In this document: one piece after another, positions 1-64,000 of the stretch
Position numbering within the stretch: the first letter of the stretch is position 1
Layout of the letters: the number at the start of each line of letters is the position of its first letter
Assembly: GCF_003334815.1 (NCBI RefSeq)
Contig: NZ_QOWO01000002.1
Length of the DNA: 64,000 nucleotides
Origin: Escherichia coli
Lineage (GTDB): Bacteria; Pseudomonadota; Gammaproteobacteria; Enterobacterales; Enterobacteriaceae
Direction: 5' to 3' (one strand)
Program-made: the position numbers and the translations under genes
Notes under the pieces: generated by a model
The model's database searches: none
Seen by the model: only the letters and a program-made list of their open reading frames with translations
What the model was told of the DNA's origin: nothing

Positions 1-168
1 TGTTTTGCCTTTACCGCCTTTGCCTGTTTGACGGGGATCTTCCCGAAAATGGAAGCCTTCACTGCAGAGTGGACCTTCCAGTTGGCGCTGAATGTTGCAA
101 CGCCGTTTGTGCTGGTAGGATTAGGACTGATATTCCCGCTGCTGGCGCGTAAAGCGAATAGTAAATAA
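1..168 (+). CDS. ycaM: 3' end of putative transporter gene (C-terminal fragment; start outside window)
   Basis: Frame 1 is open from the window edge to TAA at 166-168 (…LIFPLLARKANSK*), hydrophobic C-terminus; assignment by synteny with ycaN/ycaK. Confidence 0.55.
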   Translation, partial: CFAFTAFACLTGIFPKMEAFTAEWTFQLALNVATPFVLVGLGLIFPLLARKANSK

Positions 169-1077
169 TTATTGTGGTCGGTGACGCTGACTCTGGCAGA
201 TCTGACCCGTTTTTACATAATCGAGAAATGCGCGCAAGCCGCAGGACATATACTGGCGGTTTGGATAATAGATCTGGAAGCCTGGACGCTCTGTGCTCCA
301 GTCTTCCAGTACACATTCTAAACGACCAGTATCAAGGTACTCCTTGATCTGTTCATAGAGCAGATACCCGATACCAGCACCCATCAAAACGGCCTCCAGT
401 TCAGCATCAACATCATCCAGAATGATATTTCCTGCGACAGCAATTTCCAGCTCCTTTGCAAATTGCCAGTGGAAAGGTTTGCCGCTGGGATAACGAAAAA
501 CAACACATTGATGATTAAGCAGATCATGAGGATGGCGGGGTTTGCCATATCTTGCAAAGTACTCTGGCGTTGCTGCTACACATAATTTCACTGGCGGGCC
601 GATCGCCACGCTGATCATATCTTTTTCGACGATGCAACTAAGTCGAACGCCAGCGTCAAAGCCCTGTTGGACGATATCGACAAGAGAGTCGTCAGTTGTG
701 AGCTCGACTTTAATATCAGGATATTCACGTGTGAAACCAACCAGTAAAGACATTAAAAATATACGTGCAGCTACCCGGGCGGCATTGATTTTGAGCGTTC
801 CTGTCGGTGTCAGACGAAAATCATTCATCTCATCTAACATGATCTGAATTTCGTCGAAAGCTGGGCGCAATCGTTCATAGAGATTAGAACCCGCTTCCGT
901 TAACGATACGCTTCGGGTTGTCCGATTGAATAAGCGAATTTTAAGACGTTGTTCCAGTGTTTTAATACTATGGCTAATGGCGGACGAGGATAAGCCTAAC
1001 TCATCGCCCGCTGCACGAAAGCTTTGATTACGGGCCACGGCAAAGAAAGTGGCAAAGTCAGACATATTCATCCGCAT
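169..1077 (-). CDS. ycaN: LysR-family transcriptional regulator
   Basis: 302-aa ORF with N-terminal LysR-type HTH (FRAAGDELGLSSSAISHSIKTLEQRL); divergent from ycaK; its stop codon abuts the ycaM stop (taatta at 166-171). Confidence 0.9.
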   Translation of the reverse strand: MRMNMSDFATFFAVARNQSFRAAGDELGLSSSAISHSIKTLEQRLKIRLFNRTTRSVSLTEAGSNLYERLRPAFDEIQIMLDEMNDFRLTPTGTLKINAARVAARIFLMSLLVGFTREYPDIKVELTTDDSLVDIVQQGFDAGVRLSCIVEKDMISVAIGPPVKLCVAATPEYFARYGKPRHPHDLLNHQCVVFRYPSGKPFHWQFAKELEIAVAGNIILDDVDAELEAVLMGAGIGYLLYEQIKEYLDTGRLECVLEDWSTERPGFQIYYPNRQYMSCGLRAFLDYVKTGQICQSQRHRPQ

Positions 1078-1100
1078 TAGTGAAAATCCTTCATTAACTC

Positions 1101-1126
1101 ATCCTGAATCATCACGTTTACAGGAT
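1101..1126. promoter_or_regulatory. inverted repeat ATCCTG-N14-CAGGAT in the ycaN/ycaK divergent intergenic region (candidate LysR-type operator)
   Basis: Perfect 6-bp inverted repeat read directly at 1101-1106 and 1121-1126, between divergent start codons of a LysR regulator and its neighbour. Confidence 0.4.
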
Positions 1127-1176
1127 TATGCCGCCTGCGTAAAGTGCGCTCCAGAACTTAACGTGGAGGTAAAATT

Positions 1177-1767
1177 ATGCAGTCTGAACGTATTTATTTG
1201 GTATGGGCCCATCCTCGTCATGATTCATTGACCGCACATATTGCTGATGCGATCCATCAGCGGGCAATGGAGCGGAAAATACAGGTGACGGAACTCGATT
1301 TATATCGGCGTAATTTCAACCCAGTGATGACGCCGGAAGATGAACCAGACTGGAAGAATATGGATAAACGTTATTCTCCAGAGGTTCATCAGCTTTATTC
1401 AGAGCTGCTTGAACATGACACGTTAGTGGTGGTTTTTCCTCTCTGGTGGTACAGCTTCCCGGCAATGCTAAAAGGATATATTGACAGAGTATGGAATAAT
1501 GGGCTGGCTTATGGAGATGGGCACAAATTACCATTCAATAAAGTTCGTTGGGTGGCGCTGGTTGGAGGAGACAAAGAATCATTTGTCCAGATGGGCTGGG
1601 AAAAAAATATAAGCGATTATTTAAAAAATATGTGCAGTTATCTTGGTATTGAAGATGCCGATGTCACTTTCTTGTGTAATACAGTGGTATTCGATGGGGA
1701 AGAACTTCACGCGAGCTATTATCAGTCGTTATTATCTCAGGTACGGGATATGGTAGATGCACTATAA
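1177..1767 (+). CDS. ycaK: flavodoxin-like NAD(P)H dehydrogenase (quinone) family protein
   Basis: 196-aa ORF, GGAGG Shine-Dalgarno about 9 nt upstream of ATG; KefF/MdaB-like fold recognised from sequence. Confidence 0.88.
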   Translation: MQSERIYLVWAHPRHDSLTAHIADAIHQRAMERKIQVTELDLYRRNFNPVMTPEDEPDWKNMDKRYSPEVHQLYSELLEHDTLVVVFPLWWYSFPAMLKGYIDRVWNNGLAYGDGHKLPFNKVRWVALVGGDKESFVQMGWEKNISDYLKNMCSYLGIEDADVTFLCNTVVFDGEELHASYYQSLLSQVRDMVDAL

Positions 1768-1805
1768 GATGTGTTAAAAACGCTGTAGCAGAATGAAGCG
1801 CGGAA

Positions 1806-1838
1806 TAAAAAAGCGGCAACTCAATAAAGTTGCCGCTT
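1806..1838 (-). terminator. rho-independent terminator downstream of pflA (hairpin also faces ycaK)
   Basis: Stem AAGCGGCAAC/GTTGCCGCTT (1811-1820 / 1829-1838) followed on the minus strand by a T-run. Confidence 0.75.
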
Positions 1839-1848
1839 TACGGGGAAA

Positions 1849-2589
1849 TTAGAACATTACCTTATGACCGTACTGCTCAAGAATGCCTTTCACGCGTTCC
1901 ATGGTCTCTTTCTTCGGTGGTTTAACACCGTCGAGTTTGTACTCTTCACCCATTGCCACCCATTTGTGTTTGCCCAGCTCGTGGTAGGGGAGAAGCTCGA
2001 TTTTCTCAACGTTGCCCATATCACGGGTAAATTCACCGAGGCGATGCGCTGAATCGTCATCGTCAGACCAGCCTGGGACAACAACGTAGCGGATCCACAC
2101 CTTCACATTTTTGTTCGCCAGATATTTAGCGAACTCCAGCGTGCGGTGGTTGGAAACTCCAACCAGATTTTGGTGGATCTCGTCGTTCATCTGTTTGAGA
2201 TCGAGCATTACCAGGTCGGTTACTTCCAGCAGTTCATCAATCACCGGATCGTAACGACGAACAAAACCGTTGGTGTCCAGACAGGTATGAATGCCTTCTT
2301 TTTTGCAGGCGCGGAACCAGTCACGAACAAACTCAGCTTGCAGGATTGCTTCACCGCCGGATGCGGTAACGCCGCCGCCGGAAGCGTTCATAAAGTGGCG
2401 ATAGGTCACCACTTCCTTCATCAAATCTTCAACGGTAACTTCTTTACCGCCATGCGTGTCCCAGGTGTCGCGGTTATGACAATACAGGCAGCGCATCAGG
2501 CAGCCCTGGAAAAAGGTGATAAAGCGAATACCTGGGCCGTCTACGGTTCCACAGGATTCAAAGGAGTGAATGCGACCAATAACTGACAT
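1849..2589 (-). CDS. pflA: pyruvate formate-lyase activating enzyme (radical SAM)
   Basis: ORF-track 255 aa trimmed to internal ATG giving 246-aa PflA ([20 protein letters not shown]…); CxxxCxxC motif CLMRCLYC. Confidence 0.95.
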
Positions 2590-2710
2590 TGCGGTGTTTC
2601 TCCAGATGTGGCCCATCTGAGGCCGTGTTGGTGCGCAGCTCGAAGGCTACGTCGAGTCTGTTTTGGCAGTCACCTTAAAGTATAGATAGCTGACAAAAAA
2701 GGCTCTCGCG

Positions 2711-2738
2711 CTAAAAAAGGCCCCACTTTCGTGGAGCC
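2711..2738 (-). terminator. rho-independent terminator downstream of pflB
   Basis: Hairpin GGCCCCAC-TTTC-GTGGAGCC (2719-2738) followed on the minus strand by TTTTTT (plus-strand A-run 2713-2718). Confidence 0.7.
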
Positions 2739-2780
2739 TTTATTGTACGCTTTTTACTGTACGATTTCAGTCAAATCTAA

Positions 2781-5063
<2,283 letters not shown>

Positions 5064-5117
5064 GTAACACCTACCTTCTTAAGTGGATTTTTTATTTACT
5101 GCGTACTTCGACAACCA

Positions 5118-5975
5118 TTAATGGTGGTCGTTTTCACGCAGGTAAATGACCCAGTATGTCAACCCAACCAACAAACCACCACCGATAATGTTGCCGATCG
5201 TAACCGGAATCAGGTTATCAGTGATGAAATTCATCACGGTCAGGTGAGAAAAATTTTCCGGTGCAGAACCGACTGCGGTCCAAAATTCCGGGGATGCGAA
5301 GTCGCGGATTACAATACCCATCGGGATCATAAACATGTTTGCGATACTGTGCTCAAAACCGCTGGCAACAAACATCGCGACCGGCAGCACCATAATGAAC
5401 GCTTTGTCCATCAGGCTGCGGCCAGAATAACTCATCCATACTGCCAGACATACCATCAGGTTTGCCAGGATACCAAGACAGACGGCCTCAATAAAAGTAT
5501 GGTGCACTTTGTGGTCGGCGGTTTGTAGGACGTTTAGTCCCCATTGACCATTTGCGGTCATATACTCGCCGGAAAGCCACATTAAAAGTACAAACAGCAG
5601 TGCGCCGACCAGGTTGCCAAAATAGACATTTAGCCAGTTTTTCGCCAACTGACCCCAGGTGATGCGCCCACTCGCCTTAGCAACAACAATCAACACGGTG
5701 GAAGTAAAGAGATCGGCTCCGCAGACAACACAAAGAATCAGCCCCAGAGAGAAGCAAATGCCGCCAACCAGTTTTGCCATGCCGAAGGGCATTGTGCCTG
5801 TGCCAGTGGTTGCTGTGATATAGAAGACGAATGCGATTGAGATGAAAACACCGGCGGTAATCGCCAGATAGAAAGTCTTAAGCGGATGTTTCGTTGCTTT
5901 ATAGACACCCGCCTCTTCGGCCACTTTGGCCATTGCAGCAGGAAGTAAAAGATCAAAAGGGTTGTCAGCTTTCAC
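5118..5975 (-). CDS. focA: formate channel FocA (FNT family)
   Basis: ORF-track frame trimmed to GTG start giving 285-aa FocA (VKADNPFDLLLPAAMAKVAEEAG…); 54 bp upstream of pflB. Confidence 0.92.
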   Translation of the reverse strand: MKADNPFDLLLPAAMAKVAEEAGVYKATKHPLKTFYLAITAGVFISIAFVFYITATTGTGTMPFGMAKLVGGICFSLGLILCVVCGADLFTSTVLIVVAKASGRITWGQLAKNWLNVYFGNLVGALLFVLLMWLSGEYMTANGQWGLNVLQTADHKVHHTFIEAVCLGILANLMVCLAVWMSYSGRSLMDKAFIMVLPVAMFVASGFEHSIANMFMIPMGIVIRDFASPEFWTAVGSAPENFSHLTVMNFITDNLIPVTIGNIIGGGLLVGLTYWVIYLRENDHH

Positions 5976-6035
5976 ACTAACTCTCTCTTTATTAAGTCGG
6001 CGACGAGATACTAACAAAGCATTATAGATGAGAAA

Positions 6036-6049
6036 TTGATATAGATCAT
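6036..6049. promoter_or_regulatory. FNR-like palindrome TTGAT-ATAG-ATCAT upstream of focA
   Basis: Near match to FNR consensus TTGAT-N4-ATCAA, about 60-75 bp upstream of the focA start in a 405-bp AT-rich region. Confidence 0.45.
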
Positions 6050-6306
6050 ATCTCGCCTGGCTTATAGGCCCGTAACTCGCATGGTTTTTATGCAAATACG
6101 GAGTAAATATTTGATTATCCAAATAAAAATAAATTTTAAAAATTAACAAATGAGTTGAATTTTTTCCGCATCCTCCGCTAAAACAGTTAATTAAAAGGGA
6201 GCATCAGGCGAATAAAGTAACAATATCGATCGTATTTATTAAATACAAATTACCGATATTTAACCTTATAATTACAATTATTTTATTAATGCAAATATAT
6301 GTAAAG

Positions 6307-6329
6307 CGGGGCATTAAAAAAACGCCCCG
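6307..6329 (-). terminator. hairpin downstream of ycaO (putative terminator)
   Basis: Stem CGGGGC/GCCCCG with A/T-rich loop; no clean U-tract. Confidence 0.4.
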
Positions 6330-6380
6330 TAATATAACTCAGACTAATCATTAAGCCTACATTGCGTAGGCTATTTGATT

Positions 6381-8141
6381 TTATTTTGCCCAGAATGCTG
6401 CTTTGGCGCGCTGCAGCTTTTCGTAGGCCTTCAACAACGACTGATGTGCAGCAAACGCGTGCAGATCGCTATCTACCGGTTGCAGGCCGTAAAACGCCGC
6501 TTCGCCGCTCATTGCCGCACTGGCGGCTTCTACGGCATCTGCGCCGTACATGCGAACAAACGCATTCAGATATTGCAGCGGCTGGCGATCTTCTTCCTGT
6601 GCCAGTAATAACAACGTTTGCAGGCAGCGATAATAGTTGGCGCGTTCCGGACTAAATACTGATGAGTTAAACTCCATCGTCCATTCGGTCCAGACCAGAG
6701 CCTGTTCCAGATCGCCACCAGCCAGCGCCAGCATGGCTTTTAATTCACCGATACGCAGGGTGTACCAACCGTTATCCGACCCGGTCGCCAGACCCAACAG
6801 CTCACGCACGCGGGTAAAGTCATCAAAACCTTCTTCATCCAGTTGCTCGATGAGGTTCAGGTAATCTTCTTTTTCCCACTCGCTGCCTGGTAGCGAAAGA
6901 ATCGTTTCACGTAAATGGCTGCCCATACTGTTATTCGCGAGCCACAGATCTTCAGCCGGATAAATATCGGACATGCCAGGCACGATAATACGGCAAGCAT
7001 AAACGCCCAGATGCTCGTAATCGGCAATATAAACTTCTTTATCTTCTTTGTTGAAGATAGCCATCAGTGTGGCGAACTCTTCTTCCGTGGTGCCGGAGAA
7101 ATTCCAGTCCACAAACGGATAATCGGCATCCTGCTTGAACAGGTCCCAGGAGATTAAACCGCTGGAATCGATAAAGTGCGTTTCGAGGTTGGTATGTTCA
7201 GCGACTTCTTCATCATCGAAGGTTGGCGGAGTAAACACATCCAAATCTTTCAGGCCACGACCTTGCAGCAGCTCGGTCACGGTACGTTCCAGTGCTACGC
7301 CAAAATCAGGATGCGCACCGAAAGAGGCAAAGCAGGTACCGTTAGCAGGATTGAACAGTACCACGCAAATCACCGGATACTGGCCGCCAAGCGAACCGTC
7401 ATAAGCGAAGATTGGGAAACCCTCCGCTTCCAGCGTTTCGATGGCTTCAACTACTGCTGGGTAACGCGCCAGCACGTCTGCCGGGATCTCTGGCAGGCTG
7501 ATGCTTTCAGCAATAATGCGGTTTTTCACGTAGCGTTCGAAAACTTCAGACAATCCCTGAACGCGTGCTTCGTTGCGGGTATTACCTGCGGACATACCGT
7601 TGGAGACGTACAGGTTACCAATGATATTCATCGGAATATAAACGGTCTGATTGTCGGACTGACGCGTAAACGGCAGGCCGCAAATACCACGATCTTCGTT
7701 ACCGGATTGTAGGTCAATCAGCATGCTGCCGGTCAGTTCATTCTCCGGATCATAAAACGCGCGCAGACGGTCATCGAGCAGCCCTTCTGGCACATCGTCA
7801 TTTTCGGTCAGTGGGAACCATTTTTCGTTGGGATAATGCACGAACGGACCGTTGGCGATGGTTTCGCCCAGCCAGAAGTCCGCAAAAAAGTAGTTGGTTG
7901 AGAGACGCTCGAAATATTCACCGAGTGCAGAAGCCAGCGCCGCTTTCTTGGTTGCGCCTTTACCGTTGGTAAAACACAGTGCGCACTCTTTGTCGCGAAT
8001 ATGTACAGACCAGACGTTAGGCACGGGATTCAGCCAGGAGGCCTCTTCAATCTGAAAGCCGAGGTCTGAAAGTTTTTGCTGGAAGCGAGCGATGGAATCT
8101 TCCAGAGCGGCATCTTTGCCGGGGATAAATGTTTGCGTCAT
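6381..8141 (-). CDS. ycaO: YcaO-domain protein (ribosomal protein S12 methylthiolation accessory factor)
   Basis: ORF-track 597 aa trimmed to ATG giving 586 aa (MTQTFIPGKDAALEDSIARFQQ…); recognised as E. coli YcaO. Confidence 0.9.
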   Translation of the reverse strand: MTQTFIPGKDAALEDSIARFQQKLSDLGFQIEEASWLNPVPNVWSVHIRDKECALCFTNGKGATKKAALASALGEYFERLSTNYFFADFWLGETIANGPFVHYPNEKWFPLTENDDVPEGLLDDRLRAFYDPENELTGSMLIDLQSGNEDRGICGLPFTRQSDNQTVYIPMNIIGNLYVSNGMSAGNTRNEARVQGLSEVFERYVKNRIIAESISLPEIPADVLARYPAVVEAIETLEAEGFPIFAYDGSLGGQYPVICVVLFNPANGTCFASFGAHPDFGVALERTVTELLQGRGLKDLDVFTPPTFDDEEVAEHTNLETHFIDSSGLISWDLFKQDADYPFVDWNFSGTTEEEFATLMAIFNKEDKEVYIADYEHLGVYACRIIVPGMSDIYPAEDLWLANNSMGSHLRETILSLPGSEWEKEDYLNLIEQLDEEGFDDFTRVRELLGLATGSDNGWYTLRIGELKAMLALAGGDLEQALVWTEWTMEFNSSVFSPERANYYRCLQTLLLLAQEEDRQPLQYLNAFVRMYGADAVEAASAAMSGEAAFYGLQPVDSDLHAFAAHQSLLKAYEKLQRAKAAFWAK

Positions 8142-8270
8142 GAAAATCACTTTAGTCGTACGGAAAGCGCGCAATAATACGGGTTTTATCTCAAAGGCGC
8201 TATCACCGCCGCCATGCCGATGAACTGTTGACTATGCTTTTAGCGGATAAACCACGTTAAGAGCATAAAA

Positions 8271-8963
8271 ATGAAGGCGTTCGATCTCCACCGTATGGCA
8301 TTTGATAAAGTGCCTTTTGATTTCCTTGGCGAAGTTGCACTACGTAGTCTTTATACCTTTGTACTGGTCTTTTTGTTCCTCAAAATGACCGGAAGACGCG
8401 GTGTGCGGCAGATGTCGCTGTTTGAAGTTTTAATCATTCTGACGCTGGGATCAGCGGCGGGAGATGTGGCGTTTTATGATGATGTGCCGATGGTCCCGGT
8501 ACTTATCGTCTTTATTACTCTGGCGTTGTTATACCGCCTGGTAATGTGGTTGATGGCGCACAGTGAAAAACTGGAAGATCTTCTGGAAGGCAAGCCAGTT
8601 GTCATTATTGAAGATGGCGAGCTGGCCTGGTCGAAACTCAATAACTCCAACATGACGGAATTTGAGTTCTTTATGGAGCTACGATTGCGTGGCGTGGAGC
8701 AGCTGGGGCAGGTACGTCTGGCGATTCTCGAAACCAACGGGCAAATCAGTGTCTATTTCTTTGAAGATGACAAGGTGAAACCGGGTTTACTTATTTTACC
8801 CAGTGATTGTACGCAGCGTTACAAAGTGGTGCCGGAGTCGGCGGACTATGCCTGTATTCGTTGTAGTGAAATCATTCATATGAAAGCGGGGGAAAAACAA
8901 TTATGTCCGCGCTGTGCAAATCCAGAATGGACGAAGGCAAGTCGGGCAAAACGGGTGACCTGA
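8271..8963 (+). CDS. ycaP: inner-membrane protein, DUF421 family
   Basis: 230-aa ORF with hydrophobic N-terminal segments; divergent from ycaO; recognised as YcaP. Confidence 0.85.
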   Translation: MKAFDLHRMAFDKVPFDFLGEVALRSLYTFVLVFLFLKMTGRRGVRQMSLFEVLIILTLGSAAGDVAFYDDVPMVPVLIVFITLALLYRLVMWLMAHSEKLEDLLEGKPVVIIEDGELAWSKLNNSNMTEFEFFMELRLRGVEQLGQVRLAILETNGQISVYFFEDDKVKPGLLILPSDCTQRYKVVPESADYACIRCSEIIHMKAGEKQLCPRCANPEWTKASRAKRVT

Positions 8964-9161
8964 CAGTAAAAACATCGGCTTTTTGCTAATAATCCGAGAG
9001 ATTCTTTTGTGTGATGCAAGCCACATTTTTGCCCTCAACGGTTTTACTCATTGCGATGTGTGTCACTGAATGATAAAACCGATAGCCACAGGAATAATGT
9101 ATTACCTGTGGTCGCAATCGATTGACCGCGGGTTAATAGCAACGCAACGTGGTGAGGGGAA

Positions 9162-10250
9162 ATGGCTCAAATCTTCAATTTTAGTTCTGGTCCGGCAATG
9201 CTACCGGCAGAGGTGCTTAAACAGGCTCAACAGGAACTGCGCGACTGGAACGGTCTTGGTACGTCGGTGATGGAAGTGAGTCACCGTGGCAAAGAGTTCA
9301 TTCAGGTTGCAGAGGAAGCCGAGAAGGATTTTCGCGATCTTCTTAATGTCCCCTCCAACTACAAGGTATTATTCTGCCATGGCGGTGGTCGCGGTCAGTT
9401 TGCTGCGGTACCGCTGAATATTCTCGGTGATAAAACCACCGCAGATTATGTTGATGCCGGTTACTGGGCGGCAAGTGCCATTAAAGAAGCGAAAAAATAC
9501 TGCACGCCTAATGTCTTTGACGCCAAAGTGACTGTTGATGGTCTGCGCGCGGTTAAGCCAATGCGTGAATGGCAACTCTCTGATAATGCTGCTTATATGC
9601 ATTATTGCCCGAATGAAACCATCGATGGTATCGCCATCGACGAAACGCCAGACTTCGGCGCAGATGTGGTGGTCGCCGCTGACTTCTCTTCAACCATTCT
9701 TTCCCGTCCGATTGACGTCAGCCGTTATGGTGTAATTTACGCTGGCGCGCAGAAAAATATCGGCCCGGCTGGCCTGACAATCGTCATCGTTCGTGAAGAT
9801 TTGCTGGGCAAAGCGAATATCGCGTGTCCGTCGATTCTGGATTATTCCATCCTCAACGATAACGGCTCCATGTTTAACACGCCGCCGACATTTGCCTGGT
9901 ATCTATCTGGTCTGGTCTTTAAATGGCTGAAAGCGAACGGCGGTGTAGCTGAAATGGATAAAATCAATCAGCAAAAAGCAGAACTGCTATATGGGGTGAT
10001 TGATAACAGCGATTTCTACCGCAATGACGTGGCGAAAGCTAACCGTTCGCGGATGAACGTGCCGTTCCAGTTGGCGGACAGTGCGCTTGACAAATTGTTC
10101 CTTGAAGAGTCTTTTGCTGCTGGCCTTCATGCACTGAAAGGTCACCGTGTGGTCGGCGGAATGCGCGCTTCTATTTATAACGCCATGCCGCTGGAAGGCG
10201 TTAAAGCGCTGACAGACTTCATGGTTGAGTTCGAACGCCGTCACGGTTAA
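9162..10250 (+). CDS. serC: phosphoserine aminotransferase
   Basis: 362-aa ORF ([31 protein letters not shown]…), class V aminotransferase; directly upstream of aroA. Confidence 0.97.
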
Positions 10251-10269
10251 TGCCGAAATTTTGCTTAAT

Positions 10270-10295
10270 CCCCACAGCCAGCCTGTGGGGTTTTT
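10270..10295 (+). terminator. intercistronic hairpin plus T-run between serC and aroA (partial terminator / attenuator)
   Basis: CCCCACAGCC-AGCCTGTGGGG followed by TTTTT, inside the 70-bp serC-aroA spacer. Confidence 0.75.
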
Positions 10296-10320
10296 ATTTC
10301 TGTTGTAGAGAGTTGAGTTC

Positions 10321-11604
10321 ATGGAATCCCTGACGTTACAACCCATCGCTCGTGTCGATGGCACTATTAATCTGCCCGGTTCCAAGAGCGTTTCTAACCG
10401 CGCTTTATTGCTGGCGGCATTAGCACACGGCAAAACAGTATTAACCAATCTGCTGGATAGCGATGACGTGCGCCATATGCTGAATGCATTAACAGCGTTA
10501 GGGGTAAGCTATACGCTTTCAGCCGATCGTACGCGTTGCGAAATTATCGGTAACGGCGGTCCATTACACGCAGAAGGTGCCCTGGAGTTGTTCCTCGGTA
10601 ACGCCGGAACGGCAATGCGTCCGCTGGCGGCAGCTCTTTGTCTGGGTAGCAATGATATTGTGCTGACCGGTGAGCCGCGTATGAAAGAACGCCCGATTGG
10701 TCATCTGGTGGATGCGCTGCGCCTGGGCGGGGCGAAGATCACTTACCTGGAACAAGAAAATTATCCGCCGTTGCGTTTACAGGGCGGCTTTACTGGCGGC
10801 AACGTTGACGTTGATGGCTCCGTTTCCAGCCAATTCCTCACCGCACTGTTAATGACTGCGCCTCTTGCGCCGGAAGATACGGTGATTCGTATTAAAGGCG
10901 ATCTGGTTTCTAAACCTTATATCGACATCACACTCAATCTGATGAAGACGTTTGGTGTTGAAATTGAAAATCAGCACTATCAACAATTTGTCGTAAAAGG
11001 CGGGCAGTCTTATCAGTCTCCGGGTACTTATTTGGTCGAAGGCGATGCATCTTCGGCTTCTTACTTTCTGGCAGCAGCAGCAATCAAAGGCGGCACTGTA
11101 AAAGTGACCGGTATTGGACGTAACAGTATGCAGGGTGATATTCGCTTTGCTGATGTGCTGGAAAAAATGGGCGCGACCATTTGCTGGGGCGATGATTATA
11201 TTTCCTGCACGCGTGGTGAACTGAACGCTATTGATATGGATATGAACCATATTCCTGATGCGGCGATGACCATTGCCACGGCGGCGTTATTTGCAAAAGG
11301 CACCACCACGCTGCGCAATATCTATAACTGGCGTGTTAAAGAGACCGATCGCCTGTTTGCGATGGCAACAGAACTGCGTAAAGTCGGCGCGGAAGTGGAA
11401 GAGGGGCACGATTACATTCGTATCACTCCTCCGGAAAAACTGAACTTTGCCGAGATCGCGACATACAATGATCACCGGATGGCGATGTGTTTCTCGCTGG
11501 TGGCGTTGTCAGATACACCAGTGACGATTCTTGATCCCAAATGCACGGCCAAAACATTTCCGGATTATTTCGAGCAGCTGGCGCGGATTAGCCAGGCAGC
11601 CTGA
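10321..11604 (+). CDS. aroA: 3-phosphoshikimate 1-carboxyvinyltransferase (EPSP synthase)
   Basis: 427-aa ORF ([35 protein letters not shown]…), serC-aroA operon arrangement. Confidence 0.97.
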
Positions 11605-11650
11605 ATGAACAACGGGCAATAAATAGCCAAATCTTTCTTTATCAAAACGT

Positions 11651-11663
11651 CGGCACATTGTCG
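11651..11663. repeat. IS4 target-site duplication, left copy (CGGCACATTGTCG)
   Basis: 13-bp sequence immediately outside the IS4 left end, identical to 13090-13102. Confidence 0.88.
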
Positions 11664-13089
11664 TAATGCCAGTCAGTTAAGCAACTGACTGGCTCTTTTT
11701 CGGGGCTGTGGGGTATTTCCAGGGCCTCTCCTTTACCACTCTCGGGAAGGCCCTTTCCCTTCTTGTCGGTAATTTCACAAGTTGTCCCATACTTGCAAGA
11801 TCGCGCATCAGCTCCGGTATACGTCCCGGTGAAGCGCCCTGCAATGTCATCAGCATTCTCATCACCATTCCGCATGATTCTGAGAAACTCAGTTGATTCG
11901 GCCAGTAACCTTTCAGATGTTCCGCCATTTTAATTATCTGATATCTCACCAGATTATAAGCCAGTAAGACACCCCACAGCTCTTGCTCCACAAGCTCCGG
12001 TTTTTTACTTCTCAGCGTCAGCCTGCTCAGTTGCATCGTCTGTTTTATCTCCCTGTATCCCAGTTCGATTTCCCAGCGATGACTGTACAGATCCGCCATT
12101 TCTCCTCCGGGGAAGCGCATGGCGTCCGTCATCGACGTCAGCAGATGGCAGACTTTTCCTTTGCGCGTCACGGTCAGCAGGCGGGCAGTCACTTCATTTC
12201 CCAGTCCCGGCCACTTTTTTCGTGCCTGCGGGCTGGTTTTCAGCTTCACCAGATGATCGCCTTTACCCAGTTTTCTGATCTCTTCATATTGCGCTCCCTT
12301 TCTGAGAGGTATCATCCAGTGGCGGTGTTCTCCCGCCAGGCTCCAGGCATTTAACAGTCCCAGTGAGTAATAACCTTTATCCATTAACGTCAGAGTGTTA
12401 TCGCCGGTTTGTTCTATAAGTTGCTCAGCAAGCTCATTTTCGCTGTTCTTCATCGTGCCGAAGGCTGCAGCCGTCAGCAGATGGCTGGTCAGTTCCATCT
12501 GGCAGACCATTTTGACCTGCGGGTAGAGCGCCGGGTTCCCGGCATGTGTCTGGCGGGGGAAGGCTGCATCGTTCTCTGGTGTATCCGGTGTGCGCCAGAA
12601 CACACCATCGATGGCCAGCAGGGTCAGGCCGCACCAGTGCGGATGCGGCGTGGCGTTATGCCAGAGCTGCGCTGTTTTCGTGAACACGCGGCGGACAGCC
12701 TCACTTCCCAGGCGCTGGCGGGCCTGAATAACGGCACTGGGGGCAACGAAGGGGCGATTGCCCGGCAGCATGATGTCCAGGCGATTCACAATCTGGTGAA
12801 GAGGTTCTTTACGCTCAAGCGCCATGCCAACAATACACCAGACCATCATTTCGAGGGGAAGACGGCGCTTGCGTAGCGTTACAGTACCTGATTCGGCAAG
12901 GCAACGAGAGATGAGTTCGGGGTCGAGGTAATCCCCCAGAGAAGTCAGTGGGTTACGCAGAGAATCGTAACGGGATACCAGATCAAGAGCCTGTCCAATG
13001 TGCATAAAAAAATCCGGAAACAAGTGAGCGTTTCCGGATTCTTACACAGCCACTGGATCGGTCAACTGATCCTTAACTGATCGGCATTA
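11664..13089 (-). mobile_element. IS4 insertion sequence, complete 1426-bp copy
   Basis: Imperfect terminal inverted repeats (TAATGCCAGTCAGTTAAG at 11664; revcomp of right end TAATGCCGATCAGTTAAG ending 13089); single transposase ORF; flanked by identical 13-bp direct repeats. Confidence 0.92.
11677..13005 (-). CDS. insG: IS4 transposase (DDE family)
   Basis: ORF-track 448 aa trimmed to ATG at 13005 giving 442 aa ([40 protein letters not shown]…); stop 14 bp inside the IS end; uninterrupted reading frame. Confidence 0.93.
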
Positions 13090-13102
13090 CGGCACATTGT
13101 CG
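13090..13102. repeat. IS4 target-site duplication, right copy (CGGCACATTGTCG)
   Basis: 13-bp sequence immediately outside the IS4 right end, identical to 11651-11663. Confidence 0.88.
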
Positions 13103-13211
13103 GCGTTTTTTTTCGGACCTTGTGAGTCATTTTGATTAATGGTAGCGTCGCTTGTCAATGTAAGTTGTTGATACATAATATTTATATATGATTAATCAAC
13201 GGATGATTCAC

Positions 13212-13976
13212 ATGAAGAATACTAAATTACTGCTGGCGATTGCGACCTCTGCAGCATTACTGACAGGGTGTCAAAATACCCACGGTATTGATACCAATAT
13301 GGCTATCAGCTCCGGTTTAAATGCCTATAAAGCAGCAACATTAAGCGATGCCGATGCAAAAGCGATTGCCAATCAGGGCTGTGCCGAAATGGACAGCGGC
13401 AATCAAGTCGCAAGTAAATCCAGCAAGTACGGTAAACGTCTGGCAAAAATCGCCAAAGCATTGGGTAACAATATTAATGGCACGCCGGTCAACTATAAGG
13501 TTTATATGACCAGCGACGTCAACGCATGGGCGATGGCGAACGGCTGTGTTCGTGTCTACAGTGGCCTGATGGACATGATGAATGACAACGAAATTGAAGG
13601 CGTTCTGGGCCATGAACTGGGCCACGTCGCGTTGGGTCACTCGCTGGCTGAAATGAAAGCTTCTTATGCGATCGTTGCCGCACGCGATGCCATTTCAGCT
13701 ACCAGCGGTGTGGCTTCCCAGCTTTCCCGCTCACAATTAGGTGATATCGCAGAAGGCGCTATCAATGCTAAATACTCCCGTGATAAAGAGTCCGAAGCAG
13801 ATGATTTCTCCTTTGATCTGTTGAAGAAACGTGGCATCAGCACCCAGGGGCTGGTTGGCAGCTTTGAAAAACTGGCTAGCCTGGATGGCGGTCGCACCCA
13901 GTCCATGTTTGACTCTCACCCACCATCAACAGAGCGTGCGCAACACATCCGTGATCGTATCGCCTCTGGTAAGTAA
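13212..13976 (+). CDS. ycaL: M48-family zinc metalloprotease lipoprotein
   Basis: ORF trimmed to ATG giving 254 aa (MKNTKLLLAIATSAALLTGC…), lipobox LTGC, HExxH motif HELGH. Confidence 0.88.
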   Translation: MKNTKLLLAIATSAALLTGCQNTHGIDTNMAISSGLNAYKAATLSDADAKAIANQGCAEMDSGNQVASKSSKYGKRLAKIAKALGNNINGTPVNYKVYMTSDVNAWAMANGCVRVYSGLMDMMNDNEIEGVLGHELGHVALGHSLAEMKASYAIVAARDAISATSGVASQLSRSQLGDIAEGAINAKYSRDKESEADDFSFDLLKKRGISTQGLVGSFEKLASLDGGRTQSMFDSHPPSTERAQHIRDRIASGK

Positions 13977-14148
13977 ATCATTGTCATCTTTCGGGCTGGT
14001 CTTCTGCCAGCCCGCTATAATTGCGCAATAAATCCCCATCTGAATACAGACAAAACTGGTTTTTGCACACAACGTTAACGATTTGTGGCGTCGGCGCGTA
14101 TAATGCGCGCGGTTATGTTAACGGTACGCCTGTTTTAAGGAGATAAAG

Positions 14149-14832
14149 ATGACGGCAATTGCCCCGGTTATTACCATTGATGGCCCAAGCGGTGCAGGGA
14201 AAGGCACCTTGTGTAAGGCTATGGCGGAAGCGTTGCAATGGCATCTGCTGGACTCGGGTGCAATTTATCGCGTACTGGCATTGGCGGCATTACATCACCA
14301 TGTTGATGTTGCGTCGGAAGATGCGCTGGTACCGCTGGCATCCCATCTGGATGTACGTTTTGTGTCGACCAATGGCAATCTGGAAGTGATCCTCGAAGGG
14401 GAAGATGTCAGCGGCGAAATTCGTACTCAGGAAGTGGCGAATGCAGCTTCACAAGTCGCGGCATTCCCACGCGTTCGTGAAGCATTATTGCGTCGCCAAC
14501 GCGCGTTTCGCGAATTACCAGGTCTGATTGCCGATGGCCGCGACATGGGAACGGTGGTATTCCCTGATGCACCAGTGAAAATTTTCCTTGACGCCTCCTC
14601 GGAAGAACGTGCGCATCGCCGCATGCTACAGTTGCAGGAGAAGGGCTTTAGTGTTAACTTTGAGCGCCTTTTGGCCGAGATCAAAGAACGCGACGACCGC
14701 GATCGTAACCGAGCGGTAGCGCCACTGGTTCCGGCAGCCGATGCTTTAGTGTTGGATTCCACCACCTTAAGCATTGAGCAAGTGATTGAAAAAGCGCTAC
14801 AATACGCGCGCCAGAAATTGGCTCTCGCATAA
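14149..14832 (+). CDS. cmk: cytidylate kinase
   Basis: 227-aa ORF with P-loop [15 protein letters not shown] Shine-Dalgarno; directly upstream of rpsA. Confidence 0.96.
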
Positions 14833-14942
14833 GCGACCGAATTTGCAGTACCCCCGTTGCAATGGAATGACAGCGGGTATGTTAAACAACCCCATCCGGC
14901 ATGGAGCCAGGTGGACGTTAAATATAAACCTGAAGATTAAAC
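14833..14942 (+). promoter_or_regulatory. rpsA leader / translation initiation region lacking a canonical Shine-Dalgarno
   Basis: No AGGAGG-like motif within 15 nt upstream of the rpsA ATG (…CCTGAAGATTAAAC-ATG). Confidence 0.55.
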
Positions 14943-16616
14943 ATGACTGAATCTTTTGCTCAACTCTTTGAAGAGTCCTTAAAAGAAATCGAAACCCGCC
15001 CGGGTTCTATCGTTCGTGGCGTTGTTGTTGCTATCGACAAAGACGTAGTACTGGTTGACGCTGGTCTGAAATCTGAGTCCGCCATCCCGGCTGAGCAGTT
15101 CAAAAACGCCCAGGGCGAGCTGGAAATCCAGGTAGGTGACGAAGTTGACGTTGCTCTGGACGCAGTAGAAGACGGCTTCGGTGAAACTCTGCTGTCCCGT
15201 GAGAAAGCTAAACGTCACGAAGCCTGGATCACGCTGGAAAAAGCTTACGAAGATGCTGAAACTGTTACCGGTGTTATCAACGGCAAAGTTAAGGGCGGCT
15301 TCACTGTTGAGCTGAACGGTATTCGTGCGTTCCTGCCAGGTTCTCTGGTAGACGTTCGTCCGGTGCGTGACACTCTGCACCTGGAAGGCAAAGAGCTTGA
15401 ATTTAAAGTAATCAAGCTGGATCAGAAGCGCAACAACGTTGTTGTTTCTCGTCGTGCCGTTATCGAATCCGAAAACAGCGCAGAGCGCGATCAGCTGCTG
15501 GAAAACCTGCAGGAAGGCATGGAAGTTAAAGGTATCGTTAAGAACCTCACTGACTACGGTGCATTCGTTGATCTGGGCGGCGTTGACGGCCTGCTGCACA
15601 TCACTGACATGGCCTGGAAACGCGTTAAGCATCCGAGCGAAATCGTCAACGTGGGCGACGAAATCACTGTTAAAGTGCTGAAGTTCGACCGCGAACGTAC
15701 CCGTGTATCCCTGGGCCTGAAACAGCTGGGCGAAGATCCGTGGGTAGCTATCGCTAAACGTTATCCGGAAGGTACCAAACTGACTGGTCGCGTGACCAAC
15801 CTGACCGACTACGGCTGCTTCGTTGAAATCGAAGAAGGCGTTGAAGGCCTGGTACACGTTTCCGAAATGGATTGGACCAACAAAAACATCCACCCGTCCA
15901 AAGTTGTTAACGTTGGCGATGTAGTGGAAGTTATGGTTCTGGATATCGACGAAGAACGTCGTCGTATCTCCCTGGGTCTGAAACAGTGCAAAGCTAACCC
16001 GTGGCAGCAGTTCGCGGAAACCCACAACAAGGGCGACCGTGTTGAAGGTAAAATCAAGTCTATCACTGACTTCGGTATCTTCATCGGCCTGGACGGCGGC
16101 ATCGACGGCCTGGTTCACCTGTCTGACATCTCCTGGAACGTTGCAGGCGAAGAAGCAGTTCGTGAATACAAAAAAGGCGACGAAATCGCTGCAGTTGTTC
16201 TGCAGGTTGACGCAGAACGTGAACGTATCTCCCTGGGCGTTAAACAGCTCGCAGAAGATCCGTTCAACAACTGGGTTGCTCTGAACAAGAAAGGCGCTAT
16301 CGTAACCGGTAAAGTAACTGCAGTTGACGCTAAAGGCGCAACCGTAGAACTGGCTGACGGCGTTGAAGGTTACCTGCGTGCTTCTGAAGCATCCCGTGAC
16401 CGCGTTGAAGACGCTACCCTGGTTCTGAGCGTTGGCGACGAAGTTGAAGCTAAATTCACCGGCGTTGATCGTAAAAACCGCGCAATCAGCCTGTCTGTTC
16501 GTGCGAAAGACGAAGCTGACGAGAAAGATGCAATCGCAACTGTTAACAAACAGGAAGATGCAAACTTCTCCAACAACGCAATGGCTGAAGCTTTCAAAGC
16601 AGCTAAAGGCGAGTAA
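14943..16616 (+). CDS. rpsA: 30S ribosomal protein S1
   Basis: 557-aa ORF with repeated S1 domains ([26 protein letters not shown]…). Confidence 0.97.
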
Positions 16617-16626
16617 TTCTCTGACT

Positions 16627-16648
16627 CTTCGGGATTTTTATTCCGAAG
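16627..16648 (+). terminator. hairpin downstream of rpsA (putative terminator)
   Basis: CTTCGG-N10-CCGAAG with T-rich loop and short T-run. Confidence 0.45.
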
Positions 16649-16662
16649 TTTGTTGAGTTTAC

Positions 16663-16691
16663 TTGACAGATTGCAGGTTTCGTCCTGTAAT
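16663..16691 (+). promoter_or_regulatory. sigma70-like promoter upstream of ihfB (-35 TTGACA, 17-bp spacer, -10 TGTAAT)
   Basis: Consensus -35 hexamer at 16663-16668 and -10-like hexamer at 16686-16691. Confidence 0.6.
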
Positions 16692-16775
16692 CAAGCACTA
16701 AGGGCGGCTACGGCCGCCCTTAATCAATGCAGCAACAGCAGCCGCTTAATTTGCCTTTAAGGAACCGGAGGAATC

Positions 16776-17060
16776 ATGACCAAGTCAGAATTGATAGAAA
16801 GACTTGCCACCCAGCAATCGCACATTCCCGCCAAGACGGTTGAAGATGCAGTAAAAGAGATGCTGGAGCATATGGCCTCGACTCTTGCGCAGGGCGAGCG
16901 TATTGAAATCCGCGGTTTCGGCAGTTTCTCTTTGCACTACCGCGCACCACGTACCGGACGTAATCCGAAGACTGGCGATAAAGTAGAACTGGAAGGAAAA
17001 TACGTTCCTCACTTTAAACCTGGTAAAGAACTGCGCGATCGCGCCAATATTTACGGTTAA
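16776..17060 (+). CDS. ihfB: integration host factor beta subunit
   Basis: 94-aa ORF ([34 protein letters not shown]…), HU/IHF fold. Confidence 0.97.
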
Positions 17061-17085
17061 GTTTTTTACTCAAACTTGAACGAGA

Positions 17086-17110
17086 GAAAAGCACCTGTCG
17101 GGTGCTTTTT
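17086..17110 (+). terminator. rho-independent terminator after ihfB
   Basis: AGCACC-TGTCG-GGTGCT followed by TTTTTT. Confidence 0.85.
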
Positions 17111-17267
17111 TCATTTCTCTAATCTGGAACTGGAAGCTGCCTCGCAGAGTTTTGAACAGTTTTCACCCTTTCGTTAAATTCTTCTGAATATGCCTCGGGG
17201 AACGCAAAATTCCCACCAGACAACCGCTCAACAAAGTTGCACACTTTCCATAAACAGGGAGGGGTGC

Positions 17268-19532
17268 ATGAAAATAACGACAGTCGGTGTATGCATAATT
17301 AGCGGAATTTTTCCGTTGCTGATTTTGCCCCAATTGCCTGGGACATTAACCCTTGCGTTTCTGACTCTCTTCGCCTGCGTACTGGCATTTATCCCTGTTA
17401 AAACCGTCCGTTATATCGCGCTGACGTTGCTGTTTTTCGTTTGGGGCATATTATCAGCAAAGCAAATTTTGTGGGCAGGAGAAACCTTAACTGGCGCGAC
17501 GCAGGATGCAATTGTTGAGATCACTGCAACTGACGGCATGACCACTCATTACGGTCAAATTACTCATCTACAAGGTCGACGTATATTCCCTGCGTCAGGT
17601 CTCGTGATGTATGGCGAATATCTTCCGCAAGCGGTTTGTGCTGGACAACAATGGTCAATGAAACTCAAAGTTCGTGCAGTTCATGGCCAACTTAATGATG
17701 GCGGCTTTGATAGCCAGCGTTATGCCATTGCCCAGCATCAGCCGCTCACCGGCCGTTTTCTGCAGGCAAGTGTCATTGAACCGAATTGTAGCCTGCGTGC
17801 ACAGTATCTGGCGTCACTACAAACAACGCTGCAACCCTATCCGTGGAATGCGGTTATTCTTGGTTTAGGTATGGGGGAACGGTTATCCGTCCCCAAAGAA
17901 ATCAAAAATATCATGCGCGATACTGGAACGGCGCATTTAATGGCGATATCGGGATTGCACATCGCTTTTGCGGCGTTGCTGGCTGCCGGACTCATTCGCA
18001 GTGGACAAATTTTTCTGCCTGGGCGCTGGATCCACTGGCAAATACCATTAATTGGCGGAATCTGCTGTGCTGCTTTTTATGCCTGGTTGACGGGAATGCA
18101 ACCTCCTGCATTGCGTACCATGGTGGCGCTTGCTACGTGGGGAATGCTTAAGTTAAGTGGGCGACAGTGGAGTGGCTGGGATGTATGGATATGTTGTCTG
18201 GCGGCAATTTTGCTGATGGATCCTGTTGCCATTCTCTCGCAAAGTTTATGGCTCTCTGCCGCTGCGGTCGCGGCATTGATATTTTGGTATCAGTGGTTTC
18301 CCTGTCCTGAGTGGCAACTGCCGCCGGTATTGCGTGCAGTTGTTTCCCTCATCCATCTGCAACTGGGAATCACACTTCTGCTTATGCCCGTGCAAATCGT
18401 CATATTTCATGGCATTAGTCTGACCTCGTTTATTGCAAATCTATTAGCAATTCCCTTGGTGACATTTATCACGGTTCCGTTGATCCTCGCCGCGATGGTT
18501 GTGCATTTAAGCGGGCCGTTAATCCTGGAGCAAGGGTTATGGTTTCTTGCCGACCGGTCTTTGGCTTTACTTTTCTGGGGGTTAAAGAGTTTGCCGGAAG
18601 GGTGGATCAACATTGCTGAATGTTGGCAATGGCTATCATTTTCCCCATGGTTCTTACTGGTGGTATGGCGATTAAACGCCTGGCGAACGTTGCCAGCAAT
18701 GTGTGTGGCTGGAGGCTTGCTGATGTGCTGGCCGCTGTGGCAAAAACCTCGACCTGACGAGTGGCAGCTGTACATGCTTGATGTCGGGCAAGGGCTGGCA
18801 ATGGTGATAGCCAGAAACGGCAAAGCGATTCTCTATGACACAGGACTGGCCTGGCCTGAAGGGGATAGTGGGCAACGACTGATTATCCCCTGGCTCCACT
18901 GGCATAATCTTGAACCGGAAGGCGTTATTCTGAGCCATGAACATCTGGATCACCGGGGAGGGCTGGATTCAATATTGCATATATGGCCGATGTTATGGAT
19001 CAGAAGTCCGTTAAACTGGGAACATCATCAGCCCTGTGTGCGTGGCGAAGCGTGGCAATGGCAAGGATTGCGTTTCAGCGCGCACTGGCCTTTACAAGGT
19101 AGCAACGATAAAGGAAATAACCATTCCTGTGTGGTTAAGGTTGATGACGGGACGAATAGCATTCTTCTAACCGGTGATATTGAAGCCCCAGCTGAACAAA
19201 AGATGCTAAGCCGTTACTGGCAGCAAGTGCAGGCAACATTGCTTCAGGTACCTCACCATGGCAGTAATACCTCATCATCGTTGCCATTAATTCAGCGAGT
19301 GAATGGAAAAGTGGCACTCGCATCGGCATCGCGCTATAACGCATGGCGACTGCCCTCTAACAAAGTTAAGCATCGCTATCAACTGCAAGGATATCAATGG
19401 ATTGATACTCCACATCAAGGTCAAACAACGGTCAATTTTTCAGCGCAAGGCTGGCGGATTAGCAGCCTCAGGGAGCAAATTTTACCTCGTTGGTATCATC
19501 AGTGGTTTGGCGTGCCAGTGGATAACGGGTAG
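17268..19532 (+). CDS. ycaI: ComEC/Rec2-family inner-membrane protein with metallo-beta-lactamase domain
   Basis: ORF-track 780 aa trimmed to ATG giving 754 aa (MKITTVGVCIISGIFPLLILPQLPG…); polytopic N-terminus, C-terminal HxHxDH-type motif (SHEHLDHRGG). Confidence 0.85.
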   Translation: MKITTVGVCIISGIFPLLILPQLPGTLTLAFLTLFACVLAFIPVKTVRYIALTLLFFVWGILSAKQILWAGETLTGATQDAIVEITATDGMTTHYGQITHLQGRRIFPASGLVMYGEYLPQAVCAGQQWSMKLKVRAVHGQLNDGGFDSQRYAIAQHQPLTGRFLQASVIEPNCSLRAQYLASLQTTLQPYPWNAVILGLGMGERLSVPKEIKNIMRDTGTAHLMAISGLHIAFAALLAAGLIRSGQIFLPGRWIHWQIPLIGGICCAAFYAWLTGMQPPALRTMVALATWGMLKLSGRQWSGWDVWICCLAAILLMDPVAILSQSLWLSAAAVAALIFWYQWFPCPEWQLPPVLRAVVSLIHLQLGITLLLMPVQIVIFHGISLTSFIANLLAIPLVTFITVPLILAAMVVHLSGPLILEQGLWFLADRSLALLFWGLKSLPEGWINIAECWQWLSFSPWFLLVVWRLNAWRTLPAMCVAGGLLMCWPLWQKPRPDEWQLYMLDVGQGLAMVIARNGKAILYDTGLAWPEGDSGQRLIIPWLHWHNLEPEGVILSHEHLDHRGGLDSILHIWPMLWIRSPLNWEHHQPCVRGEAWQWQGLRFSAHWPLQGSNDKGNNHSCVVKVDDGTNSILLTGDIEAPAEQKMLSRYWQQVQATLLQVPHHGSNTSSSLPLIQRVNGKVALASASRYNAWRLPSNKVKHRYQLQGYQWIDTPHQGQTTVNFSAQGWRISSLREQILPRWYHQWFGVPVDNG

Positions 19533-19568
19533 AATATGCGGCTATTTCAACAAATGCTGGTTTTTTGA

Positions 19569-21317
19569 ATGCATAACGACAAAGATCTCTCTACGTGGCA
19601 GACATTCCGCCGACTGTGGCCAACCATTGCGCCTTTCAAAGCGGGTCTGATCGTGGCGGGCGTAGCGTTAATCCTCAACGCAGCCAGCGATACCTTCATG
19701 TTATCGCTCCTTAAGCCACTTCTTGATGATGGCTTTGGTAAAACAGATCGCTCCGTGCTGGTGTGGATGCCGCTGGTGGTGATCGGGCTGATGATTTTAC
19801 GTGGTATCACCAGCTATGTCTCCAGCTACTGTATCTCCTGGGTATCAGGAAAGGTGGTAATGACCATGCGTCGCCGCCTGTTTGGTCACATGATGGGAAT
19901 GCCAGTTTCATTCTTTGACAAACAGTCAACGGGTACGCTGTTGTCACGTATTACCTACGATTCCGAACAGGTTGCTTCTTCTTCTTCCGGCGCACTGATT
20001 ACTGTTGTGCGTGAAGGTGCGTCGATCATCGGCCTGTTCATCATGATGTTCTATTACAGTTGGCAACTGTCGATCATTTTGATTGTGCTGGCACCGATTG
20101 TTTCGATTGCGATTCGCGTTGTATCGAAGCGTTTTCGCAACATCAGTAAAAACATGCAGAACACCATGGGGCAGGTGACCACCAGCGCAGAACAAATGCT
20201 GAAGGGCCACAAAGAAGTATTGATTTTCGGTGGTCAGGAAGTGGAAACGAAACGCTTTGATAAAGTCAGCAACCGAATGCGTCTTCAGGGGATGAAAATG
20301 GTTTCAGCCTCTTCCATCTCTGATCCGATCATTCAGCTGATCGCCTCTTTGGCGCTGGCGTTTGTTCTGTATGCGGCGAGCTTCCCAAGTGTCATGGATA
20401 GCCTGACTGCCGGTACGATTACCGTTGTTTTCTCTTCAATGATTGCACTGATGCGTCCGCTGAAATCGCTGACCAACGTTAACGCCCAGTTCCAGCGCGG
20501 TATGGCGGCTTGTCAGACGCTGTTTACCATTCTGGACAGTGAGCAGGAGAAAGATGAAGGTAAGCGCGTGATCGAGCGTGCGACTGGCGACGTGGAATTC
20601 CGCAATGTCACCTTTACTTATCCGGGACGTGACGTACCTGCATTGCGTAACATCAACCTGAAAATTCCGGCAGGGAAGACGGTTGCTCTGGTTGGACGCT
20701 CTGGTTCGGGTAAATCAACCATCGCCAGCCTGATCACGCGTTTTTACGATATTGATGAAGGCGAAATCCTGATGGATGGTCACGATCTGCGCGAGTATAC
20801 CCTGGCGTCGTTACGTAACCAGGTTGCTCTGGTGTCGCAGAATGTCCATCTGTTTAACGATACGGTTGCTAACAACATTGCTTACGCACGGACTGAACAG
20901 TACAGCCGTGAGCAAATTGAAGAAGCGGCGCGTATGGCCTACGCCATGGACTTCATCAATAAGATGGATAACGGTCTCGATACAGTGATTGGTGAAAACG
21001 GCGTGCTGCTCTCTGGCGGTCAGCGTCAGCGTATTGCTATCGCTCGAGCCTTGTTGCGTGATAGCCCGATTCTGATTCTGGACGAAGCTACCTCGGCTCT
21101 GGATACCGAATCCGAACGTGCGATTCAGGCGGCACTGGATGAGTTGCAGAAAAACCGTACCTCTCTGGTGATTGCCCACCGCTTGTCTACCATTGAAAAG
21201 GCAGACGAAATCGTGGTCGTCGAGGATGGTGTCATTGTGGAACGCGGTACGCATAACGATTTGCTTGAGCACCGCGGCGTTTACGCGCAACTTCACAAAA
21301 TGCAGTTTGGCCAATGA
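19569..21317 (+). CDS. msbA: lipid A / LPS flippase, ABC transporter (fused TMD-NBD)
   Basis: 582-aa ORF, Walker [13 protein letters not shown] signature LSGGQRQR. Confidence 0.97.
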
Positions 21318-22300
21318 TCGAAAAAATCTGGTCTGGTGAATCCCCTTTGTGGCGGCTATTGCTGCCACTCTCCTGGTTGTATGGCCTGGTGAGTGGCGCG
21401 ATCCGTCTTTGCTATAAACTAAAACTGAAGCGCGCCTGGCGTGCCCCCGTACCGGTTGTCGTGGTTGGTAATCTCACCGCAGGCGGCAACGGAAAAACCC
21501 CGGTCGTTGTCTGGCTGGTGGAACAGTTGCAACAGCGCGGTATTCGCGTGGGGGTCGTATCGCGGGGATATGGTGGTAAGGCTGAATCTTATCCGCTGTT
21601 ATTGTCGGCAGATACCACAACAGCACAGGCGGGTGATGAACCTGTGTTGATTTATCAACGCACTGATGCGCCTGTTGCGGTTTCTCCCGTTCGTTCTGAT
21701 GCGGTAAAAGCCATTCTGGCGCAACACCCTGATGTGCAGATCATCGTAACCGACGACGGTTTACAGCATTACCGTCTGGCGCGTGATGTGGAAATTGTCG
21801 TTATTGATGGTGTGCGTCGCTTTGGCAATGGCTGGTGGTTGCCGGCGGGGCCAATGCGTGAGCGAGCGGGGCGCTTAAAGTCGGTTGATGCGGTAATCGT
21901 CAACGGCGGTGTCCCTCGCAGCGGTGAAATCCCCATGCATCTGCTGCCGGGTCAGGCGGTGAATTTACGTACCGGTACGCGTTGTGACGTTGCTCAGCTT
22001 GAACATGTAGTGGCGATGGCGGGGATTGGGCATCCGCCGCGCTTTTTTGCCACGCTGAAGATGTGTGGCGTACAACCGGAAAAATGTGTACCGCTGGCCG
22101 ATCATCAGTCTTTGAACCATGCGGATGTCAGTGCGTTGGTAAGCGCCGGGCAAACGCTGGTAATGACTGAAAAAGATGCGGTGAAATGCCGGGCCTTTGC
22201 AGAAGAAAATTGGTGGTATTTGCCTGTAGACGCACAGCTTTCAGGTGATGAACCAGCGAAACTGCTTACGCAACTAACCTTGCTGGCTTCTGGCAACTAG
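21314..22300 (+). CDS. lpxK: tetraacyldisaccharide 4'-kinase
   Basis: 328-aa ORF; start overlaps msbA stop (ATGA); P-loop [12 protein letters not shown]. Confidence 0.95.
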
Positions 22301-22336
22301 TTACGCCGCGGCAGCGTTCGATTGATGGAGTCATGA

Positions 22337-36022: not shown

Positions 36023-36571
36023 ATGGACAAATTCGACGCTAATCGCCGCAAATTGCTGGCGCTTGGTGGCGTTGCACTCGGTGCCGCCATCCTGCCGACC
36101 CCTGCGTTTGCAACACTCTCTACCCCACGCCCGCGCATTTTGACACTCAATAATCTTCATACCGGAGAGTCAATCAAAGCGGAGTTTTTCGATGGCAGAG
36201 GCTATATTCAGGAAGAATTGGCAAAACTTAACCATTTTTTCCGCGATTACCGCGCGAACAAAATAAAGTCCATCGACCCAGGATTATTCGACCAGTTGTA
36301 TCGCCTGCAAGGGTTGTTAGGCACGCGCAAACCGGTGCAACTCATTTCCGGTTATCGTTCTATTGATACCAACAATGAACTACGCGCCCGCAGCCGTGGA
36401 GTAGCGAAGAAAAGCTATCACACTAAAGGCCAGGCGATGGATTTCCATATTGAAGGTATCGCGTTAAGCAATATTCGCAAAGCCGCGTTATCTATGCGCG
36501 CAGGTGGTGTAGGATATTATCCACGTAGTAACTTTGTGCATATTGATACCGGGCCAGCACGGCACTGGTAG
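36023..36571 (+). CDS. mepK: murein endopeptidase MepK (YcbK), Tat-exported
   Basis: Trimmed to ATG at 36023 giving 182 aa; twin-arginine motif (NRRKLLALGG). Confidence 0.88.
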   Translation: MDKFDANRRKLLALGGVALGAAILPTPAFATLSTPRPRILTLNNLHTGESIKAEFFDGRGYIQEELAKLNHFFRDYRANKIKSIDPGLFDQLYRLQGLLGTRKPVQLISGYRSIDTNNELRARSRGVAKKSYHTKGQAMDFHIEGIALSNIRKAALSMRAGGVGYYPRSNFVHIDTGPARHW

Positions 36572-36597
36572 TAATTGCTTAACGAAACAGGGGCAGT

Positions 36598-37245
36598 ATG
36601 AACTATCGTATTATTCCGGTCACCGCATTCTCCCAGAACTGTTCATTAATCTGGTGTGAACAAACCCGTCTGGCCGCACTGGTCGATCCTGGCGGCGATG
36701 CGGAAAAAATCAAACAGGAAGTTGATGACAGCGGCCTGACACTGATGCAGATCCTGCTGACGCATGGTCATCTGGACCACGTTGGCGCAGCGGCGGAACT
36801 GGCGCAACATTACGGCGTGCCGGTTTTCGGCCCGGAAAAAGAAGATGAGTTCTGGCTGCAAGGCTTGCCTGCGCAAAGTCGTATGTTTGGTCTGGAAGAG
36901 TGCCAGCCGCTGACGCCAGATCGTTGGCTGAACGAAGGCGATACCATCAGCATAGGGAATGTGACTTTACAGGTGTTACATTGCCCTGGGCATACGCCGG
37001 GTCATGTCGTGTTTTTTGATGATCGGGCAAAGCTGCTGATTTCTGGCGATGTTATTTTCAAAGGCGGAGTAGGGCGCAGTGACTTCCCGCGTGGCGATCA
37101 TAATCAACTGATTTCTTCAATCAAAGATAAATTGCTGCCACTGGGGGATGACGTGATATTTATTCCGGGTCACGGACCATTATCCACACTTGGTTATGAA
37201 CGCCTGCATAATCCCTTCCTGCAAGACGAAATGCCCGTCTGGTAA
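36598..37245 (+). CDS. gloC: metallo-beta-lactamase-fold hydroxyacylglutathione hydrolase (glyoxalase II-like)
   Basis: 215-aa ORF, HxHxDH motif ([11 protein letters not shown]). Confidence 0.9.
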
Positions 37246-37253
37246 GGCACATA

Positions 37254-37279
37254 AAAAAGCCCGCTTTTAATGCGGGCCT
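37254..37279. terminator. hairpin downstream of gloC (GCCCGC/GCGGGC)
   Basis: AAAAAAGCCCGCTTTTAATGCGGGC; A-run on one side gives a U-tract when read on the minus strand. Confidence 0.5.
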
Positions 37280-37308
37280 GGATTTCTGGCAAAGTGCGCT
37301 TTGTTTAT

Positions 37309-37342
37309 GCCGGATGCGGCACGAGCGCCTTATCCGGCCTAC
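37309..37342 (+). repeat. REP element (repetitive extragenic palindrome)
   Basis: GCCGGATGCGGCACGAGCGCCTTATCCGGCCTAC matches the REP consensus family. Confidence 0.8.
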
Positions 37343-37374
37343 AAAATCGTGCAAATTCAAAATATTGCAGGGGA

Positions 37375-37406
37375 CGCGTAGGCCTGATAAGCGTAGCGCA
37401 TCAGGC
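37375..37406 (-). repeat. REP element in inverted orientation (forms a BIME with 37309-37342)
   Basis: Reverse complement GCCTGATGCGCTACGCTTATCAGGCCTAC… matches the REP consensus family. Confidence 0.8.
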
Positions 37407-37428
37407 AATGTTGCGTTTGTCATCAGTC

Positions 37429-37460
37429 TCAGCCCGCTTTTCAGCGGGCTTCATTGTTTT
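37429..37460. terminator. hairpin immediately downstream of aspC (AGCCCGC/GCGGGCT)
   Basis: CAGCCCGCTTTTCAGCGGGCTTCATTGTTTTT. Confidence 0.5.
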
Positions 37461-37466
37461 TAATGC

Positions 37467-38657
37467 TTACAGCACTGCCACAATCGCTTCGCACAGCGGA
37501 GCCATGTTATCTGGTGTCATCCCGGCCACATTTACGCGACCAGAAGCAACCGCATATACGCCAAACTCTTCGCGCAGACGCAGCACTTGTTCTTTTGTCA
37601 GGCCACTGAAGGAGAACATGCCGTTCTGTTTGATGATAAAGCTGAAGTCGCGGTTTGCGCCTTTTTCCTGCAGCGTATTGACGAACAACTGACGCATACG
37701 CTGAATACGCTGGCGCATATCAGTCAGCTCTTGTTCCCAAATCGCACGTAACGCATCGTTGCTCAGGATGGTGGCAACAACAGAAGCGCCGTGTGCTGGT
37801 GGGTTAGAGTAGTTAGCGCGAATCGCCGCTTTCATTTGGCTGAATGCGCGATCAACGGTTTCACTGTCGGCAGCAACCAGAGTACAAGCGCCAACACGCT
37901 CGTTGTACAGGCCAAAGTTTTTAGAGTAGGAACTGGCAACAATCAGCTCTTTATGCATAGCCGCGAAAGCGCGCAGTCCTTCAGCATCTTCTTCCAGACC
38001 ACGGGCAAAACCCTGGTAAGCGAAGTCAAACAGCGGTAACCAGCCTTTCTCAACGGAGAGTTGTGCCAGTGTTTGCCATTGTTCCAGCGTAGGGTCGATA
38101 CCGGTTGGGTTATGGCAGCAGCCATGGAACAGCACTACGTCGCCAGCCTGAGCTTCATTCAGGCTGTTAATCAGTGCATCGAAGTCAAGAGTGTGATTTT
38201 CCGCATCATAATAAGCGTATTCACGAACTTCCAGACCTGCAGAGTTAAAGACGCTCTTATGGTTCGGCCAGCTTGGGTTGCTCACCCACACACGCTTAAC
38301 GCTGGTATTTTTTGCCAGGAAATCGGCAGCCACGCGTAGTGCGCCAGTGCCCCCCGGAGTCTGTGCCGTGCGAGCACGTTTGTCATTGATCAGGGCGCTA
38401 CCTTTACCAAACAGCAGTTCCTGAGTGCAGCGACCAAATTCAGGGATGCCGTCAATGCCGAGGTAATTTTTGGTGGTTTCATTTTCGAGCAGATACTGTT
38501 CAGCCTTTTTCACGCTGGTCAGTACCGGGGTTTTGCCCGTCTCATCTTTATAGACACCAATCCCGAGGTTAATTTTGCCGGGACGTTCATCGGCACGAAA
38601 CAGATCGGCCAGGCCCAGAATCGGGTCGGCAGGAGCGGCGGTAATGTTCTCAAACAT
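37467..38657 (-). CDS. aspC: aspartate aminotransferase
   Basis: 396-aa ORF ([60 protein letters not shown]…). Confidence 0.97.
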
Positions 38658-38786
38658 GACGAGGTTCCATTATGGTTACAGAAGGGAAGTCCGCTATCAG
38701 GGTAACGGGAGATTTACAAAATTCCAACTATTACTGATGAAAACGCAGGCTGTTTTTGCAAGACGTGAGATTGCTCTGGAAGGTAT

Positions 38787-38816
38787 AAAAAAAACAGGAC
38801 CAAAGTCCTGTTTTTT
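38787..38816 (-). terminator. rho-independent terminator after ompF (bidirectional hairpin)
   Basis: A-run, CAGGAC-CAAA-GTCCTG, T-run. Confidence 0.85.
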
Positions 38817-38841
38817 CGGCATTTAACAAAGAGGTGTGCTA

Positions 38842-39930
38842 TTAGAACTGGTAAACGATACCCACAGCAACGGTGTCGTCTGAACCTACGCCCAGTTTGT
38901 TGTCAGAATCGATCTGGTTGATGATGTAGTCAACATAGGTGGACATGTTTTTGTTGAAGTAGTAGGTTGCGCCCACTTCAAAGTAGTTCACCAGATCAAC
39001 ATCACCGATACCTTCTACGTCTTTCGCTTTAGATTTGGTGTAAGCGATGGACGGACGCAGACCGAAATCGAACTGGTATTGCGCAACTAACAGAACGTCT
39101 TGCGTTTTGTTGGCGAAGCCGCTGGTGTTTGTAAATTTATTAGTGATCGGCGTAGCGTTACGGGTTTCACCGTAGTTCGCTGCCAGGTAGATGTTGTTCG
39201 CGTCGTACTTCAGACCAGTAGCCCACTGTTCAGCTTTTTTACCGTTGCCAAGAGGTTGAGCTTCTTGCAGGTTGGTACGGTCAGCTGCACCATAAGCACC
39301 AACGATACCAAAGCCTTCGTATTCGTAGCTGATAGAACCGCCAACACCGTCGCCGTTAGAACGGCGTGCAGTGTCACGCTCGTTTTTACCCAGGTACTGA
39401 ACAGCGAAGTTCAGGCCATCAACCAGACCAAAGAAGTTGGAGTTACGATAGGTAGCAACGCCGCCAACACGACCAACGAAGAAGTCATCGCTGTATGCAG
39501 TATCACCACCAAATTCTGGCAGCATATCGGTGTAACCCAGTGCATCATAAACCACACCGTAGTTACGGCCGTAATCGAAAGAACCAACGTCAGCGTATTT
39601 AAGACCCGCGAATGCCAGACGCGTTTTGTTACCAGTTTGAGCGTCAGCGCCTTCAGAGTTGTTACCCTGGAAGTTATATTCCCACTGACCATAACCGGTC
39701 AGATCGGAATTGATTTGAGTTTCCCCTTTAAAACCAAGACGGGCATAGGTCATGTCGCCATTGCCACCGTAACTGTTTTCACCGTTACCCTTGGAAAAAT
39801 AATGCAGACCAACAGCTTTACCGTACAGATCTACTTTGTTGCCATCTTTGTTATAGATTTCTGCAGCGTTTGCAGTACCTGCTACTAACAGAGCAGGGAC
39901 GATCACTGCCAGAATATTGCGCTTCATCAT
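38842..39930 (-). CDS. ompF: outer membrane porin F
   Basis: 362-aa ORF, signal peptide [23 protein letters not shown]-terminal …VGIVYQF. Confidence 0.97.
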
Positions 39931-40080
39931 TATTTATTACCCTCATGGTTTTTTTTATGACACCTGCCACTGCCGTCAATAAGTTCTGTCAATAAAAATT
40001 TACGGAACTATTGATGAGAGTTTGGTGTCTTTATGTGTCTGCAGGCATCTTTCCATTCAAACTAACGTTTCGCTACCGTG

Positions 40081-40140
40081 AAAGTGCTACAAAGATAAAG
40101 ATTTGGTTTCAAAAAGAAAAAATATGTAACCAAAAGTAAA
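40081..40140 (-). promoter_or_regulatory. OmpR binding sites F1-F3 of the ompF promoter
   Basis: Reverse complement reads TTTACTTTTGGTTACATATT / TTTTCTTTTTGAAACCAAAT / CTTTATCTTTGTAGCACTTT, the canonical three tandem 20-bp OmpR boxes; implies ompF TSS near 40040 and a roughly 110-nt leader. Confidence 0.8.
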
Positions 40141-40355
40141 ATTTAAGGAACTTTGTGAACACCGTCATATTTCCATAGAGACGTGATGATATTTACAGCA
40201 ATTTTAATCTATTTATATGATTTCCTTATATTTAAATTAACTAAACGGAAATTTTGTTTCTGATGGAAACTTTATCGACCTGGCACAAAATCTTCTTTCA
40301 GACATCCAGAATGCCAAAAAATAGTATGAAAATTGTGCTATTAGCTAAGAAAAAA

Positions 40356-40388
40356 CTAATCCGCAATAAGAATGCGGATTAGTTTTTG
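40356..40388. terminator. strong hairpin with flanking A- and T-runs inside the ompF upstream region
   Basis: AAAAA-CTAATCCGCA-ATAAGAA-TGCGGATTAG-TTTTT. Confidence 0.55.
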
Positions 40389-40491
40389 CGCGTAAATGTT
40401 GCAATGTAATATTCCGTAACAGGATGATCGTTATGGCGGGGTTGCAAATAGATTGCTTGACTTAACAAACAGATAACTTGACAGAAAAGAT

Positions 40492-40519
40492 AAAAAAAGA
40501 GCCAGCGGGCGCTGGCTCT
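40492..40519 (-). terminator. rho-independent terminator after asnS
   Basis: AGAGCCAGC-GGGC-GCTGGCTCT with T-run on the minus strand (plus-strand A-run 40492-40498). Confidence 0.8.
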
Positions 40520-40532
40520 TGAAGACGCTAAA

Positions 40533-41933
40533 TTAGAAGCTGGCGTTACGCGGAGTACGTGGGAACGGAATCACATCACGTACGTTTTGCACGCCAGTTA
40601 CGTAAGCAATCAGACGTTCAAAACCAAGACCGAAACCTGAATGCGGAACAGTACCGTAGCGACGCAGATCGCGATACCACCAGTAATCTTCTTTATTCAG
40701 GCCCATTTCCAGCATACGCTCGTCCAGCACGTCCAGACGTTCTTCACGCTGGGAGCCACCAATGATCTCACCGATGCCCGGAGCCAGAACGTCCATAGCC
40801 GCAACGGTTTTACCGTCTTCGTTAAGGCGCATATAGAACGCTTTAATATCTTTCGGATAGTTTTTAACCACTACCGGTGCTTTAAAGTGTTCTTCCGCCA
40901 GATAACGCTCATGCTCAGAAGAGAGATCGACTCCCCAGTAAACCGGGTTTTCAAACTTCCTGCCGCAGTTTTCGAGAATGGTCACTGCGTCGGTATAATC
41001 CACCTGCGCAAAATCGGCTTCAATGAAGCGTTCCAGACGTGAAACGGCATCTTTATCTACGCGTTCAGCGAAGAATTTCATGTCGTCAGCGCGTTCTTCG
41101 AGAACCGCTTTGAAGACATATTTCAGCATGGCTTCAGCCAGACCCGCAATATCGTTCAGGTTAGCAAACGCCACTTCCGGCTCCAGCATCCAGAATTCCG
41201 CCAGGTGACGGCTGGTGTTGGAGTTTTCAGCACGGAAAGTCGGGCCGAAGGTATAAATTTTGGACAATGCGCAAGCGTAGGTTTCGCCGTTCAACTGGCC
41301 AGATACGGTCAGGAAAGACTCTTTACCAAAGAAGTCTTTGTCGAAATCCACTTTGCCCTGATCGTTACGCGGCAGGTTTTCCAGATCCAGCGTAGAAACG
41401 CGGAACATTTCGCCTGCACCTTCGGTATCAGATGCGGTAATCAGTGGCGTTGAAACCCAGAAGAATCCCTGCTCGTTAAAGAAGCGATGCAGCGCCTGCG
41501 CCAGCGTATGGCGAACGCGCGCGACGGCACCAATCAGGTTTGTGCGCGGACGCAGGTGAGCGACTTCACGCAGATACTCAATGCTGTGGCGTTTTGCCGC
41601 CATCGGGTAAGTGTCTGGATCTTCAACCCAACCAGCAACTTCAACCTTGCTGGCCTGAATTTCAAATTGTTGCCCCTGGCCCGGCGACGCCACGACTTTA
41701 CCCGTCACAATGACCGAGCAGCCGGTGGTCAGACGCAGGACGTCTTCATTGTAATTGGGCAGAGAATTATTGATGACAGCCTGTACAGGATCAAAGCAGG
41801 AACCGTCATAAACGGCGAGGAAGGAGATGCCAGCTTTTGAATCTCGGCGGGTACGTACCCATCCGCGCACGGTGACTTCGCTGTCAACGGCTACACGGCC
41901 CTGGAGTACGTCGGCTACAGGCACAACGCTCAT
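40533..41933 (-). CDS. asnS: asparaginyl-tRNA synthetase
   Basis: ORF-track 481 aa trimmed to ATG at 41933 giving 466 aa ([45 protein letters not shown]…). Confidence 0.96.
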
Positions 41934-42065
41934 AATATTCTCTCTGTTAATAGTCGGAAAAAATAAACACTTGTCCACCCGTAAATGGGGGGATACCTAT
42001 GTTACCTGGCATCTGCAATCAGACAAGCAGAATTCGCAAATGCAGCGAAAGATTTCGGAATTAAA

Positions 42066-42094
42066 GGTAAAAAAAGGGAGCCGATTAGCTCCCT
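42066..42094 (-). terminator. rho-independent terminator after pncB
   Basis: AGGGAGC-CGATTA-GCTCCCT with T7 run on the minus strand. Confidence 0.8.
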
Positions 42095-42101
42095 GATGAT
42101 A

Positions 42102-43304
42102 TTAACTGGCTTTTTTAATATGCGGAAGGTCGAACGCTTTGCGCAGCGCCCGAACAAACGCTTTATCATGGCAGATAGTTTTGCCAGGGCTGTCAGAAAG
42201 TTTCGCCACCGGTTTACCGTTACACTCTACCAACTTAATGACAATATTCAGGGGTTTTACCTGGGGGATATCGCAGGTCAGGCGAGTCCCAATACCAAAA
42301 CTTAATTGCACGCGGGAAGAGAAGTGGCGGTATAGCTCAACCGCTTTGCGTAAATCCAGATTGTCAGAGAAAACCAGCGTTTTACTCTGTGGATCAATTC
42401 CCAGCTTTTCATAATGTGCAATGGCTTTTTCACCCCATTCAACCGGGTCGCCAGAGTCATGACGCAGGCCCTGATACCGACTAGCGAACTCGACACCGAA
42501 ATCACGCAGGAAAGCATCCATAGTGATGCAGTCGGTTAATGCAATGCCAAGTTGGTCGGGATACTCTTCCAGCCAGGCAGCAAGTGCAGCTCGCTGGCTG
42601 TTGGCTAGATCCGGGCTGATTTGCTGATGTGCCTGGAACCATTCGTGTGCCTGTGTTCCCATCGGCGTGAGGGAAAGCCGACGCGCCAGATCGTAGTTGC
42701 TGGTGCCCACAAACCAGGATTCCTGTTGCAGACGCTTAACGATGGTTTCTTGTACTTCGCGAGAAAAACGGCGACGGGTGCCAAAATCCATCAGATGGAA
42801 GCGCGACATATCAAGACCGGCGGTTAACGCCGAGAAGTCGACTAATTTGCTTTCCAGCGTGTCGAGGGCTTGCGCAACGTCGGCCTGCGGTGAGCGATAG
42901 CGATGTACCATTTCACTGATAACCGCCAGCAAAGGAACTTCCCAGAGGATGACTTCACGCCACGGGCCGCTTAAACGAATATCCAGCTTGCCATTATCGT
43001 TGGACACGGTGACTTGTTCCGGGTTAAAGCGGAACTCGCGTAACCAGTTAAGATAGTCGGCCTTAAAGAAAGGCAGGGCAGAAAGCCACTGATATTCATC
43101 ATCCTGCAGGCGCAGGTGCTGCATCGCCTGAACCTGTTCACGAATAGCATCGGCATAAATACCCAGCAGATCGTCACCTCGGCAACGAAACTCCGCCGCG
43201 ACATGCACATCGTAATAGTGATGAAACACGGCTTGCTGCATATGCAACTTATAAGCATCTGTATCCAGCAACGAGTGCAGAACAGGAGAAGCGAATTGTG
43301 TCAT
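42102..43304 (-). CDS. pncB: nicotinate phosphoribosyltransferase
   Basis: ORF-track 416 aa trimmed to ATG at 43304 giving 400 aa ([32 protein letters not shown]…). Confidence 0.95.
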
Positions 43305-43333
43305 AGGTGCGCAGTAGCGTCCTCGTACAGGAG

Positions 43334-43351
43334 CGTTTAGTACAATAAACA
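43334..43351. promoter_or_regulatory. NadR operator-like palindrome (NAD box) upstream of pncB
   Basis: CGTTTA-GTACAA-TAAACA, near match to TGTTTA-N6-TAAACA, 30-47 bp upstream of the pncB start codon. Confidence 0.65.
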
Positions 43352-43569
43352 TCTTCAGGAACTGCTGGAGTATACCTTGTTTCGCAATTTATTGAACCCC
43401 GATCACACCATATGCCACCTTTCTGGTCGATGGCATTACGCGGTGTATGTTATAAAAATGTAGCAATAAAGGCGTTTGTACCTGAAAAGATGAAGATTCT
43501 GCATAGCGCGATTTACGCAACAGGAATAGACTGAACACCAGACTCTATAAAAGATGCTAAAGGTTATTT

Positions 43570-46182
43570 ATGACTCAACAGCCACAAGCCAAATACCGTC
43601 ACGATTATCGTGCGCCGGATTACCAGATTACTGATATTGACTTGACCTTTGACCTCGACGCGCAAAAGACGGTCGTTACCGCGGTCAGCCAGGCTGTCCG
43701 TCATGGTGCATCAGATGCTCCCCTTCGTCTCAACGGCGAAGACCTCAAACTGGTTTCTGTTCATATTAATGATGAGCCGTGGACCGCCTGGAAAGAAGAA
43801 GAGGGCGCACTGGTTATCAGTAATTTGCCGGAGCGTTTTACGCTTAAGATCATTAATGAAATAAGCCCGGCGGCGAATACCGCGCTGGAAGGGCTTTATC
43901 AGTCAGGCGATGCGCTTTGCACCCAGTGTGAAGCCGAAGGTTTCCGCCATATTACGTATTATCTCGACCGCCCGGACGTGCTGGCGCGTTTTACCACCAA
44001 AATTATTGCCGATAAAATCAAATATCCCTTCCTGCTTTCCAATGGTAACCGCGTTGCGCAAGGCGAACTGGAAAACGGACGCCATTGGGTACAGTGGCAG
44101 GACCCGTTCCCGAAACCGTGCTACCTGTTTGCGCTGGTGGCAGGCGACTTTGATGTACTGCGCGATACCTTTACCACGCGTTCTGGTCGCGAAGTAGCAC
44201 TGGAGCTGTACGTCGATCGCGGCAACCTTGATCGCGCGCCGTGGGCGATGACCTCGCTGAAAAACTCCATGAAATGGGATGAAGAACGCTTTGGCCTGGA
44301 GTATGACCTCGACATCTATATGATCGTCGCGGTGGATTTCTTCAATATGGGCGCAATGGAGAATAAGGGGCTGAATATCTTTAACTCCAAATATGTGCTG
44401 GCCCGCACCGACACCGCCACCGACAAAGATTACCTCGATATTGAACGCGTTATCGGCCATGAATATTTCCATAACTGGACCGGTAACCGAGTGACCTGTC
44501 GCGACTGGTTCCAGCTCAGCCTGAAAGAAGGTTTAACCGTCTTCCGCGATCAGGAGTTCAGCTCTGACCTTGGTTCCCGCGCAGTTAACCGCATCAATAA
44601 TGTACGCACCATGCGCGGATTGCAGTTTGCAGAAGACGCCAGCCCGATGGCGCACCCGATCCGCCCGGATATGGTCATTGAGATGAACAACTTCTACACC
44701 CTGACCGTTTACGAGAAGGGAGCGGAAGTGATTCGCATGATCCACACCCTGCTTGGCGAAGAAAACTTCCAGAAAGGGATGCAGCTTTATTTCGAGCGTC
44801 ATGATGGTAGTGCAGCGACCTGTGACGACTTTGTGCAGGCGATGGAAGATGCGTCGAATGTCGATCTCTCCCATTTCCGCCGTTGGTACAGCCAGTCCGG
44901 TACACCGATTGTGACCGTCAAAGACGACTACAATCCGGAAACCGAGCAGTACACCCTGACCATCAGCCAGCGCACGCCAGCCACGCCGGATCAGGCAGAA
45001 AAACAGCCGCTGCATATTCCGTTTGCCATCGAACTGTATGATAACGAAGGCAAAGTGATCCCGTTGCAGAAAGGCGGTCATCCGGTGAATTCCGTGCTGA
45101 ACGTCACTCAGGCGGAACAGACCTTTGTCTTTGATAATGTCTACTTCCAGCCGGTGCCTGCGCTGCTGTGCGAATTCTCTGCGCCAGTGAAACTGGAATA
45201 TAAGTGGAGCGATCAGCAACTGACCTTCCTGATGCGTCATGCGCGTAATGATTTCTCCCGCTGGGATGCGGCGCAAAGTTTGCTGGCAACCTACATCAAG
45301 CTGAACGTCGCGCGTCATCAGCAAGGTCAGCCGCTGTCTCTGCCGGTGCATGTGGCTGATGCTTTCCGCGCGGTACTGCTTGATGAGAAGATTGATCCAG
45401 CGCTGGCGGCAGAAATCCTGACGCTGCCTTCTGTCAATGAAATGGCTGAATTGTTCGATATCATCGACCCGATTGCTATTGCCGAAGTACGCGAAGCACT
45501 CACTCGTACTCTGGCGACTGAACTGGCGGATGAGCTACTGGCTATTTACAACGCGAATTACCAGAGCGAGTACCGTGTTGAGCATGAAGATATTGCAAAA
45601 CGCACTCTGCGTAATGCCTGCCTGCGTTTCCTCGCTTTTGGTGAAACGCATCTGGCTGATGTGCTGGTGAGCAAGCAGTTCCACGAAGCAAACAATATGA
45701 CTGATGCGCTGGCGGCGCTTTCTGCGGCGGTTGCCGCACAGCTGCCTTGCCGTGACGCGCTGATGCAGGAGTACGACGACAAGTGGCATCAGAACGGTCT
45801 GGTGATGGATAAATGGTTTATCCTGCAAGCCACCAGCCCGGCGGCGAATGTGCTGGAGACGGTGCGCGGCCTGTTGCAGCATCGCTCATTTACCATGAGC
45901 AACCCGAACCGTATTCGTTCGTTGATTGGCGCGTTTGCGGGCAGCAATCCGGCAGCGTTCCATGCCGAAGATGGCAGCGGTTACCTGTTCCTGGTGGAAA
46001 TGCTTACCGACCTCAACAGCCGTAACCCGCAGGTGGCTTCACGTCTGATTGAACCGCTGATTCGCCTGAAACGTTACGATGCCAAACGTCAGGAGAAAAT
46101 GCGCGCGGCGCTGGAACAGTTGAAAGGGCTGGAAAATCTCTCTGGCGATCTGTACGAGAAGATAACTAAAGCACTGGCTTGA
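43570..46182 (+). CDS. pepN: aminopeptidase N (M1 family)
   Basis: 870-aa ORF, zinc-binding HEYFHNWTGNRVT with downstream GAMEN motif. Confidence 0.97.
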   Translation: MTQQPQAKYRHDYRAPDYQITDIDLTFDLDAQKTVVTAVSQAVRHGASDAPLRLNGEDLKLVSVHINDEPWTAWKEEEGALVISNLPERFTLKIINEISPAANTALEGLYQSGDALCTQCEAEGFRHITYYLDRPDVLARFTTKIIADKIKYPFLLSNGNRVAQGELENGRHWVQWQDPFPKPCYLFALVAGDFDVLRDTFTTRSGREVALELYVDRGNLDRAPWAMTSLKNSMKWDEERFGLEYDLDIYMIVAVDFFNMGAMENKGLNIFNSKYVLARTDTATDKDYLDIERVIGHEYFHNWTGNRVTCRDWFQLSLKEGLTVFRDQEFSSDLGSRAVNRINNVRTMRGLQFAEDASPMAHPIRPDMVIEMNNFYTLTVYEKGAEVIRMIHTLLGEENFQKGMQLYFERHDGSAATCDDFVQAMEDASNVDLSHFRRWYSQSGTPIVTVKDDYNPETEQYTLTISQRTPATPDQAEKQPLHIPFAIELYDNEGKVIPLQKGGHPVNSVLNVTQAEQTFVFDNVYFQPVPALLCEFSAPVKLEYKWSDQQLTFLMRHARNDFSRWDAAQSLLATYIKLNVARHQQGQPLSLPVHVADAFRAVLLDEKIDPALAAEILTLPSVNEMAELFDIIDPIAIAEVREALTRTLATELADELLAIYNANYQSEYRVEHEDIAKRTLRNACLRFLAFGETHLADVLVSKQFHEANNMTDALAALSAAVAAQLPCRDALMQEYDDKWHQNGLVMDKWFILQATSPAANVLETVRGLLQHRSFTMSNPNRIRSLIGAFAGSNPAAFHAEDGSGYLFLVEMLTDLNSRNPQVASRLIEPLIRLKRYDAKRQEKMRAALEQLKGLENLSGDLYEKITKALA

Positions 46183-46189
46183 TAAATAA

Positions 46190-46219
46190 CCGAATGGCGG
46201 CAATAGCGCCGCCATTCGG
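46190..46219. terminator. bidirectional terminator hairpin between convergent pepN and ssuB
   Basis: 12-bp perfect stem CCGAATGGCGGC / GCCGCCATTCGG with 6-nt loop, in the 42-bp gap. Confidence 0.8.
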
Positions 46220-46224
46220 GGAAT

Positions 46225-46992
46225 TTACCCCTGTTTTCTCAGGCGAGTTTCAGATTCACCACGTTGCATCACCCGTTGCAACACCTCCGCTTCCAGCTCC
46301 GCTAATCGCACCGACCCTAATCGACGCGGACGGGGGATATCCACTGTCAAATCCAGACCAATTTTTCCCTCTTCAATTAACAGCACCCGGTCAGCCATCG
46401 CTACCGCTTCGCTCACATCATGCGTCACCAACAGTACGGTAAAGCCGTGCTCCTGCCAAAGTGACACAATCAAATCCTGCATCTCGAGTCGCGTTAAGGC
46501 GTCCAGCGCCCCGAGCGGTTCATCAAGCAACAATAATCCCGGTCGATGAATCAACGCTCTTGCCAGCGCCACTCGCTGTTTCTGCCCGCCAGAAAGTGCG
46601 GCAGGCCATTCCCCTGCGCGATTCTCCAGTCCTACCGCAGCCAACGCTCGACGTGCGGCATCGCGCCACTGGCCTTTAAGGCCTAACCCAACGTTATCAA
46701 TCACCGATTTCCACGGTAGCAGACGCGCATCCTGAAACATCATTCGCGTGTCTTCCTGAATTTCAGCCAGCGGTGTGGTGCCCGCTAACACATCGCCTGC
46801 GGTTGGCGTTTCCAGACCTGCCAGCAGGCGCAGCAGGGTACTTTTGCCACCACCGCTGCGGCCCACCACCGCCACAAACTGACCTGCCGGAATATGTAAA
46901 TCCAGTTGGTTCAGGACGATATTTTCCGCGTAATGTTTGCTTACTGCATTGAGCAACAATGGCGTGCCCTGGTTCAGACGAGCAGTATTCAT
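46225..46992 (-). CDS. ssuB: aliphatic sulfonate ABC transporter ATP-binding protein
   Basis: 255-aa ORF, Walker [10 protein letters not shown], signature LSGGQKQR; last gene of ssuEADCB. Confidence 0.93.

Positions 46993-64000: not shown

Follow-up and report, generated by a model that had tools for sequence, protein, structure and literature searches.

The window, by which we mean the whole stretch of 64,000 nucleotides of Escherichia coli DNA that was analysed, begins inside ycaM, which is cut by the window start. It continues with ycaN, a spacer of 99 bp (1078-1176) and ycaK, and then with pflA and pflB on the minus strand. The ycaN and ycaK genes are divergent. E. coli records, that of BL21 among them, match the region with 100% identity and carry the annotated gene names. 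The features of the locus, with their coordinates in the window, are as follows.

169-1077, minus strand: ycaN, an open reading frame of 302 aa; LysR-type transcriptional regulator (LTTR) of the CrgA/AphB-like subgroup
1078-1145, both strands: 68-bp control block, conserved and gapless in the spacers examined, reaching from the ycaN ATG as far as the ycaK -10 hexamer
1078-1096, both strands: dyad TAGTGAA-N5-TTCATTA, the top conserved dyad in the alignment and the predicted recognition site (RBS) of YcaN
1101-1126, both strands: inverted repeat ATCCTG-N14-CAGGAT, with perfectly complementary arms at 1101-1106 and 1121-1126
1117-1122, plus strand: predicted ycaK -35 hexamer TTTACA, from a consensus promoter scan (spacer positions 40-45)
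1125-1130, minus strand: candidate ycaN -10 hexamer CATAAT, of the pattern nATAAT, with the conserved columns A48, A51 and T52
1140-1145, plus strand: predicted ycaK -10 hexamer TAAAGT, from the promoter scan, 17 bp from the -35 hexamer
1164-1168, plus strand: ycaK Shine-Dalgarno sequence GGAGG, 8 nt 5' of the ATG, with a purine-rich block at the same place of the alignment
1177-1767, plus strand: ycaK, an open reading frame of 196 aa; NAD(P)H oxidoreductase of the flavodoxin-like fold, predicted target gene
1810-1839, both strands: terminator-like stem-loop of 13 pairs and a following T tail, from a terminator scan

The stem-loop at 1810-1839 is bordered by runs of A and T and is found between the convergent ycaK and pflA genes.

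The YcaN protein has the two domains of the LysR family. Residues 7-63 form the N-terminal winged-helix DNA-binding domain (HTH_1, PF00126, E 2e-20 in Pfam), and residues 91-290 the C-terminal effector domain, which resembles the periplasmic binding proteins (LysR_substrate, PF03466, E 8e-33 in Pfam). By sequence comparison with the PDB, the nearest solved structures are 3mz1 (an LTTR of Sinorhizobium), CrgA (3hhg) and AphB. The residues P91-T-G93 form a PxG hinge, which aligns with the P-Q-G of CrgA, and both P91 and G93 are invariant in 23 orthologues. The PxG hinge after the linker helix has been used as a criterion for this subgroup (PMC11495319). No cysteine is conserved among the 23 YcaN orthologues compared, which favours ligand binding over a thiol switch, and a thiol-switch mechanism for YcaN was rejected on these grounds.

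The YcaK protein matches Flavodoxin_2 (PF02525, E 4e-40 in Pfam) and the NCBIfam model PRK09739, "NAD(P)H oxidoreductase", with 354 bits against a cutoff of 162. Its relatives in the PDB are quinone reductases of the NQO1/NQO2 type and KefF, and the PDB search returned no structure of YcaK itself. The protein has been part of E. coli libraries of candidate nitro-, quinone- and chromate reductases (PMC3596305). YcaK is predicted by this family match to be an NAD(P)H oxidoreductase, most likely controlled by YcaN. The preliminary description of the locus had given the same two families, and had placed the genes in divergent orientation around a 99-bp spacer; the domain matches bear out the former, and the coordinates of the latter are exact.

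The two genes are inherited together well beyond E. coli. One genome per species was scanned with the YcaK alignment, yielding 79 loci. Wherever the YcaK homologue is at least 44% identical, a YcaN-like LTTR is found directly upstream and divergent (24/24 scan loci), with 44-74% identity and with spacers mostly of ~100 bp. The 24 loci span the alpha-, beta- and gamma-proteobacteria, the genera being Cedecea, Pantoea, Serratia, Rahnella, Symbiopectobacterium, Limnobaculum, Gilliamella, Caballeronia, Janthinobacterium, Pseudomonas, Billgrantia and Chelativorans. The YcaK homologues of 43% identity or less in the same scan come without a divergent YcaN-like LTTR. Pseudocitrobacter and Hafnia also have the pair, as individual look-ups of YcaK homologues showed. 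The search in the reciprocal direction, from YcaN homologues at 63-68% identity, again leads to a divergent Flavodoxin_2 gene ~100 bp away, in Shimwellia and in a locus whose record bears the label Salmonella.

The surroundings of the pair differ from locus to locus. When the neighbouring open reading frames were clustered, only the ycaN and ycaK homologues proved common to the loci, and the flanks, ycaM included, vary. In Pseudocitrobacter, Shimwellia and Enterobacteriaceae bacterium 89 the pair lies between ycaD and the pfl genes as in E. coli, without ycaM. The ycaM gene was considered as a member of the module and rejected, as it is found at the E. coli locus only among the 24 contexts compared. 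The constant pairing of ycaN with ycaK despite differing flanks is strong comparative evidence of functional coupling. As part of our best explanation, the two genes would form a self-contained sensor/effector module that has moved between genomic contexts. The classic LysR regulator-target layout, which had been proposed from the E. coli locus, is thus kept as a divergent pair at 24/24 loci, and the reciprocal look-ups from YcaN agree with it.

Within E. coli the pair is an accessory element. It is complete in 3321 of the 5426 complete genomes (~61%), and absent or deleted in the remaining ~39%. In O157:H7-type strains a deletion extends from ~282 to ~1792 and leaves a ycaN remnant of 111 bp, and in other strains ycaD lies directly beside pflA. 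Where the spacer is present it is very uniform, with at least 99% identity in 3155 of the 3328 E. coli genomes carrying it.

The comparison of the spacers between species divides them into two parts. The first, of 68 bp, is aligned without gaps; past spacer position 68 the spacers are not alignable, save for the Shine-Dalgarno region. Over spacer positions 1-52 the mean identity to E. coli is 76%, compared with 36-38% for the third codon positions of the flanking genes and 70-78% for their first and second codon positions. In Pseudocitrobacter the spacer is 96% identical, and the third codon positions 41-55%. Spacer identity well above that of the third codon positions means that purifying selection acts on the block as strongly as on coding positions.

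The best conserved dyad of the block lies next to the ycaN start codon, at a fixed position in the aligned spacers. Its core TGA-N7-TCA (1081-1093) is a T-N11-A LysR box, in the same register as the LTTR box with 4-bp arms separated by N7. The centre of the dyad is at 1087 (spacer position 10), which is about -66 from the predicted ycaK start. In the canonical case, the LTTR recognition site has 4-bp arms, N7 and the T-N11-A motif, and lies near -65 (PMC2724274). The pairs T4/A16 and A6/T14 are invariant in the 25 aligned spacers and G5/C15 is kept in 23 of them; at pair 7-13 E. coli has A:T, and Pseudomonas and Chelativorans have G:C. Four further spacers also contain the TGA-N7-TCA core. Two of the four belong to paralogous LTTRs (51-54% identity) which face an oxidoreductase of 325 aa of the Sacchrp_dh_NADP type, and which keep GTGA-N7-TCAC three nucleotides from their own ATG. 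Retention of the box with the LTTR, even though the divergent gene differs, is as expected for a recognition site of the regulator itself. The dyad overlaps the Shine-Dalgarno sequence and 5' UTR of ycaN, and this position fits autorepression.

The predicted operator of YcaN is most likely, judged from these comparisons, the box GTGA-N7-TCAT within 1078-1096, instead of the 6-bp repeat at 1101-1126. YcaN would be the protein bound at this dyad. Published work defines no YcaN site in the ycaN-ycaK spacer. The dyad matches itself on the opposite strand with two mismatches, and no other match with fewer than three mismatches is found in the 64-kb window. At this threshold there is no match in the ycaC-ycaD and ycaD-ycaM intergenic regions (locus L003) or near focA, and the proposed activation site contains no further copy of the box. 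The preliminary description overlooked the dyad at 1078-1096, which is much better conserved than the repeat it flagged.

Other DNA-binding proteins were considered for the spacer. CRP reads TGA-N6-TCA. A CRP site at the dyad was rejected, as the core has N7 and the box tracks the LTTR into Janthinobacterium, Pseudomonas and Chelativorans. Inspection of the spacer by eye for marbox, FNR and ArcA motifs gave no convincing match.

The other conserved elements of the block are those of a promoter reading towards ycaK. The hexamers TTTACA-17-TAAAGT have 9/12 matches to the consensus (5/6 for the -35 and 4/6 for the -10). Both hexamers are kept in all lineages except Billgrantia, the -35 hexamer as TT(T/A)(A/T)CA and shifted by one in Chelativorans. 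Janthinobacterium and Pseudomonas have TTATCA-17-TAAGCT at essentially the same spacer positions. The column conservation has its maximum at T1, A2 and T6 in the -10 hexamer; spacer positions 53-60, which lie between -35 and -10, show none. Conserved hexamers with a variable gap are the signature of a real sigma-70 promoter, and transcription of ycaK would start near 1152-1153. Because the promoter is close to consensus, ycaK may do without an activator, and its regulation could be positive or negative.

For ycaN, the nATAAT element on the minus strand may be the -10 hexamer, judging from the conserved columns, and transcription would then begin at ~1118 on that strand; no convincing -35 hexamer is present for it. 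A mirror-image promoter, TTTACG-17-TAAACG, was also considered and rejected, its -10 hexamer being without T at position 6. Published promoter predictors gave no clear ycaN promoter (PMC9308461).

The inverted repeat ATCCTG-N14-CAGGAT, which had been put forward earlier as a plausible operator, lies downstream of the dyad. Its description as a perfect 6-bp repeat with arms at 1101-1106 and 1121-1126 is exact in coordinates and in complementarity. The arms occupy spacer positions 24-29 and 44-49; in the coordinates of the predicted ycaK promoter they extend from about -52 to -27. The right arm shares bases with the ycaK -35 hexamer and with the possible ycaN -10 (columns A48/A51/T52). The 99-bp spacer was shuffled 5000 times with its dinucleotides preserved, and 40% of the shuffled sequences have at least one perfect 6-bp inverted repeat whose loop is no longer than 40 nt (mean 0.65 per shuffle). 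An expectation of 0.01 holds for ATCCTG-N14-CAGGAT as an exact pre-specified pattern only, and not for any inverted repeat. The real spacer has two perfect 6-bp inverted repeats, as 16% of the shuffles have two or more; the second, which the preliminary description missed, pairs AATCCT (1085-1090) with AGGATT (1122-1127), and so uses the right arm again.

All 12 arm positions are intact in Pseudocitrobacter (locus L084), which is the only such lineage besides E. coli among the spacers compared. The common version of the spacer has ATCTCA...CAGAAT at the arm columns, which is 2/6 complementary, and Limnobaculum has 3/6. No repeat is present at the homologous columns of Shimwellia and of the locus labelled Salmonella, and in Enterobacteriaceae bacterium 89 there is another repeat, ATAATCC-N8-GGATTAT, peculiar to it. 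When 1101-1126 was examined as an LTTR box, neither the T-N11-A spacing nor conservation among the orthologous control regions was found. The DNA-binding pair of an LTTR reads a T-N11-A box of ~15 bp, with the recognition helices one helical turn apart (PMC2724274). With their centres 20 bp apart, the arms of the repeat are not readable by a single pair of this kind. As an RNA hairpin the repeat is weak (-5.6 kcal/mol) and lies 5' of the predicted ycaK start; together with the absence of an Rfam match, this led us to reject it as an RNA structure. In our reading, the stretch containing the repeat is functionally constrained, and its symmetry is probably incidental or a lineage-specific tuning, and not the primary operator. 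The proposal that the repeat is the operator is therefore not supported, given its chance-level occurrence, its restriction to Pseudocitrobacter outside E. coli, its geometry, and the conserved box at 1078-1096.

Taking these features together, we propose, with a probability of about 0.55, that YcaN controls ycaK through the conserved box in 1078-1096 and a weaker second site. YcaN would bind GTGA-N7-TCAT in the dyad as its high-affinity recognition site, and in this position it would cover the 5' UTR and the ribosome-binding site of ycaN, which would result in autorepression of ycaN. The second contact (the activation site, ABS) would be weaker and variable between lineages, and its expected place is the stretch from about -52 to -27, which in E. 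coli would coincide with the region of the repeat, overlapping the -35 hexamer of the promoter predicted to drive ycaK. Upon binding of a small-molecule effector, the second contact of YcaN would shift, and the ycaK promoter would be released or activated. The effector is probably quinone-like or electrophilic, and related to the substrate of YcaK. In this model, the binding of YcaN to the dyad, the ycaK start site, the autorepression of ycaN, the direction of ycaK regulation and the nature of the effector are the parts that we infer.

Several other readings of the spacer were weighed against this model, and two of them concern the repeat. If the repeat itself were the operator, a YcaN dimer would read it as one dyad. 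Its perfection, its place in the constrained part of the spacer and the survival of every arm position in Pseudocitrobacter, at a distance where synonymous sites are only 41-55% identical, are in line with this idea; it is made unlikely, however, by the frequency of such repeats in shuffled spacers, by the complementarity of only 2-3 of the 6 pairs elsewhere, and by an arm spacing that misfits T-N11-A. Moreover, the neighbours of the arms outside the repeat are equally conserved in Pseudocitrobacter, so that selection on the symmetry itself is not demonstrated. Possible, and to be taken more seriously if still tentatively, is that the repeat has no function as a repeat, the left arm being conserved through its overlap with the activation site and the right arm through its overlap with the -35 hexamer and the -10-like element of ycaN. 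The position of the right arm on TTTACA (1117-1122) and on A48/A51/T52, the occurrence of the repeat in a single lineage and the high chance expectation are all consistent with such an overlap. Against it, all four substitutions that separate E. coli and Pseudocitrobacter from the common version create complementarity, which is mildly suggestive of selection for symmetry, in this single lineage only. A further reading treats the dyad at 1078-1096 as an RNA element, a hairpin in the ycaN 5' UTR masking the Shine-Dalgarno sequence, and not as DNA bound by a protein. The dyad does span the Shine-Dalgarno sequence of ycaN, and the pair 7-13 stays complementary in both of its forms, A:T and G:C. 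Its hairpin, however, has an energy of only -2.6 kcal/mol, with a z-score of -0.5, and a fold no less stable is reached by 53 of 200 shuffles; the pair 3-17 would be an A-C mismatch in the ycaN mRNA, no Rfam family matches, and the invariant T-N11-A is a signature of DNA recognition. We regard the hairpin as highly improbable.

The remaining rival comes from the published data on YcaN. ChIP-exo of YcaN-8myc in glucose M9 gave six weak sites (cspE, ynjB, yobF, ung, rho and yihQ) with signal/noise of 1.1-4.5. The ycaN-ycaK spacer has no peak, and the positions at ynjB and yihQ are listed for other factors as well (Gao et al. 2021, PMC8464067). In RNA-seq of a ycaN knockout, ycaC, ycaD and focA were changed (Rodionova et al. 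2022, PMC9068703). The same report notes the ycaN-ycaK-ycaM cluster and gives the role as "unknown", and in the accessible part of the report and its supplementary files ycaK is neither highlighted in the text nor mentioned in the supplement (PMC9068703). A review of 2024 names PycaC and PycaD as the targets of YcaN and enters its ligand as unknown (PMC11495319). The earlier statement that no ligand or regulon is defined for the pair is thus essentially right, but it passed over the ChIP-exo and knockout RNA-seq of YcaN that exist in print. Genomic SELEX of QseA suggested ycaN among the QseA targets. A YfeD ChIP-exo entry labelled "ycaN" was rejected as not usable, since its coordinates disagree with the gene.

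On these data the E. coli module could have decayed or been rewired, with ycaC, ycaD and focA, in place of ycaK, under the direct or indirect control of YcaN. The missing ChIP-exo peak at the spacer and the genes named in the knockout text are what this reading would lead one to expect, and the pair is dispensable, being missing from a large part of the E. coli genomes. We consider it doubtful. The spacer has been kept nearly identical in the E. coli genomes carrying it, with every family-conserved element in place, and the regions ycaC-ycaD, ycaD-ycaM and near focA contain no match to the box with fewer than three mismatches. The absent peak and the silence on ycaK are the main evidence against control of ycaK by YcaN, and they are weak counter-evidence, because the ChIP signals came close to background level and were obtained without inducer. 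The comparative data suggest that the published targets ycaC and ycaD are possibly indirect, and that ycaK is the conserved partner.

A more far-reaching version of the preferred model can also be formulated. The 68-bp block may be a rigid "cassette promoter" spanning the classes, in which one YcaN oligomer reads the GTGA-N7-TCAY box and a second site tuned by lineage, and E. coli and Pseudocitrobacter may have evolved a new symmetric element over the -35 hexamer. Taken jointly, these proposals are speculative and rather unlikely. If they were true, ATCCTG-N14-CAGGAT would re-tune the contact of YcaN with the activation site, or recruit an unrelated second regulator, and a portable module for the detoxification of quinones or electrophiles would follow a different input logic in E. 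coli and Pseudocitrobacter.

YcaN is one of the remaining orphan LysR regulators of E. coli, and control of ycaK through the box, as proposed here, would give it an operator prediction (1081-1093) that can be tested by mutation. An accessory cassette of two genes also matters for the reading of strain differences in the reduction of quinones or nitro compounds. The result is a tidy and testable annotation, which will hold no surprise for specialists.

Among the known systems, the canonical LTTRs offer the general frame for the proposed operator. The box of BenM/CatM is ATAC-N7-GTAT. With BenM/CatM and CbnR the YcaN box shares the 4-bp arms, the N7 and T-N11-A geometry and a centre near -65. 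Also shared are the divergent orientation of the regulator gene, the expectation of a less conserved second site adjoining or covering the -35 hexamer and the position of the regulator's promoter or 5' UTR under the recognition site. The arm sequence GTGA/TCAY, on the other hand, is particular to the YcaN subfamily, and the ycaK -35 hexamer is already near consensus, unlike that of many activator-dependent LTTR promoters.

By sequence, AphB of Vibrio cholerae (3szp/3t1b) falls into one LTTR subgroup with YcaN (E ~5e-28). Its response reportedly involves a cysteine, whereas no cysteine is conserved in the YcaN orthologues, and its target gene is unrelated. The signals of AphB are pH and oxygen, and its targets are virulence genes (PMC11495319). 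On the side of the enzyme, YcaK shares the Flavodoxin_2 fold signature with KefF, NQO1/NQO2 and Smu.1420, which are among its PDB matches.

The closest characterised analogue of YcaN-YcaK is CrgA-MdaB of Neisseria meningitidis, in which a LysR regulator is likewise divergent from the gene of a flavodoxin-like NAD(P)H quinone oxidoreductase. Over residues 1-289 YcaN aligns with the sequence of the CrgA structure 3hhg (E 3e-29), and the two proteins have the PxG hinge in common. CrgA represses its own gene and activates mdaB, and its footprint of 63 bp, with two T-N11-A motifs, is similar in size to the 68-bp conserved block described here (PMC2724274). The CrgA system is induced by alpha-methylene-gamma-butyrolactone, probably indirectly (PMC2724274). 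The two systems differ in their sites, as site 1 of CrgA, read from the footprint sequence (PMC2724274), is ACTTT-N8-AAAGT, unlike the YcaN box. They differ also in their enzymes: YcaK, which is not an orthologue of MdaB, fits best to PRK09739, KefF and the NQO1/NQO2 type. YcaN-YcaK is a further instance of an LTTR with a divergent oxidoreductase gene, as is CrgA-MdaB.

The ycaM-ycaN-ycaK segment (window 1-1800) shows a presence/absence polymorphism in E. coli (records L001, L002, and L003), with the full ycaN-ycaK pair found in 3321 of 5426 complete genomes of the species. O157:H7-type strains carry a deletion of ~282-1792 (window coordinates), from which a 111-bp remnant of the ycaN 3' end is retained, and in other E. 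coli strains ycaD directly adjoins pflA. The 99-bp spacer also has five matches on E. coli records annotated as plasmids, which could be F-prime-like captures or assembly artefacts.

In Pseudocitrobacter (L084), Shimwellia (L089), and Enterobacteriaceae bacterium 89 (L004), ycaN-ycaK is located between ycaD and pflA/pflB, the same site as in E. coli, and the pair therefore seems to be old at this position and to have been lost from many enterics. The ycaM gene is absent from the site in all three, and looks like a later arrival. The convergent ycaM (end at 168) and ycaN (end at 169) have abutting stop codons with zero intergenic bases (window 166-171), and are entered as a convergent 'excludon' (PMC12288877). 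At the other end of the pair, one structural element is found:

1810-1839, stem-loop with a 13-bp stem and A and T runs on its flanks, between the convergent ycaK and pflA

This element looks like a bidirectional intrinsic terminator.

A direct repeat is also present, in two copies:

1125-1137, first copy, ATTATGCCGCCTG
1174-1186, second copy, ATTATGCAGTCTG

The first copy opens a mini-ORF of 4 codons (ATG CCG CCT GCG TAA), located upstream of the predicted ycaK start; its Pseudocitrobacter counterpart is likewise 4 codons long. The mini-ORF is probably due to chance. In the homologous region preceding the -35 element, Enterobacteriaceae bacterium 89 (L004, 2903-3000) has a perfect 7-bp inverted repeat of its own, ATAATCC-N8-GGATTAT; its right arm corresponds to that of the E. 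coli repeat (ATCCTG-N14-CAGGAT), whereas the left arm lies 6 bp closer.

In either MG1655 coordinate version, positions 939919-939929 are ~9 kb away from ycaN. It is to this interval that site 12 of the YfeD ChIP-exo list, labelled 'b0900 ycaN', is assigned (PMC8464067, Dataset S4). Either the number or the label of this site is therefore wrong.

YcaN-like paralogous LysR-type regulators, with 51-54% identity, are present in Cedecea neteri and Pseudomonas gingeri (L090, 2392-2500; L091, 2358-2500). The divergent gene opposite these regulators differs from ycaK and encodes a 325-aa oxidoreductase of the Sacchrp_dh_NADP type. Both paralogues keep a GTGA-N7-TCAC box, three nucleotides from their own ATG, which suggests that one box is common to a wider subfamily of LysR-type regulators.

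Follow-up and report, generated by a model that had tools for sequence, protein, structure and literature searches.

Three genes of the window, by which we mean the whole 64-kb stretch of Escherichia coli DNA analysed here, frame the region of interest. The genes pflB, focA and ycaO, all read on the minus strand, were placed from the RefSeq annotation of an E. coli region of identical sequence, which leaves a spacer of 405 bp between the GTG start codon of focA and the stop codon of ycaO (Table 1). The 551 bases around this spacer match the E. coli chromosome with 95-100% identity in 5424 of 5426 complete genomes. Positions in the window equal the MG1655 (U00096.2) coordinate minus 947,714, an offset that was checked against the focA and ycaO coordinates in Kim 2012 and against the published FNR site.

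The spacer proved to be the 405-bp AT-rich region upstream of focA that the original prediction had described. It contains 30.9% GC, falling to 23.4% in its core (6100-6300), compared with 50.5% for the window, and only 0.3% of the 405-bp segments of the window are as AT-rich. Besides the focA spacer, 405-bp segments with 36% GC or less occur only at approximately 39811-40570 and at 50297-51065. The idea that the spacer is H-NS-silenced foreign DNA was rejected because both the spacer and its blocks show synteny and conservation in the enterobacterial species that were sampled. For this sample, 80 focA loci were fetched from enterobacterial species and 21 genera were aligned; counts given below out of 77 refer to the focA loci with enough upstream sequence. 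From position 6072 down to the GTG, the 21-genus alignment is almost invariant.

The GTG codon called as the focA start from the sequence is also that of the RefSeq CDS, and is the start in all 77 enterobacterial loci. The focA leader, of either 26 or 37 nt, carries a GA-rich ribosome-binding site, which together with the GTG, both -10 boxes and the FNR half-sites is near-invariant in the 77 species. Insertions or deletions of 1-2 nt occur between the promoter and the GTG in 16 of the 77 loci, and the alignment upstream of the GTG has no third-position variation. On these two grounds an in-frame start further upstream is ruled out, and a 343-codon ORF that reaches 6149 was rejected as coding upstream of the GTG. 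Small ORFs in the spacer, which are AT-rich and lie within indel-bearing stretches, were likewise rejected.

Table 1. Genes and regulatory features in and around the focA-ycaO spacer (window positions)
Feature	Position	Strand	Basis and remarks
pflB	2781-5063	minus	RefSeq annotation of identical locus
focA	5118-5975	minus	RefSeq annotation of identical locus; GTG start 5975-5973
focA-ycaO intergenic regulatory region	5976-6380	minus	Annotation, composition, conserved blocks in 21-genus alignment
Ribosome-binding site AAAGAGAGAG (5990-5981) and GTG start (5975-5973) of focA	5973-5990	minus	RefSeq CDS, conservation
-10 hexamer TAGTAT of promoter P6	6008-6013	minus	Start G 6001; FNR centre at -41.5
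-10 hexamer TATAAT of overlapping upstream promoter (P6A type)	6021-6026	minus	Start A 6012; FNR centre at -30.5
FNR binding site TTGATATAGATCAT (ATGATCTATATCAA on the focA strand)	6036-6049 (centre 6042.5)		Matrix, Myers 2013, conservation
Predicted IHF-type site, core AATCAAATATTTA (6116-6104) and A/T tract TTTTAAAATTTATTTTTAT	6104-6143	minus	Pattern scan, conservation
ArcA box AGTTAATTAA (exact WGTTAATTAW) in conserved block TTTTAATTAAC	6185-6194	plus	Pattern scan, conservation
ArcA-P direct-repeat cluster TGTAAT/GGTTAA/GGTAAT, 11-bp phase	6235-6288	minus	Park 2013, Federowicz 2014, alignment
Promoter-like TTTACA-17-AATAAT, E. coli-specific	6277-6305	minus	Consensus scan, Shimada 2014
ycaO terminator hairpin CGGGGCGUU-UUUUU-AAUGCCCCG, tail CUUUACAUAUAUUU	6307-6329	minus	Folding, covariation
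Invariant G(C/T)TATATTAC by the terminator stem, with GTAGGC 17 bp upstream	6331-6360	minus	60-sequence alignment
Hairpin AGCCUAC-GCAAU-GUAGGCU just past the ycaO stop	6353-6371	minus	dG -10.2 kcal/mol, z -4.0
ycaO	6381-8141	minus	RefSeq annotation of identical locus; stop 6383-6381

The FNR site and the core promoters

The palindrome TTGAT-ATAG-ATCAT lies at 6036-6049, where the original prediction placed it, and agrees with nine of the ten specified bases of the FNR consensus TTGATN4ATCAA. As a motif alone it is not beyond chance in 64 kb: three matches with at most one mismatch were found in the window against 2.84 expected, a rate that amounts by arithmetic to approximately 0.018 expected matches in a given 405 bp. 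Leaving this site out, we derived a position weight matrix from the remaining 62 ChIP-bound sites in Table S6 of Myers 2013. With this matrix, TTGATATAGATCAT scored 16.7 bits, within the range of ChIP-bound sites (11.8-21.2 bits), and ranked first in the window, where the next best match scored 12.3; a scan of the spacer found no other FNR site above 4 bits.

Published genome-scale data place FNR at the same position. Our 14-mer is listed at 953,750 (window 6036) as a predicted site beneath an FNR ChIP-seq peak whose centre is at 953,741-953,746 (window 6027-6032), and focA-pflB is given as a directly FNR-activated operon with its site at -40.5 (Myers 2013, PMC3688515). A 25-fold Fnr ChIP region at focA-pflB, with an effect scored as activation, is reported in Federowicz 2014. 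The pattern ATGAT-N4-ATCAA is kept in 74 of 77 enterobacterial species; across genera the half-sites are invariant and the central 4-bp spacer varies, and the distance from the FNR site to the -10 element is constant in the 77 loci while the length of the leader varies by 1-2 nt. That the palindrome arose fortuitously in AT-rich DNA, and FNR acts elsewhere or only indirectly, would suit the chance-level frequency of near-consensus matches in the window, but is extremely improbable in view of the top matrix score, the contrast between half-sites and spacer, the listing under a ChIP-seq peak and the position at -41.5 from a mapped start (that of the 26-nt Salmonella leader).

Two further FNR-related candidates were discarded. 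A second FNR site at TTGAT (6111-6115) scores less than 2 bits and is the ATCAA of the exact IHF core described below, and the proposal that P7 starts close to 6077, with FNR at -40.5, was dropped because its candidate half-site belongs to that core. Elsewhere in the window, the second-best matrix match is GTGATGGTAATCAA at 50014-50027; a 14-mer of this sequence at 996,289 lies inside ssuE and is not ChIP-bound (Myers 2013, PMC3688515). If the two are the same site, the offset there is 1,439 bp away from the value at focA, and an indel relative to MG1655 would have to lie somewhere between the two loci.

Downstream of the FNR site, TAGTAT lies at -12 to -7 of position 6001 and a perfect TATAAT at -14 to -9 of position 6012. 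A single focA start was mapped by sequencing in aerobic E. coli, at 953,726, which is the A at window 6012 and gives a leader of 37 nt; the flanking sequence printed for it agrees with the window (Kim 2012). For Salmonella 4/74, the start-site list, also obtained by sequencing, holds two focA starts, the primary one giving a leader of 37 nt and the secondary one a leader of 26 nt. Between the GTG and approximately -97, Salmonella and E. coli share the same spacing and differ at one base, position 6035 beside the FNR site, so the Salmonella starts equate to window 6012 and 6001; for E. coli, we infer the start at 6001 by transfer from the 26-nt Salmonella leader. We take the starts at 6001 and 6012 to correspond to P6 and P6A of Kaiser & Sawers 1997.

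The P6 -10 stretch, TATAATGCTTTGTTAGTAT, is identical in 76 of 77 species. Transcription from the second promoter begins 11 bp upstream of the P6 start, and the FNR site overlaps the -35 region of this second promoter. Without oxygen, the sigma-70 ChIP-seq signal at window 5981-5983 is 7-fold higher (2026 against 285; Myers 2013), and a cloned fragment beginning at window 6086 kept anaerobically induced expression (PMC4358894). P6 has the features of a class II FNR promoter (an inverted repeat centred near -41.5 of 6001, and published in vivo FNR occupancy and activation), and both P6 and the P6A-type promoter have those of a sigma-70 promoter, namely a -10 element with A2 and T6, a start site and sigma-70 occupancy. 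The near-consensus FNR palindrome and the FNR-dependent anaerobic promoter of the original prediction are thus both borne out, by an identical 14-mer in the published list, a ChIP peak at the site, membership of the directly activated class (Myers 2013) and starts just downstream at 6012 and 6001.

Within focA itself, a start site at 953,131 (window 5417; Kim 2012) and an anaerobic sigma-70 peak at 952,872 (window ~5158, near the focA 3′ end; Myers 2013) are relevant to whether 5′ ends inside the gene arise from pfl promoters or from processing.

Sites for IHF and ArcA further upstream

The original prediction also named IHF and ArcA as regulators upstream of focA. For IHF, AATCAAATATTTA is the only exact match in the spacer to the core WATCAANNNNTTR, and it supports this involvement at the level of sequence; cores with one mismatch occur in the window at a rate of 0.4 per 405 bp. 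Of 77 species, 55 keep the exact core, and the A/T tract on its 5′ side (6143-6124) is conserved, so that the predicted site combines the core with an A/T-rich tract 5′ of it, as expected of an IHF site. An IHF footprint is reportedly located at about -102 to -134 from P6. Between the IHF core and the FNR site, a block TAAAAACCA at 6090-6082 is conserved across genera. A pattern scan for NarL heptamers found no exact TACYYMT in the spacer.

For ArcA, the involvement is supported by two ChIP studies. A four-repeat predicted ArcA-P site at 953,949-954,002, which corresponds to the repeat cluster of Table 1, lies under an ArcA ChIP peak at 953,962-7 (Park 2013), and ArcA motif matches were reported both in this cluster and at 953,895-953,909, covering the region of the single ArcA box (Federowicz 2014). 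The repeats TGTAAT, GGTTAA and GGTAAT are conserved in 21 genera, and, with two or more TGTTA-like repeats spaced in 11-bp phase beneath the ArcA ChIP peak, the cluster has the composition of an ArcA-P operator. The two studies conflict on the direction of the effect on focA-pflB, which is repression in Federowicz 2014 and activation in Park 2013 and older work.

A further line of evidence on the upstream half of the spacer comes from experimental evolution in the mouse gut, where four independent adaptive IS1 or IS5 insertions raised anaerobic focA expression (Lourenco 2016). They lie at window positions 6149, 6176, 6178 and 6187, in the stretch that separates the IHF site from the ArcA cluster. 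The focA-ycaO spacer is a recurrent target of adaptive IS insertions in this environment, and the gain in expression fits poorly with a purely activating upstream module.

The 3′ end of ycaO and a second sigma-70 peak

A hairpin had been noted after ycaO, and it is well supported by folding: the minus-strand RNA 6329-6307 pairs CGGGGCGUU with AAUGCCCCG at a dG of -15.7 kcal/mol (z = -4.3), and across 60 enterobacterial sequences 93% of the helix is paired, with compensatory AU/CG/GC exchanges. This stable, GC-rich stem downstream of the ycaO stop is the ycaO terminator, with a U-tract that is degenerate in E. coli. In most of the 60 orthologous sequences the hairpin is followed by a tail of T6-8, as in a classical terminator. 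The E. coli element carries its T-run in the loop, is followed by the degenerate tail CUUUACAU with fewer than five U in the eight positions after the stem, and went unlisted in a terminator scan; it may leak. Most other genera combine a short loop with the T6-8 tail, and this comparison suggests that the Escherichia lineage has remodelled the element.

Several other observations concern this end of the spacer. In E. coli KFu015, from river water in Japan, an IS1 (L082:715-1482) sits inside the terminator hairpin at window 6305-6313, flanked by a 9-bp duplication of the target, AGCGGGGCA. Among the aligned genera, E. coli and Citrobacter alone have the 5′ arm of the second hairpin, just past the ycaO stop. 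On the plus strand, opposite to focA and ycaO, AGCCTACATTGCGTAGGCT followed by ATTTGATTTT at window 6354-6372 scores as terminator-like.

Beside the terminator stem, G(C/T)TATATTAC is invariant and its 17-bp spacing to GTAGGC is free of indels, a count that refers to the 60 sequences aligned; a motif search for TATATTAC found none at 13 loci with full upstream sequence. The pairing of GTAGGC with a downstream GUCUG or GUCUAC, which is 70% paired and rich in G-U pairs, suggests that the ycaO 3′ UTR forms an RNA hairpin here. The segment can be read either as a -10/-35-like pair or as the linker and stem of a 3′-UTR hairpin (6360-6339). At two Klebsiella/Raoultella loci (L015 and L016, the two aligned of L015-L019 and L025), the ycaO 3′ UTR is shorter and without the GTAGGC hairpin, and a -10-like hexamer, TATGAT or TATTTA, directly precedes the terminator stem.

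The terminator also coincides with a second sigma-70 ChIP-seq peak, at 954,032-954,040 (window 6318-6326), which rises from 329 to 1955 anaerobically and equals the peak at P6 in both strength and anaerobic induction; ycaO mRNA is 3.8-fold lower under anaerobic conditions (Myers 2013). A promoter formed by TATATT (6336-6331) and TAGGCT 17 bp upstream, with starts at approximately 6324 inside the 5′ arm of the stem and transcripts that would lack this arm and read on towards focA, would account for a peak of this height and induction at a time when ycaO mRNA falls, and would give a reason for the invariant hexamer block and its fixed spacing. RpoD holoenzyme binds the focA/ycaO spacer in vitro (Shimada 2014), which is compatible with such a promoter; however, its -35-like hexamer is poor, the G-U pairs of the GTAGGC hairpin point to selection on the RNA, all ArcA sites would fall downstream of the start, and ChIP-seq peak positions in DNA of 23% GC may be displaced. 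Moreover, neither the aerobic E. coli list of Kim 2012 nor the Salmonella list contains a start in this upstream part of the spacer. On balance we regard this promoter, whether it be the classical P7 or an undescribed start, as possible but somewhat unlikely.

A more specific version, in which TATATT is a terminator-embedded and anaerobically active promoter with transcripts that start inside the stem, is less likely still. If it were true, these transcripts would lack the 5′ arm of the stem and so would escape the terminator that stops ycaO transcripts, running for approximately 350 nt through the ArcA, IHF and FNR region into focA, and the second sigma-70 peak would be explained. Should the TATATT promoter simply be the classical P7, it would not be new.

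The second upstream promoter could instead be TTTACA-17-AATAAT (6305-6277), with a start near 6270, a proposal that we consider doubtful. It comes closer to the sigma-70 consensus (10 of 12 bases) than any other sequence in the spacer, but one such match was found where 2.5 are expected by chance, and the element is not conserved outside E. coli. Shimada 2014 assigned it to an RpoD SELEX peak and named it an RpoD 'constitutive promoter'; against this, the ArcA repeats would cover its -10 element and start, it lies approximately 50 bp from the centre of the sigma-70 peak, and no start was mapped there in aerobic E. coli (Kim 2012). The element is placed approximately 1.2 kb from the pflB ATG. 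This distance would fit the 1.2-kb span of the pfl promoters. The classical P7 may be either this element or the TATATT element.

A third reading takes the hairpin, the AU-rich linker and the terminator after ycaO together as a 3′-UTR-derived small RNA. The architecture is conserved, and Rfam returned a weak match to DapZ, itself a 3′-UTR small RNA, yet at 25 bits (E = 0.12) this is far under the gathering threshold of 56 and was treated as chance. Since, in addition, a literature search turned up no such small RNA, the 13 loci without TATATTAC include Klebsiella, Raoultella and Pseudocitrobacter, and the U-tail is degenerate in E. coli, this reading is very improbable.

Discussion

We are highly confident that the locus is the known promoter and regulatory region of E. 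coli focA-pflB, and that this identification is the best explanation of the whole, including the FNR site and the two promoters. All that the original prediction described was found at the positions it gave, and its interpretation is supported. The region has been described before, and its core adds nothing different. It represents a textbook case of layered anaerobic control, by FNR, ArcA and IHF, of a formate-making enzyme, and for the purposes of annotation it sets regulatory DNA apart from coding calls.

The evidence at the core is consistent with a model where a single FNR site serves two starts. At a distance of -41.5, the class II position, FNR activates by direct contact with RNA polymerase. 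In the absence of oxygen, FNR would bind at 6036-6049 and switch initiation to 6001, and the bound protein would at the same time occlude the -35 region of the 6012 promoter, the start of which is used in aerobic cultures. Further upstream, IHF could bend the AT-rich DNA such that ArcA-P bound approximately 230-290 bp upstream reaches the core promoter, and this bending might also let an upstream promoter (P7) communicate with it.

The closest comparison is with the E. coli focA-pflB (pfl) region itself and its promoters P6, P6A and P7, as described by Sawers and co-workers, Myers 2013 and Park 2013. It is the same locus with the same sequence, and genome-scale data in the literature agree with the positions of the FNR site, the ArcA sites, the start sites and the GTG start; the sigma-70 peak over the ycaO terminator is not explained by the literature consulted. 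The ycaO element can likewise be set beside Rho-independent terminators, with which it shares a GC-rich stem of 9 bp after the stop codon and, in its orthologues, the T6-8 tail; the E. coli version differs in the placing of its T-run in the loop and in its tail. Lastly, P6 resembles the class II FNR promoters narG, dmsA and yfiD, with which it has in common a TTGAT-N4-ATCAA-type site at -41.5, a weak -35 element and an anaerobic rise in sigma-70 occupancy. Unlike these promoters, the same FNR site at focA also lies at -30.5 from a second promoter with a near-consensus TATAAT, and one bound dimer could therefore activate one start and occlude the other.

Follow-up and report, generated by a model that had tools for sequence, protein, structure and literature searches.

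The stretch of DNA analyzed here (64,000 nucleotides of one Escherichia coli contig, hereafter the window) carries at positions 6381..8141 of its minus strand the ordinary, core, and well-studied E. coli gene ycaO. Its product is very probably a stand-alone, dimeric, and very acidic YcaO enzyme whose substrate is folded ribosomal protein uL16 and not a peptide encoded nearby. We place high confidence in the uL16 assignment, the basis of which is a 2026 paper by a single laboratory together with a structural observation from 2020. The gene itself was already known; its product has been crystallized and has been functionally characterized since 2026. With uL16 as its substrate, the E. coli enzyme (EcYcaO) is the writer of a rare backbone thioamide beside the peptidyl-transferase center, and the stand-alone acidic YcaO genes of other Pseudomonadota should be read as uL16-type genes and not as orphan RiPP genes. 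A correction also follows for users of RefSeq, NCBIfam, and the PDB: the name that YcaO carries there should not be taken for its function.

The initial annotation had placed a 586-aa YcaO-domain gene at 6381-8141, and the open reading frame (ORF), translation, Pfam, NCBIfam NF040716, and PDB identity all agree with it. The minus-strand ORF spans 6381..8174 (597 aa from a TTG); translation from the ATG at 8141 yields 586 aa and ends with a TAA at 6381-6383; RefSeq places ycaO at the same position. The protein is identical at residues 1-586/586 (1356 bits) to PDB entries 4Q84/4Q85/4Q86, the nucleotide-bound crystal structures of E. coli YcaO (UniProt P75838). It scores 917 bits on the equivalog model NF040716 (cutoff, 700). 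At the DNA level, positions 5000-9200 of the window match E. coli K-12 MG1655 with 100% identity, and the ycaO region was matched in 5426/5426 complete E. coli genomes.

The HMM search that had been proposed for the 586-aa protein was run here and recovered the YcaO catalytic (ATP/Mg2+-binding) domain, Pfam PF02624, with an E value of 4e-75 (residues 59-391; 6969..7967, minus strand). Toward the C terminus lies the YcaO_C domain, Pfam PF18381, with an E value of 3.5e-65 (residues 407-581; 6399..6923, minus strand), and the protein scores 574.8 bits on TIGR00702 (cutoff, 75.65). Residues S71, E75, E78, N187, E199, E202, R203, R286, and E290 are all found in the window protein and are invariant or nearly so in ortholog alignments spanning 39-91% identity. 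All of these except R203 we take to be ATP/Mg2+ ligands in EcYcaO numbering, a list that reportedly goes back to work by Dunbar and colleagues in 2014. E202, whose codon occupies 7536-7538 (minus strand) within the catalytic domain, is the only one of them named in PMC13063428. Domain score and ligand residues together place the protein in the YcaO superfamily.

The residues targeted by the 2026 mutagenesis (L55, F57, R79, D88, E202, R295, and T317) were at their stated positions in the window protein, as were E320, D325, L329, R444, R463, and F491 from the tables of PMC13063428. The YcaO_C domain is helical and TPR-like, mediates dimerization, and may help to bind uL16 (PMC13063428). The window protein has a computed pI of 4.38 (92 Asp+Glu versus 42 Lys+Arg), the reported pI of EcYcaO is 4.4 (PMC13063428), and relatives down to ∼30% identity are mostly acidic (pI, 4.3 to 5.6). 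Compared with the EcYcaO of Rice et al. 2026, the window protein has the same 586/586 residues, locus, pI, and residue numbering; by identity, a pI of ∼4.4, and its stand-alone gene, it belongs with the uL16-thioamidating group.

Because rplP, which encodes uL16, is outside the 64-kb window, the function of ycaO is taken from the literature. YcaO was nominated as a candidate for uL16 thioamidation by Watson et al. 2020 (PMC7550191), and EcYcaO was reported to install a backbone thioamide at Met82 of uL16 by Rice et al. 2026 (PMC13063428). In the latter work, the uL16 thioamide was lost upon deletion of ycaO, and co-expression of YcaO gave complete thioamidation, which became incomplete when E202A or other ATP-site variants were co-expressed instead. 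Purified EcYcaO was sufficient in vitro with ATP, Mg2+ (as MgCl2), and Na2S, all of them needed, and only full-length uL16 was accepted; the sulfide supplied was a non-physiological source. The dissociation constant of the EcYcaO-uL16 pair was 9.8 nM, orthologs from Klebsiella and Pseudomonas also thioamidated uL16, and deletion of ycaO alone gave no growth phenotype in LB or M9 (all PMC13063428).

A mechanism for this reaction can be proposed, in which the order of the chemical steps at Met82 is modeled on that of other YcaOs. EcYcaO would bind uL16, a highly basic protein, in its full-length form; contact would be made over a large surface of complementary charge, and the uL16 loop at 70-93 would enter the YcaO active site. 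A sulfide equivalent would then attack the Met82 backbone carbonyl, ATP would phosphorylate the tetrahedral oxyanion, and departure of the phosphate would leave a C=S thioamide beside the peptidyl-transferase center, adjacent to the Arg81 that is hydroxylated by RoxA.

Two kinds of known YcaO systems can be compared with the window protein. Like EcYcaO, the methanogen YcaO that works with TfuA in thioamidation of McrA glycine (TIGR03266) carries out ATP-dependent thioamidation of a protein backbone outside RiPP biosynthesis, and the methanogen structure 6PE3 (MJ1094) has a common ATP-binding core, matched weakly by EcYcaO (E = 7e-4). Methanogen YcaO is, however, shorter (∼385 aa), is without YcaO_C, usually occurs with TfuA, and takes short peptides, whereas EcYcaO needs folded uL16, is highly acidic, and comes from a genome with no TfuA homologue (PMC13063428). 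No tfuA is annotated in the ycaO region, and the window protein scores 39.1 bits on the McrA-type model TIGR03266, under its cutoff of 365. The TOMM/cyanobactin cyclodehydratases (SagD, BalhD, LynD, and McbD; TIGR03604) have the YcaO fold and ATP-dependent amide O-phosphorylation in common with EcYcaO, but in these azoline-forming enzymes the nucleophile comes from the precursor peptide itself, which bears a leader: it is the side chain of a neighboring Cys, Ser, or Thr. An E1-like/RRE partner recognizes that precursor and a dehydrogenase follows, and the EcYcaO locus is without these genes. The score on TIGR03604 (SagD) is 43.7 bits, under the cutoff of 219.25. Read directly, the C terminus of the window protein (...AKAAFWAK) has no proline motif of the PxPxP type, which is said, from work by Dunbar and colleagues in 2014, to play a role in azoline-forming YcaO.

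The initial annotation described ycaO as flanked by focA and ycaP and as having no precursor peptide, dehydrogenase, or TfuA/E1-like partner. Coordinates and RefSeq annotation agree on the flanks (focA, 5118-5975, minus strand; ycaP, a DUF421 gene, 8271-8963, plus strand), and the lack of partners held both in the window and across orthologous loci. The genes within 5 kb of ycaO are ycaN (LysR), ycaK, pflA, pflB, focA, ycaP, serC, aroA, and IS4, with no RiPP partner gene among them. In the 64-kb window we found no precursor peptide, E1-like/RRE partner, or FMN dehydrogenase, and for the remainder of the window no TfuA or ThiF/E1-like gene is listed in the annotation of MG1655. We also considered ycaK, 4.6 kb from ycaO with pflB and pflA in between, as an azoline dehydrogenase and rejected it, as it encodes a flavodoxin-like NAD(P)H oxidoreductase and not a nitroreductase fold. 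Small intergenic ORFs within 5 kb of ycaO were few and AT-biased; of those adjoining ycaO, none had a Shine-Dalgarno-like motif and none was Cys/Ser/Thr-rich. The proposed small-ORF check of this 5-kb neighborhood thus yielded no precursor-like peptide.

To place the locus in a wider context, we used a search with a 6-sequence ortholog alignment, which found 90 orthologous loci. The hits were mainly from Enterobacterales and Aeromonadales, so the gene context of distant orthologs rests on a small number of metagenomic contigs, of which several are short. The first pass of small-ORF clustering gave mostly shadow ORFs inside focA, serC, and ycaP, and the clustering was repeated after removal of ORFs overlapping long ORFs. 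No small-ORF family was common to more than 24 of the 90 loci, and all families were limited to close relatives; what remained were AT-biased ORFs of restricted lineages, located in focA regulatory DNA, and these were rejected as precursor candidates. There was no RiPP partner or precursor around the 90 loci. Neither of the two observations that the initial annotation had named as contradicting it, a conserved precursor-like ORF or a co-transcribed partner, appeared in the window or in these loci. Around the orthologs the gene context is otherwise unrelated, with neither a small ORF nor a partner gene conserved, which fits a substrate encoded elsewhere.

It is from RiPP clusters that the YcaO superfamily is best known, and the weak, sub-threshold matches to the SagD-type and McrA-type models might be read as traces of a cryptic RiPP enzyme, either an azoline cyclodehydratase or a peptide thioamidase, whose substrate would be a small unannotated precursor encoded nearby. 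These scores are, however, far under the cutoffs of 219 and 365 bits, and such an enzyme is at odds with a window that holds no E1-like, RRE, dehydrogenase, or TfuA gene, with flanking small ORFs that lack ribosome-binding sites and Cys/Ser/Thr-rich composition, and with the absence of a widely shared small-ORF family across the 90 loci. EcYcaO was moreover inactive on a uL16 11-mer, a 21-mer, and GluC-digested uL16, accepting the full-length protein only (PMC13063428). Given the sub-threshold family scores and the missing partner genes, we rejected the cyclodehydratase role, and a RiPP function of any kind seems vanishingly improbable; the earlier statement that this is not a natural-product cluster is borne out by a stand-alone YcaO with no RiPP genes in the window or the 90 loci. 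A different role, and the one favored by the initial annotation, is that of an accessory factor or chaperone for the radical-SAM enzyme RimO in methylthiolation of ribosomal protein S12 at Asp88. This is the name used by RefSeq, NCBIfam NF040716, and the PDB entries, and it has experimental roots: in the work of Strader et al. 2011, YcaO came down together with tagged S12, and a ycaO deletion had less S12 modification (per PMC13063428). Secondary sources differ on the size of that effect, as S12 modification falls only from 99% to 84% according to PMC13063428 but the loss is almost complete according to a 2011 review (PMC3347575). Against this role, RimO needs no helper to modify an S12 peptide in vitro, deletion of rimO abolishes S12 modification completely, and AlphaFold3 gave non-confident interfaces for YcaO-uS12 (ipTM, 0.31) and YcaO-RimO (ipTM, 0.16) (PMC13063428). 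The ATP-dependent amide-activating site has no obvious role in radical-SAM methylthiolation, and the database names go back to a single study, Strader 2011. Neither rimO nor rpsL is present in the 64-kb window. We consider it highly doubtful that YcaO is chiefly a RimO factor; its connection to S12 is weak and perhaps indirect, and it may have a minor or indirect role there besides that on uL16. The RimO/S12 claim thus stands as the current database name, whereas as a function it has been superseded by thioamidation of uL16 Met82 (PMC13063428), and the 2011 annotation "S12 methylthiotransferase accessory factor" is out of date. The check that had been suggested, S12 Asp88 mass spectrometry on a ycaO mutant, had already been done and showed only the small effect given above (PMC13063428); it was the corresponding analysis of uL16 that proved informative.

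The gene order around ycaO raises the further question of a functional coupling to focA-pflB-pflA, for instance through anaerobic regulation or an anion carried by a FocA-type channel, in which case the synteny would be non-accidental. The same-strand order ycaO, focA, pflB was kept in 71/90 loci, extending to Aeromonas (71% identity) and to one relative of only 45% identity, and this synteny across Gammaproteobacteria had been noted by Watson et al. 2020 (PMC7550191). At the other flank of ycaO, ycaP is its neighbor in only 30/90 loci and for this reason is not a conserved partner. Against a coupling, ycaO is found without focA or pfl in Rosenbergiella, Zobellella, and Candidatus Steffania, and in more distant relatives, where the gene contexts are unrelated. 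In 72 loci the distance between ycaO and focA is never below 194 nt (median, 401), and terminator-like hairpins follow ycaO. The focA-pflB genes are transcribed independently (PMC7550191, citing Sawers 2005), and the cells in which the thioamide was seen had been grown aerobically (PMC7550191). Because of the stem-loops, the spacer, and the reported independent transcription, we rejected co-transcription with focA-pfl as the main explanation, and a coupling of ycaO to focA-pflB-pflA in general is very improbable.

The hairpins in the window are two stem-loops directly 3' of the ycaO stop (6307..6372, minus strand), identified by RNA folding and by reading of the sequence. Stem-loop 1 (6354-6372) has 7 bp; stem-loop 2 (6307-6329) has 9 bp, is G+C-rich, and is followed by a U-rich sequence. 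The 6307..6372 segment folds with −30.1 kcal/mol (z = −3.9), and 0/200 shuffles were as stable. By a crude criterion, a hairpin with a T-rich tail was found within 110 nt after the ycaO stop in 55/88 orthologous loci. These stem-loops are likely one or more transcription terminators between ycaO and focA-pflB, and we infer that transcription of ycaO is monocistronic. The 405-nt spacer between ycaO and focA (5976..6380, minus strand) is the focA-pflB regulatory region and is given as context, not as part of ycaO; window positions 6001-6500 have 36% G+C. At the other end of the gene, the 129 nt that separate the divergent genes ycaO and ycaP (8142..8270) presumably hold the ycaO promoter. A consensus promoter scan found nothing in 8142..8270, consensus scans for promoters and terminators around ycaO gave counts no better than those in shuffled sequence, and Rfam returned no family in 5000-9300 at a permissive threshold.

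For uL16 thioamidation by EcYcaO, one lead on the source of sulfur comes from protein fusions. OsmC/YcaO fusions (TIGR03549) are common in Halobacteriovorax and Bacteriovoracales. In such a fusion the YcaO plus YcaO_C part has 54% identity with full-length EcYcaO and is as acidic as EcYcaO (pI, 4.7), but the fusion has an extra N-terminal OsmC-like domain of ∼145 aa that EcYcaO lacks. EcYcaO scores 681.9 bits on TIGR03549, under the cutoff of 900, and matches profile positions 148-722 only; Pfam found no OsmC domain in the window protein. Because Bacteriovoracales fuse OsmC to YcaO, a Rosetta-stone argument would point to a separate thiol protein, of the OsmC family or similar, as a possible helper in E. 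coli, where TfuA is absent. That an OsmC-type Cys carrier (a persulfide/thiol relay) is the in vivo sulfur donor or, as the weaker proposal, that the ycaO-focA-pflB order marks a real functional link is unlikely in our estimation; neither idea appears in the main text of PMC13063428. Three invariant cysteines are kept in the OsmC-like domain of the Bacteriovoracales fusions.

As a separate observation on the neighborhood, the stretch between aroA and ycaL carries a rare IS4 insertion, 3.5 kb from ycaO, that distinguishes the host strain from MG1655.

The ycaO ORF occupies 6381..8174 on the minus strand; with translation starting from the ATG at 8141, the product (6381-8141) has 586 aa and begins MTQTFIPGKDAALEDS. 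The initial annotation had placed this gene between focA and ycaP, and the RefSeq positions of all three genes agree. Pfam assigns residues 59-391 of the protein to the YcaO domain (E = 4e-75) and residues 407-581 to YcaO_C (E = 3.5e-65). The protein scored 917 bits against the NCBIfam equivalog NF040716 (cutoff, 700), and matched the crystallised E. coli YcaO (EcYcaO; PDB 4Q84, 4Q85, and 4Q86) across residues 1-586 of 586. At the DNA level, 5000-9200 shared 100% identity with the K-12 strain MG1655, and this region was matched in 5426/5426 complete E. coli genomes. The computed pI was 4.38, compared to 4.4 reported by Rice et al. 2026 (PMC13063428), and the residues of the mutagenesis tables in that paper were all at the stated positions. 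Here, ycaO is an already known gene whose product belongs to the YcaO superfamily, in which it is the founding member of the group that thioamidates ribosomal protein uL16.

In a 2.0-Å ribosome map, Met82 of uL16 carries a backbone thioamide, for which YcaO was nominated as the candidate enzyme (Watson et al. 2020, PMC7550191). The enzymology followed in Rice et al. 2026 (PMC13063428): AlphaFold3 modeling of EcYcaO against 4403 E. coli proteins gave confident interfaces only with uL16, uL29, and YcaO itself, and among these partners uL16 alone had a loop inserted in the active site. The uL16 thioamide was missing in ribosomes from a ycaO deletion, while co-expression with EcYcaO led to complete uL16 thioamidation and ATP-site variants (e.g., E202A) did not. 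In vitro, purified EcYcaO, which bound uL16 with a Kd of 9.8 nM, thioamidated the full-length protein only with Na2S, MgCl2, and ATP, and left 11-mer and 21-mer peptides and digested uL16 unmodified; the need for ATP, Mg2+, sulfide, and a folded substrate is an experimental result. The same activity was shown for the Klebsiella and Pseudomonas orthologs. Deletion of ycaO alone caused no growth defect, and in minimal medium it suppressed the slow growth caused by deletion of roxA (PMC13063428). The mechanism is most likely the general YcaO one, with a step order taken by analogy from other YcaOs: a sulfide equivalent would attack the Met82 carbonyl, ATP would phosphorylate the tetrahedral oxyanion, and departure of the phosphate would yield C=S.

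"S12 methylthiotransferase accessory factor" is still the name of YcaO in RefSeq/PGAP, NCBIfam NF040716, and PDB 4Q84-4Q86. This name reportedly originates with Strader et al. in 2011. It implies that YcaO assists RimO in methylthiolating S12, and a 2011 review describes "almost complete suppression" of the modification upon ycaO deletion (PMC3347575), but in PMC13063428 S12 methylthiolation is still at 84% in the deletion, down from 99%. These two sources, both secondary on this point, disagree on the size of the effect. Against such a role, RimO alone modified an S12 peptide in vitro, rimO deletion abolished S12 methylthiolation, and the predicted YcaO-uS12 and YcaO-RimO interfaces were non-confident (PMC13063428). 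Whichever effect size is taken, the S12 evidence is weaker than the direct uL16 enzymology, and the effect of YcaO on S12 is minor or indirect at best. The initial reading of ycaO as something other than a RiPP cluster holds, but the RimO/S12 function that it proposed is outdated given the uL16 enzymology (PMC13063428).

No RiPP partner genes were present around ycaO in the window, and no TfuA or E1-like gene was found in the MG1655 annotation covering the remainder of the window; TfuA is absent from E. coli (PMC13063428). We excluded ycaK as an azoline dehydrogenase, as it encodes a flavodoxin-like NAD(P)H oxidoreductase and not a nitroreductase-fold protein. The intergenic small ORFs within 5 kb of ycaO were AT-biased and included none rich in Cys, Ser, or Thr, and those adjoining the gene had no Shine-Dalgarno-like motif. 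All ORFs of 15 to 110 aa within 700 nt of ycaO were then clustered across 90 loci, and shadow ORFs of the neighbors were removed. After removal, no small-ORF family was shared by more than 24 of the 90 loci, and the recurring families were limited to close relatives and sited in focA regulatory DNA; therefore, neither the window nor the 90 loci yielded a precursor-like ORF that is conserved or a partner co-transcribed with ycaO, either of which would have spoken against the initial annotation. EcYcaO also differs from SagD-type azoline cyclodehydratases (43.7 bits; cutoff, 219), whose partner genes are missing at ycaO, from TfuA-linked McrA-type thioamidases (39.1 bits; cutoff, 365), whose TfuA is likewise missing, and from the OsmC-YcaO fusions of TIGR03549 (682 bits; cutoff, 900), whose OsmC domain it lacks. 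EcYcaO was assigned to none of these three families.

Such fusions (∼725 aa) are abundant in Halobacteriovorax and Bacteriovoracales (e.g., protein P0123, at 6001-8190 of locus L002). Their YcaO part is acidic and 54% identical to EcYcaO, and their OsmC part weakly resembles an OsmC-related (seleno)protein family and has three invariant cysteines (C50, C59, and C112; 120 sequences). We found no paper tying this OsmC part or its cysteines to YcaO function. The fusions could at most give a clue to the sulfur donor used in uL16 thioamidation, and they may suggest that this modification extends beyond Pseudomonadota.

Among 50%-identity cluster representatives, we found 2679 relatives with E <= 0.001, of which 665 reached E <= 1e-30, and nearly all full-length relatives were acidic (pI, 4.3 to 5.6). 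The 90 loci comprised 80 genome loci (Enterobacterales, Aeromonadales, and a few others) and 10 contigs (Klebsiella and relatives further removed). In 71 of these loci, including Aeromonas (71% identity) and one 45%-identity relative, ycaO was followed on the same strand by focA and pflB; ycaP was beside ycaO in just 30. The ycaO-focA gap was never below 194 nt (median, 401 nt), and focA-pfl transcription is reported to be independent of ycaO (PMC7550191, citing Sawers 2005); the synteny persists despite both. Neither focA nor pfl was beside ycaO in Rosenbergiella, Zobellella, or Candidatus Steffania, nor in those more distant relatives whose contexts have nothing in common. The insect endosymbiont Candidatus Steffania adelgidicola, with a 1.37-Mb genome, has an intact 593-aa ycaO (5992-7773 of locus L086; 66% identity) adjoining serC and aroA, a retention that fits a housekeeping, ribosome-related role.

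In the window, focA (5118-5975), pflB (2781-5063), and pflA (1849-2589) lie downstream of ycaO on the same minus strand, and ycaP (DUF421; 8271-8963, plus strand) lies divergently upstream, followed by serC and aroA. The ycaO-focA spacer is 405 nt and AT-rich (36% G+C at 6001-6500), with two stem-loops directly past the ycaO stop codon (6354-6372 and 6307-6329; -30.1 kcal/mol; z = -3.9). An Rfam scan of the ycaO region gave no match, and a consensus promoter scan around the gene gave hits at chance level only. Antisense to pflB, a 750-aa open reading frame at 2790-5042 (+) is most likely a stop-free shadow of this highly codon-biased gene and not itself a gene. Between aroA and ycaL/loiP, a 1426-bp IS4 (11664-13089; transposase ORF at 11677-13023, minus strand) has a 13-bp target-site duplication, CGGCACATTGTCG, on either side, for a total span of 11651-13102. 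This insertion is absent in MG1655, which therefore is not itself the source of the window, and was found in only 40 of the 5426 complete E. coli genomes, for instance in the NCTC86 lineage.

What the first reader, a model, noticed from the sequence alone, without database searches (positions are those of the whole stretch)
10251..10320. Hairpin plus T-run inside the serC-aroA operon spacer
A GC-rich hairpin (CCCCACAGCC/GGCTGTGGGG) followed by TTTTT lies in the 70-bp gap between two co-transcribed genes. That is the signature of a partial internal terminator that lets serC be expressed above aroA. In this strain the IS4 insertion 1.3 kb downstream adds a second change to the operon's 3' architecture.
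Basis: partly seen in the sequence, partly recalled or inferred. Interest (0 to 1): 0.25.

Follow-up and report, generated by a model that had tools for sequence, protein, structure and literature searches.

The report
Known serC-aroA internal transcription terminator
The hairpin plus T-run between serC and aroA is the ordinary, conserved leaky transcription terminator of this E. coli operon, identical to the one in strain K-12, so it is real but already known.

Summary
The feature is real. In the 70-bp serC-aroA spacer (10251-10320) there is an 8-bp, not 10-bp, GC-rich stem: CCCCACAG 10270-10277, loop CCAGC, CTGTGGGG 10283-10290. It folds at -13.4 kcal/mol and is followed by TTTTTATTT. Hairpins of this class occur 4 times in the window, against 0.01 in shuffles. 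The spacer is identical to E. coli K-12 MG1655. The 55-nt core is perfect in 5309 of 5427 complete E. coli records. All 18 other Enterobacteriaceae sampled have a hairpin plus T-tail at the same position, with compensatory stem changes. I found no antiterminator, no Rfam family and no promoter for aroA. The best reading is a constitutive, leaky intrinsic terminator that gives more serC-only mRNA than serC-aroA mRNA. From memory, this was described for K-12 by Duncan & Coggins (1986) and Man, Pease & Winkler (1997); I could not retrieve either paper. The finding is therefore already known and of low interest. IS4 (11664-13089, 13-bp target duplication) sits inside aroA's own terminator hairpin and separates aroA from the GCG + T8 part. 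An 11-bp hairpin plus T-run at the IS4 end is the likely substitute terminator. This allele occurs in 40 of 5426 genomes.

The parts
9162..10250 (+). serC (phosphoserine/phosphohydroxythreonine aminotransferase), 362 aa, stop TAA 10248-10250
   Evidence: ORF list. NCBIfam NF003764 E=1e-166. RefSeq annotation of identical DNA.
10251..10320 (+). 70-bp serC-aroA intercistronic spacer, identical to K-12 MG1655
10270..10277 (+). 5' arm of terminator stem, CCCCACAG
10278..10282 (+). loop, CCAGC
   Evidence: The loop sequence varies between genera.
10283..10290 (+). 3' arm of terminator stem, CTGTGGGG
   Evidence: Covaries with the 5' arm.
10291..10299 (+). U-tract, TTTTTATTT (8 of 9 T), starting immediately after the stem
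   Evidence: The T-rich tail is kept in all 18 other Enterobacteriaceae sampled.
10308..10312 (+). aroA Shine-Dalgarno GAGAG, 8 nt before the ATG. Its columns are conserved in the 19-sequence alignment (first four invariant, fifth 90% or more). It lies downstream of the terminator.
10321..11604 (+). aroA (EPSP synthase), 427 aa
11644..11663 (+). Left remnant of aroA's own intrinsic terminator (AAAACGTCGGCACATTGTCG). 11651-11663 is the left copy of the 13-bp IS4 target-site duplication. This remnant lacks the GCG + T8 that complete the terminator in K-12.
   Evidence: Comparison with the K-12 empty site. Repeats. Sequence.
11664..13089 (-). IS4, 1426 bp. Terminal inverted repeats are TAATGCCAGTCAGTTAAG / CTTAACTGATCGGCATTA. 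The transposase ORF is 11677-13023 on the minus strand.
   Evidence: (NF033592, E=2e-90).
11668..11700 (+). 11-bp perfect hairpin at the transposase-distal IS4 end (GCCAGTCAGTT-AAGC-AACTGACTGGC) followed by TCTTTTT. Candidate substitute terminator for aroA transcripts in this strain.
   Evidence: Top terminator-like hit. It is the only stable structure kept in the centroid fold of the aroA 3' region.
13090..13113 (+). Right copy of the target duplication (13090-13102) plus the displaced GCG + T8 of the aroA terminator (13103-13113)

Best explanation
This is the constitutive, leaky Rho-independent (intrinsic) terminator inside the serC-aroA operon. RNA polymerase starts at the serC promoter and transcribes serC and then the spacer. 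The nascent RNA forms the 8-bp GC-rich hairpin (10270-10290) directly ahead of the U-tract (10291-10299). A large fraction of polymerases release there and produce a serC-only mRNA. The remainder read through and make the serC-aroA bicistronic mRNA, which is the only source of aroA message. The result is a fixed excess of serC mRNA, and hence of SerC, which serves both serine and pyridoxal-phosphate synthesis, over AroA. The same hairpin also caps the 3' end of the short transcript.

Shown here: the anatomy, its position relative to the stop codon and to the aroA ribosome-binding site, non-chance occurrence, conservation with covariation, absence of a competing structure, and identity to K-12.

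Inferred or taken from the literature: that termination actually occurs there and is partial.
For: Anatomy and chance:
- Canonical anatomy on the sense strand: an 8-bp stem with 6 GC pairs, a 5-nt loop, dG -13.4 kcal/mol, then TTTTTATTT with no gap.
- 4 such hairpins occur in 128 kb of searched strand, against 0.01 in shuffles.
- The stem starts 19 nt after the serC stop codon, which by inference is clear of a terminating ribosome. It ends 30 nt before the aroA ATG, upstream of the conserved GAGAG Shine-Dalgarno sequence.

Conservation:
- All 18 other Enterobacteriaceae species sampled carry a hairpin (dG -12 to -18.5) plus a T-rich tail, 15-21 nt after the stop and 29-36 nt before the ATG.
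- Most of the other Enterobacterales spacers of 40-350 nt surveyed do too, with unrelated stem sequences.
- Covariation on the MAFFT alignment: 94.7% of cells are paired, against 38-66% when the partner is slid. Pair 5 is G-C in 12 sequences and A-U in 5; pair 7 is A-U, G-U or G-C.
- Within E. coli the 55-nt core (hairpin to SD) is 100% identical in 5309 of 5427 records. In two of the most divergent spacers sampled, the substitutions fall upstream of the hairpin or in the coding regions, not in the hairpin, T-tract or SD.

Leakiness:
- The spacer is identical to K-12 MG1655.
- In K-12, aroA is co-transcribed with serC, a serC deletion lowers aroA expression, and a GcvB pulse lowers both mRNAs in parallel (PMC11878033; PMC3010111).
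- No sigma-70-like promoter lies between mid-serC and aroA. The terminator must therefore be leaky.

Own knowledge, not retrievable with the tools: Duncan & Coggins 1986 (Biochem J 234:49) and Man, Pease & Winkler 1997 (J Bacteriol 179:3458) described this site. The latter reported 80-90% serC-only transcripts, probably due to Rho-independent termination between serC and aroA.
Against: - No transcript 3'-end or coverage data could be examined. Term-seq and operon-mapping supplements that I could open contained nothing for serC or aroA.
- The key primary papers are cited from memory only.
- The U-tract is interrupted by an A at position 6, and there is no upstream A-tract.
- Termination efficiency cannot be predicted reliably from sequence, so 'partial' rests on the co-transcription logic and on the literature.
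- Some Enterobacterales (Photorhabdus, Xenorhabdus, Rosenbergiella, one Pantoea, Yersinia aldovae) have a stable post-serC hairpin without a T-tail. In those lineages the hairpin may act mainly as an RNA-stability element, so stabilisation could contribute in E. coli too.
Confidence: 0.9

Rival explanations
1. The hairpin is mainly an mRNA 3'-end stabiliser or processing barrier. The full-length serC-aroA transcript is cleaved in the A/U-rich spacer, and the hairpin protects the upstream serC part from 3'-to-5' exonucleases. Differential expression would then arise from differential decay rather than from termination, as with REP elements in malEFG.
For: Several Enterobacterales keep a stable hairpin after serC but no T-tail. 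A/U-rich stretches flank the hairpin. Any terminator hairpin also stabilises the released RNA.
Against: The T-tract immediately after the stem is kept in all 18 other Enterobacteriaceae sampled and is invariant in the E. coli genomes examined. A pure stabiliser has no need for it. The element is single-copy per genome and is not REP-like. From memory, the K-12 literature attributes the short transcript to Rho-independent termination.
Confidence: 0.06
2. The site is a regulated attenuator or riboswitch-like switch. Termination efficiency would be set by an alternative antiterminator structure, a ligand, a protein, or by serC translation. This would let aroA be uncoupled from serC according to conditions.
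For: The operon serves two or three pathways, so conditional uncoupling would be useful. The stop codon lies only 19 nt from the stem, so ribosome position could in principle matter.
Against: There is no Rfam match in or near the spacer. The hairpin is the only conserved structure in the spacer alignment. It stays in both the MFE and centroid folds when 140 nt of upstream serC RNA are included, with no competing pairing. The sequence upstream of the stem is the least conserved part of the spacer. The GcvB pulse lowers serC and aroA mRNA similarly.
Confidence: 0.03
3. The hairpin is a chance palindrome or a non-functional remnant, and the spacer only provides the aroA ribosome-binding site.
For: None beyond the fact that no experiment was run here.
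Against: The shuffle expectation is 0.01 per window, against 4 observed. The hairpin is positionally conserved with compensatory changes across genera, while the loop and the upstream spacer diverge.
Confidence: 0.01

Closest known systems
Internal Rho-independent terminator of the E. coli K-12 serC(pdxF)-aroA operon (Duncan & Coggins 1986; Man, Pease & Winkler 1997; cited from memory)
   Same: It is the same element. The 70-bp spacer in the window is base-for-base identical to K-12 MG1655 958742-958811, with the same flanking genes and the same position.
   Different: Nothing differs in the element itself. In this strain the operon's distal (aroA) terminator is split by IS4, which is not the case in K-12.
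Other intra-operon partial terminators that set expression ratios, such as the rplL-rpoB attenuator of rplKAJL-rpoBC and T1 in rpsU-dnaG-rpoD (own knowledge)
   Same: A hairpin plus U-tract lies between co-transcribed genes. The downstream gene depends on read-through. The upstream gene product is needed in excess.
   Different: The genes and sequences are different. No homology is implied and none was tested here.
REP/BIME-type intercistronic stabiliser hairpins, e.g. malE-malF (own knowledge)
   Same: An intercistronic hairpin is associated with higher expression of the upstream gene.
   Different: REP elements are multi-copy, have their own consensus and lack a U-tract. This hairpin is single-copy per genome and has a canonical U-tract.
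IS4 insertion into a terminator or attenuator-like site, e.g. the pheST attenuator, with target consensus AAA-N20-TTT (Mayaux et al. 1984; recalled from memory, not verified)
   Same: IS4 here has a 13-bp duplication and sits in an A4-palindrome-T8 site, which is the aroA terminator. Five other IS4 sites examined are also A-run / palindrome / T-run sites with 11-12 bp duplications.
   Different: This concerns the downstream aroA terminator, not the serC-aroA hairpin. That hairpin lacks the upstream A-run and is untouched.

Membership tests
Intrinsic (Rho-independent) terminator | GC-rich stem-loop (about 5-14 bp stem, 3-8 nt loop) on the transcribed strand | tested here: met
   8 perfect bp, 6 G-C pairs, 5-nt loop, dG -13.4 kcal/mol.
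Intrinsic (Rho-independent) terminator | U-rich tract beginning within 0-2 nt of the stem | tested here: met
   TTTTTATTT starts at the first base after the stem. On the opposite strand the tail is ATTAAGCAAAA, so the element is unidirectional.
Intrinsic (Rho-independent) terminator | Structure maintained by selection (conservation with compensatory changes) | tested here: met
   94.7% of cells paired, against 38-66% in slid controls. There are G-C/A-U swaps at two stem positions. All 18 other Enterobacteriaceae sampled have a hairpin plus T-tail at the same position.
Intrinsic (Rho-independent) terminator | RNA 3' ends at the U-tract; factor-independent termination in vitro | not testable with these tools
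   No transcript data are held for this site. From memory, Man et al. 1997 mapped serC-only transcripts ending here in K-12.
Intra-operon partial terminator | Flanking genes are co-transcribed from the upstream promoter | tested here: met
   The evidence is from the literature on K-12, whose sequence is identical. PMC11878033 reports aroA cotranscribed with serC, with both mRNAs falling together. PMC3010111 reports that a serC deletion reduces aroA expression.
Intra-operon partial terminator | No independent promoter for the downstream gene | tested here: inconclusive
   The consensus scan finds no sigma-70-like site between about 9100 and 10950 on the + strand. A consensus scan cannot exclude weak or alternative-sigma promoters.
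Intra-operon partial terminator | Termination efficiency between 0 and 100% | not testable with these tools
   Inferred from co-transcription plus the terminator anatomy. The figure recalled from Man et al. 1997 is 80-90% termination.
Regulated attenuator / riboswitch | Mutually exclusive antiterminator structure or a known aptamer family | tested here: not met
   No Rfam hit. No alternative conserved pairing. The hairpin persists in MFE and centroid folds with 140 nt of upstream context.
REP/BIME repeated extragenic palindrome | Multi-copy dispersed palindrome with the REP consensus | tested here: not met
   The 55-nt core occurs once per genome (median 1 place).
   1426 bp, inverted repeats and a 13-bp direct repeat. 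NF033592 E=2e-90. RefSeq annotates 'IS4-like element IS4 family transposase'.

The most novel reading that the evidence does not exclude
Termination at this site may not be a fixed leak. Read-through might be modulated physiologically, for example by growth rate or ppGpp, by NusA or NusG, or by how closely the ribosome finishing serC (stop codon 19 nt upstream of the stem) follows the polymerase. The terminated serC 3' end, an A/U-rich stretch plus hairpin plus U-tail, might also double as an Hfq-binding 3'-UTR RNA. Either possibility would make the element an active node that uncouples serine/PLP supply from aromatic amino-acid supply. Nothing here supports this; it is only not excluded.
Probability: 0.07. 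Interest if true: 0.35.

Novelty: already known. Interest (0 to 1): 0.08.

Why it matters
It matters little as a discovery. It is a textbook-style example of an internal leaky terminator that sets the expression ratio of two enzymes in a mixed-function operon, and it is already described for E. coli K-12.

Its practical value is for annotation. The serC-only and serC-aroA transcription units should both be expected in this strain.

The one strain-specific point is that the operon's distal terminator has been split by IS4. aroA transcripts in this lineage probably end at a hairpin inside the IS4 end, or else run antisense into the transposase gene. This is a small, testable example of an insertion sequence that targets terminators and brings a replacement with it.

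Tried and rejected
- Primary papers. I tried to retrieve Duncan & Coggins 1986 and Man et al. 1997 by PMC id and PubMed id. Neither is held, so their content is cited from memory and flagged as such.
- Full-text searches for 'serC-aroA terminator/attenuator/Rho-independent/pdxF' found only papers that confirm co-transcription.
- Genome-wide datasets. I looked for 3'-end or operon-mapping entries for serC/aroA in supplements. The supplements of PMC7815308, PMC12207403 and PMC6131387 were searched and had no occurrences. No supplement text is held for PMC6061677, PMC9023263 and PMC4161252.
- Expression datasets. My look-ups of two PMC ids (PMC4006352, PMC4888949), made to find protein-abundance or synthesis-rate tables, returned 'not held'.
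- Rfam scan of 8000-17000 at E<=1. The only hit was a chance-level PhrS match at 16687-16719, and there was nothing in the spacer.
- The extended MFE fold of the 70-nt spacer pairs GCUUAAU with GUUGAGU near the aroA SD. I rejected it as weak: it is rich in G-U and A-U pairs and is absent from the consensus fold of 19 species.
- My regex-anchored pair count put sequences with a fifth upstream C in the wrong register and under-counted pairing. I discarded it in favour of the per-sequence RNAfold survey and the MAFFT-based counts.
- A literature search for IS4 target specificity returned nothing useful. I replaced it with a direct look at five other IS4 sites.

Full report
OBSERVATION

The window is Escherichia coli chromosome. 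ORF listing, NCBIfam models and RefSeq annotation of near-identical genomes give this gene order:
- ycaP 8271-8963
- serC 9162-10250
- aroA 10321-11604
- an IS4 transposase on the minus strand, 11677-13023
- ycaL/loiP 13188-13976
- cmk 14149-14832
- rpsA 14943-16616

The hairpin is there, but the arms were misquoted. The sequence reads CCCCACAG-CCAGC-CTGTGGGG. That is an 8-bp perfect stem (10270-10277 with 10283-10290, six G-C pairs) and a 5-nt loop. TTTTTATTT (10291-10299) follows with no gap.

The isolated hairpin folds at -13.4 kcal/mol. It is the core of both the MFE and the centroid structure of the spacer.

IS IT MORE THAN CHANCE?

I counted hairpins with at least 8 perfect pairs, at least 6 G-C pairs, a 3-8 nt loop and a T-rich tail starting TTT. 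There are four on both strands of the 64-kb window. The mean in 100 dinucleotide-preserving shuffles is 0.01. The criteria were chosen after seeing the hairpin, but the margin is large. The looser built-in scan ranks this site second of 23 in the 9-kb neighbourhood.

WHAT IT IS: COMPARATIVE EVIDENCE

The spacer is base-for-base identical to E. coli K-12 MG1655.

Within E. coli:
- All 5426 complete genomes contain the region.
- The 55-nt core from just upstream of the stem to the base before the aroA ATG is 100% identical in 5309 of 5427 records, and is single-copy.
- In two of the most divergent spacers sampled, the substitutions fall in serC, in the spacer upstream of the stem, or in aroA. 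None falls in the stem, the T-tract or the Shine-Dalgarno region.

Beyond E. coli, a scan of one genome per species with AroA returned 80 loci.
- serC lies immediately upstream of aroA throughout the Enterobacterales but not in the Vibrionaceae.
- All 18 other Enterobacteriaceae species have a hairpin of -12 to -18.5 kcal/mol followed by a T-rich tail. It starts 15-21 nt after the serC stop and ends 29-36 nt before the aroA ATG.
- The stems differ by compensatory changes. Examples are CCCCACAG/CTGTGGGG, CCCCGCAG/CTGCGGGG, CCCCTGCAG/CTGCAGGGG, CCCCACGGT/GCCGTGGGG and CCCCGCGGG/CTCGCGGGG.
- On the unbiased MAFFT alignment, 94.7% of cells are standard pairs, against 38-66% when the 3' partner is slid by 1-3 columns. 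Pair 5 is G-C in 12 sequences and A-U in 5.
- The loop and the spacer upstream of the stem are poorly conserved, while the GAGAG Shine-Dalgarno columns are conserved (the first four invariant).
- Erwiniaceae, Pectobacteriaceae, Yersiniaceae and most Morganellaceae carry sequence-unrelated hairpins with T-tails in the same gap.
- Photorhabdus, Xenorhabdus, Rosenbergiella, one Pantoea and Yersinia aldovae have a stable hairpin without a T-tail.

MECHANISM

The anatomy is that of a unidirectional intrinsic terminator. The opposite-strand tail is ATTAAGCAAAA, so it would not terminate in that direction.

The stem starts 19 nt past the stop codon. By inference from the usual ribosome footprint, a ribosome terminating on serC should not prevent folding.

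There is no sigma-70-like promoter between mid-serC and aroA. K-12 work retrievable here states three things:
- aroA is co-transcribed with serC.
- serC and aroA mRNAs fall together after a GcvB pulse that targets the serC 5' UTR (PMC11878033).
- Deleting serC lowers aroA expression (PMC3010111).

A canonical terminator sits between two genes that are nevertheless co-transcribed, so it must be leaky. This makes it a partial internal terminator that yields more serC-only than serC-aroA message.

From my own memory, not verifiable with the tools, this is what Man, Pease & Winkler (J Bacteriol 179:3458, 1997) reported for K-12. They found that 80-90% of serC transcripts are single-gene mRNAs, probably from Rho-independent termination between serC and aroA, with the co-transcript ending at a second terminator after aroA. 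Duncan & Coggins (Biochem J 234:49, 1986) defined the operon.

RIVALS

A regulated attenuator is unlikely.
- There is no Rfam family in the region.
- The hairpin is the only conserved structure.
- It persists in MFE and centroid folds with 140 nt of upstream RNA and no competitor.

A pure RNA-stabiliser role does not explain the T-tract being kept immediately after the stem in every Enterobacteriaceae species sampled. It may still apply in the lineages that lack a T-tail, and the hairpin will stabilise the short RNA in any case.

It is not a REP element, because it is single-copy.

Chance is excluded by conservation and covariation.

THE IS4 REMARK

Comparison with the K-12 empty site shows that IS4 occupies 11664-13089. 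It is 1426 bp, with terminal repeats TAATGCCAGTCAGTTAAG / CTTAACTGATCGGCATTA and a 13-bp target duplication CGGCACATTGTCG at 11651-11663 and 13090-13102.

The target is aroA's own intrinsic terminator. In K-12 this reads AAAACGTCGGCACATTGTCGGCGTTTTTTTT, at about -14 kcal/mol including the A/U extension. On the aroA side the stem now lacks GCG + T8, which sit 1.4 kb away at 13103-13113.

The first stable structure an aroA transcript now meets is an 11-bp perfect hairpin at the IS4 end (11668-11693) followed by TCTTTTT. This is the top terminator-like hit in the region and the only element kept in the centroid fold. I infer that it acts as the substitute terminator. This is not shown.

The IS4-bearing allele occurs in 40 of 5426 complete genomes, including NCTC86.

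However, IS4 is the only change to the operon's 3' architecture in this strain, because the serC-aroA hairpin is the wild-type state.

Five other IS4 insertion sites, from different genomes, reconstruct to A-run / palindrome / T-run sites with 11-12 bp duplications. Two of those five are obvious bidirectional terminators (tynA/feaB, and pstS-like/glgP). This fits the AAA-N20-TTT IS4 target consensus that I recall from Mayaux et al. 1984. It would also explain why IS4 hit the aroA terminator, which has A4 upstream, and not the internal one, which has no A-run.

VERDICT

The element is already known and is identical to the K-12 one. Interest is low.

Noticed in passing
window 11644-13113: IS4 (11664-13089) is inserted inside the stem of aroA's own intrinsic terminator, with a 13-bp target duplication (11651-11663 and 13090-13102). 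The GCG + T8 half of the terminator is displaced to 13103-13113. An 11-bp hairpin plus TCTTTTT at the IS4 end (11668-11700) is the likely replacement terminator. The allele is present in 40 of 5426 complete E. coli genomes, including NCTC86.
   Followed up: yes
L086-L090 (IS4 at 401-1826 of each locus) and the window: In six independent IS4 insertion sites, the reconstructed empty site is an A-run / imperfect palindrome / T-run with an 11-13 bp duplication. Three of the six are evident intrinsic terminators: aroA, tynA/feaB, and pstS-like/glgP. IS4 therefore appears to target terminator-like DNA. The serC-aroA internal terminator lacks the upstream A-run.
   Followed up: partly
L083 (E. coli P31_YH1_02.21): about 3079-3790 and about 5166-5875: In this strain an IS200C copy sits within the T-tract immediately after the serC-aroA terminator hairpin (GGGGTTTTTATT|GTGCACAG...). 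A second IS200C sits immediately after the T8 of the aroA terminator. Both terminators of the operon are therefore IS200 targets. Three of 5426 genomes lack a match covering at least 80% of the spacer query; this is the only one I examined.
   Followed up: partly
window 33740-33759 (+), about 40499-40518 (-), about 1813-1836 (-): These are the three other strong terminator-like hairpins (at least 8 perfect bp, at least 6 GC pairs, T-rich tail) in the 64-kb window. Minus-strand coordinates were converted from reverse-complement indices. Their gene context was not examined.
   Followed up: no
window 14075-14111: A perfect 7-bp GC palindrome, GCGCGTATAATGCGCGC, contains a consensus TATAAT that is also called as a promoter-like -10 (TTAACG-18-TATAAT). 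It lies just upstream of cmk, so the -10 hexamer is embedded in a hairpin.
   Followed up: no
L038 (Budvicia), L075 (Psychromonas), L076 (Edwardsiella ictaluri): serC and aroA are separated by 0.8-1.2 kb instead of about 70-130 bp. Presumably an extra gene lies between them; the serC > hisHb > aroF (=aroA) synteny described in PMC1173090 would fit. Not analysed.
   Followed up: no
window 9987-10448 (-): A 153-aa mechanical ORF (TTG start) runs antisense across the serC 3' end, the spacer and the aroA 5' end. It is not annotated in the NCTC86 or MG1655 RefSeq records and there is no reason to treat it as a gene.
   Followed up: partly
window 16687-16719 (+): A sub-threshold Rfam PhrS match (16.8 bits against a gathering score of 37, E=0.97) lies downstream of rpsA, next to a terminator-like hairpin at 16627-16648. 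It is almost certainly chance.
   Followed up: no

Follow-up and report, generated by a model that had tools for sequence, protein, structure and literature searches.

An IS4 element lies between aroA and ycaL in the 64-kb stretch of Escherichia coli DNA analysed here (64,000 nucleotides, hereafter the window), bordered on both sides by the same 13-bp sequence. Why is it there? Either the insertion is an accident of one strain, inherited by its descendants, or this spot attracts IS4, and in both cases one may ask what the element does to the genes beside it. As a finding, the insertion is routine: IS4 is a known insertion sequence, and dozens of RefSeq genomes already have it annotated between aroA and ycaL. 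The reading that we favour, and consider very probable, is that a near-consensus IS4 transposed into the predicted terminator of the serC-aroA operon, giving a recurrent and near-neutral polymorphism.

Structure and identity of the element

The coordinates of the element, its neighbours and the predicted signals are collected in Table 1. A sequence-only reading of the locus had described an intact IS4 of 1426 bp, with imperfect inverted repeats at its ends, an uninterrupted 442-aa open reading frame on the minus strand, perfect 13-bp repeats, and spacings of 46 bp after aroA and 109 bp before ycaL, and all of this was recovered. The ends (TAATGCCAGTCAGTTAAG and TAATGCCGATCAGTTAAG, the latter being the reverse complement of the right end) are inverted repeats that agree at 16 of 18 positions. 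They have the length of the 18-bp terminal inverted repeats and carry the end signature -AATR... that Table 1 of PMC2266710 gives for the IS4 subgroup. The same source puts target-site duplications at 10–13 bp; those of other IS4 copies are 11–13 bp long, and the one in the window, at 13 bp, is perfect. A perfect 13-bp repeat abutting both ends of a known transposon rules out chance. The transposase gene reads towards aroA and away from ycaL, and an alternative TTG start at 13023, found both in the mechanical list of open reading frames and by PGAP, would lengthen the protein to 448 aa.

Table 1. Features of the aroA-ycaL insertion, in window coordinates
Feature	Position	Strand	Basis or remark
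Complete IS4, 1426 bp	11664-13089	-	1422/1426 versus K-12 IS4; IS4-like annotation in RefSeq carriers
Target-site duplication, left copy, CGGCACATTGTCG	11651-11663		Direct reading and repeat finder (family D11), 100%
Target-site duplication, right copy, CGGCACATTGTCG	13090-13102		Direct reading and repeat finder (family D11), 100%
IRR, TAATGCCAGTCAGTTAAG, end downstream of the transposase gene	11664-11681		16/18 match with the other end
IRL, CTTAACTGATCGGCATTA, transposase-proximal end	13072-13089		
IS4 transposase gene (InsG-type), 442 aa	11677-13005	-	Uninterrupted ORF, ATG 13005 to stop 11677-11679
aroA coding sequence	10321-11604	+	Stop 46 bp before left repeat; 100% identical to K-12
ycaL coding sequence	13212-13976	+	ATG 13212, 109 bp after right repeat copy
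Left half of split predicted aroA terminator: A-tract, 5' stem, loop	11644-11663	+	Ends with left duplication copy
Right half of split predicted aroA terminator: loop, 3' stem, T8; 5-bp stem left	13090-13113	+	Fold -6.7 kcal/mol, z 0.55; weak terminator-scan match
Inward terminator-like hairpin in IRR-side end: GCCAGTCAGTT-AAGC-AACTGACTGGC, then TCTTTTT	11668-11700 (hairpin 11668-11693)	+	Terminator scan, 11 pairs
Inward hairpin AAGAAUCCGGAAACG...UGUUUCCGGAUUUUU, then remaining U's and transposase AUG	13003-13043	-	Repeat pair I8; fold
Transposase promoter-like site TTGACC, 16-nt spacer, (TG)AAGAAT	13038-13065	-	Consensus scan, predicted
ycaL promoter-like site TTGTCA, 16-nt spacer, CATAAT	13152-13181	+	Consensus scan, predicted; downstream of insertion, untouched

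The identification as IS4 also held when the ends and the transposase were aligned. Compared with the copy of K-12 MG1655, the element has 4 mismatches in 1426 positions, without gaps, and the transposase has 3 amino acid substitutions relative to InsG. The protein matches the Pfam domains Nterm_IS4 (residues 18–109, E 7.6e-33) and DDE_Tnp_1 (residues 126–352, E 1.1e-31), and it scores 303 bits on the NCBIfam model NF033592, where the cut-off is 115. The Y(2)R(3)E(6)K motif is found at residues 307–321 as Y307-R310-E314-K321 (YREK), and the D(60–110)D(100–150)E spacing is found in D133/D209/E314, with 75 and 104 residues between them, the aspartates having been assigned from their local motif context. 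D133 and D209 are thus putative catalytic aspartates, and the catalytic E314 belongs to the YREK motif. On these sequence grounds the element is IS4 (IS4 family, IS4 subgroup) and structurally intact.

Can this copy still move? Relative to the consensus of 29 full-length copies it has 3 base differences and one amino acid difference, M357I, and at two positions it follows the population consensus more closely than the K-12 copy does, with one private SNP. The private base, 11935, is the one that produces M357I; it occurs in 0 of the 29 other full-length copies, none of which encodes a protein identical to the window transposase. An IS copy with 100% identity is likewise absent from the 5426 complete E. 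coli genomes, the best being 99.9%. Such a private change could be the mark of an intact but immobile relic, disabled by M357I or by host silencing. However, the substitution is conservative and falls 43 residues past E314, and no damage is seen in the ends, the reading frame, the promoter-like site or either Pfam domain. A relic is unlikely, and the copy is plausibly transposition-competent.

The insertion in its genomic context

When the element is deleted together with one copy of the repeat, the aroA-ycaL spacer of K-12 MG1655 is restored at 562 of 562 bases. The rest of the window aligns gaplessly to K-12 positions 948492–1011052. The two sequences are identical over the 11,663 bp before the IS, and the 50,911 bp after it contain 15 mismatches. 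IS4 is the sole structural difference from K-12 within the 64-kb window, in agreement with its earlier description as the only accessory element in a K-12-collinear segment. An Rfam search returned a single match, a chance microRNA with an E value of 0.8.

K-12 has its own IS4 (insG, b4278) at NC_000913.3 4502090–4503515, upstream of nanX, and its aroA-ycaL site is empty; the statement in the sequence-only reading that the K-12 copy lies elsewhere was correct. The two copies are alike in length (1426 bp), in their 18-bp ends, in their 442-aa transposase and in having an AAA-N20-TTT target. They differ in their sites, one upstream of nanX and the other in the predicted aroA terminator, and in their duplications, of 12 bp in K-12 and 13 bp in the window.

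LT601384, strain 3090 and the NCTC86 assemblies are the nearest carriers of the aroA-ycaL insertion, the first of them with about 2 mismatches over a 2151-bp stretch that includes the whole element, so the window comes from an NCTC86-like lineage. Is the insertion also recent, as had been suggested? The perfect duplication and the near-consensus copy are in keeping with recency. The flanks, on the other hand, are identical to those of NCTC86, which is also a carrier, and we hold the suggestion only weakly.

The target is a predicted terminator

What did IS4 insert into? The empty site folds into a 12-bp stem (AAAACGUCGGCA/UGUCGGCGUUUU) closed by a 3-nt loop, CAU, and followed by U8 (-15 kcal/mol, z -4.7). 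The hairpin begins 40 nt past the end of aroA, and the reverse strand folds poorly. This is a predicted intrinsic (rho-independent) terminator, of canonical form, for the serC-aroA operon, and a terminator after aroA was reportedly described in the 1980s. The 13 bp that are duplicated correspond to the loop and upper stem of this hairpin, and by folding, the native hairpin is lost on the aroA side once the element is in place.

The consensus target of IS4, dating from work of the 1980s, is AAA-N20-TTT. The aroA site fits it (AAA+ACGTCGGCACATTGTCGGCG+TTT), and so does the K-12 site (AAA+TAGGCATCTTGGTTCTGGTG+TTT). Further IS4 copies are found at the convergent terminator of tatE/lipA (AAAAAACCCG[CTTCAAAAAGC]GGGTTTTTT) and in a terminator of the ter island (CCC[CGGCAATGCCG]GGGTTTTTTTT), and the K-12 copy lies in the yjgZ-nanX interval at AAATAGGC[ATCTTGGTTCTG]GTGTTTG. 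Each of the 11 empty sites that were reconstructed forms a hairpin with the duplication in its middle, the fold energies ranging from -8 to -19 kcal/mol. Some targets, such as L052, have the palindrome without the T-run.

A target pattern shared by IS4 insertions

Two surveys of flanking DNA show how general this architecture is. The first was an exact-match scan of metagenome contigs for IRL, in which 83 loci reduced to 43 distinct flanks; the second took IRR and species-representative genomes, where 67 loci from about 20 genera of Enterobacterales reduced to 59 distinct flanks. Beyond IRL, position +1 is C in 32 of the 43 flanks, +4 is C in 32 and +18 is T in 39, and positions +9 to +14 are G-rich. 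Beyond IRR the pattern is its mirror image, with C at +1 in 47 of 59 and T at +18 in 51. A T-run (at least 5 in 6) is present in 63% of the IRL flanks versus 4.8% at random control positions (p about 3e-25), and in 69% of the IRR flanks (p about 2e-40, with the control rate taken from the IRL survey). In the population profiles, the T-run occupies +16 to +21 or +23 from either end of the IS. Judging by these flanks, the target of IS4 is a dyad, composed of an A-tract, a GC-rich palindrome and a T-tract, that the aroA site has in common with about 100 other targets.

Are the surveyed targets intergenic? The stop-free run at the IS boundary, which is shorter than 60 codons in 34% versus 21%, is uninformative on this point. 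The sites that are seen are those of survivors, and selection against harmful insertions could add to an intergenic, terminator-like pattern.

If the pattern describes how IS4 chooses its sites, it should find them. A position weight matrix was trained on 102 flanks from loci other than aroA, and both arms were scored across the window from which the IS had been removed. Among distinct sites the aroA site came 4th; among all 187,491 candidates of position and length it came 10th, about 4.7 SD above the mean, and the best register at this locus had both the correct position and the 13-bp length. The other top sites, in K-12 coordinates, lie just downstream of mukB, pflB, ihfB and ompF. The highest prediction of all, at 33801 downstream of mukB, is also a site in use: 20 genomes carry IS4 at the junction that the matrix predicts, all with the element the same way round. 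With the element reversed, 80% coverage is reached by 2 genomes, of which one matches at 100% identity and the other (VL40), joined from two pieces, is less certain. Downstream of pflB and of ihfB, a test of one orientation found no IS4. Since these two sites score highly and were empty in that test, the matrix does not fully explain the use of sites; it is good but incomplete, or else some insertions are removed by selection.

Recurrent insertion at the aroA-ycaL site

Of the 5426 complete E. coli genomes, 2687 have IS4; the median copy number is one, and the places that IS4 occupies total roughly 5500. Both junctions of the window insertion are present, identical and with the duplication in the same place, in 40 of the 5426, including NCTC86, LT601384, strain 3090, IAI39 and CE10. 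The opposite orientation was counted by means of a synthetic junction in which IS4 was reversed, and 68 further genomes, PF9285 and UMNF18 among them, have the reversed element at the same base; the three of these that were retrieved carry the same 13-bp duplication at the same position. The insertion is thus not the strain-specific polymorphism that it had been taken for. With 108 of 5426 occupied, the site accounts for about 2% of genomes and also for about 2% of all IS4 copies.

The uninterrupted aroA-ycaL site is found at 80% coverage in 4902 genomes. About 416 are neither clearly empty nor occupied by IS4, and in these the alignments are probably split by a divergent spacer haplotype.

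An orientation bias was also considered, the transposase being antisense to the upstream gene at aroA, at tatE/lipA, in the ter island and in K-12. At the aroA site it was refuted by the counts, the reversed element being more frequent than the orientation of the window (68 versus 40).

Do the carriers descend from a single insertion? One ancestral event in the aroA-ycaL spacer could have been passed on by vertical descent, or carried to other strains along with its flanks by homologous recombination, and the NCTC86-like group, whose flanks are identical and whose IS copies are just 2–5 bases apart, looks as such a history predicts. These carriers probably do share a single event. Beyond this group the picture is different. 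The element sits at the same base in both orientations, and the duplication follows the local sequence: both copies read CGGCACATTGTCG (...TTGTCG) in the window, NCTC86, STEC17-190 and SCU-172, and both read CGGCACATTGCCG (...TTGCCG) in IAI39, N3, PE164, MS20645 and OZ038879, in each case matching the lineage's own terminator allele. Up to 60 differences in 1500 bp (about 4%) separate the adjacent flanks of carriers, MS20645 and OZ038879 have an indel in the left spacer, and OZ038879 and SCU-172 have identical IS copies in different flanks. Because of the two orientations at one base, the T or C that both duplication copies share with their surroundings, and the divergent flanks with their indel, the insertions at the aroA site are best read as independent hits, at least three events being required. 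A single origin is largely refuted for the carriers as a whole, and we give it hardly any weight.

As the same base has been hit independently, a shared IS4 position is no proof of shared ancestry, and this is a warning for strain comparison. The main use of the aroA-ycaL IS4 is in marking strains of NCTC86-like lineages.

How might one base be hit again and again? In the favoured account of transposition into the terminator, two staggered cuts 13 bp apart would be made symmetrically about the dyad of the hairpin, and the loop and upper stem would be duplicated as a consequence. The transposase would recognise the dyad by its sequence, its shape or both, which would turn terminator-like sites into base-precise hotspots. 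If IS10 and IS50 are a guide, the insertion itself would be of the cut-and-paste type, the 3'-OH ends attacking the target about one helical turn apart.

Predicted hairpins in the IS4 ends and expected effects on the neighbouring genes

An element that breaks a terminator might be expected to disturb the genes around it, and altered 3'-end formation of aroA and altered expression of ycaL had indeed been proposed. The first half of this proposal has a basis, in that the predicted aroA terminator is split. IS4, however, carries hairpins of its own. In the favoured account, transcripts leaving aroA would meet an 11-bp hairpin with a U-run 5–37 nt inside IS4, which would replace the lost terminator. 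The fold of the aroA-IS4 junction (-24.8 kcal/mol, z -4.1) is stronger than that of the native hairpin and comes with a T-run. On these folds, aroA transcripts should end about 90–95 nt after the stop, whereas the native terminator would release them at about 70 nt.

Transcripts arriving from the ycaL side, in turn, would meet a 15-bp hairpin with a U-run before the transposase AUG, and transcription from outside would be kept off the transposase. In read-in RNA, this IRL-side hairpin folds at -38.3 kcal/mol (z -5.0). RNA starting at about 13031, the predicted start of the element's own transcript downstream of the transposase promoter-like site, is without the 5' arm and stays unfolded (-2.7, z 0.86). 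The IRL-side hairpin is missing from the output of the terminator scan, probably since the maximal stem consumes part of the T-run. IS4 is accordingly predicted to offer a terminator-like hairpin to incoming transcription in either orientation, and the hairpins of its ends probably replace the broken aroA terminator.

Since the IS4 end supplies a hairpin with a T-run, and since the ycaL promoter-like site lies downstream of the insertion and is untouched, like the ycaL coding sequence, the effect on aroA and ycaL is expected to be small. The impact proposed earlier was probably overstated, and the insertion is most likely near-neutral. That little effect is expected is consistent with the persistence of both orientations in many lineages.

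Could the recurrence instead reflect an advantage? Insertions may accumulate at one place through positive selection for a regulatory effect (on the 3' end or stability of the aroA mRNA, or on the expression of ycaL or cmk-rpsA) rather than through target preference. Such an effect is conceivable, given that the native terminator hairpin is destroyed and that the site is occupied in 2% of genomes. However, a matrix derived from unrelated loci and genera predicts the exact base and the duplication length, and the mukB hotspot as well; both orientations persist, even though different ends of the IS then face aroA; the IS end offers a substitute hairpin; and the ycaL promoter-like site is intact. 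Since the target model is predictive, positive selection is unnecessary, and we regard it as improbable.

Does IS4 target terminators?

The same observations could be taken further. IS4 might be a dedicated terminator-targeting transposon, one that recognises the A-tract, GC-hairpin and T-tract of intrinsic terminators (especially those that look bidirectional) and cuts symmetrically about the dyad, and whose end hairpins both restore host termination in either orientation and shield the transposase from read-through. This extension is tentative, and we think it somewhat more apt to fail than to hold. If it were true, IS4 hotspots would be predictable to the base across Enterobacterales. An element that selects terminator hairpins and supplies replacements would persist at low copy number with little damage, which would explain what is seen of IS4. 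With hotspots that can be predicted from sequence, it would also offer a simple DDE-transposase system for the recognition of structured or bent target DNA. The combination of terminator-like dyad targeting and replacement hairpins is a modestly interesting lead.

No paper connecting IS4 with terminators was found in the searchable literature, and the consensus may already stand in older work. On IS4 target specificity, terminators and the serC-aroA terminator, nothing specific was found beyond PMC2266710 and PMC1525189. The former source confirms target specificity for IS231 and calls the specificity in the target arms of certain IS4-subgroup elements "spectacular", a remark that the dyad target of IS4 fits. 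The word "terminator" is absent from PMC2266710, and no link between IS231 and terminators is stated there.

Relation to other elements

The logic of the IS4 target resembles that of IS231A, an element that belongs to another subgroup of the IS4 family, has ends of the form CAT... and lives in Gram-positive hosts. IS231A is said, from work by Hallet and colleagues in the 1990s, to prefer a GGG(N)5CCC palindrome flanked by AT-rich, bendable DNA and to make duplications of 10–12 bp.

Other insertion sequences also use extragenic, hairpin-forming palindromes as targets, a "safe haven" strategy: IS1397 and ISKpn1 at REP/BIME, and ISRm22 (IS4 family) and elements of the IS110 family at REP sequences. 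Tobes and Pareja (2006) found ISRm22 in REPs and, in Shigella flexneri 2457T, 3 of 11 IS4 copies adjoining REPs. REP-targeting elements recognise repeated families by sequence, whereas the targets of IS4 are unrelated, single-copy, terminator-like dyads that resemble each other only in architecture.

Terminators are also used as neutral landing sites by quite different elements. The class C (IIC) group II introns of bacteria home just downstream of the stem-loops of intrinsic terminators. These introns move by RNA-based retrohoming and insert after the hairpin, whereas IS4 is a DDE transposon and inserts inside it.

Finally, the proposed protection of the transposase gene against outside transcription has a known counterpart. 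In IS10 and IS50, read-in transcripts fold so that translation of the transposase is blocked, and the element's own transcript is without the 5' arm. By its predicted folds, the IRL-side hairpin of IS4 has the same layout. Unlike the arrangement described for IS10 and IS50, it is also followed by a U-run, which gives it a terminator-like character.

Candidate target sites for IS4

When the IS4 target matrix (built from 102 IS4 flanks, none of them from aroA) was applied to the IS-free window, it flagged further terminator-like dyads, which sit immediately 3' of mukB, pflB, ihfB and ompF and are listed in the table together with features near the IRL end. At the mukB site, 20 genomes carried IS4 in one orientation and at most two carried it in the opposite orientation; at the pflB and ihfB sites, examined in one orientation, no IS4 was found.

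Features of the window near the IRL end and at matrix-flagged dyads
Feature	Position	Strand	Description
Promoter-like site	13129-13158	minus	TTGACA, 18-nt spacer, CAAAAT; ycaL upstream region
Hairpin and U-run	13003-13043		ahead of the transposase AUG
Terminator-like dyad	33801-33812		mukB site
Terminator-like dyad	33743
Terminator-like dyad	2723
Terminator-like dyad	17092
Terminator-like dyad	38797

More IS4 copies adjoin fiu, rraA, yddM, idi and ygeA (hits H168 and H188-H203). The IS4 flanks at fiu, rraA and yddM align over some 25-30 nt with unrelated terminators of the window, and this likeness of sequence suggests additional terminator-type hotspots.

Variation at the aroA site

How uniform are the copies at the aroA site? 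In strain MS20645 the element (locus L006, 977-2400) measures 1424 bp and carries a frameshift annotation; this decayed copy occupies the same aroA hotspot as in the window, on a divergent flank haplotype. The assemblies of NCTC86 disagree with one another inside the element, CP019778 having five mismatches to the window copy and LT601384 and LR217818 about two to three each, while the flanks are identical in all. Errors of assembly or polishing within the repeat could account for this disagreement, as could gene conversion from one IS4 copy to another.

About 416 of the 5426 complete E. coli genomes yielded neither an IS4 junction nor, at 80% coverage, an uninterrupted K-12-like aroA-ycaL spacer. 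A divergent spacer haplotype of the kind seen in MS20645 and OZ038879, another carrier, is the likely cause; some of these genomes may instead have other insertions at this site.

Surroundings of the insertion

All 15 single-base differences between the window and K-12 MG1655 lie downstream of IS4, within 13870-59445, and the 11,663 bp upstream of it are 100% identical to MG1655. Given an even spread, the probability that none of the 15 would fall upstream is about 0.045, and the SNP-free side may be due to chance or may mark a recombination boundary near the insertion.

The promoter-like site upstream of ycaL points towards aroA; with the element in place, it faces into the IRL end. A transcript from this predicted site would reach the hairpin and U-run before the transposase AUG.

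Taxonomic spread

In the scan of genome contigs (loci L101-L167), about 20 genera of Enterobacterales had the 30-nt IS4 end as an exact match. It has expanded to multiple copies in Kosakonia oryziphila (16 loci), Budvicia diplopodorum (8), Silvania hatchlandensis (6) and Buttiauxella sp. A111 (6). Short contigs bearing the labels of an Oscillospiraceae MAG and of Chryseobacterium have the same end too, which may represent contamination or mis-binning.

Follow-up and report, generated by a model that had tools for sequence, protein, structure and literature searches.

The rpsA gene of Escherichia coli raises the question of how a start codon is found by the ribosome when no canonical Shine-Dalgarno (SD) sequence precedes it. 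The leader of this gene, which encodes ribosomal protein S1, has been dissected experimentally since about 2000, and its translation initiation region (TIR) is reportedly the subject of studies by Boni et al. 2001 (EMBO J 20:4222), Tchufistova et al. 2003 and Skorski et al. 2006 (J Bacteriol 188:6277). An SD-less rpsA leader under autogenous control by S1 is already known and is not a new finding here. We analyzed the leader as it occurs in a 64,000-nt stretch of DNA (the window) that belongs to the E. coli chromosome and that matches several complete genomes, including that of NCTC86, at 100% identity over its first 25 kb. As a separate observation, ycaQ is intact in the window, although it is annotated as a pseudogene in NCTC86.

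According to the RefSeq annotation, cmk (14149-14832) is followed by rpsA (14943-16616) and then by ihfB, with a cmk-rpsA spacer of 110 nt (14833-14942) that ends at the rpsA ATG (14943-14945). Three observations make the start codon secure. There is a TGA in frame 4 codons upstream of it (14931-14933), the product matches the NCBIfam S1 equivalog NF004951 from end to end (residues 1 to 557 against profile positions 1 to 556), and the equivalent ATG, followed by a GAA codon in nearly all cases, begins the protein match in nearly all of 80 homologous gammaproteobacterial loci (in 3 loci the match begins one codon later). The region from 14600 to 15100 is at least 99% identical across all 5426 complete E. 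coli genomes, so that the SD-less rpsA start is not a strain oddity. Moreover, positions 14810 to 14961 are identical to the MG1655 (K-12) sequence given in a published table, and the published rpsA experiments therefore apply to this allele. The coordinates of the features discussed below are collected in Table 1.

Table 1. Features of the cmk-rpsA spacer and the rpsA start region (positions in the window)
Feature	Position	Strand	Remarks
Promoter-like TTGAGC-18-TACAAT, candidate proximal rpsA promoter	14774-14803	+	consensus scan only; inside the 3′ end of cmk
cmk stop codon TAA	14830-14832	+	110-nt spacer to rpsA begins after it
Hairpin I	14853-14877	+	stem 14853-14859 with 14871-14877; 11-nt loop with GGA at 14864-14866
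Linker ss1 (UAUGUUA), AU-rich single strand	14878-14884	+	presumed S1 contact; A+U 0.81
Hairpin II	14885-14919	+	AAC/GUU, 14885-14887 with 14917-14919; CCAUC/GGUGG, 14892-14896 with 14910-14914
Hairpin II, upper part	14898-14900 with 14906-14908	+	GGC/GCC; loop AUGGA 14901-14905, GGA at 14903-14905
Linker ss2 (AAAUAUAAACCU), AU-rich	14920-14931	+	length varies from 3 to 15 nt; A+U 0.79
Hairpin III	14932-14956	+	GAAGAUU 14932-14938 with AAUCUUU 14950-14956 (codons 3 to 5); 11-nt loop holds the AUG
Vestigial SD (GAAG, −11 to −8)	14932-14935	+	ΔG −1.0; in the 5′ arm of hairpin III
rpsA CDS, 30S ribosomal protein S1, 557 aa	14943-16616	+	annotation and profile match

For the candidate proximal promoter, the consensus scan predicts a transcription start near 14810, and a published CsrA CLIP peak sequence begins at 14810; we infer that the two are linked. 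The same scan returned no promoter-like site abutting the rpsA ATG. A leaderless rpsA mRNA is ruled out by the conserved structured leader of at least 91 nt, described below, together with the CLIP peak, which covers −133 to +19.

The original prediction held that no purine-rich SD is visible upstream of the rpsA ATG, and the sequence that it quoted, CCTGAAGATTAAAC-ATG, is present exactly where it was said to be. On re-inspection, we found no canonical SD in the 5 to 12 nt before the start codon. The only SD-like element is the GAAG at −11 to −8, which is separated from the ATG by a 7-nt spacer and whose longest match to the anti-SD is 3 contiguous Watson-Crick pairs (AAG). The predicted duplex of rpsA positions −21 to −1 with the 3′ end of 16S rRNA (ACCUCCUUA) amounts to −1.0 kcal/mol, against a median of −5.65 kcal/mol for 46 annotated genes of the window. 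This value makes rpsA the third weakest of the 46, with only mepK and ycbU pairing more weakly. These statistics cover the annotated window genes with verifiable starts; 5 genes beyond 57.7 kb were excluded because the NCTC86 reference annotation is out of register with the window there. The absence of a canonical SD thus stands, and the wording of the prediction was slightly too strong, since a purine run, GAAGA, does occur at the canonical distance from the ATG. The GAAG within it has been called a vestigial or weak SD in the literature (PMC4408793). A single A-to-G change at −10 (14933) would convert it to GGAG, with a predicted ΔG of −6.4 kcal/mol.

We then predicted the secondary structure of 14850 to 14960, and the minimum free energy (MFE) and centroid structures agreed. 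In both, the leader consists of three hairpins joined by AU-rich linkers, an element (14853-14956) that lies directly upstream of the rpsA start and overlaps it, with S1 as the downstream open reading frame. The foot of hairpin I falls at −90/−91, coinciding with the published upstream limit of the rpsA TIR at −91 (PMC3121790). Hairpin III, with a predicted stability of −2.2 to −2.6 kcal/mol, is weak. In the predicted ensemble the GAAG is largely paired (probability of being unpaired, 0.01 to 0.17) and the AUG largely free (0.86 to 1.0). The UAUGUU of ss1 can also pair with AAUAUA at 14921-14926 in the E. coli MFE structure, giving an extended lower stem of hairpin II that we left out of the covariance model described below. 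The second linker, ss2, is described in the literature as variable but AU-rich (PMC3616713). Compared with shuffled sequences, the MFE of the whole leader was not unusually stable (z = −1.3); with so weak a thermodynamic signal, support for the fold comes instead from covariation.

To follow the leader across the Gammaproteobacteria, we used 80 rpsA loci from one scan of representative genomes. A first covariance model, made from the E. coli sequence and the three-hairpin structure, was used to collect and align matches; a second, which includes 18 nt of coding sequence, was rebuilt from 31 of these matches and run again on all loci. The rebuilt model matched the rpsA start in all 56 loci from the Enterobacterales, Vibrionales, Pasteurellales, Orbales, Alteromonadales and Aeromonadales. 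It gave no match at E ≤ 1 in the 24 loci of Pseudomonadales/Oceanospirillales type, which come from Pseudomonas, Halopseudomonas, Stutzerimonas, Marinobacter, Endozoicomonas and the Kangiellaceae. Anti-SD pairing energies ranged from +0.9 to −3.3 in the 56 leader-bearing loci and from −3.8 to −4.3 in the 24 loci of pseudomonad type. In most of the latter, AGGA is present at about −11 to −8. In none of the sampled orders did the structured leader occur together with a usable SD-like motif.

The paired columns of the alignments also vary together. Because the alignments were fitted to the model structure, their paired fractions are somewhat inflated, yet 90.2% of cells were paired in the 41-sequence alignment, against 32 to 48% when the 3′ partners were slid by 1 to 3 columns, and 86.3% were paired in the 57-sequence alignment (5 to 6 orders), against 31 to 45% when slid in the same way. 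Changes on both sides were seen in 20 of the 25 pairs, and the observed values were reached in none of 500 shuffles. We argue from the slid controls and from the number of distinct pair types that the covariation signal is real. Compensatory changes occurred in all 7 pairs of hairpin I (92 to 96% of cells paired) and in all three subhelices of hairpin II (78 to 95%). Hairpin III (79 to 83%) is mostly invariant and showed few such changes, because its 3′ arm is coding; a hairpin with the AUG in its loop was nevertheless predicted for 25 of 56 leaders, as opposed to 10.6 ± 2.1 after the flanks had been shuffled. Over 57 leaders, the A+U fraction was 0.43 in the stems, against the much higher values of the two linkers (Table 1), and GGA was present in loop 1 of 56 leaders and in loop 2 of 40. 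From a plain MAFFT alignment of 41 leaders, RNAalifold returned no pairs and hence no consensus structure, because variable loop lengths put the 3′ arms out of register; covariance-model alignments were used for this reason. In the MAFFT alignment itself, compensatory variation is obvious by eye. The original prediction had also called the leader structured and had proposed folding it and comparing it with the published rpsA initiation region. Folding gave three hairpins, with the GAAG paired and the AUG unpaired, two of the hairpins (I and II) being backed by compensatory changes, and the comparison showed agreement in the missing SD, the three hairpins, the −91 boundary and the sequence itself, which is that of K-12.

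Taken together, these results make it very probable that the element is the native E. coli rpsA TIR, an SD-less, structured leader through which S1 recruits the ribosome and S1 also represses. Our own observations cover the missing SD and the fold, which is conserved, shows covariation and occurs together with loss of the SD across taxa; for S1 dependence, autogenous repression and the loss of control with GGAG, we rely on the literature. In the proposed mechanism, the leader of ~91 nt would fold so that hairpins I and II each show a conserved GGA loop, and in the weak hairpin III the degenerate GAAG would lie in the stem and the AUG in the loop. The 30S subunit would be recruited mainly via its own bound S1, which, according to published work, contacts AU-rich single strands and the fold, and pairing with the anti-SD would play a minor part in initiation. 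When S1 is in excess, free S1 would bind the same leader and outcompete the 30S subunit, leading to translational repression; it is the weakness of the SD that would allow the repressor to win this competition. We found no sequence evidence against this explanation. It agrees with reports that the rpsA TIR has no canonical SD, depends on S1 and is repressed through competition between free and 30S-bound S1 (PMC10931766, PMC4408793, PMC3616713, PMC3121790, PMC3177188); the original prediction had likewise named a structured leader without an SD and autogenous repression by S1. It is likewise in line with reports that translation of rpsA is SD independent (PMC4408793, PMC3121790) and that the contacts of S1 are with the AU-rich single strands and the hairpin III loop, with the loop GGs mattering for regulation (PMC3616713). 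In addition, a canonical SD in place of the weak one "completely abolishes autogenous repression" of rpsA (PMC10931766; also PMC4408793, PMC3177188), the GAAG-to-GGAG change being one that abolishes autocontrol (PMC4408793).

Other explanations of the same observations have to be weighed. That accessibility of the AUG suffices, the start codon lying in an unstructured, AU-rich pocket with neither an SD nor a specific fold being needed (the "local unfoldedness" model), is suggested by the unpaired AUG of the predicted ensemble and by the finding of Scharff et al. 2011 that mutations in the rpsA 5′ untranslated region (UTR) that structure the start codon reduce expression to as little as 11.9% of the wild-type level (PMC3121790). 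On its own, we judge this unlikely, since it does not account for hairpins I and II, 25 to 90 nt upstream, being under strong purifying and compensatory selection, for the invariant loop GGA or for the reported specific repression by S1 (PMC10931766), and start codon accessibility is best seen as a component of the S1-based explanation. The GGAs conserved in both loops could also be taken to form a discontinuous SD, with the folded leader pairing with the CCUCC anti-SD, although GGA is missing from loop 2 in 17 of 57 leaders. This proposal was reportedly tested by Skorski et al. 2006 with specialised ribosomes and found to be unsupported: changing GGA to CCU reportedly cut translation 3- to 7-fold, and ribosomes with a complementary anti-SD reportedly gave no rescue. 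After the failure of that idea, to our knowledge, no function of the two loop GGAs has found acceptance. Together with the description of rpsA as SD independent (PMC4408793, PMC3121790), this makes pairing of the loops with the anti-SD a very improbable account. An annotation artefact, in which translation starts elsewhere or in which rpsA is reached by coupling to or reinitiation from cmk, is next to impossible. We found no points in favour of it, and against it stand the in-frame stop codon, the S1 profile match running full length from residue 1, the equivalent ATG opening the protein match in nearly all 80 loci, a 110-nt gap from the cmk stop to the ATG that is too long for coupling, and the conserved structured leader that fills this gap.

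A different role for the loop GGAs would be as binding sites for CsrA, a dimer of which would link the two hairpins and adjust the synthesis of S1 or the stability of its mRNA, on top of autocontrol by S1. CsrA recognizes the consensus RUACARGGAUGU with the GGA in a hairpin loop, and its dimer bridges sites 10 to 63 nt apart (PMC7652899), a range that includes the 33 to 39 nt between the two loop GGAs. The loop sequences seen in most taxa are CAAGGAUGA for loop 1 and AGGAU for loop 2. Outside E. coli, loop 1 matches the consensus at an average of 4.4 of 9 positions, as opposed to 2.6 for background GGAs, but loop 2 is at background (2.9 versus 2.6), and in the E. coli loops no more than 1 to 2 of the 9 flanking positions fit the SELEX consensus. 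The CLIP-seq peak reported by Potts et al. 2017 (Supplementary Data 1) over rpsA −133 to +19 (logFC, 1.65; padj, 4e-14) has its maximum 96 nt from the peak start, at about position 14906 of the window, which is at or next to the loop of hairpin II, and rpsA mRNA also copurified with CsrA in Edwards et al. 2011. On the other hand, rpsA did not change significantly in the csrA mutant of Potts et al. (log2 values of −0.29 for footprints, −0.25 for RNA and −0.04 for translation efficiency), and the early part of the rpsA coding sequence is covered by four more CLIP peaks, as is to be expected for a very abundant mRNA. A search of the available literature returned no paper that links CsrA to the rpsA leader; the peak of Potts et al. 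on the leader has been published but not discussed. On balance, a CsrA function for the GGA loops appears quite improbable. If it were real, the Csr carbon and stringent response network would be tied, through CsrA, to the synthesis of S1 and hence to how well the cell can translate weak-SD mRNAs.

Comparison with known leaders places the element within the S1-based explanation. It is the very rpsA autoregulatory leader described for the gammaproteobacteria, and it agrees with that leader in its three hairpins and AU-rich linkers, in the GG(A) of both upstream hairpin loops, in having GAAG as a degenerate SD and in the boundary at −91. The leaders of rplY (L25) and fis, two other highly expressed E. 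coli mRNAs with weak SD-like elements, likewise lack a canonical SD yet are translated at a high level, with AU-rich enhancers and a specific 5′ UTR structure, and in rplY, as in rpsA, autogenous control is lost when the weak SD is changed to GGAGG (PMC4408793). They differ from rpsA in that the repressor of rplY is L25 and fis has none, and their folds are different and show no sequence relationship to that of rpsA. With CsrA-bound leaders (glgC and ymdA) and CsrB-type GGA hairpins, rpsA has in common a GGA in each of two loops at a spacing suited to a dimer and an in vivo cross-link; unlike in those leaders, the change of rpsA in the csrA mutant is not significant, the E. coli loops match the consensus poorly and neither GGA overlaps an SD. 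Fu et al. 2013 presented an alignment of rpsA leaders with examples in every gammaproteobacterial order (PMC3616713). This range is wider than that of our rebuilt model, whose blank result in the 24 Pseudomonadales/Oceanospirillales-type loci has to be read with the fact that coding sequence is part of it and that its training sequences came from the other orders alone.

The element also illustrates how such signals escape annotation. A start criterion led by the SD (at least 4 to 5 nt complementary to the 16S 3′ end, 5 to 10 nt upstream) passes over rpsA, and a search against Rfam 15 gave no match up to E = 10 within 14833-14960 and no family covering this leader at gathering score over the whole window, a kind of gap of which Fu et al. 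2013 had warned (PMC3616713). With a low SD score and no Rfam model, automated pipelines miss both the start signal of rpsA and its regulatory RNA. That strong genes can lack SD signals in automated calling, the caution attached to the original prediction, is reasonable but trivial; the value for annotation lies in the case itself, in which the most efficient start site of the window ranks near the bottom for SD strength. The comparative result, with the leader present in every sampled order without an SD and absent where a short SD-like motif (mostly AGGA) has been kept, illustrates how pairing with the SD can be traded for a protein-mediated recruitment of the ribosome that is open to repression.

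A published CsrA CLIP-seq peak, peak_95 of Potts et al. (2017), spans the entire rpsA leader (window positions 14810-14961) and is highest near 14906, at the GGA of the hairpin II loop; the peak is given only in the supplementary tables of that study, and rpsA is absent from its main text. In most other taxa, the loop 1 sequence is CAAGGAUGA, which resembles a CsrA site. We also noted a predicted sigma-70-like promoter (TTGAGC-18-TACAAT, 14774-14803) within the final codons of cmk. The start predicted for this promoter, at ~14810 (-133 relative to the rpsA ATG), matches the 5' limit of the CLIP peak, and a start at this position would make the proximal rpsA leader longer than the 91-nt translation initiation region.

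Among the homologous rpsA loci, some Alteromonadales lineages (loci L018, L022, L026, L030, L035, L041, L042, L051 and L053, around locus positions 1180-1220) have AAU UUU (Asn-Phe) at codons 4 and 5 instead of UCU UUU (Ser-Phe), and in the same lineages A-rich strings, for example, GAAAAAG or AAAAGU, take the place of the upstream GAAGAUU. Because these strings can pair with AAAAUUUU, hairpin III seems to have been retained in these lineages through co-variation of leader and coding sequence. Many loci of the Pseudomonas type (roughly Pseudomonas/Stutzerimonas; L059-L080, L082 and L083, locus positions about 1160-1200) carry a short GC-rich hairpin, e.g., GGGCGGAUCCUCGCCC, in place of the three-hairpin leader, followed by ~8 to 10 nt of A-rich sequence, then ACAGGAAU, and then the ATG. 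This arrangement may represent a different leader architecture.

Rfam 15 contains no family for the experimentally characterized S1 autoregulatory leader, and the interval 14850-14960 gave no match there even at an E value of ≤10. Only two Rfam matches in the window reached the gathering score, the PyrD leader and the ES036/CssrF sRNA. Several weak, sub-threshold sRNA matches were stacked on the ihfB terminator, and these are probably generic matches to a terminator.

Noncoding elements and the IS4 insertion located in the window
Feature	Position	Context	Basis
IS4 copy	11664-13089 (1,426 bp)	insertion between aroA and ycaL	
IS4 transposase	11677-13023	minus strand	
Terminator-like hairpin + T-run	16627-16648	directly 3' of rpsA	
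Terminator-like hairpin + T-run	17084-17112	directly 3' of ihfB	
ES036/CssrF sRNA	37343-37385	between gloC and aspC	Rfam, 53 bits
PyrD leader	57648-57721	upstream of pyrD	Rfam, 97.9 bits

The IS4 copy has imperfect terminal inverted repeats and is flanked on both sides by a 13-bp direct repeat, CGGCACATTGTCG (11651-11663 and 13090-13102); the aroA-ycaL site of E. coli O157:H7 PV15-279 lacks the element. In the window, ycaQ (22337-23569) is an intact open reading frame of 410 codons, whereas the near-identical NCTC86 record annotates this gene as a pseudogene with an internal stop.

Follow-up and report, generated by a model that had tools for sequence, protein, structure and literature searches.

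E. coli has a full and selectively maintained set of competence-gene homologues, and to our knowledge natural transformation of the species without assistance has never been demonstrated. The closest described relatives of the product of one of these homologues, ycaI, are the ComEC/Rec2 proteins (TIGR00361), typified by Rec2 of H. influenzae, ComEC of B. subtilis and the structures 9vc9, 9vcb, 9vcf and 30bt, with a three-part architecture of OB fold, Competence membrane core and metallo-beta-lactamase (MBL) fold that is common to YcaI. The N-terminal DUF4131 part has been assigned an OB fold (PMC5031224), and in relatives of YcaI the MBL domain of ComEC has nuclease activity, with an interplay between this domain and the OB fold (PMC8579336, PMC12455585). 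The family reportedly also has msbA as a genomic partner, the same as ycaI (Clifton et al. 1994, cited in PMC5031224).

The competence homologues of E. coli are members of the Sxy/CRP-S regulon (PMC1635313, PMC3330819, PMC6728893), and it has been stated in general terms that expression of sxy induces all of them (PMC3330819). CRP-S sites are found in the rec2 promoters of Pasteurellaceae and rec2 is also among the Enterobacteriaceae promoters that have been analysed, with the position of CRP-S sites described, again in general terms, as conserved among Enterobacteriaceae (PMC1635313). For E. coli an asymmetric CRP-S motif, TGCGA-N6-TTCCA, has been given (PMC6728893).

YcaI and the ComEC/Rec2 family

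The window, which is the whole 64 kb stretch of E. coli DNA that was analysed, contains ycaI as a frame of 754 aa plus stop, the product being YcaI, a ComEC family protein (Table 1). Mechanical searching for open reading frames gives a longer frame of 780 aa at 17190-19532, which was rejected. The ATG at 17268 is the start annotated by RefSeq in 100%-identical genomes and is also the conserved start, with the Shine-Dalgarno sequence CAGGGAGG and an ATG or GTG at 17268 kept across 46 aligned sequences. It is preferred because the upstream ATG (17190) is lineage-specific, with GAACGTGCC at that place in other E. coli, and is without a conserved Shine-Dalgarno sequence.

Table 1. Positions in the window of ycaI, its domains and the adjoining regulatory elements
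Feature	Position	Strand	Details	Evidence
ihfB intrinsic terminator	17084..17112	+	A-tract, GCACC...GGTGC stem, T-tract	terminator scan, 13 pairs
Candidate CRP-S site (cAMP-CRP + Sxy)	17128..17149	-	core TGCGAGGCAGCTTCCA at 17131-17146	motif match, conservation
Sigma70-like promoter candidate	17217..17245	+	-35 CAGACA 17217-17222, 17-nt spacer, -10 CACACT 17240-17245	conservation
ycaI Shine-Dalgarno	17255..17264	+	CAGGGAGGGG	majority fraction 0.92, 46 sequences, fixed distance to ATG
ycaI CDS	17268..19532	+		family models, Pfam, RefSeq annotation, orthologue lengths, dN/dS
DUF4131 / OB-fold domain (PF13567)	17346..17738	+	residues 27-157	Pfam E 5.6e-5, weak match
Competence domain (PF03772), transmembrane channel part	17868..18668	+	residues 201-467	Pfam E 4.1e-53
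MBL-fold domain, Lactamase_B (PF00753)	18780..19325	+	residues 505-686	Pfam E 3.6e-23
HxHxDH motif HEHLDH	18936-18953	+	residues 557-562	direct reading; intact
Promoter-like site for msbA	19507..19535	+	TTGGCG-17-TAGAAT	promoter scan, 9/12 matches

ComEC/Rec2 is the inner-membrane protein of the machinery for natural competence, and YcaI is its orthologue in E. coli. YcaI matches the curated equivalog model over its full length and above the trusted cut-off, with 1308.8 bits against NF008580 (NCBIfam equivalog, cut-off 969) and 1128.6 bits against TIGR00361 (cut-off 190.05), and the Competence region gives a further 211 bits against TIGR00360. The original prediction, made from the letters alone, was of a 754-aa polytopic membrane protein with ComEC architecture that ends in an MBL-type SHEHLDHRGG motif, and all of this is borne out by the RefSeq start with its conserved Shine-Dalgarno sequence, by the family models, by the three Pfam domains and by the structural model described below.

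The AlphaFold model (pLDDT 81.7) has the layout helices, beta-barrel, helical bundle and MBL domain, with five beta-barrel strands (residues 79-171) after three N-terminal helices, so that the N-terminal domain, a weak match in Pfam, is predicted to have the OB fold that is expected of a ComEC protein. The membrane core is clearer, with Pfam, Kyte-Doolittle hydrophobic stretches within residues 1-70 and 220-425 and a helical bundle in the model at residues 176-491 all describing a polytopic Competence domain. In phmmer searches against solved ComEC/Rec2 structures residues 105-747 match 9vc9 (E 3e-78) and 9vcb (E 8e-75). A fold search of the PDB matched the MBL domain alone and did not return full-length ComEC (9vc9 and others), which presumably lie outside the structure set searched. 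The best structural match of this domain (residues ~499-733) is the ComEC beta-lactamase-like domain 9ic4 (Foldseek E 2e-13, TM 0.79); Pce and RNase J match less well.

The domain at the C-terminus is an MBL domain with a metal-binding motif, as in ComEC, the predicted SHEHLDHRGG being read directly as residues 556-565 (nt 18933-18962). Residues D505, H557, H559, D561, H562, D637, H663 and H664 do not vary among 36 orthologues and the full HxHxDH metal site is kept in all of the Enterobacterales genera examined, whereas the three closest solved gamma-proteobacterial Rec2/ComEC chains have lost two of the ligands (HGANAH or HSANAH) and the Moorella-type ComEC proteins have HPDADH. Compared with MBL-fold nucleases and phosphodiesterases in general (9ic4, Pce/CbpE, RNase J) the YcaI domain has the same fold and conserved metal-ligand motifs, but it is without beta-CASP (PMC5031224) and is tethered to a membrane channel, and its nuclease activity is putative.

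The region between ihfB and ycaI

The upstream gene, ihfB, ends in a hairpin with a 13-bp stem followed by a T-rich tail. The fold has a dG of -17.8 kcal/mol, which is well below that of shuffled sequences (z = -3.67), and the terminator is present in all aligned genera, with a majority fraction of 0.81-0.94 in its arms (46 sequences). For Salmonella an absence of read-through from ihfB is reported (PMC8942017). It had been proposed that a terminator at 17086-17110 separates the two genes and that ycaI has a promoter of its own in 17111-17267; the first lies inside this hairpin, and the second is supported by conserved promoter-type candidates in that region, a CRP-S-like site and a -35/-10-like pair.

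The core of the candidate CRP-S site, in a 207-bp intergenic region, matches the E. coli motif exactly, and its centre is 129.5 bp upstream of the ycaI ATG. The exact pattern occurs twice in the 64 kb against 0.14 expected, and the chance expectation of a match within the ihfB-ycaI intergenic region is about 0.0005. The second occurrence, at 59972-59987, was taken as chance because it is covered by a 369-aa ORF of the opposite strand. The half-sites of the candidate are conserved across genera (0.81 and 0.90) with a variable spacer between them (0.55), and they are without variation within Escherichia; members of the Citrobacter freundii group have TGGGA or TGAGA for TGCGA, with loss of the diagnostic C. 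A site with the TGCGA-type half-site and the 22-bp CRP geometry of the regulon lies upstream of ycaI. The core is identical to the E. coli motif and upstream of a competence-gene homologue, as at the CRP-S promoters of the gamma-proteobacterial competence regulon, and its position is conserved among Enterobacteriaceae, in line with the general description of CRP-S sites.

Between this site and the start codon the blocks CAGACA and CACACT are conserved (0.82 and 0.94), with a spacer that is not (0.44; 46-sequence alignment). This pair, with 7/12 consensus matches, is below the reach of a consensus promoter scan, and scanning with the sigma70 consensus gave no promoter in 17111-17267 of E. coli or in the orthologous region of Citrobacter and a single one, on the opposite strand, in the Kosakonia region. 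The conserved pair may act as the ycaI promoter, in which case transcription would start near 17252. The CRP-S site would then be centred near -113.5, which is past the usual class I positions and past the class I-like distances described for CRP-S promoters; on a reading of the alignment alternative weak -10 candidates would place it at about -60 to -72. Inspection of the intergenic region by eye against the consensus gave no convincing canonical CRP site, sigma54 promoter or sigmaE promoter, and a search of this region and of ycaI for RNA elements (Rfam at E<=1) gave chance-level matches only, far below the gathering scores.

Proposed DNA import and other possible roles for YcaI

Experimental data on ycaI are few, in agreement with the earlier description of its role as poorly defined. 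Inactivation of ycaI leaves spontaneous plasmid transformation unaffected (PMC6135910), a route that differs from natural uptake, and the knock-out is without a growth phenotype (PMC3890546). A ycaI nonsense mutant of DH5alpha has a lowered efficiency of CaCl2 and ultrasound transformation (PMC12844161), although the effects are modest and come from one study. DNA uptake by E. coli is barely detectable even under over-expression of sxy and the species is not transformable in standard assays (PMC3330819). That paper does not contain the terms 'ycaI', 'rec2' or 'comEC', and in the literature searched neither an experiment on ycaI itself in Sxy-induced DNA uptake nor, in contrast to the ComEC/Rec2 family, a DNA-uptake or transformation phenotype for ycaI itself was found.

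We consider it probable that ycaI encodes a ComEC/Rec2 DNA-import protein, made up of a periplasmic OB/MBL nuclease and a channel, that is switched on through CRP-S and Sxy. The family, domains, selection and motifs are observed, and by analogy with its relatives YcaI itself is likely to have DNA transport and nuclease activity. From homology the N-terminal OB-fold and C-terminal MBL-fold domains would be oriented to the periplasm, where the nuclease domain would break down one strand of incoming double-stranded DNA, with the helical bundle forming the channel by which the other strand reaches the cytoplasm. The gene would be silent under ordinary culture, and binding of cAMP-CRP and Sxy (TfoX) at 17131-17146 would turn it on in common with the remaining competence homologues, the weak conserved sigma70-type element just upstream of the start codon being its candidate promoter. 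The dependence of this promoter on Sxy and CRP is presumed from the site.

A different role is possible for the same protein, in that the enteric YcaI might be chiefly a periplasm-facing membrane nuclease and permease that serves the use of extracellular DNA as food, or envelope physiology, as against transformation, and perhaps partly independent of the pilus. The HEHLDH motif, invariant in Enterobacterales and degenerate in the nearest solved gamma-proteobacterial proteins, is consistent with this, as is the DH5alpha mutant, on which the reservations above apply. Finkel and Kolter in 2001 and Palchevskiy and Finkel in 2006 reportedly linked E. coli com homologues with the use of DNA as a nutrient, but the genes with a demonstrated requirement for growth on DNA are not known to include ycaI. 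The CRP-S site, moreover, links ycaI to the genes of the pilus and secretin. We regard this alternative as unlikely, and it is not truly exclusive of DNA import under CRP-S and Sxy, as one machine could serve both ends. A related suggestion is that selection on the ComEC orthologue of Enterobacterales acts mainly on nuclease and import functions by which DNA is scavenged as a nutrient, transformation being secondary. It is prompted by the complete HxHxDH in every genus examined, by the conserved CRP-S site, which would answer to starvation and cAMP, and by the interlock of the 3' end of ycaI with the presumed promoter of msbA, the gene of the essential lipid-A flippase, through which a cryptic competence gene would be tied to the making of the envelope; it is a tentative idea, and a doubtful one.

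Maintenance of ycaI and its overlap with the presumed msbA promoter

The earlier statement that E. coli keeps ycaI holds for all complete genomes, the gene being found in 5426 of 5426, with at least 80% of the locus in 5424. Its reading frame is intact in 36 Enterobacterales genera. The orthologues of 35 other taxa are full-length, at 749-757 aa, and for dS values of up to 0.8 the dN/dS ratio is about 0.08-0.10. The gene is intact and under purifying selection, and on this evidence it is not decaying. Disrupted alleles are occasional: ycaI of strain OkiPb01684 carries an IS1 insertion, and in strain 90-3040 the match is truncated.

The presumed promoter of msbA sits in the last codons of ycaI, whose stop codon TAG (19530-19532) forms part of the -10. 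This arrangement is found in 36/36 orthologous loci, and the site is predicted to drive msbA. Synonymous-site conservation peaks in the last ~12 codons of ycaI (0.93, against a gene mean of 0.57). Annotations usually place ycaI at the head of a ycaI-msbA-lpxK-ycaQ operon (PMC10328246, PMC4421995).

It could be argued that ycaI, as head of this operon and carrier of the presumed msbA promoter, is kept mainly by an interlock with essential genes that constrains its DNA, with a protein that does little or nothing in E. coli, which would fit the operon annotation, the overlap in all 36 loci, the peak of synonymous conservation at the 3' end and the knock-outs reported to lack a phenotype. However, the constrained part is only about the last 40 nt, whereas purifying selection acts on the entire 754-aa protein, the frames are intact across genera, and the invariant catalytic residues are 190-250 codons upstream of the promoter. 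Insertions and partial deletions of ycaI are also viable, and an IS1-disrupted allele occurs naturally. The interlock is a very improbable reason for the maintenance of ycaI. That ycaI is a relic becoming a pseudogene after the loss of natural competence is scarcely credible, as non-transformability in standard assays and the two disrupted alleles are set against a selection analysis that contradicts decay, the near-universal presence of the locus, full-length orthologues throughout Enterobacterales and the conservation of the Shine-Dalgarno sequence, promoter-like blocks and CRP-S site.

Reading ycaI as a DNA-import gene under Sxy adds nothing categorically new. The gene is already annotated, its family and the Sxy/CRP-S competence setting are both known, and its regulation is largely known in outline through that regulon. 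What has been gained are handles, in the form of a precisely located candidate CRP-S site, a conserved promoter candidate, a predicted nuclease active site that is intact and the overlap of the presumed msbA promoter with the ycaI stop, the last being relevant for the design of ycaI deletions that spare an essential gene. The roles long debated for the competence homologues of E. coli are transformation, the use of DNA as food and repair, and within their pathway ycaI would be the inner-membrane step.

The ycaI gene and its product

The ycaI region (17061-19532) is 100% identical to complete E. coli chromosomes, in which the local gene order is cmk-rpsA-ihfB-ycaI-msbA-lpxK-ycaQ. The mechanical open reading frame at 17190-19532 has 780 aa, and the RefSeq start, the ATG at 17268, gives a protein of 754 aa. 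The latter is accepted as the start because the Shine-Dalgarno sequence CAGGGAGG lies at a constant distance 5' of it, an ATG or GTG is kept at this position across an alignment of 46 sequences that span many genera, and the ATG at 17190 is confined to the lineage of the window, other E. coli having GAACGTGCC there. The 780-aa product is rejected on these grounds, its ATG also lacking a conserved Shine-Dalgarno sequence; the lineage-specific polymorphism that opens its frame lies at 17186-17192, where the window has GAATATG and the rest of Escherichia GAACGTG, GAACGCG or GAATGTG.

The original prediction read YcaI as a polytopic homologue of the DNA-import channel ComEC, and a domain search, named beforehand as the test by which this could fail, finds both the Competence and the Lactamase_B domains, which supports that reading. 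Hydrophobicity analysis agrees that the protein is polytopic, and the SHEHLDHRGG motif that had been quoted is present in it. YcaI scores 1308.8 bits against the NCBIfam family NF008580 'ComEC family protein' (cut-off 969) and 1128.6 bits against TIGR00361 'ComEC/Rec2' (cut-off 190), and a PDB sequence search matches full-length ComEC/Rec2 structures over residues ~105-747 at E 3e-78 to 1e-74. [quoted passage not shown]

The metal site differs from that of solved relatives. The three closest solved ComEC/Rec2 chains (9vc9, 9vcb and 9vcf) have HGANAH or HSANAH where YcaI has HEHLDH (residues 557-562), two metal ligands thus being absent from them, and Moorella-type proteins have HPDADH. The canonical HEHLDH is kept in YcaI and in 35/35 Enterobacterales orthologues, and with its motif intact the E. 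coli MBL domain looks catalytically competent, a modest conclusion drawn from sequence.

Features of the ihfB-ycaI spacer (window positions, conservation as majority fraction) and of YcaI (residues of the 754-aa protein)
Feature	Position	Details
Island 1	17131-17146	TGGAA 0.81 and TCGCA 0.90, non-conserved 6-nt spacer 0.55
Alternative weak -10 candidate	17173-17179	GTTAAAT, between the CRP-S site and CAGACA-17-CACACT
Alternative weak -10 candidate	17196-17203	CG.A.A block; TATAAC in several Citrobacter
Island 2	17216-17222	CCAGACA 0.82
Island 3	17239-17245	GCACACT 0.94, exactly 17 nt past GACA
Island 4 (ycaI Shine-Dalgarno)		0.92
DUF4131	residues 27-157	Pfam E 5.6e-5
Competence	residues 201-467	Pfam E 4e-53
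Lactamase_B	residues 505-686	Pfam E 4e-23
SHEHLDHRGG	residues 556-565 (nt 18933-18962)	

The ihfB-ycaI spacer and a candidate CRP-S site

The terminator that had been placed between ihfB and ycaI is borne out, as a 13-bp stem at 17084-17112 that folds at -17.8 kcal/mol (z = -3.7) and is kept in every aligned genus; in Salmonella there is no read-through out of ihfB, according to a study citing transcriptome data (PMC8942017). Upstream of ihfB a further hairpin, AAGGGCGGCTACGGCCGCCCTT (16700-16724), is perfect, G+C-rich and without a T-tract, and sits between a terminator-like site of rpsA (16627-16648) and the ihfB start (16776); its only match in Rfam is at chance level.

A simple scan of 17111-17267 found no sigma70 promoter. 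Phylogenetic footprinting of the spacer in 46 sequences (background majority fraction about 0.45-0.56) reveals four islands of conservation, the DNA around them being poorly conserved. The first reads TGCGAGGCAGCTTCCA on the minus strand, an exact match to TGCGA-N6-TTCCA, the asymmetric E. coli motif of CRP-S sites, the Sxy-dependent cAMP-CRP sites of the competence regulon (Sinha et al. 2009, as given in PMC6728893). Across the 64-kb window this motif is matched 2 times where 0.14 matches would be expected, and ~0.0005 would be expected in the 207-bp spacer. The other match, TGCGAATCACTTTCCA at 59972-59987 (+), is probably due to chance as it falls inside a 369-aa minus-strand ORF (59439-60548).

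Within Escherichia the half-sites of the candidate are invariant and the neighbouring positions variable. Between genera its 6-nt spacer varies (GCTGCC, AGCCCC, TCCCCT, AGCTGC and TCCTTC are among the versions), the strong half-site of Cedecea and Atlantibacter is on the opposite side, and in the Citrobacter freundii group the diagnostic C is gone, leaving TGGGA or TGAGA. Judged from the alignment, the varying spacers and side-switched strong half-site are the behaviour of a protein-binding site, not of shared ancestry alone. In Enterobacteriaceae CRP-S sites occur upstream of competence-gene homologues, rec2 being among the transcription units analysed (PMC1635313), and expression of sxy in E. 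coli reportedly induces all competence homologues (PMC3330819); the candidate is expected to be in published site listings already.

It is plausible that CAGACA-17-CACACT is a weak sigma70 promoter with a start near 17252. The CRP-S centre (17138.5) would lie at about -113.5 from this inferred start, in helical phase with class I positions, yet unusually far. Downstream of the candidate CRP-S site and ahead of the -35-like element, two further blocks, GTTTTCAC (17158-17165) and GTTAAATTCTT (17173-17183), are invariant in Escherichia; the second resembles a -10 element (TAAATT), has A/T-rich equivalents in other genera and may be an alternative promoter. The polymorphism at 17186-17192 also produces a -10-like GAATAT ~50 bp downstream of the candidate CRP-S site.

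A promoter-like site for msbA at the end of ycaI

The best promoter-like site of the region in a promoter scan is TTGGCG (19507-19512)-17-TAGAAT (19530-19535), 34 nt upstream of the start of msbA, the essential lipid-A flippase gene, with the ycaI stop codon TAG forming the first half of the -10 hexamer. TTGGCG-17-TA(G/A)AAT is kept in 36/36 orthologous Enterobacterales loci, and synonymous-site conservation peaks in the last ten-codon windows of ycaI (the last ~12 codons; 0.93, the mean over the gene being 0.57), which together suggest that msbA-lpxK has its own promoter inside ycaI. Hardly any variation occurs in the msbA leader (19536-19568), and no obvious Shine-Dalgarno sequence is seen in it. 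Such a promoter would account for the fact that ycaI can take insertions although msbA is essential, and the predicted site should be spared in the design of ycaI deletions. Natural disruptions of ycaI are rare, with an IS1A insertion in strain OkiPb01684 and, in strain 90-3040, a copy that is truncated or split (genomes NZ_AP042519.1 and NZ_CP027459.1).

Selection on YcaI and its possible role

In ComEC proteins that have been characterised, the strand that is not translocated is degraded by the MBL domain, a metal-dependent nuclease, DNA is bound by the OB fold, and the other strand passes through a channel formed by the competence domain (PMC8579336, PMC12455585, PMC5031224). By homology YcaI would be an inner-membrane protein with periplasmic OB-fold and MBL domains, and the preceding steps in E. 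coli would be carried out by the PpdD pilus and HofQ secretin. Sxy-induced uptake in E. coli is hofQ-dependent, very inefficient and detectable only with lambda Red (PMC3330819). Direct evidence on ycaI is sparse. Its knock-out leaves spontaneous plasmid transformation unaffected, a process that takes a double-stranded DNA route (PMC6135910, PMC3306417), and ycaI deletions are silent in growth studies, which use the gene to house neutral markers (PMC3890546, PMC8151780). In one recent study a ycaI nonsense mutant of DH5alpha showed reduced transformation by CaCl2 and ultrasound (PMC12844161). A mainly nutritional or nuclease role, a variant of ComEC-type import under CRP-S/Sxy control, is compatible with everything observed.

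The ycaI locus is found in 5426/5426 complete E. coli genomes, in 5424 at a coverage of at least 80%; 4 matches to it are on records classed as plasmids. A scan with one genome per species gave 207 relatives, of which 36 were analysed, from Escherichia to Pectobacterium, Erwinia and Pantoea. The reading frame is intact in all 36 (749-757 aa), D505, H557, H559, D561, H562, D637, H663 and H664 are invariant, and comparison of the window with other Escherichia lineages gives a dN/dS (Nei-Gojobori) of 0.08-0.10 at dS up to 0.8, against 0.015-0.05 for msbA. By these measures YcaI is under clear purifying selection, yet evolves faster than its essential neighbour. That ycaI is retained only through its interlocking with msbA is contradicted by selection which extends protein-wide and by the invariant catalytic residues, and the same evidence contradicts a decaying relic.

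The identification of ycaI is correct and ordinary: the gene is well annotated, its family is well known, and its genomic and regulatory context is already known. The purpose of the competence homologues of E. coli is a real question, to which the ycaI locus adds only specific handles for testing.

Follow-up and report, generated by a model that had tools for sequence, protein, structure and literature searches.

The spacer between asnS and the porin gene ompF of Escherichia coli raises the question of how transcription leaving asnS is stopped ahead of the ompF promoter, and whether one terminator or two are involved. A sequence-only reading had noticed two strong hairpins with T-runs in the spacer and took them for tandem terminators insulating the porin promoter. 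Here, the locus was analyzed within a 64-kb window, the whole stretch of DNA under study. The account that we consider probable is that a single asnS terminator (hairpin A) precedes an ompF gene controlled by OmpR and MicF, with the second hairpin (hairpin B) being neither a conserved nor a demonstrable terminator of asnS.

The asnS–ompF spacer and the control elements of ompF

The genes aspC, ompF, asnS and pncB are all four located on the minus strand of the window, and the spacer is framed by the following features.

38842-39930, minus strand: ompF
39931-40532: asnS–ompF spacer, 602 bp, directly upstream of ompF
40533-41933, minus strand: asnS
40533-40535, minus strand: asnS stop codon (TAA)

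Positions 985000-989500 of E. coli K-12 MG1655 are identical to the window at 4501 of 4501 bases, the spacer being base-for-base that of this strain, and MG1655 coordinates equal window coordinates plus 947052. No feature is annotated by RefSeq within 39931-40532. A search against Rfam over 38600-42200 on both strands (E ≤ 1) returned no family, and neither of the hairpins nor the opposite-strand RNA treated below corresponds to a described RNA family. Among 5426 complete E. coli genomes, 5425 contain the spacer. Strain EC25 (H1) has an IS1 annotated under the match, which splits the spacer into two pieces. The placement of a porin gene behind asnS is conserved across Enterobacterales, and the length of the spacer is approximately 600 bp in Enterobacteriaceae versus approximately 300 bp in Erwiniaceae, Yersiniaceae, and Pectobacteriaceae. 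The shorter spacer of the Yersiniaceae agrees with the reported absence from Yersinia of F4, the distal OmpR site.

The ompF start maps to MG1655 987092, window position 40040, in SMRT-Cappable-seq data (Yan et al. 2018, Supplementary Data 1-2), from which the elements below were measured. The start had been expected near 40040 with a leader of about 110 nt; the mapped position is exactly 40040 and the leader exactly 110 nt.

39931-40040, minus strand: ompF 5' untranslated leader of 110 nt, with strong conservation among 13 Enterobacteriaceae
40047-40075, minus strand: ompF core promoter, placed relative to the mapped start, invariant across 13 species
40047-40052, minus strand: -10 element AAAGAT of the core promoter
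40070-40075, minus strand: -35 element TAGCGA of the core promoter
40079-40140, minus strand: OmpR activator sites F1-F3, -100 to -39
40140-40121, minus strand: F1, TTTACTTTTGGTTACATATT
40120-40101, minus strand: F2, TTTTCTTTTTGAAACCAAAT
40100-40099, minus strand: gap between F2 and F3, CT, 2 nt
40098-40079, minus strand: F3, TTATCTTTGTAGCACTTTCA
40401-40420, minus strand: distal OmpR repressor site F4, GTTACGGAATATTACATTGC, -361 to -380, located from the published distance of 260 bp
39920-39947, minus strand: MicF pairing site, ompF -17 to +11, covering the ribosome-binding site and the start codon

The promoter is described in the literature as the single known promoter of ompF, and its weak -10 and -35 hexamers fit one that would depend on an activator. 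Within the leader, 43 nt from the start, a Term-seq 3' end at 39998 (minus strand) is located at a point where no hairpin is present.

The bases published as critical for OmpR are A4C5 and A14C15 in F1, A34C35 in F2, and C53 in F3, with 2 nt omitted from the numbering between F2 and F3. The register of F1-F3 was checked by means of this numbering and F4 was placed by its published distance, rather than by published site sequences; a literal text search of the literature for the F1-F4 sequences gave no relevant match. It can be observed that A4C5, A14C15, A34C35, and C53 all fall on the right letters solely in this register, and that 13 Enterobacteriaceae species show no variation at A14C15, A34C35, or C53. 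The sites had previously been assigned to 40081-40140, which is the right place but misses the end of F3 by 2 nt, since F3 reaches 40079 after the gap that follows F2. With Bergstrom numbering, this extension of F3 is the sole correction that the literature picture of ompF called for. F4 has been described as a distal repressor site of low affinity, 260 bp upstream of F1-F2-F3, which represses through looping. Its sequence repeats TTAC at a spacing of 10 bp in the manner of F1, and is strongly conserved in Escherichia and Citrobacter.

Two further conserved blocks were observed on the minus strand. The first, GAAATATGACGGTGTTCACAAAGTT at 40149-40173, is located just upstream of F1 and in other genera becomes a near-perfect palindrome, GAAyTTTGAG-N6-TCACAAAGTTC; this pattern looks CRP-like. 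The second, an invariant ATAAG.AA.TCATAT at 40210-40233 (about -170 to -193 of ompF), probably coincides with the IHF site of ompF. A promoter-like match on the plus strand, TTTACA-18-TATGAT (40192-40221), overlaps this second block.

For the small RNA MicF, the micF sequence was taken from MG1655 and its 5' seed of approximately 34-35 nt was used for duplex analysis. This seed analysis replaced the pairing of full-length MicF with the whole leader, which produced a meaningless long structure no better than that of many other segments of the window. The duplex of MicF nt 1-34 with the 5' end of ompF has a ΔG of -27.4 kcal/mol (z -5.4 versus shuffles) and is, by a narrow margin, the best of 1826 140-nt segments of the window. 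The leader had been named as the known target of MicF, and pairing was indeed found; the duplex spans just -17 to +11, however, and passes 39931 into the open reading frame. A Term-seq 3' end at 39918 (minus strand), 12 nt into the reading frame, lies 2 nt past the predicted end of the duplex at 39920.

Taken with the literature, these positions describe how ompF would be controlled. OmpR-P bound at F1-F3 (-100 to -39) would activate the weak promoter, the positions being those determined here and the binding that of the literature. At high levels of OmpR-P, F4 (-361 to -380) would repress ompF by looping over 260 bp, again with the position established here and the looping as published. MicF would pair with ompF from -17 to +11 and block translation, a mechanism known from the literature for which the complementarity was found in this sequence. 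In E. coli K-12 this control region of a porin gene is textbook material, and its content is already known: the sequence is 100% identical to that of the known K-12 regulatory region, and start, sites, and critical bases agree.

Termination of asnS transcription at hairpin A

The first of the two hairpins encountered by transcription leaving asnS is the following.

40490-40520, minus strand: hairpin A, asnS intrinsic terminator, with its stem at 40497-40520 and its U-run at 40490-40496

The stem of hairpin A consists of 10 bp, 6 of them G-C pairs, with a loop of 4 nt (ΔG -17.8, z -5.0). The hairpin is located 12 nt from the asnS stop and is followed by UUUUUAU on the asnS strand. SMRT-Cappable-seq reads from the asnS promoter start at 989038 (57 full-length reads) place the end of the transcript at 987544, which is window position 40492, the last U of the run. 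Thirty reads end at this point, 2 end no more than 50 nt downstream, and 5 pass at least 50 nt further. Among the informative reads, 30/37 therefore end in the U-run of hairpin A and 5/37 pass through it, indicating that the terminator is leaky; the median extension of the reads that pass is 66.5 nt (n = 5). No asnS-ompF read-through operon is listed in the SMRT-Cappable-seq table.

An equivalent of hairpin A was found 3' of asnS in 24/24 Enterobacterales species examined, with compensatory changes at 7/9 pairs across these 24 species. The mapped 3' end in the U-run, together with this conservation and covariation, identifies hairpin A as the intrinsic terminator of asnS. It shares with canonical intrinsic terminators the GC-rich 10-bp stem, the 4-nt loop, the U7 run, the 3' end within that run, and covariation throughout the order. 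Transcription from asnS toward ompF is thus stopped approximately 40 nt past the stop codon by hairpin A alone, at the mapped 3' end of 40492. In Superficieibacter electus (L025, 4402-5187), a spacer of 786 bp holds two GCCAGC...GCTGGC hairpins resembling the asnS terminator, approximately 200 nt apart, in addition to a third hairpin; these may be genuine duplicated terminators.

Structure and variation of hairpin B

The second hairpin lies nearer to ompF, within the regulatory DNA of that gene.

40351-40387, both strands: hairpin B, a perfect 15-bp inverted repeat with a 7-nt loop, -311 to -347 of the ompF start
40351-40365 and 40373-40387: arms of hairpin B

Hairpin B is the longest perfect hairpin-type inverted repeat within the 64-kb window. 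Its ΔG is -21.2 on the minus strand and -20.3 on the plus strand (z -7.3 and -4.8), and both of the strong hairpins with T-runs singled out from the sequence are thus real, exceeding chance by far. An A-run and a T-run flank it in such a manner that a hairpin followed by a U-run arises on either strand. Its core has a stem of 10 bp, then U6 on the minus strand and U5 on the plus strand, so that all sequence features of an efficient intrinsic terminator are present; a simple terminator consensus scan did not flag it. The interval previously given, 40356-40388, captures the hairpin but frames its core stem with the T-run of the plus strand, the T-run of the asnS strand being located at 40350-40355. 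The possibility that hairpin B is a REP/BIME-type or other dispersed repeat was ruled out by its occurrence at a median of 1 place per genome.

Regarding position, hairpin B occupies part of the 260 bp of DNA that would loop, the stretch separating F4 from the F1-F3 module; F4, 13 bp away, lies further upstream. Since it is downstream of F4 for transcription coming from asnS, hairpin B cannot shield all of the ompF regulatory DNA. Regarding transcript ends, none is found at 9873xx/9874xx in SMRT-Cappable-seq, where only 5 reads run through hairpin A and short RNAs are missed. Term-seq in three conditions (Adams et al. 2021), which lists prominent ends only, likewise gives no 3' end at hairpin B on either strand. 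The Term-seq calls in this region are at 39918 (minus), 39998 (minus), and 40592 (plus), and hairpin A is likewise not called.

Variation within the species was followed by counting exact matches over the same 49 nt in 5425 E. coli genomes, which distinguished the following alleles.

K-12 allele, perfect stem: 1407/5425 genomes (26%), ΔG -20.2
O157-type arm, TAACCCGCA: 1883 genomes, ΔG -9.3 (z -2.0)
TAATCTGCA allele: 1024 genomes, ΔG -11.8
Single C-to-A form: 368 genomes, ΔG -14.0
TUM9757 allele: ΔG -3.0, no better than shuffles

In the remaining 74% of E. coli genomes the allele is weakened and uncompensated; even so, the commoner of these alleles keep a stem of 5-9 bp and a U-run (ΔG -9 to -14) and could have kept part of any activity. 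A comparison of six E. coli alleles located all changes in the 5' arm, with no variation in the loop, the 3' arm, or the T-run. Published work has exploited polymorphism in the spacer to trace E. coli to its host source, and this 5' arm is one of the polymorphic patches. E. coli GF60 (L087, ~500-951) carries an inserted copy of IS200C directly behind the T-run of hairpin B.

Between species, homologous sequence is present in E. albertii and Citrobacter but forms no hairpin B there (ΔG about -4.6, no better than shuffles). In an alignment of 12 sequences, 76% of cells are paired, which is the level of column shuffles, with one double change only, and RNAalifold did not recover the hairpin from the alignment. 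The K-12 stem owes its perfection to a derived C, the corresponding base being A in 6/6 outgroup sequences from five genera. The conserved half and the loop are recognizable in Citrobacter, Phytobacter, Leclercia, and Kluyvera as TTATTGYGG.TTAG. One arm conserved across genera while the other drifts would be a better fit to a block maintained at the DNA level than to an RNA stem under selection.

Hairpin B is therefore described here as a K-12-lineage perfect palindrome in ompF regulatory DNA, in which neither terminator activity nor structural conservation was detected. With a canonical intrinsic terminator it shares a stem and a U-run; unlike one, it has no mapped 3' end or covariation, its stem is weakened in most E. 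coli genomes, and it sits within the regulatory DNA of another gene. The conserved block consists of one arm, the loop, and the T-run (ATTCTTATTGCGGATTAGTTTTTT), and we infer a DNA-level constraint on it as part of the upstream regulatory DNA of ompF. The other arm drifts freely between lineages, and a derived A-to-C change perfected the palindrome of K-12 type. In that form, hairpin B may possibly serve as a minor terminator of the weak transcription that arrives from the two sides, one that is not required in the other 74% of sequenced E. coli.

The pattern of conservation also bears on whether the intact palindrome acts as DNA, either as a palindromic protein site or as a cruciform-prone element that modulates the loop between F4 and F1-F3 or the adjacent plus-strand promoter. 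One half and the loop are invariant in the six E. coli alleles and recognizable in four other genera, which is the pattern of a DNA site, and the position within the 260-bp loop, 13 bp from F4, would suit such a role. A true palindromic site, however, should keep both halves and just one is kept, the perfect palindrome is a derived state of the K-12 lineage, and by-eye inspection matched the consensus of no known factor. A role for the palindrome itself as DNA is consequently regarded as doubtful.

Opposite-strand transcription and the alternative roles of hairpin B

Transcription can approach hairpin B from the ompF side as well. Plus-strand starts were taken from Cappable-seq (Ettwiller et al. 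2016), in which they are listed with a relative read score. Its U00096.2 coordinates were converted to window coordinates by subtracting 946275, an offset validated by a start at 41006 that sits 7 nt past a perfect TATAAT at 40994-40999 on the plus strand. This weak start and its TATAAT belong to the antisense strand within asnS. The starts listed for the spacer are as follows.

40039, plus strand: start, score 22.9, back-to-back with the ompF start at 40040 and pointing into the OmpR sites
40070, plus strand: start, score 2.0
40098, plus strand: start, score 2.3
40350, plus strand: start, score 2.7
40419, plus strand: start, score 74.5 (U00096.2 986694), the strongest in the spacer among those listed
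40436, plus strand: start, score 1.9
40469, plus strand: start, score 1.6
40405-40419, plus strand: opposite-strand promoter in F4, with an extended -10 TGtAATATT at 40405-40413 and its start at 40419

The start at 40419 and the Term-seq end at 40592, preceded on the plus strand by a hairpin and GUUUUG, would delimit an RNA of approximately 174 nt. It would be antisense to the asnS terminator and to the last 60 nt of asnS, and its 3' hairpin region occupies 40555-40592. This RNA was rejected as a conserved sRNA: synonymous changes in asnS break the 3' hairpin in other alleles of E. coli, and other genera have lost the U-run. It probably represents lineage-specific antisense transcription. An array-detected opposite-strand transcript between ompF and asnS, 'C0240', has been reported (Stead et al. 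2011), and the start at 40039 may be its origin. A plus-strand reading frame of 42 codons (40254-40382) ends inside hairpin B. It was rejected as a conserved gene, since it occupies the least conserved part of the spacer and compares poorly even with E. albertii.

It has to be considered, then, whether hairpin B ends plus-strand transcripts from the ompF promoter region, such as those from 40039 or 'C0240', perhaps bidirectionally, and so keeps them off F4 and the asnS 3' end. The starts at 40039 (22.9), 40070, 40098, and 40350 all lie upstream of it on this strand, an opposite-strand transcript has been reported between the two genes, the hairpin is followed by UUUUUG on the plus strand with symmetric A/T flanks, and the reading frame of 42 codons closes within it. 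Against this, no plus-strand end is called near 40390, the only one being at 40592; furthermore, the hairpin lacks conservation to the same extent as it would for a terminator of asnS, and the region of the reading frame is poorly conserved even in comparison with E. albertii. This role is judged to be unlikely.

The bidirectional intrinsic terminators that Ju and colleagues are said to have described in 2019 reportedly consist of an A-tract, a hairpin, and a U-tract between converging transcripts. Hairpin B resembles them in being a perfect palindrome with A5-6 and T5-6 flanks that transcription can approach from both sides. It differs from them in that the genes on its two sides are not convergent and that neither strand yielded a 3' end at it. 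Within the window, this architecture is better exemplified by the ompF terminator (38789-38816), whose perfect hairpin of 12 bp with flanks of A6 and T6 looks bidirectional and has Term-seq ends (985841/2). Read-through transcripts from ompF into aspC are listed in the SMRT-Cappable-seq table.

The remaining role on the asnS strand is the one originally proposed, namely that of a back-up intrinsic terminator which would intercept polymerases that escape hairpin A before they enter the ompF promoter. It draws on the stability of the stem and the UUUUUUCUU that comes after it on the asnS strand, on the leakiness of hairpin A (5/37 informative reads), and on the position of hairpin B between hairpin A and F1-F3 with the core promoter. 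However, hairpin B is located approximately 145 nt past hairpin A, and a read-through of approximately 140 nt would be needed to reach it, compared with the median of 66.5 nt; no transcript end is found there in two datasets; and F4 would be left unprotected. Moreover, in 74% of E. coli genomes the stem is weakened without compensation, sister species are without the hairpin, and hairpin A alone suffices in other Enterobacterales. As far as the available data go, asnS transcripts terminate at one site only, hairpin A. Tandem insulation of the porin promoter by both hairpins is accordingly not borne out, and we regard it as quite unlikely.

Least of all do we favor, and consider very unlikely, a combined scheme in which the F4 operator doubles as the -10 element of the plus-strand promoter producing RNA antisense to the asnS 3' end, OmpR-P at F4 shuts this RNA off at high osmolarity, firing of the promoter could compete with F4 occupancy and looping, and hairpin B, in the K-12 lineage, insulates this unit from divergent transcripts of the ompF promoter. 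If true, the reading of F4 as a promoter would couple the osmoregulation of the porin to antisense transcription of the asnS 3' end.

In the main, the present analysis recognizes correctly, once more, a regulatory region that is among the best studied in bacteria, to which it adds nothing new: a single terminator behind asnS, and an ompF gene under the control of OmpR and MicF. Neither a possible link of the F4-embedded promoter to OmpR nor an effect of hairpin B would much change the accepted model of ompF. Nevertheless, an effect of hairpin B on ompF osmoregulation would be worth knowing, since work on the ompF promoter has been carried out nearly entirely on the K-12 allele, which is that of only approximately a quarter of sequenced E. 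coli.

Follow-up and report, generated by a model that had tools for sequence, protein, structure and literature searches.

NadR is the NAD-responsive repressor of the genes of both de novo NAD synthesis and NAD salvage in the enterobacteria, and the target of its N-terminal helix-turn-helix domain is a palindromic operator of 18 bp, TGTTTA-N6-TAAACA, the NAD box (PMC2330245, PMC2330246). The protein is trifunctional; in the literature it is described as binding DNA when there is sufficient NAD and as leaving the DNA, with ATP bound, when NAD is low. In Escherichia coli K-12 the gene b4390 is annotated as the DNA-binding transcriptional repressor/NMN adenylyltransferase NadR. The genes repressed by NadR include pncB, nadB, nadA and pnuC, and in the case of pncB this repression has been stated for both Salmonella and E. 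coli; the EMSA experiments of the same 2025 study covered nadB and nadA-pnuC only (PMC12421817). For the 11 Enterobacteriales reference genomes of a regulon reconstruction based on RegPrecise, pncB was predicted to belong to the NadR regulon in 6 (PMC5343134).

The K-12 nadA, nadB and nadR loci were scanned for the consensus, and the sites recovered serve here for comparison. The nadB box, TGTTTAGTAAATTAAACA, is perfect in all 12 core positions (0 mismatches) and precedes the nadB ATG by 7-24 bp; nadB also has an extra site with two mismatches 74 bp upstream (L004, positions 1323-1340 and 1397-1414). The box of the nadA-pnuC operon, TGTTTAGCATATAAAACA, has one mismatch to the same consensus. 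It occupies approximately -54 to -37 with respect to the nadA start mapped at NC_000913.2 position 781272 (5 reads in the data of Kim et al. 2012, PMC3415461) and overlaps the -35 region. The region upstream of K-12 nadR contains no NAD box with two or fewer mismatches. The primary paper on the binding of NadR is reportedly that of Penfound and Foster in 1999, and footprints are reportedly given in it and in the work of Vinitsky (1991), of Wubbolts (1990) and of Gerasimova and Gelfand (2005).

Here, we analyze the candidate NAD box of pncB, the gene for nicotinate phosphoribosyltransferase, in a 64-kb stretch of E. coli DNA (hereafter the window, whose numbering is used throughout); the nadR gene itself is located outside this window. 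A search of the full-text literature with the sequence of the site returned no match, and the main text of the PPTP-seq paper mentions neither NadR nor pncB (PMC10505187). We compare the site with its counterparts in other genes and other species, place it relative to the mapped promoters of the region, and weigh the other roles that such a palindrome could have.

The pncB-pepN Intergenic Region

Between positions 43000 and 44000 the window is identical to the genome of K-12 MG1655, and its coordinates are converted by the addition of 947052 (for NC_000913.3) or 946275 (for NC_000913.2). RefSeq, on this identical DNA, and the list of open reading frames place the pncB coding sequence of 400 aa on the minus strand at 42102..43304, with its ATG at 43304-43302; its downstream neighbour is asnS (RefSeq). 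The divergent gene pepN, which encodes aminopeptidase N, begins at 43570 on the plus strand (RefSeq), and the two genes are separated by an intergenic region of 265 bp (43305-43569).

This region is nearly invariant within the species. A segment of 465 bp around the site was matched in all 5426 complete E. coli genomes and had at least 99% identity in 5409 of them. The 60 bp that include and flank the box gave the same figure (at least 99% identity in 5409/5426), and within these complete genomes the box was no more conserved than its flanks.

A Predicted NAD Box in Front of pncB

The first-pass annotation had drawn attention to a palindrome, CGTTTA-GTACAA-TAAACA, at 43334-43351, and a new reading of the sequence showed its letters and its position to be exact. 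The plus strand of this segment is CGTTTAGTACAATAAACA; on the minus strand, in the direction of pncB, it reads TGTTTATTGTACTAAACG, that is TGTTTA-TTGTAC-TAAACG, and it is situated 30-47 bp upstream of the start of the 400-aa form. With a spacer of 6 bp, it agrees with the NadR consensus in 11 of the 12 core positions, the single deviation being the final G of TAAACG.

When the entire 64-kb window was searched for TGTTTA-N6-TAAACA with at most one mismatch, the segment at 43334-43351 was the sole match. Shuffled versions of the window gave a chance expectation of 0.19 such sites per 64 kb, with at least one match in 18 of 100 shuffles; scaled to the 265 bp of the intergenic region, this expectation falls to about 8e-4. 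Extrapolated to a genome of 4.6 Mb, however, the same shuffles predict some 14 chance sites of equal quality. Hence, the motif match alone is insufficient, and it is the position of the site and its conservation that must carry the argument.

The likeness to the nadB box is close. Both are 18-bp inverted repeats, and when the pncB box is read on the plus strand the two have 15 of their 18 bases in common, including a GTA that follows the left half-site, just inside the spacer. Both are near a start codon, and according to the literature both genes belong to the same regulon and answer to the same repressor; the difference is in the core, which is perfect (12/12) in nadB and has 11/12 matches in pncB. 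The nadA-pnuC box, from the same regulon, differs rather in its placement, as will be seen below.

Conservation across the Enterobacteriaceae

We scanned the pncB loci of 80 other Enterobacteriaceae, one genome per species, whose PncB proteins have 82-98% identity to that of E. coli. In 54 of the 80, TGTTTA-N6-TAAACG is present at -47 or -46 from the pncB ATG. The spacer is the only part of these 54 boxes that varies: it is TTGTAC in 46, which consequently have the exact 18-mer TGTTTATTGTACTAAACG, and takes one of four other forms in the remaining 8. Among the box-bearing genera are Escherichia, Salmonella, Citrobacter, Enterobacter, Lelliottia, Leclercia, Kluyvera, Kosakonia, Phytobacter, Pluralibacter and Pseudocitrobacter. 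S. enterica subsp. arizonae (L022), Citrobacter, Enterobacter and others carry the identical 18-mer at -47, and the E. coli site is the ortholog, without any difference, of the pncB box of Salmonella and other Enterobacteriaceae in the RegPrecise NadR regulog.

An alignment of the 55 box-bearing intergenic regions (E. coli and the 54 species) reveals how abruptly this conservation is bounded. Invariant columns make up 16 of the 18 in the box, none of the 10 in the stretch between the transcription start and the box, and 43 of the 218 elsewhere in the intergenic region. The box is thus a sharply bounded conserved island in these 55 species, and its conservation at a fixed position excludes a chance origin.

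The remaining 26 species have no box at this position, yet their promoter and distal leader have been kept. The absence extends to Klebsiella, Raoultella, Trabulsiella, Atlantibacter, Mangrovibacter, Franconibacter, Siccibacter and Superficieibacter. As the box is missing from 26 of 80 species, this form of regulation is not universal; its presence in 54 of the 80 fits the partial distribution already published (6 of 11 genomes). Other arrangements were noticed in some of these loci. In Klebsiella, Raoultella and Trabulsiella the intergenic region is 60 bp longer and has, at about -155 from the pncB ATG, the sequence TGTTCAATATATTAAACT, with two mismatches (loci L038, L041, L052, L056, L057, L059, L060, L063 and L065). 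In Enterobacter sp. Ag1 (L078, positions 1304-1321) a perfect TGTTTAGTACTCTAAACA is located at -197 from the pncB ATG, downstream of an inserted ORF of 406 aa that replaces pepN as the upstream neighbour.

In the leader of pncB, the block AACGC(T)CC-N5-GAGGA (window 43320-43337) is invariant in all 53 distinct leaders, those of the box-less species included. To judge from these leaders, the final G of TAAACG, the one deviation from the consensus, lies within sequence that is constrained independently of NadR, and it is plausible that this constraint is the reason why the G has never been "repaired" to A. The GAGGA of the block is 15 nt from the pncB ATG, a distance that is long for Shine-Dalgarno spacing, and UCCU and AGGA within the block could pair in a hairpin of 4 bp.

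Taken with the published consensus and the rarity of the motif, this distribution makes it very probable that E. coli pncB has its NadR operator, or NAD box, in the inverted repeat of 18 bp at 43334-43351. The first-pass annotation had proposed that the palindrome follows the NadR operator pattern, and this proposal has held up: the sequence fits the published consensus, the same motif is found upstream of E. coli nadA and nadB, and the conserved island persists in 55 species. Presumably NadR binds in E. coli at exactly 43334-43351.

Position of the Box Relative to the pncB Promoter

The transcription start table of Kim et al. (2012) has a single start for pncB, a G at window position 43362 (NC_000913.2 position 989637, minus strand), with 180 reads and a 5' UTR of 58 nt; the sequence upstream of this start ends ...GGTATACTCCAGCAG (PMC3415461). 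The Cappable-seq supplements (PMC4782308) have no entry for the coordinates of this start or for the name of the gene, and thus the pncB start rests on one dataset. Upstream of it, a -10 element, TATACT, occupies 43369..43374 on the minus strand (-12 to -7); all six of its columns are invariant in the 55 species, and it is also present in the box-less species. A -35-like element, TTCAAT, is situated at 43391..43396 on the same strand (-34 to -29), at a spacing of 16 nt; five of its six columns are invariant, and three of its six positions match TTGACA. A scan of 43200-43700 for consensus sigma-70 promoters and for terminators found nothing, and the pncB promoter was missed by it because its -35 element is too weak.

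Slightly farther upstream, the sequence TGTGAT (window 43402-43407, -45 to -40) has been kept in box-bearing and box-less species alike. Situated just upstream of the weak -35 element, it may be an activator half-site or a UP-like element; a CRP-like reading was dropped, on inspection only, in view of the poor second half-site and an atypical centre at about -37.5.

Measured from this start, the box extends over +12 to +29 of the 58-nt leader, with its centre at +20.5. This is the difference in placement alluded to above: the nadA box is upstream of its start and overlaps the -35 region, whereas the pncB box is downstream. The first-pass annotation had considered that a transcription start mapping upstream of the palindrome, together with a lack of NadR dependence, would count against an operator. 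The mapped start is indeed upstream, by 11 nt, and this alone does not speak against NadR. At this position the box overlaps the downstream edge of the DNA that RNA polymerase holds in an open complex, and a bound NadR would therefore overlap the DNA that the polymerase occupies.

This geometry suggests how repression could be accomplished. When NAD is plentiful, NAD-loaded NadR would occupy the box just downstream of the pncB promoter with its weak -35 element and overlap the downstream DNA held by RNA polymerase in the open complex; there it would either exclude the polymerase from the promoter or act as a barrier to its escape and to early elongation. The synthesis of nicotinate phosphoribosyltransferase would fall as a result, and when NAD is low, NadR with ATP would come off the DNA. 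The likely mechanism is thus that NAD-loaded NadR either keeps the polymerase off by steric hindrance or prevents it from leaving the promoter.

A Second NAD-Box-Like Site in the pncB Promoter

A degenerate 18-mer that resembles the NAD box (minus strand, 43378..43395; TGTTTCGCAATTTATTGA on the plus strand) covers -33 to -16 of the pncB promoter, with 8 of 12 matches. One of its half-sites is GAAACA in E. coli (-21 to -16) and lies inside the spacer between the -35 and -10 elements. Of the 54 other species with the box, 51 have a perfect TAAACA at this half-site, as does none of the 26 that lack the box; in Escherichia it has decayed to GAAACA. The half-site could be an auxiliary NadR site, or the pattern could simply be one of shared ancestry, the correlation being confounded by the relatedness of the species. 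A more elaborate scheme, in which control is exerted at two sites, the box and the half-site, by NadR multimers that bridge their centres 45 bp apart, and in which the spacer of the box serves in addition as the -10 element of a weak upstream pepN promoter open to control by NadR, appears rather unlikely.

The pepN Side of the Intergenic Region

The main pepN promoter, as identified from the table of Kim et al. (2012), from its sequence and from a block of conservation, spans 43448..43463 on the plus strand. It has an extended -10 element, TGtTATAAA (43448-43456), and its start is a G at 43463 (NC_000913.2 position 989738, plus strand, 12 reads, UTR of 107 nt; PMC3415461). The same table lists other pepN starts at window positions 43539 (7 reads), 43570 (7 reads) and 43354 (5 reads) (PMC3415461). 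The main promoters of pncB and pepN are therefore back-to-back, with their starts 101 bp apart, and the pepN promoter is clear of the box, with the main pepN start about 120 bp downstream of the box centre. Because the two are so well separated, an effect of NadR on the main pepN promoter is unlikely. The suggestion of the first-pass annotation that the divergent genes may share regulatory space is correct as far as the back-to-back promoters are concerned; the main pepN promoter, however, is some 100 bp from the box and has no overlap with it.

The weak plus-strand start at 43354 would use as its -10 element TACAAT (43341-43346), within the spacer of the box, and if this pepN promoter is real it would be under the control of NadR. 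This raises the question of whether the palindrome is there for pepN rather than for pncB, as the -10 region of a weak upstream pepN promoter. The start is indeed listed for pepN (NC_000913.2 position 989629, leader of 216 nt; PMC3415461), TACAAT is at -13 to -8 of it, and the conservation of the TTGTAC spacer in 46 of 54 species is unusual. Nonetheless, this start has only 5 reads as against 180 for that of pncB, the consensus promoter scan was empty at this point, and a -10 element leaves the invariant half-sites TGTTTA and TAAACG unexplained. Such a role is compatible with the binding of NadR and is not an alternative to it; as an explanation of the palindrome we consider it very improbable.

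The pepN leader was also compared with an RNA family. Positions 43472-43599 matched the Rfam family PepN_thermometer (RF02779) with 21.3 bits and E = 0.08-0.2, far below the gathering score of 83. The match is full-length with several non-canonical pairs, and its score comes mainly from the conserved first codons of pepN; E. coli has probably not kept the PepN_thermometer structure.

RNA-Level and Coding Readings of the Palindrome

Since the box is inside the 58-nt leader of pncB, the palindrome is transcribed, and the RNA could form a hairpin of 6 bp (UGUUUA/UAAACG) that affects the stability or the translation of the pncB mRNA. The centroid fold of the leader does include this hairpin, and the conserved G that departs from the operator consensus would form a G-U wobble pair within it. 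The minimum free energy of the 61-nt leader, however, is -9.1 kcal/mol against a mean of -9.36 kcal/mol for shuffled sequences (z = 0.10), no better than the shuffles. The consensus fold of the 53 leaders, at -2.18 kcal/mol, omits the palindrome hairpin and has no compensatory changes, the half-sites being invariant and not covarying. Moreover, Rfam has no family on the pncB side, and the motif at nadA is upstream of the nadA start, in DNA that is not transcribed. On the z-score, the lack of covariation among the 53 leaders and the absence of an Rfam match on the pncB side, we reject an RNA hairpin or riboswitch, which is even harder to credit than a role for the palindrome in pepN transcription.

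The least credible reading is that the palindrome has no regulatory role at all, being either a product of chance, as the 18 shuffled windows with a site of equal quality might suggest, or part of an N-terminal extension of pncB, as a longer ORF of 416 aa, in frame and with its ATG at 43352, runs through the box; but the fixed position of the box in 55 species and the abrupt drop in conservation beside it argue against the former, and the latter is rejected because the upstream ATG is unconserved (it is TTG in most species) and an indel of 1 nt (CACCTATG vs CACC-ATG) breaks the frame of the extension, to which the mapped start at 43362 would give a leader of merely 10 nt. The first-pass annotation had favored the shorter 400-aa start on the grounds that the extension crosses the box, and the RefSeq start, which is that of the 400-aa form, together with the TTG codons and the frame-shifting indel, bears it out.

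Discussion

The first-pass annotation had interpreted the site as a means of NAD-responsive repression of pncB, and this interpretation is supported by the fact that pncB is a published NadR-repressed gene (PMC12421817, PMC5343134). The NadR operator of pncB is almost certainly an already described and ordinary regulatory site of E. coli; that NadR represses this gene by way of a NAD box is an established part of the physiology of the enterobacteria, and the regulon databases already include it. The analysis has, in this respect, little significance beyond the confirmation of an annotation, and the demonstration that a genuine operator can be recovered from raw sequence.

What it adds are details: an operator located downstream of the start, a main pepN promoter that is separate from it, a box whose distribution is limited to part of the family, and a mismatch to the consensus that falls inside the invariant AACGC of the leader. 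Such details could be of help in the engineering of pncB expression for the production of NAD or NMN.
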